Source: an uncultured Clostridium sp.
GTDB taxonomy: Bacteria; Bacillota; Clostridia; TANB77; CAG-508
Assembly (NCBI GenBank): GCA_964437015.1
Contig: CAYTEX010000001.1
Coordinates: 2,028 to 33,662, forward strand
DNA: 31,635 nucleotides
Direction of reading: 5' to 3'
Shown here: one piece after another, positions 1 to 31,635 of the stretch
How the letters are laid out: each line of letters opens with the position of its first letter
Numbering within the stretch: the first letter of the stretch is position 1
Made by a program: the position numbers and the translations under genes
The notes under the pieces: generated by a model
Database searches by the model: none
What the model saw: the letters and a program-made list of their open reading frames with translations, nothing else
Told to the model about the DNA's origin: nothing

Positions 1-532
1 TAATATCAATAATCTTTTCATCTACGCTCCAAAATTTGTCACTTACAAGCGATAGAATATCTTTTGTTTCATTTAAAATGTCTAAATCATTATATTTAGT
101 ACTTTTTGTAATTGATAAATTATAGAATTTATCAGCTTTTTTTTCTAATAGTTCTATAAATTTTTTATTTATTTTTCTATAATATTCATCAGGCACAAAT
201 TTTAATATTTCTAACACTTCTTTGCAAGCTCTACTATATTTTTCGTCATTAGTTCCATTAAGGATTTTTTCCATTACTGTAACATAGTTTTTTTGACTAG
301 CGTTGTTAATTTCATTGTATTTTACGGATAAATTATATTTTTTATTTGCTAAATTTATTTCCTCAATTTTATGTTCAATTATTAAATCTAATAATTCTGT
401 ATCAGCATCTTCATCTATCATTGCGATTAAAATAAATACTTTTTTCCAATAAGAAATATCATTTTCTATTAAATCAGCTAAAATTTCTTTTTTTTGTTCC
501 AAAGTTAGTTCTGATAACTTTTCAAATTCCAT
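1..532 (-). CDS. Hypothetical protein, truncated by the window edge; its C-terminal part is paralogous to the 27705..28181 protein
   Basis: Absent from the ORF track because it has no stop in the window. I translated it by hand: ATG at 532 with SD GAAAGGGAG, open for 177 codons (MEFEKLSELTLEQKKEILADL...YSRACKEVLEILKFVPDEYYRKINKKFIELLEKKADKFYNLSI...NETKDILSLVSDKFW...). Confidence 0.8.
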   Translation of the reverse strand, partial: MEFEKLSELTLEQKKEILADLIENDISYWKKVFILIAMIDEDADTELLDLIIEHKIEEINLANKKYNLSVKYNEINNASQKNYVTVMEKILNGTNDEKYSRACKEVLEILKFVPDEYYRKINKKFIELLEKKADKFYNLSITKSTKYNDLDILNETKDILSLVSDKFWSVDEKIIDI

Positions 533-867
533 ATTACTCCCTTTCTTTTTGTGATGCTATTATATTATTTATATAAGCTTCACAAGTTATATAATTGGTT
601 GCTATTAAAAATTCGTTTAAAAATAGCAATTTTGTCCTGTCCTATATTTTTTTTCATAATCCATAGCTATAGTTTTTTCTTGACATTTTTCTAAAGCTCT
701 ATGTCCATAGAAAAAGTTTCTTTAGCTCTAATTAGTTGGTATTCATTCAAAAGTGTGTTATTATAAATTTGATATAATTAATCCGTATACATTTGCAAAA
801 GTTTTATATATATCATAATGTATCACTTTTTTTAAAATTTTTCAATTTTAAGTCAAATGTAAAAATA

Positions 868-884
868 TGTAACAAAGTTGTAAT
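868..884 (+). promoter_or_regulatory. WalR/OmpR-type direct-repeat box
   Basis: TGTAAC-aaagt-TGTAAT matches TGTWAH-N5-TGTWAH exactly; an extra half-site TGTAAA lies at 858-863. Confidence 0.45.
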
Positions 885-1086
885 TAAAAAAAATACATGG
901 TAATAAGCTTTAAAACTAGTAATAACTTAAAAGCTTTTACATTAAATAGAGATAAAAGATACAGAGATTTGCATTATATATTAGATTAAAACGATTATTA
1001 TTAATGATAAAAGTACAACAAATGGAAAAATATCAGAGATTAGGAAAACCATAGAATGAAAAAGATTATATGCTCTTAAATAAAAT

Positions 1087-1163
<77 letters not shown>

Positions 1164-1180
1164 AAATAAAATACTTATAT

Positions 1181-1209
1181 ATTATACTTTTATTTTTAGA
1201 ATTTTGCAA
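1181..1209 (-). promoter_or_regulatory. sigmaA promoter for tRNA-Arg(ACG)
   Basis: TTGCAA-17 bp-TATAAT on the minus strand, just upstream of the tRNA. Confidence 0.8.
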
Positions 1210-1228
1210 GAGATAAAGCCATTTTTGT

Positions 1229-1257
1229 TTGACTTTTTTTAAATATGTTGTTATAAT
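1229..1257 (+). promoter_or_regulatory. sigmaA promoter for tRNA-Arg(CCT)-tadA
   Basis: TTGACT-17 bp-TATAAT with an extended -10 TG. Confidence 0.85.
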
Positions 1258-1270
1258 AGGCAAAGAAAAT

Positions 1271-1346
<76 letters not shown>

Positions 1347-1356
1347 ATTTTTTTAT

Positions 1357-1833
1357 ATGGAGAATAAGTTGAATATCAATGAAAAATATATGAAAGAAGC
1401 TTTAAAAGAGGCTCAAAAGGCTTATGAAAAGCTAGAAGTTCCGGTTGGAGCAGTAATTGTTAAGGATGGAAAAATAATAGCTAGAGCATATAACCAAAAA
1501 GAAACAAAATTTGATACTACAAAACACGCAGAAATATTGGCTATTCAAAAAGCAAGTAAAAAATTAAAATCATGGAGATTAATTGACTGTGAAATGTATG
1601 TAACATTAGAGCCTTGTCCAATGTGTGCAGGAGCAATTATTCAATCCAGAATAAAAAAGGTATATTATGGTGTATCTGATGAAAAGACAGGAGCAGTTGG
1701 TTCTAAGTTGAATCTATTTAAAGACTATAAATTTAATCATAATGTTGAAGTTGAAAACGGAATACTTACAGATAAGTGTAGGGAGTTATTACAAAATTTC
1801 TTTATAGAATTAAGAAAAGAAAAATCTAAATAA
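1357..1833 (+). CDS. tadA: tRNA adenosine(34) deaminase
   Basis: HAE and TLEPCPMC Zn motifs, EVPVGAVIV. The true start may be TTG at 1369, which has SD GGAG 6 nt upstream; the ATG at 1357 has no SD. Confidence 0.95.
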   Translation: MENKLNINEKYMKEALKEAQKAYEKLEVPVGAVIVKDGKIIARAYNQKETKFDTTKHAEILAIQKASKKLKSWRLIDCEMYVTLEPCPMCAGAIIQSRIKKVYYGVSDEKTGAVGSKLNLFKDYKFNHNVEVENGILTDKCRELLQNFFIELRKEKSK

Positions 1834-1843
1834 AGGAGTAACT

Positions 1844-2596
1844 ATGCTAGAAAAACAAACATTAACTAAGAAAGTTATACATATATGTATTATTGCTATT
1901 ATAATTATAGCGATAATTTTCATGGCTATGATGATTGTTTTAAAATATGATGAAAATGGTGAAATCAATATGCCGTTTTTTATCTCCAAAATTTCAATAA
2001 TATCCACAGTTGATGGACAAGATGTGGAAAATTCGACTCAAAAATGGGAAAAAATAATTAATCAAAATAATGACATATATCTTTATGTTGAAAAAAACAA
2101 TGAATATAAGAAAACCGAGACAATTTCATCTATTATACTAAATAACTTTAAAACAGAAAAAAATAATAATATAGGTGAAATAAAATTTTATAAACAAAGT
2201 GAAAATGAGAAATTATTATATGAAAATAAGAATGAGTATATTTTTAATGAATTAGAGTTTAAAGGAGCAAAATATACAAATTCAAAAAAACAGGAAATTT
2301 CAAATCAAGGTGGAATTATAGAATTTAGATGTGCACAAAACAAAATAGGAACATATAGTTCTAATGAAGATGATCAGATAAATTATAATGAGCTTTTAAA
2401 AAAAATTAATATAAAAGAAGAAGATTTAACAGCTACAATATCTTTTGATATTATATTGAAATTAGATTCTGGAAAAGTATTTAAAGCCGAAAATATAAAA
2501 TTCAATATTCCTAATCCGGGTATAATCGAACAAGGAAAAGTTGGTATAGAAATAGATGAAATTAATAAAATTGTTTTCAAAAGAATTGAAAATTGA
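1844..2596 (+). CDS. Hypothetical protein with a single N-terminal transmembrane anchor
   Basis: SD AAAGGAG; hydrophobic stretch at aa ~11-33 followed by a hydrophilic domain. Confidence 0.8.
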   Translation: MLEKQTLTKKVIHICIIAIIIIAIIFMAMMIVLKYDENGEINMPFFISKISIISTVDGQDVENSTQKWEKIINQNNDIYLYVEKNNEYKKTETISSIILNNFKTEKNNNIGEIKFYKQSENEKLLYENKNEYIFNELEFKGAKYTNSKKQEISNQGGIIEFRCAQNKIGTYSSNEDDQINYNELLKKINIKEEDLTATISFDIILKLDSGKVFKAENIKFNIPNPGIIEQGKVGIEIDEINKIVFKRIEN

Positions 2597-2673
2597 AAGT
2601 ATTAAAGCAAAGATTAGCTTTAATATATAGAGTATAAAATAAATTTATATAATTTCTGAAAATTATAAGAAAG

Positions 2674-3963
2674 TTGGTTAAAATGGGATATAAATATAAT
2701 AATGAGAATAAAAGCCAAATTGACGAATCATTAAGTGCGGCAATTGCATCTCTTGAAGCAGCAAAATCTAAAGCTGGTGAAATAGTGATTCCATCAGATT
2801 TTAAATGTGCTAAAGAATTAGAAGATATACTATCAGGTATTAATGAGGTAAGTTTGGGAGCAATATCAATAGGAATACAAGTGGCTGAAAATAACTTTGA
2901 AAGCACAGAACTTTCTGCGAAAAATGCAGCGAGTGCTCTTGTGTTTGAAATAAAGACGAAATCAGAAAGCATTTTCGAAAAAAAAGAAGGTTCTACGAAA
3001 AATGTAGTGAATGGGGTTATGTATAATATAAAGGAAAGAGCCGAAAACACTTTTTTACCGGTATGTCTTATGAAAGTTGAATTAAATAAATATGCAAATG
3101 AACAAGTACATTTAAATGATGAAGAGAAAAAAGTAATAAAAGAACAAATTAAATTAATAAATACAACTACTATAAAAAATAGCAATACGGATATTGAAAC
3201 ATATAAAAAAAATTTTATGAATGCTATAAATTTAGTTAATGAGTACGAAAAAAATCAACACGATACAATTCAAGAAGGCTATTCAGTTGACAATGAAGTA
3301 GAGGAAAAAATAAGATTGGATAATATACAAGAATATATGCAGGATATAGTGAATGCAAGTACACATGTGAAAGATGACGGATATTTATATACATATAAAG
3401 ATGGCAAAGAAGAAAGATTAACAGTTGAAGAATGGCTAAAGATAGTAAAACAAACAGCAGATGAAATATATGAAAATTCATCAAGGCAAGGAGGAACCAA
3501 TTACTATGGCAATTCAGGAACACCTGAAGCAGGACAATATCAATACTTAAGAACGGATGGAAATCAAGGATATATTGAAGTTTATGAAGTAGATCATGCT
3601 AGTTTAGTGTCATGTAATAGATTAATATCTATGGCACTAAATAATGCTGGTTTATATGATGATCAGACACTGGGAGGAGATAATGTTTGTCAGGAAGAAT
3701 ATTTAACAGGGCATGGATTCGATAAGGTTGAAGATTTAACAGCTATTAGGCCAGGAGACATAATTGTTATTAATGCGGGATCATTTATGCATTATTTTGT
3801 TGTTAATGAATATAATGAGGAAACTGAATTATGTACAAAATTTGATATGGGAAGCGATAAAAGAATTAATACCGTACAACCCAATGAAGAAGTTCCAATA
3901 GTTGAAGAAGGATGGGCAGCGAATGGGAGAGTATTAGATTCAATATATAGACTAAAAGAGTAA
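2674..3963 (+). CDS. Hypothetical protein with a putative C-terminal NlpC/P60 or CHAP-like papain-fold domain
   Basis: 429-aa ORF with SCNRLISMALNNAG...RPGDIIVI...MHYFVV...FDMG, resembling a Cys-His-Asp papain fold. The ORF is solid; the function is inferred. Confidence 0.6.
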   Translation: MVKMGYKYNNENKSQIDESLSAAIASLEAAKSKAGEIVIPSDFKCAKELEDILSGINEVSLGAISIGIQVAENNFESTELSAKNAASALVFEIKTKSESIFEKKEGSTKNVVNGVMYNIKERAENTFLPVCLMKVELNKYANEQVHLNDEEKKVIKEQIKLINTTTIKNSNTDIETYKKNFMNAINLVNEYEKNQHDTIQEGYSVDNEVEEKIRLDNIQEYMQDIVNASTHVKDDGYLYTYKDGKEERLTVEEWLKIVKQTADEIYENSSRQGGTNYYGNSGTPEAGQYQYLRTDGNQGYIEVYEVDHASLVSCNRLISMALNNAGLYDDQTLGGDNVCQEEYLTGHGFDKVEDLTAIRPGDIIVINAGSFMHYFVVNEYNEETELCTKFDMGSDKRINTVQPNEEVPIVEEGWAANGRVLDSIYRLKE

Positions 3964-4010
3964 TAAAAAAGCATTAGTAGTTTTAAAAACATACTAATGC
4001 TTTTTTTATT
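3962..4010. terminator. Bidirectional intrinsic terminator
   Basis: AATAAAAAA-GCATTAGTA / TACTAATGC-TTTTTTTATT between convergent genes. Confidence 0.85.
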
Positions 4011-4636
4011 TATTTTGTTCCAAAGATTCTATCTCCGGCATCTCCTAATCCAGGTACGATGTATGCATTTTCATTTAGTTTTTCATCAACTGAAGCTGTA
4101 TAAACTCTTACATCAGGATGAAGATCTTCTATTTTTTGTATTCCTTCAGGAGCTGCTATTATACACAAGAATTTTATCTTTTTTACTCCATCTTTTTTTA
4201 ACATTGCTATTGTATCACATGCAGATCCTCCAGTAGCAAGCATTGGATCCAAAATTATAACTTCACGAGAGGCTATATCTTTTGGCATTTTATAAAAATA
4301 GCGTACAGGTTCATGAGTTTCTTCATCTCTATATAAACCAATATGACCTATTTTTGCGTTTGGAATAGCTTTTATTAATCCATCAAGCATACCAGTACCC
4401 GCCCTTAAGATTGGTACAAAGGCATATTTATTTTCATTTAATTTATATGCTTTTGTTTTACATATTGGGGTTTCTATTTCAACTTCTTCAAGCTCTGCAT
4501 CTGACATAGCTTCATAGCATAGAAGTGTTGCAATTTCACTAATAATTTCTCTAAATTCTTTTGTTCCAGTTTTTTTATCTCTTATTATTGATAATTTATG
4601 CTTAATTAAAGAATTGTTTAATATATTTGGTTTCAT
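4010..4636 (-). CDS. upp: Uracil phosphoribosyltransferase
   Basis: [21 protein letters not shown] motif, [17 protein letters not shown]. Confidence 0.98.
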
Positions 4637-4691
4637 TTTTCTTCCCTATAATAAATAGATTTAGGTTTTTTAGTTTAACCTATAAACTTTT

Positions 4692-6188
4692 TTATTTTGC
4701 TTCATCAGGAATTACTAAATTTAATATAATTCCAGCGATTGCAGCTAGACTCATTCCTGAAATTTGTACTGAAAGACCATTTCCAGTAGCTATTGAAAAT
4801 GCTGCTCCTCCAAGTCCTAATACTAGCATAGCTGAAGCAATTATAATGTTTTTATTTTTTGTAAAATCGACTTTGTTTTGAATTAATACTTTTAGTCCAT
4901 TAACTGATATAAATCCATATAAAAGAAGAGATACTCCACCTAATACTGGATTTGGTATTGTTTGAACAAGTGCGGTAAACTTTCCTAAGAATCCTAAAAC
5001 TATTGCAAAAATTGCAGCTAAACCTATAACCCAAACAGATGCATTTCTTGTCATTCCGACTACAGATGTATTTTCTCCATATGTTGTATTAGCAGGACCT
5101 CCTAAAAAACCAGCTACAAAAGTTGCAATACCATCACCTAAAAGCGTATTTTCAAGACCAGGTTTTTTTAATAAATCTCTATCTATAATAGTGCTTAATG
5201 CTTTATGGTCTCCTATATGTTCTGCCATTGTAACTAAAGCTATAGGTGCCATTGTTAATGCTATCATAAAATTTGGTGTATAATTTACAAAAGGTATATA
5301 GAAGTTAGGCATTTGTATCCAATTGGCTGACTGTACTAGGCTAAAATCAACTAAGCCTGTTAAACATGATACAAGATATCCTGTAACAATTCCAACTAAA
5401 AATGGTATAATTTTGAAAAATCCTTTTGCTTTAGTCATTACTAATGCTGTTGTCATAAATGTAATTAATGCTATAACAGGTCCTTTCCATTTTGCACCAC
5501 TTAGTTTTTCTTGTTTTACTGATTCAATAATTATTGTTTTTCCTGTTTCTTCATCTATAGTTTCAGTTTTAATAATTTCGGTTTCATTTGTAACAACAAC
5601 AGATTCATCTGTTATTGTTTCTTTAGCAATTCCATCAACATATTCTATTTTTGCATAAGGTATTTCGTTATATTGAACATCAAAAATATTTCCGACTGCA
5701 CTACCTGCAAGTCCAAGTCCAATAATCATAATCATTGGTCCGATAACAATTGGTGGTAATAGTTTATCTATCCAGCTTTTTCCTAAGAATCTAACTATTA
5801 TTGAAACAATAATATATACTATACCAACTACCATTACTCCAGTCATTGCACCTGATATTCCACCAGATATTCCTCCGTTATTTGCACTTCCTGCAATATA
5901 AGCAGCAATTATTGGTGATATAAATGCAAATGAACTTCCTAGAAATACGGGAGACTTTGCTCTTGTACATAAAATATAAATTAATGTACCTATACCTGCT
6001 GTTACTAATGCAACTGCTATAGATAATGCTTGTCCATCTACTCCTGCTGATGCAATTCCTGCATTTACTAAAATTGGAACTAATACTGTTGCTCCAAACA
6101 TTGCAAAAACATGTTGAAATGACAATATAATCCATTGCCAAACTGGTGGTTTTTCGTTTACATCATAAAGCAATTTTTTTTCTTCCAT
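4692..6188 (-). CDS. uraA: Uracil permease (NCS2/UraA family) with a long inserted loop
   Basis: FQHVFAMFGATVLVP, FLGSSFAF, EHIGD, NTTYGEN and GGVSLLLYG motifs; adjacent to upp; SD AAGGAGG. Confidence 0.93.
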   Translation of the reverse strand: MEEKKLLYDVNEKPPVWQWIILSFQHVFAMFGATVLVPILVNAGIASAGVDGQALSIAVALVTAGIGTLIYILCTRAKSPVFLGSSFAFISPIIAAYIAGSANNGGISGGISGAMTGVMVVGIVYIIVSIIVRFLGKSWIDKLLPPIVIGPMIMIIGLGLAGSAVGNIFDVQYNEIPYAKIEYVDGIAKETITDESVVVTNETEIIKTETIDEETGKTIIIESVKQEKLSGAKWKGPVIALITFMTTALVMTKAKGFFKIIPFLVGIVTGYLVSCLTGLVDFSLVQSANWIQMPNFYIPFVNYTPNFMIALTMAPIALVTMAEHIGDHKALSTIIDRDLLKKPGLENTLLGDGIATFVAGFLGGPANTTYGENTSVVGMTRNASVWVIGLAAIFAIVLGFLGKFTALVQTIPNPVLGGVSLLLYGFISVNGLKVLIQNKVDFTKNKNIIIASAMLVLGLGGAAFSIATGNGLSVQISGMSLAAIAGIILNLVIPDEAK

Positions 6189-6221
6189 TGAAGATTCCTC
6201 CTTTTAAATTTTTTTGGATAT

Positions 6222-6249
6222 AAAAAAAATACTATTAAAAATAGTATTT
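6222..6249 (-). terminator. Putative attenuator terminator in the uraA leader
   Basis: Minus strand AAATACTATT-TTT-AATAGTATTT followed by more Us, ~35 nt before the uraA ATG. The stem is weak, with one G-C pair. Confidence 0.5.
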
Positions 6250-6341
6250 CAGAAAGGAAAAATAGAAAAAGAAATAGAACTTGCATAAAGGCAAGTAGCT
6301 TTATTTTTTTTAAACAAAGAATCTTTTAATAATTTTTCCAT
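6249..6341 (-). CDS. Putative 30-aa leader peptide (MEKLLKDSLFKKNKATCLYASSISFSIFPF)
   Basis: Strong SD GGGAGGTG before the ATG at 6341; the TGA stop overlaps the 5' arm of the leader terminator. Confidence 0.55.
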   Translation of the reverse strand: MEKLLKDSLFKKNKATCLYASSISFSIFPF

Positions 6342-6359
6342 TTTATACACCTCCCAGAA

Positions 6360-6388
6360 ATAATACAATATTTAGAAAAAAATTTCAA
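6360..6388 (-). promoter_or_regulatory. sigmaA promoter for leader-uraA-upp
   Basis: TTGAAA-17 bp-TATTAT on the minus strand; predicted start site ~6353-6355. Confidence 0.65.
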
Positions 6389-6478
6389 GTATTTATGAAA
6401 AAAAAATAAATTTTTTGAAATTTTATGTCGAATAAATATGCATAATTATAGAAAATTAAATAAAATTTAAAATAGCTA

Positions 6479-6507
6479 TTGCCAAATTTGAAATTTTGTT
6501 GTATATT
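6479..6507 (+). promoter_or_regulatory. sigmaA promoter
   Basis: TTGCCA-17 bp-TATATT upstream of 6525. Confidence 0.6.
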
Positions 6508-6524
6508 ATGTGAGGTTGTAAAAA

Positions 6525-6842
6525 ATGGGAAAGGAAGGCAAAGTGAAAACATTTTTTGATGGAGTATTTATTTCTAAAGAAAAACTAGATCAAGCAGGAA
6601 TTGAATACCCCATAAAGCTAGAATATTACAAAACATTAGGAGAAGAAAATGTTGAAGCAAAATTTGGAATAGAAGTTGTAAAAACCGAATTTTTTAATGG
6701 CAATGTTAGAGTAGAGACAAAAGAACTAAAAAGTATAACAGATAATGAAGACGAGCAAAACAAGTTATTAACTATATTAAGAAATAACGAGATTACACCA
6801 ATTGGAGTAGATGATGTTTTGCAAGAATTGTTACAAGAATAA
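6525..6842 (+). CDS. Small conserved clostridial protein, DUF6514-like
   Basis: SD GAGG. KFGIEVVK...LLTILRNNEITPIGVDDVL resembles DUF6514 from memory; no search was run. Confidence 0.6.
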   Translation: MGKEGKVKTFFDGVFISKEKLDQAGIEYPIKLEYYKTLGEENVEAKFGIEVVKTEFFNGNVRVETKELKSITDNEDEQNKLLTILRNNEITPIGVDDVLQELLQE

Positions 6843-6883
6843 GTAACAGAAATGGAGAAATAAATGGAAAAAAAATTATAAAG

Positions 6884-6913
6884 AGATAGTATAAACAAGT
6901 ATACTATCTTTTT
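6884..6913 (+). terminator. Intrinsic terminator
   Basis: AGATAGTATA-aacaag-TATACTATCT followed by TTTT. Confidence 0.7.
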
Positions 6914-7108
6914 AGTTGTATTTAAAAAAAGTAATTGATGAAATTTGTTAATTAATAGTAATTTTGCTACTAATGAAATACAGATGAAAGAGGTATTGGA
7001 AAACATAGTAAAATCGTCAAATATTAACACTGTGTATTTTTTACTTAAAAGTAGCAATAATCCTATATTTATGGATTTGTATTGATTTTTTGAGAAATGA
7101 TACAAAAT

Positions 7109-7125
7109 TGTAATATAAATGTAAT
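7109..7125 (+). promoter_or_regulatory. WalR/OmpR-type direct-repeat box
   Basis: TGTAAT-ataaa-TGTAAT, ~65 bp upstream of TTGACA (7191), ahead of the large surface-protein gene. Confidence 0.5.
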
Positions 7126-7378
7126 CAAAACTTAATTATTGTTCTACACTTACGTAAATATAAGTTTCAAAACTATAGAAAAAAAGCATATTGACAAAAA
7201 TAAAAAAAAAATTAAAATAATAATTAGAATGTTTTCTCGTCAAGATTAGGATATGACAGATTAACAGCAAAAAATTAATGATAGTATTTAACAATCATTG
7301 AATTAATTATGAGAAACAGAATAGAGCTAGTTTTACATAGCAAATAAATATATTAAAGAACAATTAGGGGGATAAAAG

Positions 7379-10300
7379 ATGAAGTATACAAATAAGAGAG
7401 TTAATTCTATGAGTAATACATTTAATAAATGTATATGTAAAATAATATTACTGATTATTGTTTTTTGCGTATATTTGACGGAAAATGCATATGCAGAGGG
7501 TGAAACAAAGAACATAACAAGAGCATATTTTTGTTCAGAAATTATAAAATCAAATGCTACAGGTGATTGTATTCTATTAGAAAATTATGATTCAAATGGT
7601 AATAAAGTATATGGTCTAATTGATACAGGAAATCCAATAACAGATGATGATGGAAACATACTTCCGGTTGTTAAGAATTATTTAGAAAATCATGGAGTAA
7701 CATCATTACAGTTTATGCTTATAACACATGCACATAATGATCATTTGGGTAATGCAGAACAAGTTTTAGAAAATTTTAATGTAGATACATTATATATTCA
7801 AGAAGCCGATAATGCATGGTCTACGAATACTCAGCAAGAAAAATTTCAAAATTTAATAGAGAAAGCTGTAGATAAAAATGTAAGAAAAATTATAGGAATA
7901 AGTTGGGCATTTCTAACTCATAGTGAGTATAGTCCTAGTTTTGATGAAACAATCAGAAATAAAATTATAAGTAATTCAAGTAATCAATCAAGATTTGAAG
8001 CATTTAATGAAACAAATACAGTATTTAGTTTTGGAAGTAGCACTATACAATTATTAAATTGGCAGTTATTCGATACAAATGGAAATCAATATATAACCGG
8101 AGTTACAACTAATACAACGAGAGAAAAGAAAGGAGAAAATAACAATTCTATAGTTGCTTTATTAACACAAGGAAACAAAAAGGCACTATTTACAGGAGAT
8201 TTAAACAATTTAGATAAAGATGAGGAGAGAGGAATACTTGGAGATGAAGATAGATTAAAAGATATTATAGGTGATGTTGATTTCTTAAAAGCTGGACATC
8301 ATGGTTTTGCAAATTCAAATACAGAGGACTATTTAAATACAATAAAACCAGAATATGTAGTAATAACAACGAATGAAAGTAATAAAATTTACTTTCAAGA
8401 TTATCTAGATGAGAATAATGTTGATTATTTACGTGTAAAGCAAGACGAATATGGGGTAATAGCAACTTTTACAGAAACAGAGGTTTTTTTGGGATTGGAA
8501 ACTAAGAACACTCCATTTAAGTTCTTAAATGGAACTCCATACTATATTGCAGATAAATATGGTAATTATCATGAGGTATCATATAGCATAGAATATGTGG
8601 ATAAAAATATAGAGATAGATAGTTGGCAAGAATTAAAAGAAATAATTGACAGTAATAAAAATGAAGTTGTAGAAATAGATGATCAGAACAAAATATTTAA
8701 AACGTATAGATTAATAGTAAAATTAAAACCTGGAGATTGGAATGCAAATGAGTCAATAAAAATAGAAAAACAGCAAGATATTAGGCTGTATGCGGAAGAT
8801 GATATAAATATATTAAGAGGTCAAGAATTAAAAGAATACTTATTTGAAACTGAAGGAAATTTGACTTTAGGAACTGAAGATATGACAGGAAGTATTATTT
8901 TAGATGGAAACAAAGAGAATGTAACATCTAATTCATCGTTAATATCAGTAGAAAAAGGAAAATTGAATTTATACAAAAACATAACATTATGTAACAATAT
9001 GAATAAAGTTACAGAAATGAACTACAATGGTTCTAATAATAAACAGTATAATGCTTATGGATCTGGTATATATTGCAAAGAAGGAACTGTTAATATATAT
9101 GGGGCAAAAATTATTAATAATGAACAAAGTATAGATCTTGATAGTATAATGATTTTACCAAAAGCAATTAATCATAATTATCAATTTAGAGCATTAGGAG
9201 CAGGAATATATGTCAATTCTGGAAAGCTTAATATGTATGAAGGAACAGTTAGTGGAAATAGAACAACAAATAATTCGAAAATACAGACACATCCTAATTT
9301 TTCTATCGTTAAAGAAAATGGTGAAATTTCTCAATATTCTGCTGGAGCAGGAATATATACTACAAGTTCAGATGTAAACATAGAAGGGGGAGAAATTTTA
9401 AATAATTCGATTACAAATAATGAAAATACATTAATTTCTACTTCTACAAGTTCAAAATACAGTACAAATATAACATCTCTAAATACAAATATTTTTGGAG
9501 TTGGATTAACTGTATCAGGAGGAACATTAAGAATATCTAATAATTTAAATGTATTAAATAATAGTGCTGAAAATAATTCAAGAATAGAAATTCAAGAAAA
9601 TACATCAGTTAATAGTTCGGCATCTTCTAAAATAGTAGGACAACAAGTATATATAAGTACCTTGGATACAGCTGAAATAAATGGATTGAAGATTTTTGGT
9701 GGTAATACTATTAATAATGCTCAAATAATTAATAATGGAAACATTGGAAGTGATGGAACTGGTGAAGTTGATACAGAAAAAACGGGTGGAGGATTATTAT
9801 TAAAAGGTATAAATAATGTTAATGTTAATAATTTAACAATTGAAAATTGTAGTAGTGATAAAGGAGGGGGAGTATATACATCTTCTTCAAAAGGAATAAT
9901 ATCAAATTCGGAAATTAAAGACAATGTTGCAACTATAGATGGAGGAGGAGTATATATTGCCAATAAATCTTGCAATATAGAATTAACTAATCTACAAATA
10001 AATAACAATAAAGCAGAAAATGGCAATGGAGGAGGAATATATACACAAGGTACTCTAAAGGTATCAGGAGAAAATACGCAAATTTCTGATAATGAAGCTA
10101 AAAATTCCGGTGGTGGAATAATGACTATTGCTAAAACAGAATTAAATGATGGAACAATAAGTTATAATAGGACAGATACAGGATCTGGCGGAGGTATTCA
10201 AGTAGACGGAACTCTAGTAATGAACGGAGGTATAATACAGAATAATACCGCAAAGAAAACTGGAGGAGGAGTAGATTTTACAAATGGAATAGTTGAAAAG

Positions 10301-12973
10301 TATGGAGGGACAATAGAAAACAATACAGCAGAAATAGAAGGAAATAATTCATATCCAGATCTTTCAAATAAGCATAAAATAACTTATGACTATAACAAAG
10401 GAACTCATACATTTGACACTAATTCATATATAGATACAGATTATAAAGTAAATTGGGATAAGGATTTTACTATTGAGTCAATTATGAACATACCTGAATT
10501 AAGGAAAAAATATCTAATTGCTGGGAACTATGCTAAAAATTCTAGTACAAGTAAAGACTTAAGCTTGGTAATTACAGAAGATAATAAAATAAGAGTATGG
10601 ATAAATGGAGCGCAGAGAGGTTTAACAACAGATACAATAGCAGCAAATACAGACATAGCAATTACATTTAATTGGGAAGCAAGTACGAAGACATATACAT
10701 TAACATCAACAGGAACTGATTCAAATACAAGTGTAACAGGAACATATAATATAACAGGAACCAATACAAGAAATATAAGATTTGGAACAATTGACTACAG
10801 GGCAGATAATACTGTATTGAAGCCATATACATCAAAACAATTTAGAATTTCAGAAGATGTAGTGTGTAATAGTCTTTTAGTAAATTTGCCAGATAATGCA
10901 ACAGTTCCTGAATATGTATTGAAAGGTTGGTATACAGAAAGAAATAATGGTGTAGAGGTAACACCAGAATCAAGGATGCCAGAAACAGATACAATTTATT
11001 ATGCACAATGGAATGAAAAGACTATAATATTTGATGATCAAACAATAACAAAGCAATATAGTACAAGAGCACAAACAGTAAATATAACACCAGCAACAGG
11101 AGAATCAGAAAAATATACGTATGAAAAAGTTTCAGGTGAGCCAGATATAGTAGTTTCAGGAGATGGAACAATAATTATACCAGCGGAAAAAGCAGTAGGA
11201 ACATATACAGTGGTAACAAAGGCAGTGGATAGTATTTCAGGGGTTGAAGCGAATGGAACATATACTATAATAATAGAAAAAATATCAGCAGTAACTCCAA
11301 TTGTAATGGCTTATAGTGGAGAATATAACGGAGAAGCTCATGGAGTGGTAGTAACAGCGGCAACTGGAGGAGAAGTACAATATAGTGAGGATGGAAGAAA
11401 TTATTCAACGACAGCTCCATCATATAAAGATTTTACAAATGGAGAAAAAACTATATATGTAAAGGTTGTAGGAGATAGCAACCATAATGATTCAGAAGTA
11501 GTAACATCAACAATAAATATAACAAAGAAAACAATAACAGTTACAGCAGACAACAAAAATAAAGCACAAGGGGCAGAGAATCCAACATTTACAGCAACAG
11601 TAGGTACAACAGGAGTAGCTGGAGAAACAGGAAGAATTACAGGAAATCCAACAACAACGGCAACGACATTATCAGCACCTGGAACTTATGCTATTACACA
11701 AGGAGAAGTAGTATTAGCAGATAATTTACCATTTAAAGCTATAAATTATCAAATATCATTTGTAAATGGGGAATTAAGAATAGATCCAAAAGTAAGCTTT
11801 GATAAAAATGGTGGAGAAGGTTCAATGTCTGAACAAATAGTAACATATAATACTAATACAGCATTAACCCAAAATACATTTACAAGAGAAGGATATAGTT
11901 TTGTAGGATGGAATACACAACCTGAAGGAACAGGAACAGATTATGCTGACCAAGCAAATGTTGAATTAGCTGAAAACATAACTTTGTATGCAAAATGGAC
12001 GACTAAATCATATAATTTAACATATGAAGTAAAAGGTGGAACAAATCATCCAGATAATCCGAGAGAATATACAGTAGAAGATGTAATTGTCTTCAAGAAT
12101 CCAACAAGAGAGGGATATGAATTCTTAGGATGGTATGAAGATGAGAACTTTACAATACCAAAAGATGGAATATCACATGAAACAGGAGATAAGACAATAT
12201 ATGCAAAATGGAAAGTAAAAGATAATGTACCGTATAAAGTGGAACATTATAAAGAGACAACAAACGGAAATTATGAATTAGCAGTATCAGATGATTTTAT
12301 AGGAACAGCAAATGAAACAGTAATAGCAACACCAAGAGAATTCGAGGGATATAAAGAAAATATAACACACCCAGAAAGAATATCAACAGGAGAAGTAAAA
12401 GAAGATGGAAGTGTAGTATTAAAATTATATTATAACAAAATAAAATATACAGTAACATTTGATCCAAAGAATGATACAACAATAGATGACCAAATAGTAT
12501 TCCAAGGAGATAAGGCAGAAGAACCAACAAAACCAATAAGAGAGGGATATATATTTGAATATTGGTATTATTTAAATGATGAAGAAGAGCCAACAAAATA
12601 TAATTTTGATAATTCAGTACTAAAAGATGTTTACCTTATAGCAAAATGGGAAGAAGTGCCAGTGGAAAATGGTGATGAAGAGCCAAAAAATGAAGAGCCA
12701 AAAAACGAAGAACCAAAAAACGAAGAACCAAAAAATGAAGAACCAAAAAATGAAGAGCCAAAGAATGAAGAACCAAAAAATGTAGAGCAAAAAAATGGAG
12801 AACAAAAGGATGTGAATCAAGAGAAAGACGGGCTAAAGAAATCATCAGAAAATACCAGCAAGCTACCAAAAACTGGATTTAAAACAGGAATAGTATTATC
12901 TGGAATAACGTTAATAACAGTAGCAACAGTAAGTGGAGTAGAATATATCAAAATAAAGAAAAGAATGGAATAA
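7379..12973 (+). CDS. Sortase-anchored (LPKTG) surface protein: MBL-fold hydrolase (ComEC/Pce-like), beta-helix repeats, LamG-like, InlB B-repeat, MBG-like and MucBP-like domains
   Basis: Signal peptide ending ...TENAYA; LIDTG, THAHNDHLG, FTGDL, KAGHHG; GG(G/A)(I/V)Y repeats; several F-x-GW-Y...YAKW B-repeats; LPKTG followed by a TM segment and a KIKKR tail. Confidence 0.85.
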   Translation: MKYTNKRVNSMSNTFNKCICKIILLIIVFCVYLTENAYAEGETKNITRAYFCSEIIKSNATGDCILLENYDSNGNKVYGLIDTGNPITDDDGNILPVVKNYLENHGVTSLQFMLITHAHNDHLGNAEQVLENFNVDTLYIQEADNAWSTNTQQEKFQNLIEKAVDKNVRKIIGISWAFLTHSEYSPSFDETIRNKIISNSSNQSRFEAFNETNTVFSFGSSTIQLLNWQLFDTNGNQYITGVTTNTTREKKGENNNSIVALLTQGNKKALFTGDLNNLDKDEERGILGDEDRLKDIIGDVDFLKAGHHGFANSNTEDYLNTIKPEYVVITTNESNKIYFQDYLDENNVDYLRVKQDEYGVIATFTETEVFLGLETKNTPFKFLNGTPYYIADKYGNYHEVSYSIEYVDKNIEIDSWQELKEIIDSNKNEVVEIDDQNKIFKTYRLIVKLKPGDWNANESIKIEKQQDIRLYAEDDINILRGQELKEYLFETEGNLTLGTEDMTGSIILDGNKENVTSNSSLISVEKGKLNLYKNITLCNNMNKVTEMNYNGSNNKQYNAYGSGIYCKEGTVNIYGAKIINNEQSIDLDSIMILPKAINHNYQFRALGAGIYVNSGKLNMYEGTVSGNRTTNNSKIQTHPNFSIVKENGEISQYSAGAGIYTTSSDVNIEGGEILNNSITNNENTLISTSTSSKYSTNITSLNTNIFGVGLTVSGGTLRISNNLNVLNNSAENNSRIEIQENTSVNSSASSKIVGQQVYISTLDTAEINGLKIFGGNTINNAQIINNGNIGSDGTGEVDTEKTGGGLLLKGINNVNVNNLTIENCSSDKGGGVYTSSSKGIISNSEIKDNVATIDGGGVYIANKSCNIELTNLQINNNKAENGNGGGIYTQGTLKVSGENTQISDNEAKNSGGGIMTIAKTELNDGTISYNRTDTGSGGGIQVDGTLVMNGGIIQNNTAKKTGGGVDFTNGIVEKYGGTIENNTAEIEGNNSYPDLSNKHKITYDYNKGTHTFDTNSYIDTDYKVNWDKDFTIESIMNIPELRKKYLIAGNYAKNSSTSKDLSLVITEDNKIRVWINGAQRGLTTDTIAANTDIAITFNWEASTKTYTLTSTGTDSNTSVTGTYNITGTNTRNIRFGTIDYRADNTVLKPYTSKQFRISEDVVCNSLLVNLPDNATVPEYVLKGWYTERNNGVEVTPESRMPETDTIYYAQWNEKTIIFDDQTITKQYSTRAQTVNITPATGESEKYTYEKVSGEPDIVVSGDGTIIIPAEKAVGTYTVVTKAVDSISGVEANGTYTIIIEKISAVTPIVMAYSGEYNGEAHGVVVTAATGGEVQYSEDGRNYSTTAPSYKDFTNGEKTIYVKVVGDSNHNDSEVVTSTINITKKTITVTADNKNKAQGAENPTFTATVGTTGVAGETGRITGNPTTTATTLSAPGTYAITQGEVVLADNLPFKAINYQISFVNGELRIDPKVSFDKNGGEGSMSEQIVTYNTNTALTQNTFTREGYSFVGWNTQPEGTGTDYADQANVELAENITLYAKWTTKSYNLTYEVKGGTNHPDNPREYTVEDVIVFKNPTREGYEFLGWYEDENFTIPKDGISHETGDKTIYAKWKVKDNVPYKVEHYKETTNGNYELAVSDDFIGTANETVIATPREFEGYKENITHPERISTGEVKEDGSVVLKLYYNKIKYTVTFDPKNDTTIDDQIVFQGDKAEEPTKPIREGYIFEYWYYLNDEEEPTKYNFDNSVLKDVYLIAKWEEVPVENGDEEPKNEEPKNEEPKNEEPKNEEPKNEEPKNEEPKNVEQKNGEQKDVNQEKDGLKKSSENTSKLPKTGFKTGIVLSGITLITVATVSGVEYIKIKKRME
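12677..12811 (+). repeat. 15-bp coding tandem repeat: (EEPKN)x7 plus VEQKN and GEQKD, a cell-wall spacer
   Basis: GAAGARCCAAARAAY units read directly in the sequence. Confidence 0.95.
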
Positions 12974-12990
12974 ACTCCAAATAAATAAAA

Positions 12991-13025
12991 GATAGTCAGA
13001 AAATTAAGTTCTGACTATTTTTTTT
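12991..13025 (+). terminator. Intrinsic terminator
   Basis: ATAGTCAGAA / TTCTGACTAT followed by a T-run. Confidence 0.85.
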
Positions 13026-13055
13026 AAAATATTGAAACTTAAATTAGTTGTAGCA

Positions 13056-13084
13056 TTGACTTTTGAAAAAAAAGTATATATAAT
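13056..13084 (+). promoter_or_regulatory. sigmaA promoter for topA
   Basis: TTGACT-17 bp-TATAAT. Confidence 0.8.
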
Positions 13085-13115
13085 TTACAAGAATTTATAA
13101 TACAAGGAGGAAATA

Positions 13116-15178
13116 ATGGCAGATAAATTAATTATTGTGGAATCACCTGCAAAGGCAAATACCATAAAGAAGTTCTTAGGTGGAAGCACAAAGGTTGTGG
13201 CATCTATGGGGCATATTAGAGATTTACCAAAATCAAAGCTTGGTATTGATATAGAGCATGATTTTGAACCAGAATATATAAATATCAGAGGAAAAGGGGA
13301 TTTAATAAAAGCCATAAAAAAGGATGCTGGAGTAGCAAAAACAGTATATCTTGCAACCGACCCGGATCGCGAAGGAGAAGCAATAGCATGGCACTTAGCT
13401 AACATTTTAGATGTGGAAAGCAAAAAAATCACAAGAGTTACATTTAACGAAATAACTAAATCTGCTGTTCTAAAAGCAATAAAAGAACCAAGAGATATAG
13501 ATATAAACTTAGTAGATGCTCAGCAAGCAAGAAGAGTATTAGATAGAATTGTTGGATATAAAATAAGTCCAGTATTATGGAAAAAAGTTAAAAGAGGACT
13601 ATCTGCAGGAAGAGTTCAGTCTGTGGCAGTTAAGCTAATTGTGGATAGAGAAGAAGAAATAGAAAAATTTATACCGGAAGAGTATTGGAATATATATGTA
13701 AATTTACTAGATGAAAAATCTAATAAAGATTTTATGGCACACTTTACAGGAAAAGAAGGAAAAAAACAAGACCTTCATTCTAAAGAAGAAGTTGATAGCA
13801 TTTTAAAAGAAATTAAAAATGCAAAATATATAGTAACTGATATTAAAAAGGGAGAGAAAAAAAGAAATCCAGCACCACCATTTACAACAAGTACAATGCA
13901 ACAAGAAGCTTCAAGAAAAATTAATTTTACGTTGAAGAAAACGATGAGTGTGGCGCAGGGATTATATGAAGGCGTTAAACTTCCACAGGGACATACAGGT
14001 TTAATTACATATATGAGAACAGATTCAACCAGAATTTCAAATGAGGCAAGAGCACTTGCAAAAGAAGTGATTTGTAAAAACTTTGGAGAAAAGTATTACG
14101 AAAATAGATTTTATAGGACATCAAAGGATGCACAGGATGCACACGAAGCAATTAGACCTGCACATATAGAACTTGCACCAGATGATATAAAAGAACATTT
14201 ATCTCCAGACCAATATAAATTGTATAAATTAATTTATAACAGATTTTTAGCAAGCCAAATGTCAGCTGCTGTATATGATACAATGAATGTAACAATAAAT
14301 GCTAATAATTATGATTTTAAAGCAAGTGGACAAAGTTTAAGGTTTAAAGGATTTATGGCATTATATGTTGAAGGAACAGACACAAAAGAAAAAGAAGAAC
14401 AAGAAATGCTTCCAGAGCTTATTTTAAACCAAGAAGTAAAACTAAAAAAAATAGAACCAAAGCAAAGCTTTACAGAACCACCAAGTAGATATACAGAAGC
14501 AAGTTTAGTTAAAGCTTTAGAAGAAAAAGGTATAGGAAGACCATCAACATATTCGCCAACAATTTCTACAATTTTAGATAGATATTATATTAAAAAGGAA
14601 CAAAACAACTTGTTCCAACAGATTTAGGAAAAGTTGTAAATAAACTTCTAGTAGAAAATTTTGCAGACATAGTAAATGAAGAATTTACAGCAAATATAGA
14701 AACAGATTTTGATAAAGTTGCAGAAGGAAAAGAAGAGTGGAAAAAGGTTATAAGAGAGTTTTACAAACCATTTATAAAAGAAGTAGAAAAAGTTGAAAAA
14801 GAACTTGAGCATGTTGAACTTCAAGATGAGGTATCAGATGTTGTATGTGAAAAATGTGGAAGACTTATGGTATATAAATATGGTAGATATGGTAAGTTTT
14901 TAGCATGTCCAGGATTTCCTGAATGTAAAAATGCTAAACCAATTGTTGAAACAATAGATGTACCTTGCCCGGTATGTAAGGGAACAGTTCAAGTAAAGAA
15001 AACAAAAAGGGGCAGAAAATTCTATGTTTGTGAAAACAATCCAGAGAAATGTAATTACATTTCATGGAATAAACCTAAGCCAGGAGAAAAATGGTCTCCA
15101 GAAGAAAATGAAAAAGTAGAAGAAAAAAAGAAGACAACAAAAAAATCTAGAAGAAGAACTACTAAAAAGAAAAAATAA
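13116..15178 (+). CDS. topA: DNA topoisomerase I, split by one missing base near 14602-14605
   Basis: IVESPAKA, ATDPDREGE, SAGRVQS, ITYMRTDS, GIGRPSTY. Adding one A gives KEQKQLVPTDLG, which continues into the Zn-ribbon C-terminus (the 14867..15178 ORF). Confidence 0.92.
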
Positions 15179-15266
15179 AAGCTAATTAAGAGCAGGTTCT
15201 TACTGCTCTATTTAGGTTTGTATATTTTTAAGTTTAAATAAAACAAAATTATAAAAGGAAGAAAAT

Positions 15267-16133
15267 ATGCAAGAGCAAATATATAAATTAATAAATCAAG
15301 AATCTTTTGAATTAAAGCACATTTTTGACTGTGGACAATGCTTTAGATGGAACGAAGAAAATAATAAAAGTTATACAGGTGTTTTTAAAGGAAATATTCT
15401 TAATGTAAAAAAAGAAAATGATACAATTATTTTTAAAGGCATTGTAAAAGGGAATATAAAAGAGGTTGTAGAAGATTATTTTGATTTAAAAAGAGATTAT
15501 TCAAAAATAAAAAATGAACTATCAAAAATAGATAGTAATTTAAAAACAAGTGTAGAATATGGAAATGGTATAAGAATATTGAATCAAGATTTAATAGAAA
15601 CTATTTTGTCTTTTATAATTTCTGCGAACAATAATATTCCGAGAATTAAAGGAATAATAGAAAGAATATGTAAAAGTTATGGGGATAAAATTACGTGGAA
15701 TGAAAAGACCTATTATACATTTCCTAGCTTAGAGCGATTAAAAGATGTAAGTGTAGAAGAATATAGAAATCTAGGATTAGGATTCCGAGATAAAAGAATT
15801 TATGATACTGTACATATGCTATTAGAAGGAAAAGTAGATTATAAAAAATGGTATAACGAAAAAGATACTTTAAAAGTTAGAGATGAGCTTTTAAATCTAG
15901 CTGGAGTTGGGCCTAAAGTTGCAGATTGTATATTATTATTTTCAGATTTAAAGAGATTTGATGTGTTTCCAATAGATGTTTGGGTAAGAAGAGTTATGAA
16001 TGAACTTTATATAAAAAATCCAGATGAAACAAAAGTAAATAAAAAAGAAATCGAAAAAATTGCTTATCAAAAATTTGGAAATTTAGAAGGAATTGCTCAA
16101 CAGTATTTGTTTTATTGGAAGAGAGAAGCTTAG
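15267..16133 (+). CDS. ogg: 8-oxoguanine DNA glycosylase/AP lyase (OGG1-like, HhH-GPD)
   Basis: FDCGQCFRW, SANNNIPRI, HhH motif LAGVGPKVADCILLF, FPIDVW. Confidence 0.92.
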   Translation: MQEQIYKLINQESFELKHIFDCGQCFRWNEENNKSYTGVFKGNILNVKKENDTIIFKGIVKGNIKEVVEDYFDLKRDYSKIKNELSKIDSNLKTSVEYGNGIRILNQDLIETILSFIISANNNIPRIKGIIERICKSYGDKITWNEKTYYTFPSLERLKDVSVEEYRNLGLGFRDKRIYDTVHMLLEGKVDYKKWYNEKDTLKVRDELLNLAGVGPKVADCILLFSDLKRFDVFPIDVWVRRVMNELYIKNPDETKVNKKEIEKIAYQKFGNLEGIAQQYLFYWKREA

Positions 16134-16176
16134 ATTAAAAATAAAAATATTTTTGCAAAAAAATGTTCTGTTCCTA

Positions 16177-16205
16177 TTGATATATTTTTGAATATATGTT
16201 ATATT
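16177..16205 (+). promoter_or_regulatory. sigmaA promoter reading into the structured RNA and smc
   Basis: TTGATA-17 bp-TATATT with an extended -10 TG; start site ~16212. Confidence 0.7.
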
Positions 16206-16212
16206 AACTAAC

Positions 16213-16345
16213 ATAGGAAATGACAATAAGCAGATGTGGTTTTGCCACCAAAAATAAAATGAACTCACATCTGTACTTTGACGAGTAGATGTGAGTTTTC
16301 ATATATTCTCGGCAAAACCACGTTTGTGGAATTGTCATTTTCTAT
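16213..16345 (+). ncRNA. Candidate structured RNA with a 6S-like rod and central bubble
   Basis: Three nested stems: 16213-27/16331-45, 16230-46/16311-27, 16262-73/16286-97. The non-Watson-Crick pairs in these stems are G-U on the + strand. Confidence 0.6.
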
Positions 16346-16349
16346 ATTT

Positions 16350-16378
16350 ATTATACAACAATAGAATAAAAAAGTCAA
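16350..16378 (-). promoter_or_regulatory. Antisense sigmaA promoter converging on the structured RNA
   Basis: TTGACT-17 bp-TATAAT on the minus strand; start site ~16343. Confidence 0.65.
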
Positions 16379-16444
16379 CAAATTTTTAACGGAAGATTAC
16401 ATATCTTGTAAAGCTAAATATATTAGGAAAAAGAGGAAAAATAG

Positions 16445-19400
16445 ATGTACCTTAAAAGATTAGAAATGCAAGGATTTAAGTCTTTTGCAGATAAAACAAT
16501 TTTAGAATTTATGCCAGGAATTACAAGTGTAATTGGGCCAAATGGTTCAGGAAAAAGTAATATTGCAGATGCTATTCGCTGGGTTTTAGGAGAACAAAGT
16601 ATAAAAGAACTTCGTGGTGGTAAATCTGCAGATATAATTTTTGCAGGAACACAGAATAGAAAATCATTAGGATTTGCAGAAGCTTCGCTTGTATTTGATA
16701 ATATGGATGGAAAATTACCTATAGAGTACCAAGAAGTTATTGTTACAAGAAGAATATATAGAAGCGGAGAAACAGGGTATTTTATAAATAAGGTTCAATG
16801 TAGACTAAAAGATATATTAGAATTATTTATGGATACTGGAATTGGAAAAGACGGATATTCTATAATTGGTCAAGGAAAAATAGATGAGATTTTAAGTAAT
16901 AAATCAGAAGATAGAAGAAATGTATTTGAAGAAGCAGCAGGTATTGTTAAATTTAAAACAAGAAAAGAAGAATCTGAAAAAAAACTAGAGCGTACTAAAC
17001 TAAATGTTTTAAGAATAAATGATATTATATCTGAAATAGAAGGAAACCTAGAGCCTTTGAAGGTACAAAGTGAAAAAGCAAAAAAATATGTTGATTTAAA
17101 ATCAGAACTTAAAAATATAGAAGTAGGACTTTTTGTTCATAATATAGAAAGATATAAATCAGATTTAGAAAAAACAGTTCAAGATGCGACTATCATACAA
17201 GAAAACTGTGATTTAGAAGAGGGTAAACTTGAAAAAATAAAAATAATAAAAGAAGATTTAAAAAGTACAATTGATGAATTAACAGAAAATATTGAGAAAA
17301 CACAAAATCTTGGATTTACTAGCCAAAAAGAAATTGAAATGTTAAATTCTGATATTAATGTTGCTAAATCAAAAATTCAAAACAACGAAGAAAACAAAGA
17401 AAGATTTAATCAAGAAATAGAAGAAATCAAGCAAAAGATTGAAAAATCAACACAAGATATGGAATTAAAACTTAGTAGGAAAGATGGATTAAAAGAAAAT
17501 AAAGAAAAATTTGAAAAAGAACTTGAGGAAAAGACTAAAAAATTAGAAGAAATAAATAAAACATTATCTGAAAAAGAATTGGAAATAGAAGAGGATAAAC
17601 GAAAACTAGAAGAAAATATAGATACTAAGTATGAAATAGAAGGCTTTATAAATGAGCAAAAAGTAAATATTTCAAATATAGAAAAAAGAATGAATCAAAT
17701 TCAAAATGAAATTTCAAATTCAATTTCAGAGCTAGATAATACACGATTCACAAAGGAAGAGCTGGAGAAAGGCTTTTATGAAGTTCAAAAACAAAAAAAT
17801 GAAAAGCAAAAAGAATTAGAAAAAATAAAAGAAAAAAATAATGTAATTAATGAGAAAATAAAATCAATTGATATAAAACTAAATAATAGTGTGCAAGAGC
17901 TTAATTTTAAAGAATCAAAATATAAGTTTTTAGTAGAAACTGAAAAAGAAAAAGATGGATTCCAAAGAAGTGTAAAAACTCTATTAAAGGATTGTGAAAA
18001 AATAAAAGAGCTTGGACAAGGTGTTAGAGGAGCAATTGCAGAACTTATAGATGTTCCAGAAAATATAGAAACAGCAATAGAAATGGCACTAGGTGCAAGT
18101 ATGCAAAATGTTGTTACAGACAATGAACAAGATGCTAAAAGACTAATAGAGCATTTAAGAAAAAATAATTTAGGAAGAGCATCATTTTTACCAATTTCAA
18201 ATGTTAAAGGAAAAAAATTAGACAAAATAAAAGGCAATAACAAGGGTGTGCTTGGGATTGCATCTGACTTAATAAAATATGATAAAAAATATGAAGGTAT
18301 TATTTTAAATTTACTTGGAAAAACTGTTATTGTAGAAAATATGGATATTGGAATAGCGATTGCTAAAGAAAATGGACATTCATTTAGGATAGTAACATTA
18401 GATGGAGATATCATAACTACAACAGGGGCAATGTCAGGTGGATCTGTAAGTAAGAAAACAGTTAATATTTTAGGTAGAAGCAAACAGATAGAAAATTTAG
18501 CGAAAGAAATTGAACAAATAAAAGAAAATCAGAATAAACTAAAACAAGAAAAGGAAGATATTTTAAAATCTTCTGAAGATTTTTTGAAAACTGTTCAAGA
18601 TATGGAAAATGATTTACAGACTATAGAAATTAAATACAATGTAGAAAATGAAAAAATAAACACCGTAAATCAAAATATTCAAAGAATTTCTAATATTTTA
18701 GAAAAATTAAAACAGGAAAAACAAGATAGTGAAAATAAAAAAGAAGAGTATTTAAGAACTATAGAACAGGAAAATGTTAAGAAGTTAGCATTAGATGAGG
18801 AAAATGTAAATTTAAAAGAAAAGATTGCACAGTTTTCTGATTCAAATAAAGATAAACAAAAAGAAGTAGATGACTTGAATTTTGATATTACAAATTTAAA
18901 AATATCAGTATCATCATTTAATGAAAGTGAAAACTCTATAGATGAGATGACAGAGCTTTTAAAGCAAGAAATAGAAAATCAAAAAAGCAATATTGAAAAT
19001 AAAAAACAACAAATAGAAAAGATGAGTGCAGAGCAAGTTGAGCTTGATAATAAAATAAAAAAAGAAGAAAATAAAATAGAAGAAATAAAAGATAAAGTCA
19101 CTAGAAGTGATAGTGACATCGAAAAAATGAAACAAGAGAGAATAAAATCAAATGAAAAACTTTCTCAAAAAGAAAAAGAAGAAGTTGATGAATTTAAAAT
19201 AATTGAAGATTTAAAATCTCAAATTGTAAAACTTGAAGTGAAAAAGACAAAACTTGATGAAGATTTAAACAATGTAATTACTACACTTTGGAATGAATAT
19301 GAACTTACACCAAATGCATGTGAAGGATATCAAAAACCTGAAAATATCGCATTAACAACAAGAAGAGTAAATGCATTGAGACAAGATATACGTGAGCTTG

Positions 19401-19990
19401 GTTCTGTAAATGTTGATTCAATAGAAGAATACAAAAATTTAAAACAAAGATATGATTTTATGTGTGAGCAACGTTTAGATTTGGAAAATACGTCTAGCAA
19501 ATTGAGAAGCATTATTTCAGAAATTACTGAAAATATGAAAGAACAATTTAAAGAAAAATTCAAAATTATTAACGAAAATTTTGGAGAAACATTTAAAGAA
19601 CTATTTGGTGGAGGAGAAGCAAAAGTTGTATTACAAGATGAAAACAATATTCTAGAGTGTGGAATAGATATTATTGCTCAACCACCAGGAAAAAAACTTC
19701 AAAGTATGGCACTTTTATCAGGAGGAGAAAGAGCATTTACTGCAATTGCACTTTTATTTGCAATTTTAAAAATGAACCCAGCTCCATTCTGTGTGCTAGA
19801 TGAAATAGAAGCTGCTCTTGATGACGTAAATGTTAATAGATATGCAGAGTTCTTAAAGAAATTTGCAAAAGGTACACAGTTCTTAGTAATAACACACAGA
19901 AAAGGAACAATGGAAGCGGCAGATACAGTTTATGGTGTAACTATGGAGGAAAAAGGAATTTCTAAATTGCTTTCTATGAAGTTAAAGTAA
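16445..19990 (+). CDS. smc: Chromosome segregation protein SMC
   Basis: Walker A GPNGSGKSN, coiled coils, hinge LGRASFLP, signature LSGGE, Walker B LDEIEAALD, ITHR. Confidence 0.98.
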   Translation: MYLKRLEMQGFKSFADKTILEFMPGITSVIGPNGSGKSNIADAIRWVLGEQSIKELRGGKSADIIFAGTQNRKSLGFAEASLVFDNMDGKLPIEYQEVIVTRRIYRSGETGYFINKVQCRLKDILELFMDTGIGKDGYSIIGQGKIDEILSNKSEDRRNVFEEAAGIVKFKTRKEESEKKLERTKLNVLRINDIISEIEGNLEPLKVQSEKAKKYVDLKSELKNIEVGLFVHNIERYKSDLEKTVQDATIIQENCDLEEGKLEKIKIIKEDLKSTIDELTENIEKTQNLGFTSQKEIEMLNSDINVAKSKIQNNEENKERFNQEIEEIKQKIEKSTQDMELKLSRKDGLKENKEKFEKELEEKTKKLEEINKTLSEKELEIEEDKRKLEENIDTKYEIEGFINEQKVNISNIEKRMNQIQNEISNSISELDNTRFTKEELEKGFYEVQKQKNEKQKELEKIKEKNNVINEKIKSIDIKLNNSVQELNFKESKYKFLVETEKEKDGFQRSVKTLLKDCEKIKELGQGVRGAIAELIDVPENIETAIEMALGASMQNVVTDNEQDAKRLIEHLRKNNLGRASFLPISNVKGKKLDKIKGNNKGVLGIASDLIKYDKKYEGIILNLLGKTVIVENMDIGIAIAKENGHSFRIVTLDGDIITTTGAMSGGSVSKKTVNILGRSKQIENLAKEIEQIKENQNKLKQEKEDILKSSEDFLKTVQDMENDLQTIEIKYNVENEKINTVNQNIQRISNILEKLKQEKQDSENKKEEYLRTIEQENVKKLALDEENVNLKEKIAQFSDSNKDKQKEVDDLNFDITNLKISVSSFNESENSIDEMTELLKQEIENQKSNIENKKQQIEKMSAEQVELDNKIKKEENKIEEIKDKVTRSDSDIEKMKQERIKSNEKLSQKEKEEVDEFKIIEDLKSQIVKLEVKKTKLDEDLNNVITTLWNEYELTPNACEGYQKPENIALTTRRVNALRQDIRELGSVNVDSIEEYKNLKQRYDFMCEQRLDLENTSSKLRSIISEITENMKEQFKEKFKIINENFGETFKELFGGGEAKVVLQDENNILECGIDIIAQPPGKKLQSMALLSGGERAFTAIALLFAILKMNPAPFCVLDEIEAALDDVNVNRYAEFLKKFAKGTQFLVITHRKGTMEAADTVYGVTMEEKGISKLLSMKLK

Positions 19991-20033
19991 ATATATATTA
20001 TTTTACTAAATTTATGTAAGGAAATATACTAAA

Positions 20034-31635: not shown

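What the first reader, a model, noticed from the sequence alone, without database searches (positions are those of the whole stretch)
6222..6388. pyrBI-like, PyrR-independent leader-peptide attenuator upstream of uraA-upp
Seen on the minus strand, in order: a sigmaA promoter; SD GGGAGGTG; a 30-codon ORF; hairpin ACTTGC-CTTTAT-GCAAGT (6296-6279); a 28-nt tract with 20 U and 6 C (6278-6251); a TGA stop overlapping the 5' arm of a U-tailed hairpin; then uraA. I see no PyrR binding loop (ARUCCNGNGAGGY). Known: E. coli pyrBI uses a pause hairpin, a U-run and a translated leader so that low UTP lets the ribosome block the terminator, whereas Firmicutes typically use PyrR. Inference: a UTP-sensing, translation-coupled attenuator in a clostridial uracil-salvage operon. 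Caveat: the terminator stem is AU-rich and weak.
Basis: partly seen in the sequence, partly recalled or inferred. Interest (0 to 1): 0.65.

Follow-up and report, generated by a model that had tools for sequence, protein, structure and literature searches.

The report
Leader-peptide attenuator of uracil uptake operon
Ahead of a uracil-uptake and salvage operon lies a tiny translated reading frame that ends exactly at a transcription stop signal, conserved in more than 50 uncultured gut bacteria. It most likely lets the operon switch on when the cell runs short of the RNA building block UTP, using the ribosome itself as the switch.

Summary

It is not chance. The layout (promoter, SD, 26-46-codon sORF, terminator, uraA) recurs in 31 of 80 related genome loci and in 25 of 30 further metagenome loci. 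More distant uraA loci carry PyrR boxes instead and have no sORF.

- The reading frame is kept open (0 stops, against 135 and 86 in the other frames), but the peptide is not conserved.
- The stop codon touches or lies inside the terminator.
- There is no alternative antiterminator RNA.
- The last ~48 nt of the sORF are U-rich at all three codon positions. In close relatives this stretch is conserved as nucleotides even where it is read in a different frame.

Best reading: a ribosome-as-antiterminator attenuator, analogous to (not homologous with) E. coli pyrBI, that senses UTP through RNA-polymerase slowing on the U tract. The attenuator architecture is well supported. UTP as the signal is inferred, because no usable expression data exist. 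The internal "pause" hairpin is conserved only in the window's own sublineage.

Verdict: new variant of a known kind.

The parts
6383..6388 (-). -35 hexamer TTGAAA of the leader promoter
   Evidence: A TTG(C/A)(A/T)(T/A) hexamer followed by 17 nt and a -10 hexamer is conserved across the family.
6360..6365 (-). -10 hexamer TATTAT
   Evidence: It is invariant in the window's sublineage alignment. The SD core starts only 5 nt downstream (family median 7), so the transcript begins at or just before the SD.
6348..6355 (-). Shine-Dalgarno GGGAGGTG of the leader ORF
   Evidence: An (A/G)GGGTG, AGGTG or GAGGTG motif lies 5-8 nt before the start codon in all 31 leaders.
6249..6341 (-). Leader ORF: 30 codons plus TGA (MEKLLKDSLFKKNKATCLYASSISFSIFPF)
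   Evidence: Across 31 leaders the frame has 0 stops, against 135 and 86 in the other two frames. The peptides share only Met1 and match no Pfam family.
6279..6296 (-). Internal hairpin ACTTGC-CTTTAT-GCAAGT (candidate pause hairpin)
   Evidence: z -2.6. It is conserved in 5 sublineage sequences: 97% of cells are paired and 2 of 7 pairs changed on both sides. It is not family-wide.
6251..6278 (-). 28-nt U/C tract (20 U, 6 C, 2 A, 0 G) forming the last 9 codons of the ORF
   Evidence: Family-wide, the last 30 nt of the sORF are 53-61% U against 27% in the first 30 nt. U is enriched at all three codon positions relative to hydrophobicity-matched uraA windows. The block is conserved as nucleotides while read in different frames.
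6222..6250 (-). Intrinsic terminator (attenuator): stem 6250-6240 / 6236-6226, loop UUU, U run to 6222. The TGA at 6251-6249 overlaps the first stem bases.
   Evidence: -7.2 kcal/mol, z -4.75. A hairpin plus U tail occupies the same position in all 31 leaders although the stem sequences differ.
6197..6204 (-). SD of uraA (AAAGGAGG)
   Evidence: Only 33 nt separate the end of the U run (6222) from the uraA ATG (6188), so there is no room for a separate promoter.
4692..6188 (-). uraA, a uracil/xanthine permease family gene (498 aa)
   Evidence: Pfam Xan_ur_permease, E 1.9e-88.
4010..4636 (-). upp, uracil phosphoribosyltransferase (208 aa)
   Evidence: Pfam UPRTase, E 9.7e-78. It follows uraA in 25 of 32 clade loci.

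Best explanation
This is a ribosome-dependent transcription attenuator that controls the uraA-upp uracil-salvage operon.

How it is built: transcription starts a few nucleotides before the SD. The 30-codon leader ORF is translated while RNA polymerase (RNAP) is still on the leader. The ORF ends with its stop codon touching the 5' arm of an intrinsic terminator, and there is no competing RNA antiterminator.

Default state (pyrimidines sufficient): RNAP reaches the terminator about 130 nt after the start, before the first ribosome has caught up. The hairpin forms and transcription stops.

Induced state (UTP scarce): RNAP slows on the U-rich last ~48 nt of the ORF, on the U-rich loop and on the U tail. 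In this sublineage the preceding hairpin may add to the slowing. The ribosome catches up and sits on or near the stop codon, covering the 5' arm. The hairpin cannot form, and RNAP reads into uraA-upp.

Shown here (by sequence and comparison): the architecture, its conservation, maintenance of the ORF without peptide conservation, the stop-terminator geometry, nucleotide-level selection on the U tract, and the absence of a PyrR site and of any alternative structure.

Inferred: that the ORF is translated, that the terminator works, and that UTP is the signal.
For: Conservation
- The same layout is found in 31 of 80 uraA loci from species-representative genomes and in 25 of 30 unique additional uraA loci from metagenomes.
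- Loci with a more distant uraA have PyrR boxes and no sORF. Rfam PyrR hits L029 and SpF44 hits Streptococcus, which serve as positive controls. No Rfam family hits the leaders.

ORF maintained, peptide not
- Frame 0 has no stops; the +1 and +2 frames have 135 and 86. Composition-matched shuffles are stop-free only 5% of the time.
- Peptide alignment: 22% column identity, only Met1 conserved; no Pfam match.
- In a 10-sequence subclade the ORF body is hypervariable, while the last 3 codons, TAG and terminator are invariant.
- Nonsynonymous changes equal or outnumber synonymous ones in close pairs.

Geometry
- The stop codon begins 1 nt before the stem in 17 of 31 leaders. It lies between 9 nt upstream of the stem start and 2 nt inside it in 21 of 31, and deeper inside the hairpin in 10 of 31. 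It is never further upstream. The second data set gives the 1-nt offset in 16 of 25.
- In E. coli, moving a stop codon from 28 to 5 bp before terminator tR2 cut termination from about 90% to under 10%. Terminators within the first 100 bp of a coding region still work, because the first ribosome has not caught up (PMC4824070).
- The sORFs here are 78-138 nt long.

No RNA antiterminator
- Alternative pairing of the 5' arm is worth -0.6 kcal/mol on average, against -9.8 for the terminators. None of 31 reaches -4.

U tract
- U is 53% (61% in the second set) in the last 30 nt, against 27% in the first 30 nt and about 32% in uraA.
- U at codon positions 1/2/3 is .48/.54/.57, against .22/.41/.37 in hydrophobicity-matched uraA windows. 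G at position 1 is .09 against .37.
- The block CAAGTTYTATTT is conserved but read in frame 1 in three relatives and in frame 0 in two. L039 and L020 keep the tract despite a frame-shifting indel.
- TTNTTT, the Bacillus NusG pause motif, is 14 times denser than in uraA.

Context
- Coding strands are 62% purine. PMC13323073 links this signature to runaway (uncoupled) transcription. That would make termination the default and RNAP slowing the natural trigger.
- Function fits: the operon imports uracil and converts it to UMP.
Against: - There is no expression evidence. Only fragmentary metatranscriptome contigs exist, with no 3' ends and no strand information.
- The window's terminator is weak (-6.7 to -7.2 kcal/mol, one G-C pair).
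- U-richness also produces hydrophobic, TM-like peptide tails, so a coding explanation cannot be fully excluded.
- In this clade ordinary gene-end terminators also often lie close to stop codons: 49% within 10 nt and 10.5% within 0-3 nt. Abutment is therefore enriched but not unique.
- Stand-alone upp genes of relatives lack the leader, and no second pyrimidine gene with the same leader was found in about 330 kb of clade DNA. There is thus no regulon-level support for a pyrimidine signal.
- The pause hairpin is not family-wide.
- If transcription and translation are strongly uncoupled in this lineage, it is unproven that UTP limitation slows RNAP enough.
Confidence: 0.55

Rival explanations
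1. Same ribosome-versus-terminator attenuator, but the signal is not UTP. Read-through reports translation capacity or amino-acid supply: ribosome speed on the Phe, Ile, Leu and Ser codons, growth rate, or the stringent response. On this view the U-richness serves only as a fixed NusG-type pause or as an unstructured spacer.
For: - The geometry makes read-through depend on the ratio of ribosome speed to RNAP speed, whatever changes that ratio.
- TTNTTT motifs occur as often as the U content predicts, with no further enrichment.
- No second pyrimidine gene carries the leader.
Against: - No codon or residue is consistently repeated.
- Slow translation would lower uracil uptake, which has no obvious logic for a salvage operon.
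- Every known system that regulates uraA or upp (PyrR; the E. coli UTP-sensitive start switching, cited from general knowledge) senses pyrimidine nucleotides.
- U enrichment at synonymous third positions runs against the genome's preference for A. This points to the nucleotide being the selected feature.
Confidence: 0.15
2. An unidentified trans-acting factor decides termination. Candidates are an RNA-binding protein on the U/C tract or at the 5' SD region, or Rho loading on the exposed pyrimidine-rich RNA when the leader is not translated.
For: - The G-free pyrimidine tract is unique among sense transcripts in the window.
- Pyrimidine-rich exposed RNA is a Rho target in B. subtilis (PMC13323073).
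- The conserved AGGGTG motif at the 5' end could be a binding site as well as an SD.
Against: - A conserved intrinsic terminator makes Rho unnecessary.
- The Rho-target features in that study were measured over windows of more than 150 nt. The tract here is 28-48 nt, and only about 9% C family-wide.
- Apart from U-richness there is no conserved sequence motif overlapping the terminator arm.
- Factor binding would not explain why the reading frame is kept open and ends at the stem.
Confidence: 0.12
3. The sORF encodes a genuine small membrane peptide with its own leaky terminator. The uraA operon is simply read through at a constant rate.
For: - Many of the peptides have a basic N-terminus and a hydrophobic tail that looks like a TM helix.
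- Gene-end terminators close to stop codons are common in this clade.
Against: - The peptide sequence is not conserved: 22% column identity, and nonsynonymous changes equal or outnumber synonymous ones.
- The same nucleotides are read in different frames in close relatives.
- Several tails are not hydrophobic enough for a TM helix, for example ...NHIFIY and ...DLDKEIKYI.
- G-starting codons (Val, Ala, Gly), common in real TM segments, are depleted.09 against .37.
- uraA has no promoter of its own, so the terminator necessarily gates it.
Confidence: 0.07
4. pyrG-type reiterative transcription. RNAP stutters on the GGG at the transcript start when the next nucleotide (U) is scarce, and the added poly-G pairs with the C/U tract to prevent termination.
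For: - Most leaders have GGGTG right where transcription should start, 5-9 nt after the -10.
- A C/U-rich tract lies downstream.
Against: - In the window the base after GGG is A, not U.
- Several members have no G run: AAGGTG, AGAGGTG.
- The distance from the -10 hexamer varies from 5 to 9 nt.
- The pyrimidine tract lies upstream of the terminator arm rather than within it, and the 5' arms are A-rich or mixed. Poly-G pairing would therefore not open the hairpin.
- This model does not explain the maintained ORF.
Confidence: 0.03

Closest known systems
E. coli pyrBI attenuator (pyrL leader peptide): UTP-sensitive coupling of transcription and translation
   Same: - Promoter, translated short leader ORF, U-rich pause region, then an intrinsic terminator before the structural genes.
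- No alternative RNA antiterminator: the ribosome itself blocks the hairpin.
- The target is a pyrimidine-metabolism operon.
- PMC4824070 cites pyrBI as the case where pause sites couple translation to transcription within a short leader.
   Different: - There is no sequence homology: no Pfam hit to the pyrBI leader family or to any other.
- The phylum differs (low-GC Bacillota gut MAGs).
- The operon differs (uracil transport and salvage, not biosynthesis).
- The ORF is shorter (26-46 codons) and usually stops at the foot of the terminator rather than beyond it.
- The SD sits at the very 5' end of the mRNA.
- A pause hairpin is present only in some sublineages.
- The organism shows the strong purine bias that PMC13323073 associates with uncoupled transcription.
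PyrR-mediated attenuation of pyr, uraA and pyrP leaders in Bacillus, Streptococcus and other Firmicutes (Rfam RF00515; SpF44 in Streptococcus)
   Same: Same regulated gene (uraA/pyrP), and the same position of an intrinsic terminator 25-70 nt before the start codon.
   Different: - No PyrR binding loop.
- No antiterminator or anti-antiterminator alternative structure.
- A translated sORF takes their place.
The two solutions are mutually exclusive among the 80 loci.
E. coli upp-uraA and codBA: UTP-sensitive start-site selection and reiterative transcription (general knowledge; PMC6524683, describes the class)
   Same: The same operon content (upp and uraA) is regulated directly by UTP acting on RNA polymerase, with no protein regulator.
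   Different: That control acts at initiation, on a T run right after the start site. Here there is no T run at the start; the element is a terminator gated by a leader ORF.
B. subtilis yxjB (tlrB) leader: NusG-dependent pause plus leader-peptide ribosome stalling (PMC6851288, abstract seen)
   Same: A Firmicute leader-peptide transcription attenuator in which a T-rich NusG-type pause synchronises the ribosome with RNAP.
   Different: It is induced by antibiotic-stalled ribosomes and uses alternative RNA structures. Here there is no alternative structure, and the proposed signal is a nucleotide.

Membership tests
pyrBI-type UTP-sensitive, translation-coupled attenuator | Intrinsic terminator between the only promoter and the first structural gene | tested here: met
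   - Hairpin plus U run at 6250-6222, z -4.75.
- 33 nt from the end of the U run to the uraA ATG, with no room for a promoter.
- Present in all 31 family leaders.
pyrBI-type UTP-sensitive, translation-coupled attenuator | Leader ORF with a ribosome-binding site, maintained by selection | tested here: met
   - SD 5-8 nt before the start codon in all 31 leaders.
- 0 in-frame stops against 135 and 86 in the other frames; shuffles are stop-free 5% of the time.
- Actual translation could not be tested.
pyrBI-type UTP-sensitive, translation-coupled attenuator | A ribosome finishing the leader ORF physically overlaps the 5' arm of the terminator | tested here: met
   - The stop codon starts 1 nt before the stem in 17 of 31 leaders and in 16 of 25 in the second set.
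- In all leaders it lies between 9 nt before the stem and the end of the hairpin.
- This is within the range where E. coli ribosomes abolish termination.
pyrBI-type UTP-sensitive, translation-coupled attenuator | U-rich region just upstream of the terminator where RNAP speed depends on UTP | tested here: met
   - Composition: 20 of 28 U in the window; 53-61% U family-wide against 27% in the 5' half.
- Nucleotide-level selection.
- Pausing itself was not tested.
pyrBI-type UTP-sensitive, translation-coupled attenuator | Pause hairpin preceding the U-rich region | tested here: inconclusive
   - Present in the window (z -2.6) and conserved with 2 compensatory pairs in its 5-member sublineage.
- Significant in only 5 of 31 leaders family-wide.
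pyrBI-type UTP-sensitive, translation-coupled attenuator | Read-through rises when UTP falls and depends on leader translation | not testable with these tools
   The organisms are uncultured, and only fragmentary metatranscriptome contigs are available.
pyrBI-type UTP-sensitive, translation-coupled attenuator | Homology to the enterobacterial pyrL leader | tested here: not met
   - No Pfam family matches any of 29 leader peptides.
- The peptides are not even conserved among themselves.
The element is an analogue, not a homologue.
PyrR binding-site attenuator (RF00515) | PyrR recognition loop (UCCNGNGAGG core) | tested here: not met
   - Absent from all clade leaders.
- Present in 26 outgroup loci.
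- Rfam shows no hit in the window or in 17 clade loci, while L029 scores 62.8 bits.
PyrR binding-site attenuator (RF00515) | Antiterminator that competes with the terminator | tested here: not met
   Alternative pairing of the 5' arm averages -0.6 kcal/mol, and none of 31 reaches -4.
trp/his/phe-type amino-acid leader-peptide attenuator | Run of regulatory codons plus a 2:3 antiterminator alternative | tested here: not met
   There is no conserved residue or codon run and no alternative structure.
pyrG-type reiterative-transcription attenuator | G run at +1 to +3 followed by the sensed nucleotide, and a terminator 5' arm complementary to poly-G | tested here: not met
   - The window has GGGA.
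- Some members lack a G run.
- Spacing to the -10 varies.
- The terminator 5' arms are not C/U-rich.
Known riboswitch or cis-regulatory RNA (Rfam 15) | Match to a curated covariance model | tested here: not met
   The best hit on the leader is caiA at 22.4 bits, against a gathering threshold of 55.5 (E 0.21); the rest have E above 4.

The most novel reading that the evidence does not exclude
A whole lineage of low-GC gut Bacillota has replaced PyrR with a protein-free UTP sensor for uracil uptake. The sensor is built from an sORF whose only conserved properties are that it stays open, becomes U-rich and stops at the foot of a terminator.

If so, this would be the first pyrBI-style 'polymerase slows, ribosome catches up' attenuator outside the Proteobacteria. 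It would also operate in organisms whose purine-biased genes suggest that transcription normally outruns translation. In that case starvation-induced coupling, not constitutive coupling, is the regulatory principle.
Probability: 0.45. Interest if true: 0.75.

Novelty: new variant of a known kind. Interest (0 to 1): 0.6.

Why it matters
- Ribosome-mediated attenuation that senses a nucleotide through polymerase speed is a textbook mechanism known essentially from enterobacterial pyrBI. Firmicutes are thought to rely on PyrR, and at least in Bacillus to uncouple transcription from translation.
- A conserved, independently evolved analogue on a different operon would show that the principle is general. 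It would give a natural test case for whether and when ribosomes catch RNAP in 'runaway' transcribers.
- It would also add a recognisable, annotation-ready leader class (SD at the mRNA 5' end, an sORF running from A-rich to U-rich, stop at the terminator foot) for uncultured gut bacteria.
- It offers a compact, protein-free, uracil-responsive expression switch.

Tried and rejected
- Rfam, at gathering and at permissive thresholds, on the window, on 17 clade loci and on 15 outgroup loci: nothing on the leaders.
- PyrR box regex: absent from the clade, present in outgroups.
- RNA evidence: two run searches and one read-laying run. Only Logan contigs of related strains were found, with no ends and no strand, so the data are uninformative.
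- Family-wide pause hairpin: not supported (mean z -0.6).
- Alternative antiterminator: none.
- Other genes with the same leader in about 330 kb of clade loci: none convincing.
- Leader upstream of stand-alone upp in 31 metagenome loci: none. This includes the syntenic relatives L083 and L089, which lack uraA.
- Peptide family search: none.
- Stop-to-terminator abutment as a unique signature: weakened. Ordinary genes in the clade often have terminators within 10 nt of the stop, although the exact 1-nt offset is strongly enriched in the leaders.
- pyrG-like poly-G model: rejected.
- Literature: three searches found no description of such a uraA leader in Firmicutes.
Full report
OBSERVATION. Read on the minus strand, the region contains, in order:
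- a -35 TTGAAA (6388-6383), a 17-nt spacer and a -10 TATTAT (6365-6360). This is a 10/12 consensus match and the best minus-strand hit in 3900-7500;
- GGGAGGTG (6355-6348);
- ATG at 6341 opening a 30-codon frame, MEKLLKDSLFKKNKATCLYASSISFSIFPF, that ends with TGA at 6251-6249;
- the hairpin ACTTGC-CTTTAT-GCAAGT (6296-6279);
- a 28-nt tract (6278-6251) with 20 U, 6 C, 2 A and no G;
- a hairpin GAAAUACUAUU-UUU-AAUAGUAUUUU (6250-6226) that runs into a U run ending at 6222. It folds at -7.2 kcal/mol with z -4.75, and none of 200 shuffles folds as well;
- 33 nt later, the ATG of a 498-aa Xan_ur_permease protein, followed by a UPRTase.

No Rfam family reaches threshold, and the best sub-threshold hit is noise. 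There is no PyrR box.

The tract is also exceptional for this genome. Coding strands are 62.4% purine, and none of 23,868 28-nt windows in 16 genes has 24 or more pyrimidines, against 26 here.

IS IT MORE THAN CHANCE? THE FAMILY. A scan of species-representative genomes with UraA gave 80 loci.
- In 31 of them (the window's nearest relatives, 53-73% UraA identity) the same order recurs: a promoter; an (A/G)GGGTG, AGGTG or GAGGTG SD; a start codon 5-8 nt later; a 26-46-codon ORF; a hairpin with a U tail; then the uraA SD. These are gut MAGs labelled Clostridium, Clostridia, Bacilli or Tenericutes.
- Two further members are variants. In L010 the frame reads through the terminator. In L019 the ORF has been deleted but the promoter and hairpin remain.
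- None of these loci has a PyrR box. By contrast, 26 more distant loci (Streptococcus, Granulicatella, Erysipelothrix and others) have one and have no sORF. Rfam PyrR and SpF44 hits in those loci act as positive controls.
- A second, independent sample came from a metagenome scan with Upp. It gave 30 unique new uraA loci, of which 25 carry the leader.
- upp follows uraA in 25 of 32 clade loci.

THE ORF IS SELECTED, THE PEPTIDE IS NOT.
- Across the 31 leaders, frame 0 has no stop codon while the two other frames have 135 and 86. Composition-matched shuffles stay open only 5% of the time.
- The peptides share nothing but Met1 (22% column identity) and match no Pfam family.
- In a 10-member subclade the ORF body is hypervariable, while the last three codons, the TAG, the terminator and the U tail are invariant.
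- In close pairs, nonsynonymous changes equal or outnumber synonymous ones (2 vs 2 and 4 vs 1).
- In the window's own sublineage the block CAAGTTYTATTT is conserved but is read in frame 1 in three sequences and in frame 0 in two. This gives SSISFSIF against QVLFLF.
- L039 and L020 likewise keep the U tract and terminator across a frame-shifting indel.

GEOMETRY.
- The first base of the stop codon lies 1 nt before the stem in 17 of 31 leaders, and in 16 of 25 in the second set. It lies between 9 nt upstream of the stem start and 2 nt inside it in 21 of 31, and deeper inside the hairpin in 10 of 31. It is never further upstream.
- Control: in this clade ordinary gene-end terminators are also often close to stops. 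49% are within 10 nt, and 6 of 57 are within 0-3 nt. So abutment is enriched several-fold rather than unique.
- The gap from the terminator to the uraA ATG is mostly 30-45 nt, which leaves no room for a promoter. The terminator therefore necessarily gates uraA.
- No alternative pairing competes for the 5' arm: the mean is -0.6 kcal/mol against -9.8 for the terminators, and none of 31 reaches -4. The only candidate antiterminator is the ribosome.
- Experiments in E. coli show exactly this effect. A stop codon 5 bp before terminator tR2 reduces termination from about 90% to under 10%. Terminators within the first ~100 bp of a coding region still work, because the first ribosome has not yet caught RNAP. 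pyrBI is cited there as the case where pauses create coupling in a short leader (PMC4824070). The sORFs here are 78-138 nt long.

THE U TRACT.
- Family-wide, the last 30 nt of the sORF are 53% U (61% in the second set), against 27% in the first 30 nt, which are 55% A. uraA is about 32% U.
- U is enriched at all three codon positions (.48/.54/.57), against .22/.41/.37 in hydrophobicity-matched uraA windows of the same genomes.
- Third positions prefer U although the genomes prefer A. G-starting codons (Val, Ala, Gly) are depleted, at .09 against .37.
- Together with the frame-independent conservation above, this indicates selection on the nucleotides and not on a hydrophobic peptide.
- TTNTTT, the motif of NusG-dependent pauses in Bacillus (PMC11602163 and PMC6851288, abstracts seen), is 14 times denser than in uraA and is present in 26 of 31 tails. 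It is no denser than the U content predicts.

THE INTERNAL HAIRPIN.
- It is significant in the window (z -2.6).
- It is conserved in the 5-sequence sublineage: 97% of cells are paired, 2 of 7 pairs changed on both sides, and loop length varies from 3 to 6 nt. Only 15 of 500 shuffles reach this, and slid controls give 14-46% pairing.
- Family-wide, only 5 of 31 leaders have a significant hairpin. It is therefore a lineage-specific accessory and not a defining part.

OTHER ANATOMY. The SD core begins a median of 7 nt after the -10 hexamer. The SD therefore lies at the very 5' end of the mRNA, so ribosome loading can start as early as physically possible and no 5' structure can interfere.

MECHANISM PROPOSED.
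- Default: RNAP outruns the first ribosome over the ~130-nt leader, the hairpin forms and transcription ends.
- Low UTP: RNAP slows on the U-rich tail, loop and U run. The ribosome reaches the last codons or the stop and covers the 5' arm, so RNAP reads into uraA-upp and uracil is imported and converted to UMP.
- The genome's strong purine bias is the signature that PMC13323073 ties to runaway transcription. The closeness of ordinary terminators to stop codons also fits a lineage in which ribosomes normally lag. Both would make OFF the default.
- Shown here: the architecture, its conservation, selection on the ORF and on the tract, and the absence of PyrR or RNA alternatives.
- Inferred: translation, termination, and UTP as the signal.

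RIVALS.
(a) The same switch, but reading translation capacity rather than UTP (0.15).
(b) An unknown RNA-binding factor, or Rho acting on the pyrimidine tract (0.12). The tract is short compared with the >150-nt features described for B. subtilis Rho, and the intrinsic terminator makes Rho unnecessary.
(c) A real small membrane peptide with constant read-through (0.07). This is contradicted by the lack of peptide conservation and by frame switching.
(d) pyrG-like poly-G stuttering (0.03). The window has GGGA, some members lack a G run, and the terminator arms are not C/U-rich.

COMPARISON AND NOVELTY.
- The element works like the E. coli pyrBI attenuator, but it is not homologous to it. It sits on the operon that E. 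coli controls by UTP-sensitive initiation and that other Firmicutes control by PyrR.
- Three literature searches found no description of it.
- I rate it a new variant of a known kind.

LIMITS.
- There are no read-level RNA data.
- Stand-alone upp genes of relatives have no leader, and no other gene with the leader was seen in the sampled flanks. A pyrimidine regulon is therefore not demonstrated.
- pyrR presence and the precise taxonomy could not be checked.

Noticed in passing
L010 (and its metagenome twin L112), L021, L084: In these leaders the frame does not stop at the foot of the terminator. It reads into or through the terminator. A stop that abuts the stem exists one frame over, directly after a run of 5-7 T (TTTTTTAG or TTTTTAA). 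L084 differs from L088 by a single extra T. This could be homopolymer assembly error, real variation, or a slippery site.
   Followed up: partly
L023, L026, L070: Contigs binned as Methanobrevibacter or Methanobacteriaceae carry uraA (and upp in L023 and L070) that is 48-61% identical to this bacterial clade. They have no sORF or terminator upstream. This is either bacteria-to-archaea transfer in the gut or mis-binning.
   Followed up: partly
L083, L089: These are close relatives of the window organism (Upp 84-85% identical, with the same divergent DUF6514 neighbour). They have upp directly after the intergenic promoter region, with no uraA, no sORF and no terminator. The uraA-plus-leader cassette is therefore gained or lost as a unit.
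   Followed up: partly
L019: This clade member keeps the promoter and a hairpin with a shortened U tail but has lost the sORF entirely. It may be a decayed or constitutive version of the attenuator.
   Followed up: no
window, whole: The purine bias of coding strands is extreme: 62.4% A+G, with GC skew about +0.3 and AT skew about +0.25 on the strand that carries most genes. This is far above the 54% reported for B. subtilis in PMC13323073.
   Followed up: partly
window 1087-1833: tRNA-Arg(ACG) on the minus strand and tRNA-Arg(CCT) on the plus strand sit back to back. They are immediately followed by a 158-aa TadA-like deaminase (MafB19-deam / dCMP_cyt_deam_1). The enzyme gene thus lies next to the gene for its expected substrate tRNA.
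   Followed up: no
window 7379-12973 (+): A 1864-aa protein with an N-terminal signal-like segment, a C-terminal run of EPKNE repeats and an LPKTG sortase motif followed by a TM anchor. It is a cell-wall-anchored surface protein, so the organism has a Gram-positive type wall.
   Followed up: no
window 6208-6465 versus run X28 contig 24: A 443-nt contig from a run labelled metatranscriptomic (kind uncertain) matches uraA's 5' end and the upstream DUF6514 gene at over 90% identity. Between them it carries a 225-nt stretch too diverged to align with the 258-nt leader region. The leader therefore evolves much faster than its flanks.
   Followed up: no
window 6525-6842 (+): The gene divergently transcribed from the leader promoter region encodes a DUF6514 protein (E 7e-11). 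The two promoters share a 183-nt AT-rich intergenic region, from the leader ATG at 6341 to the DUF6514 start at 6525.
   Followed up: no
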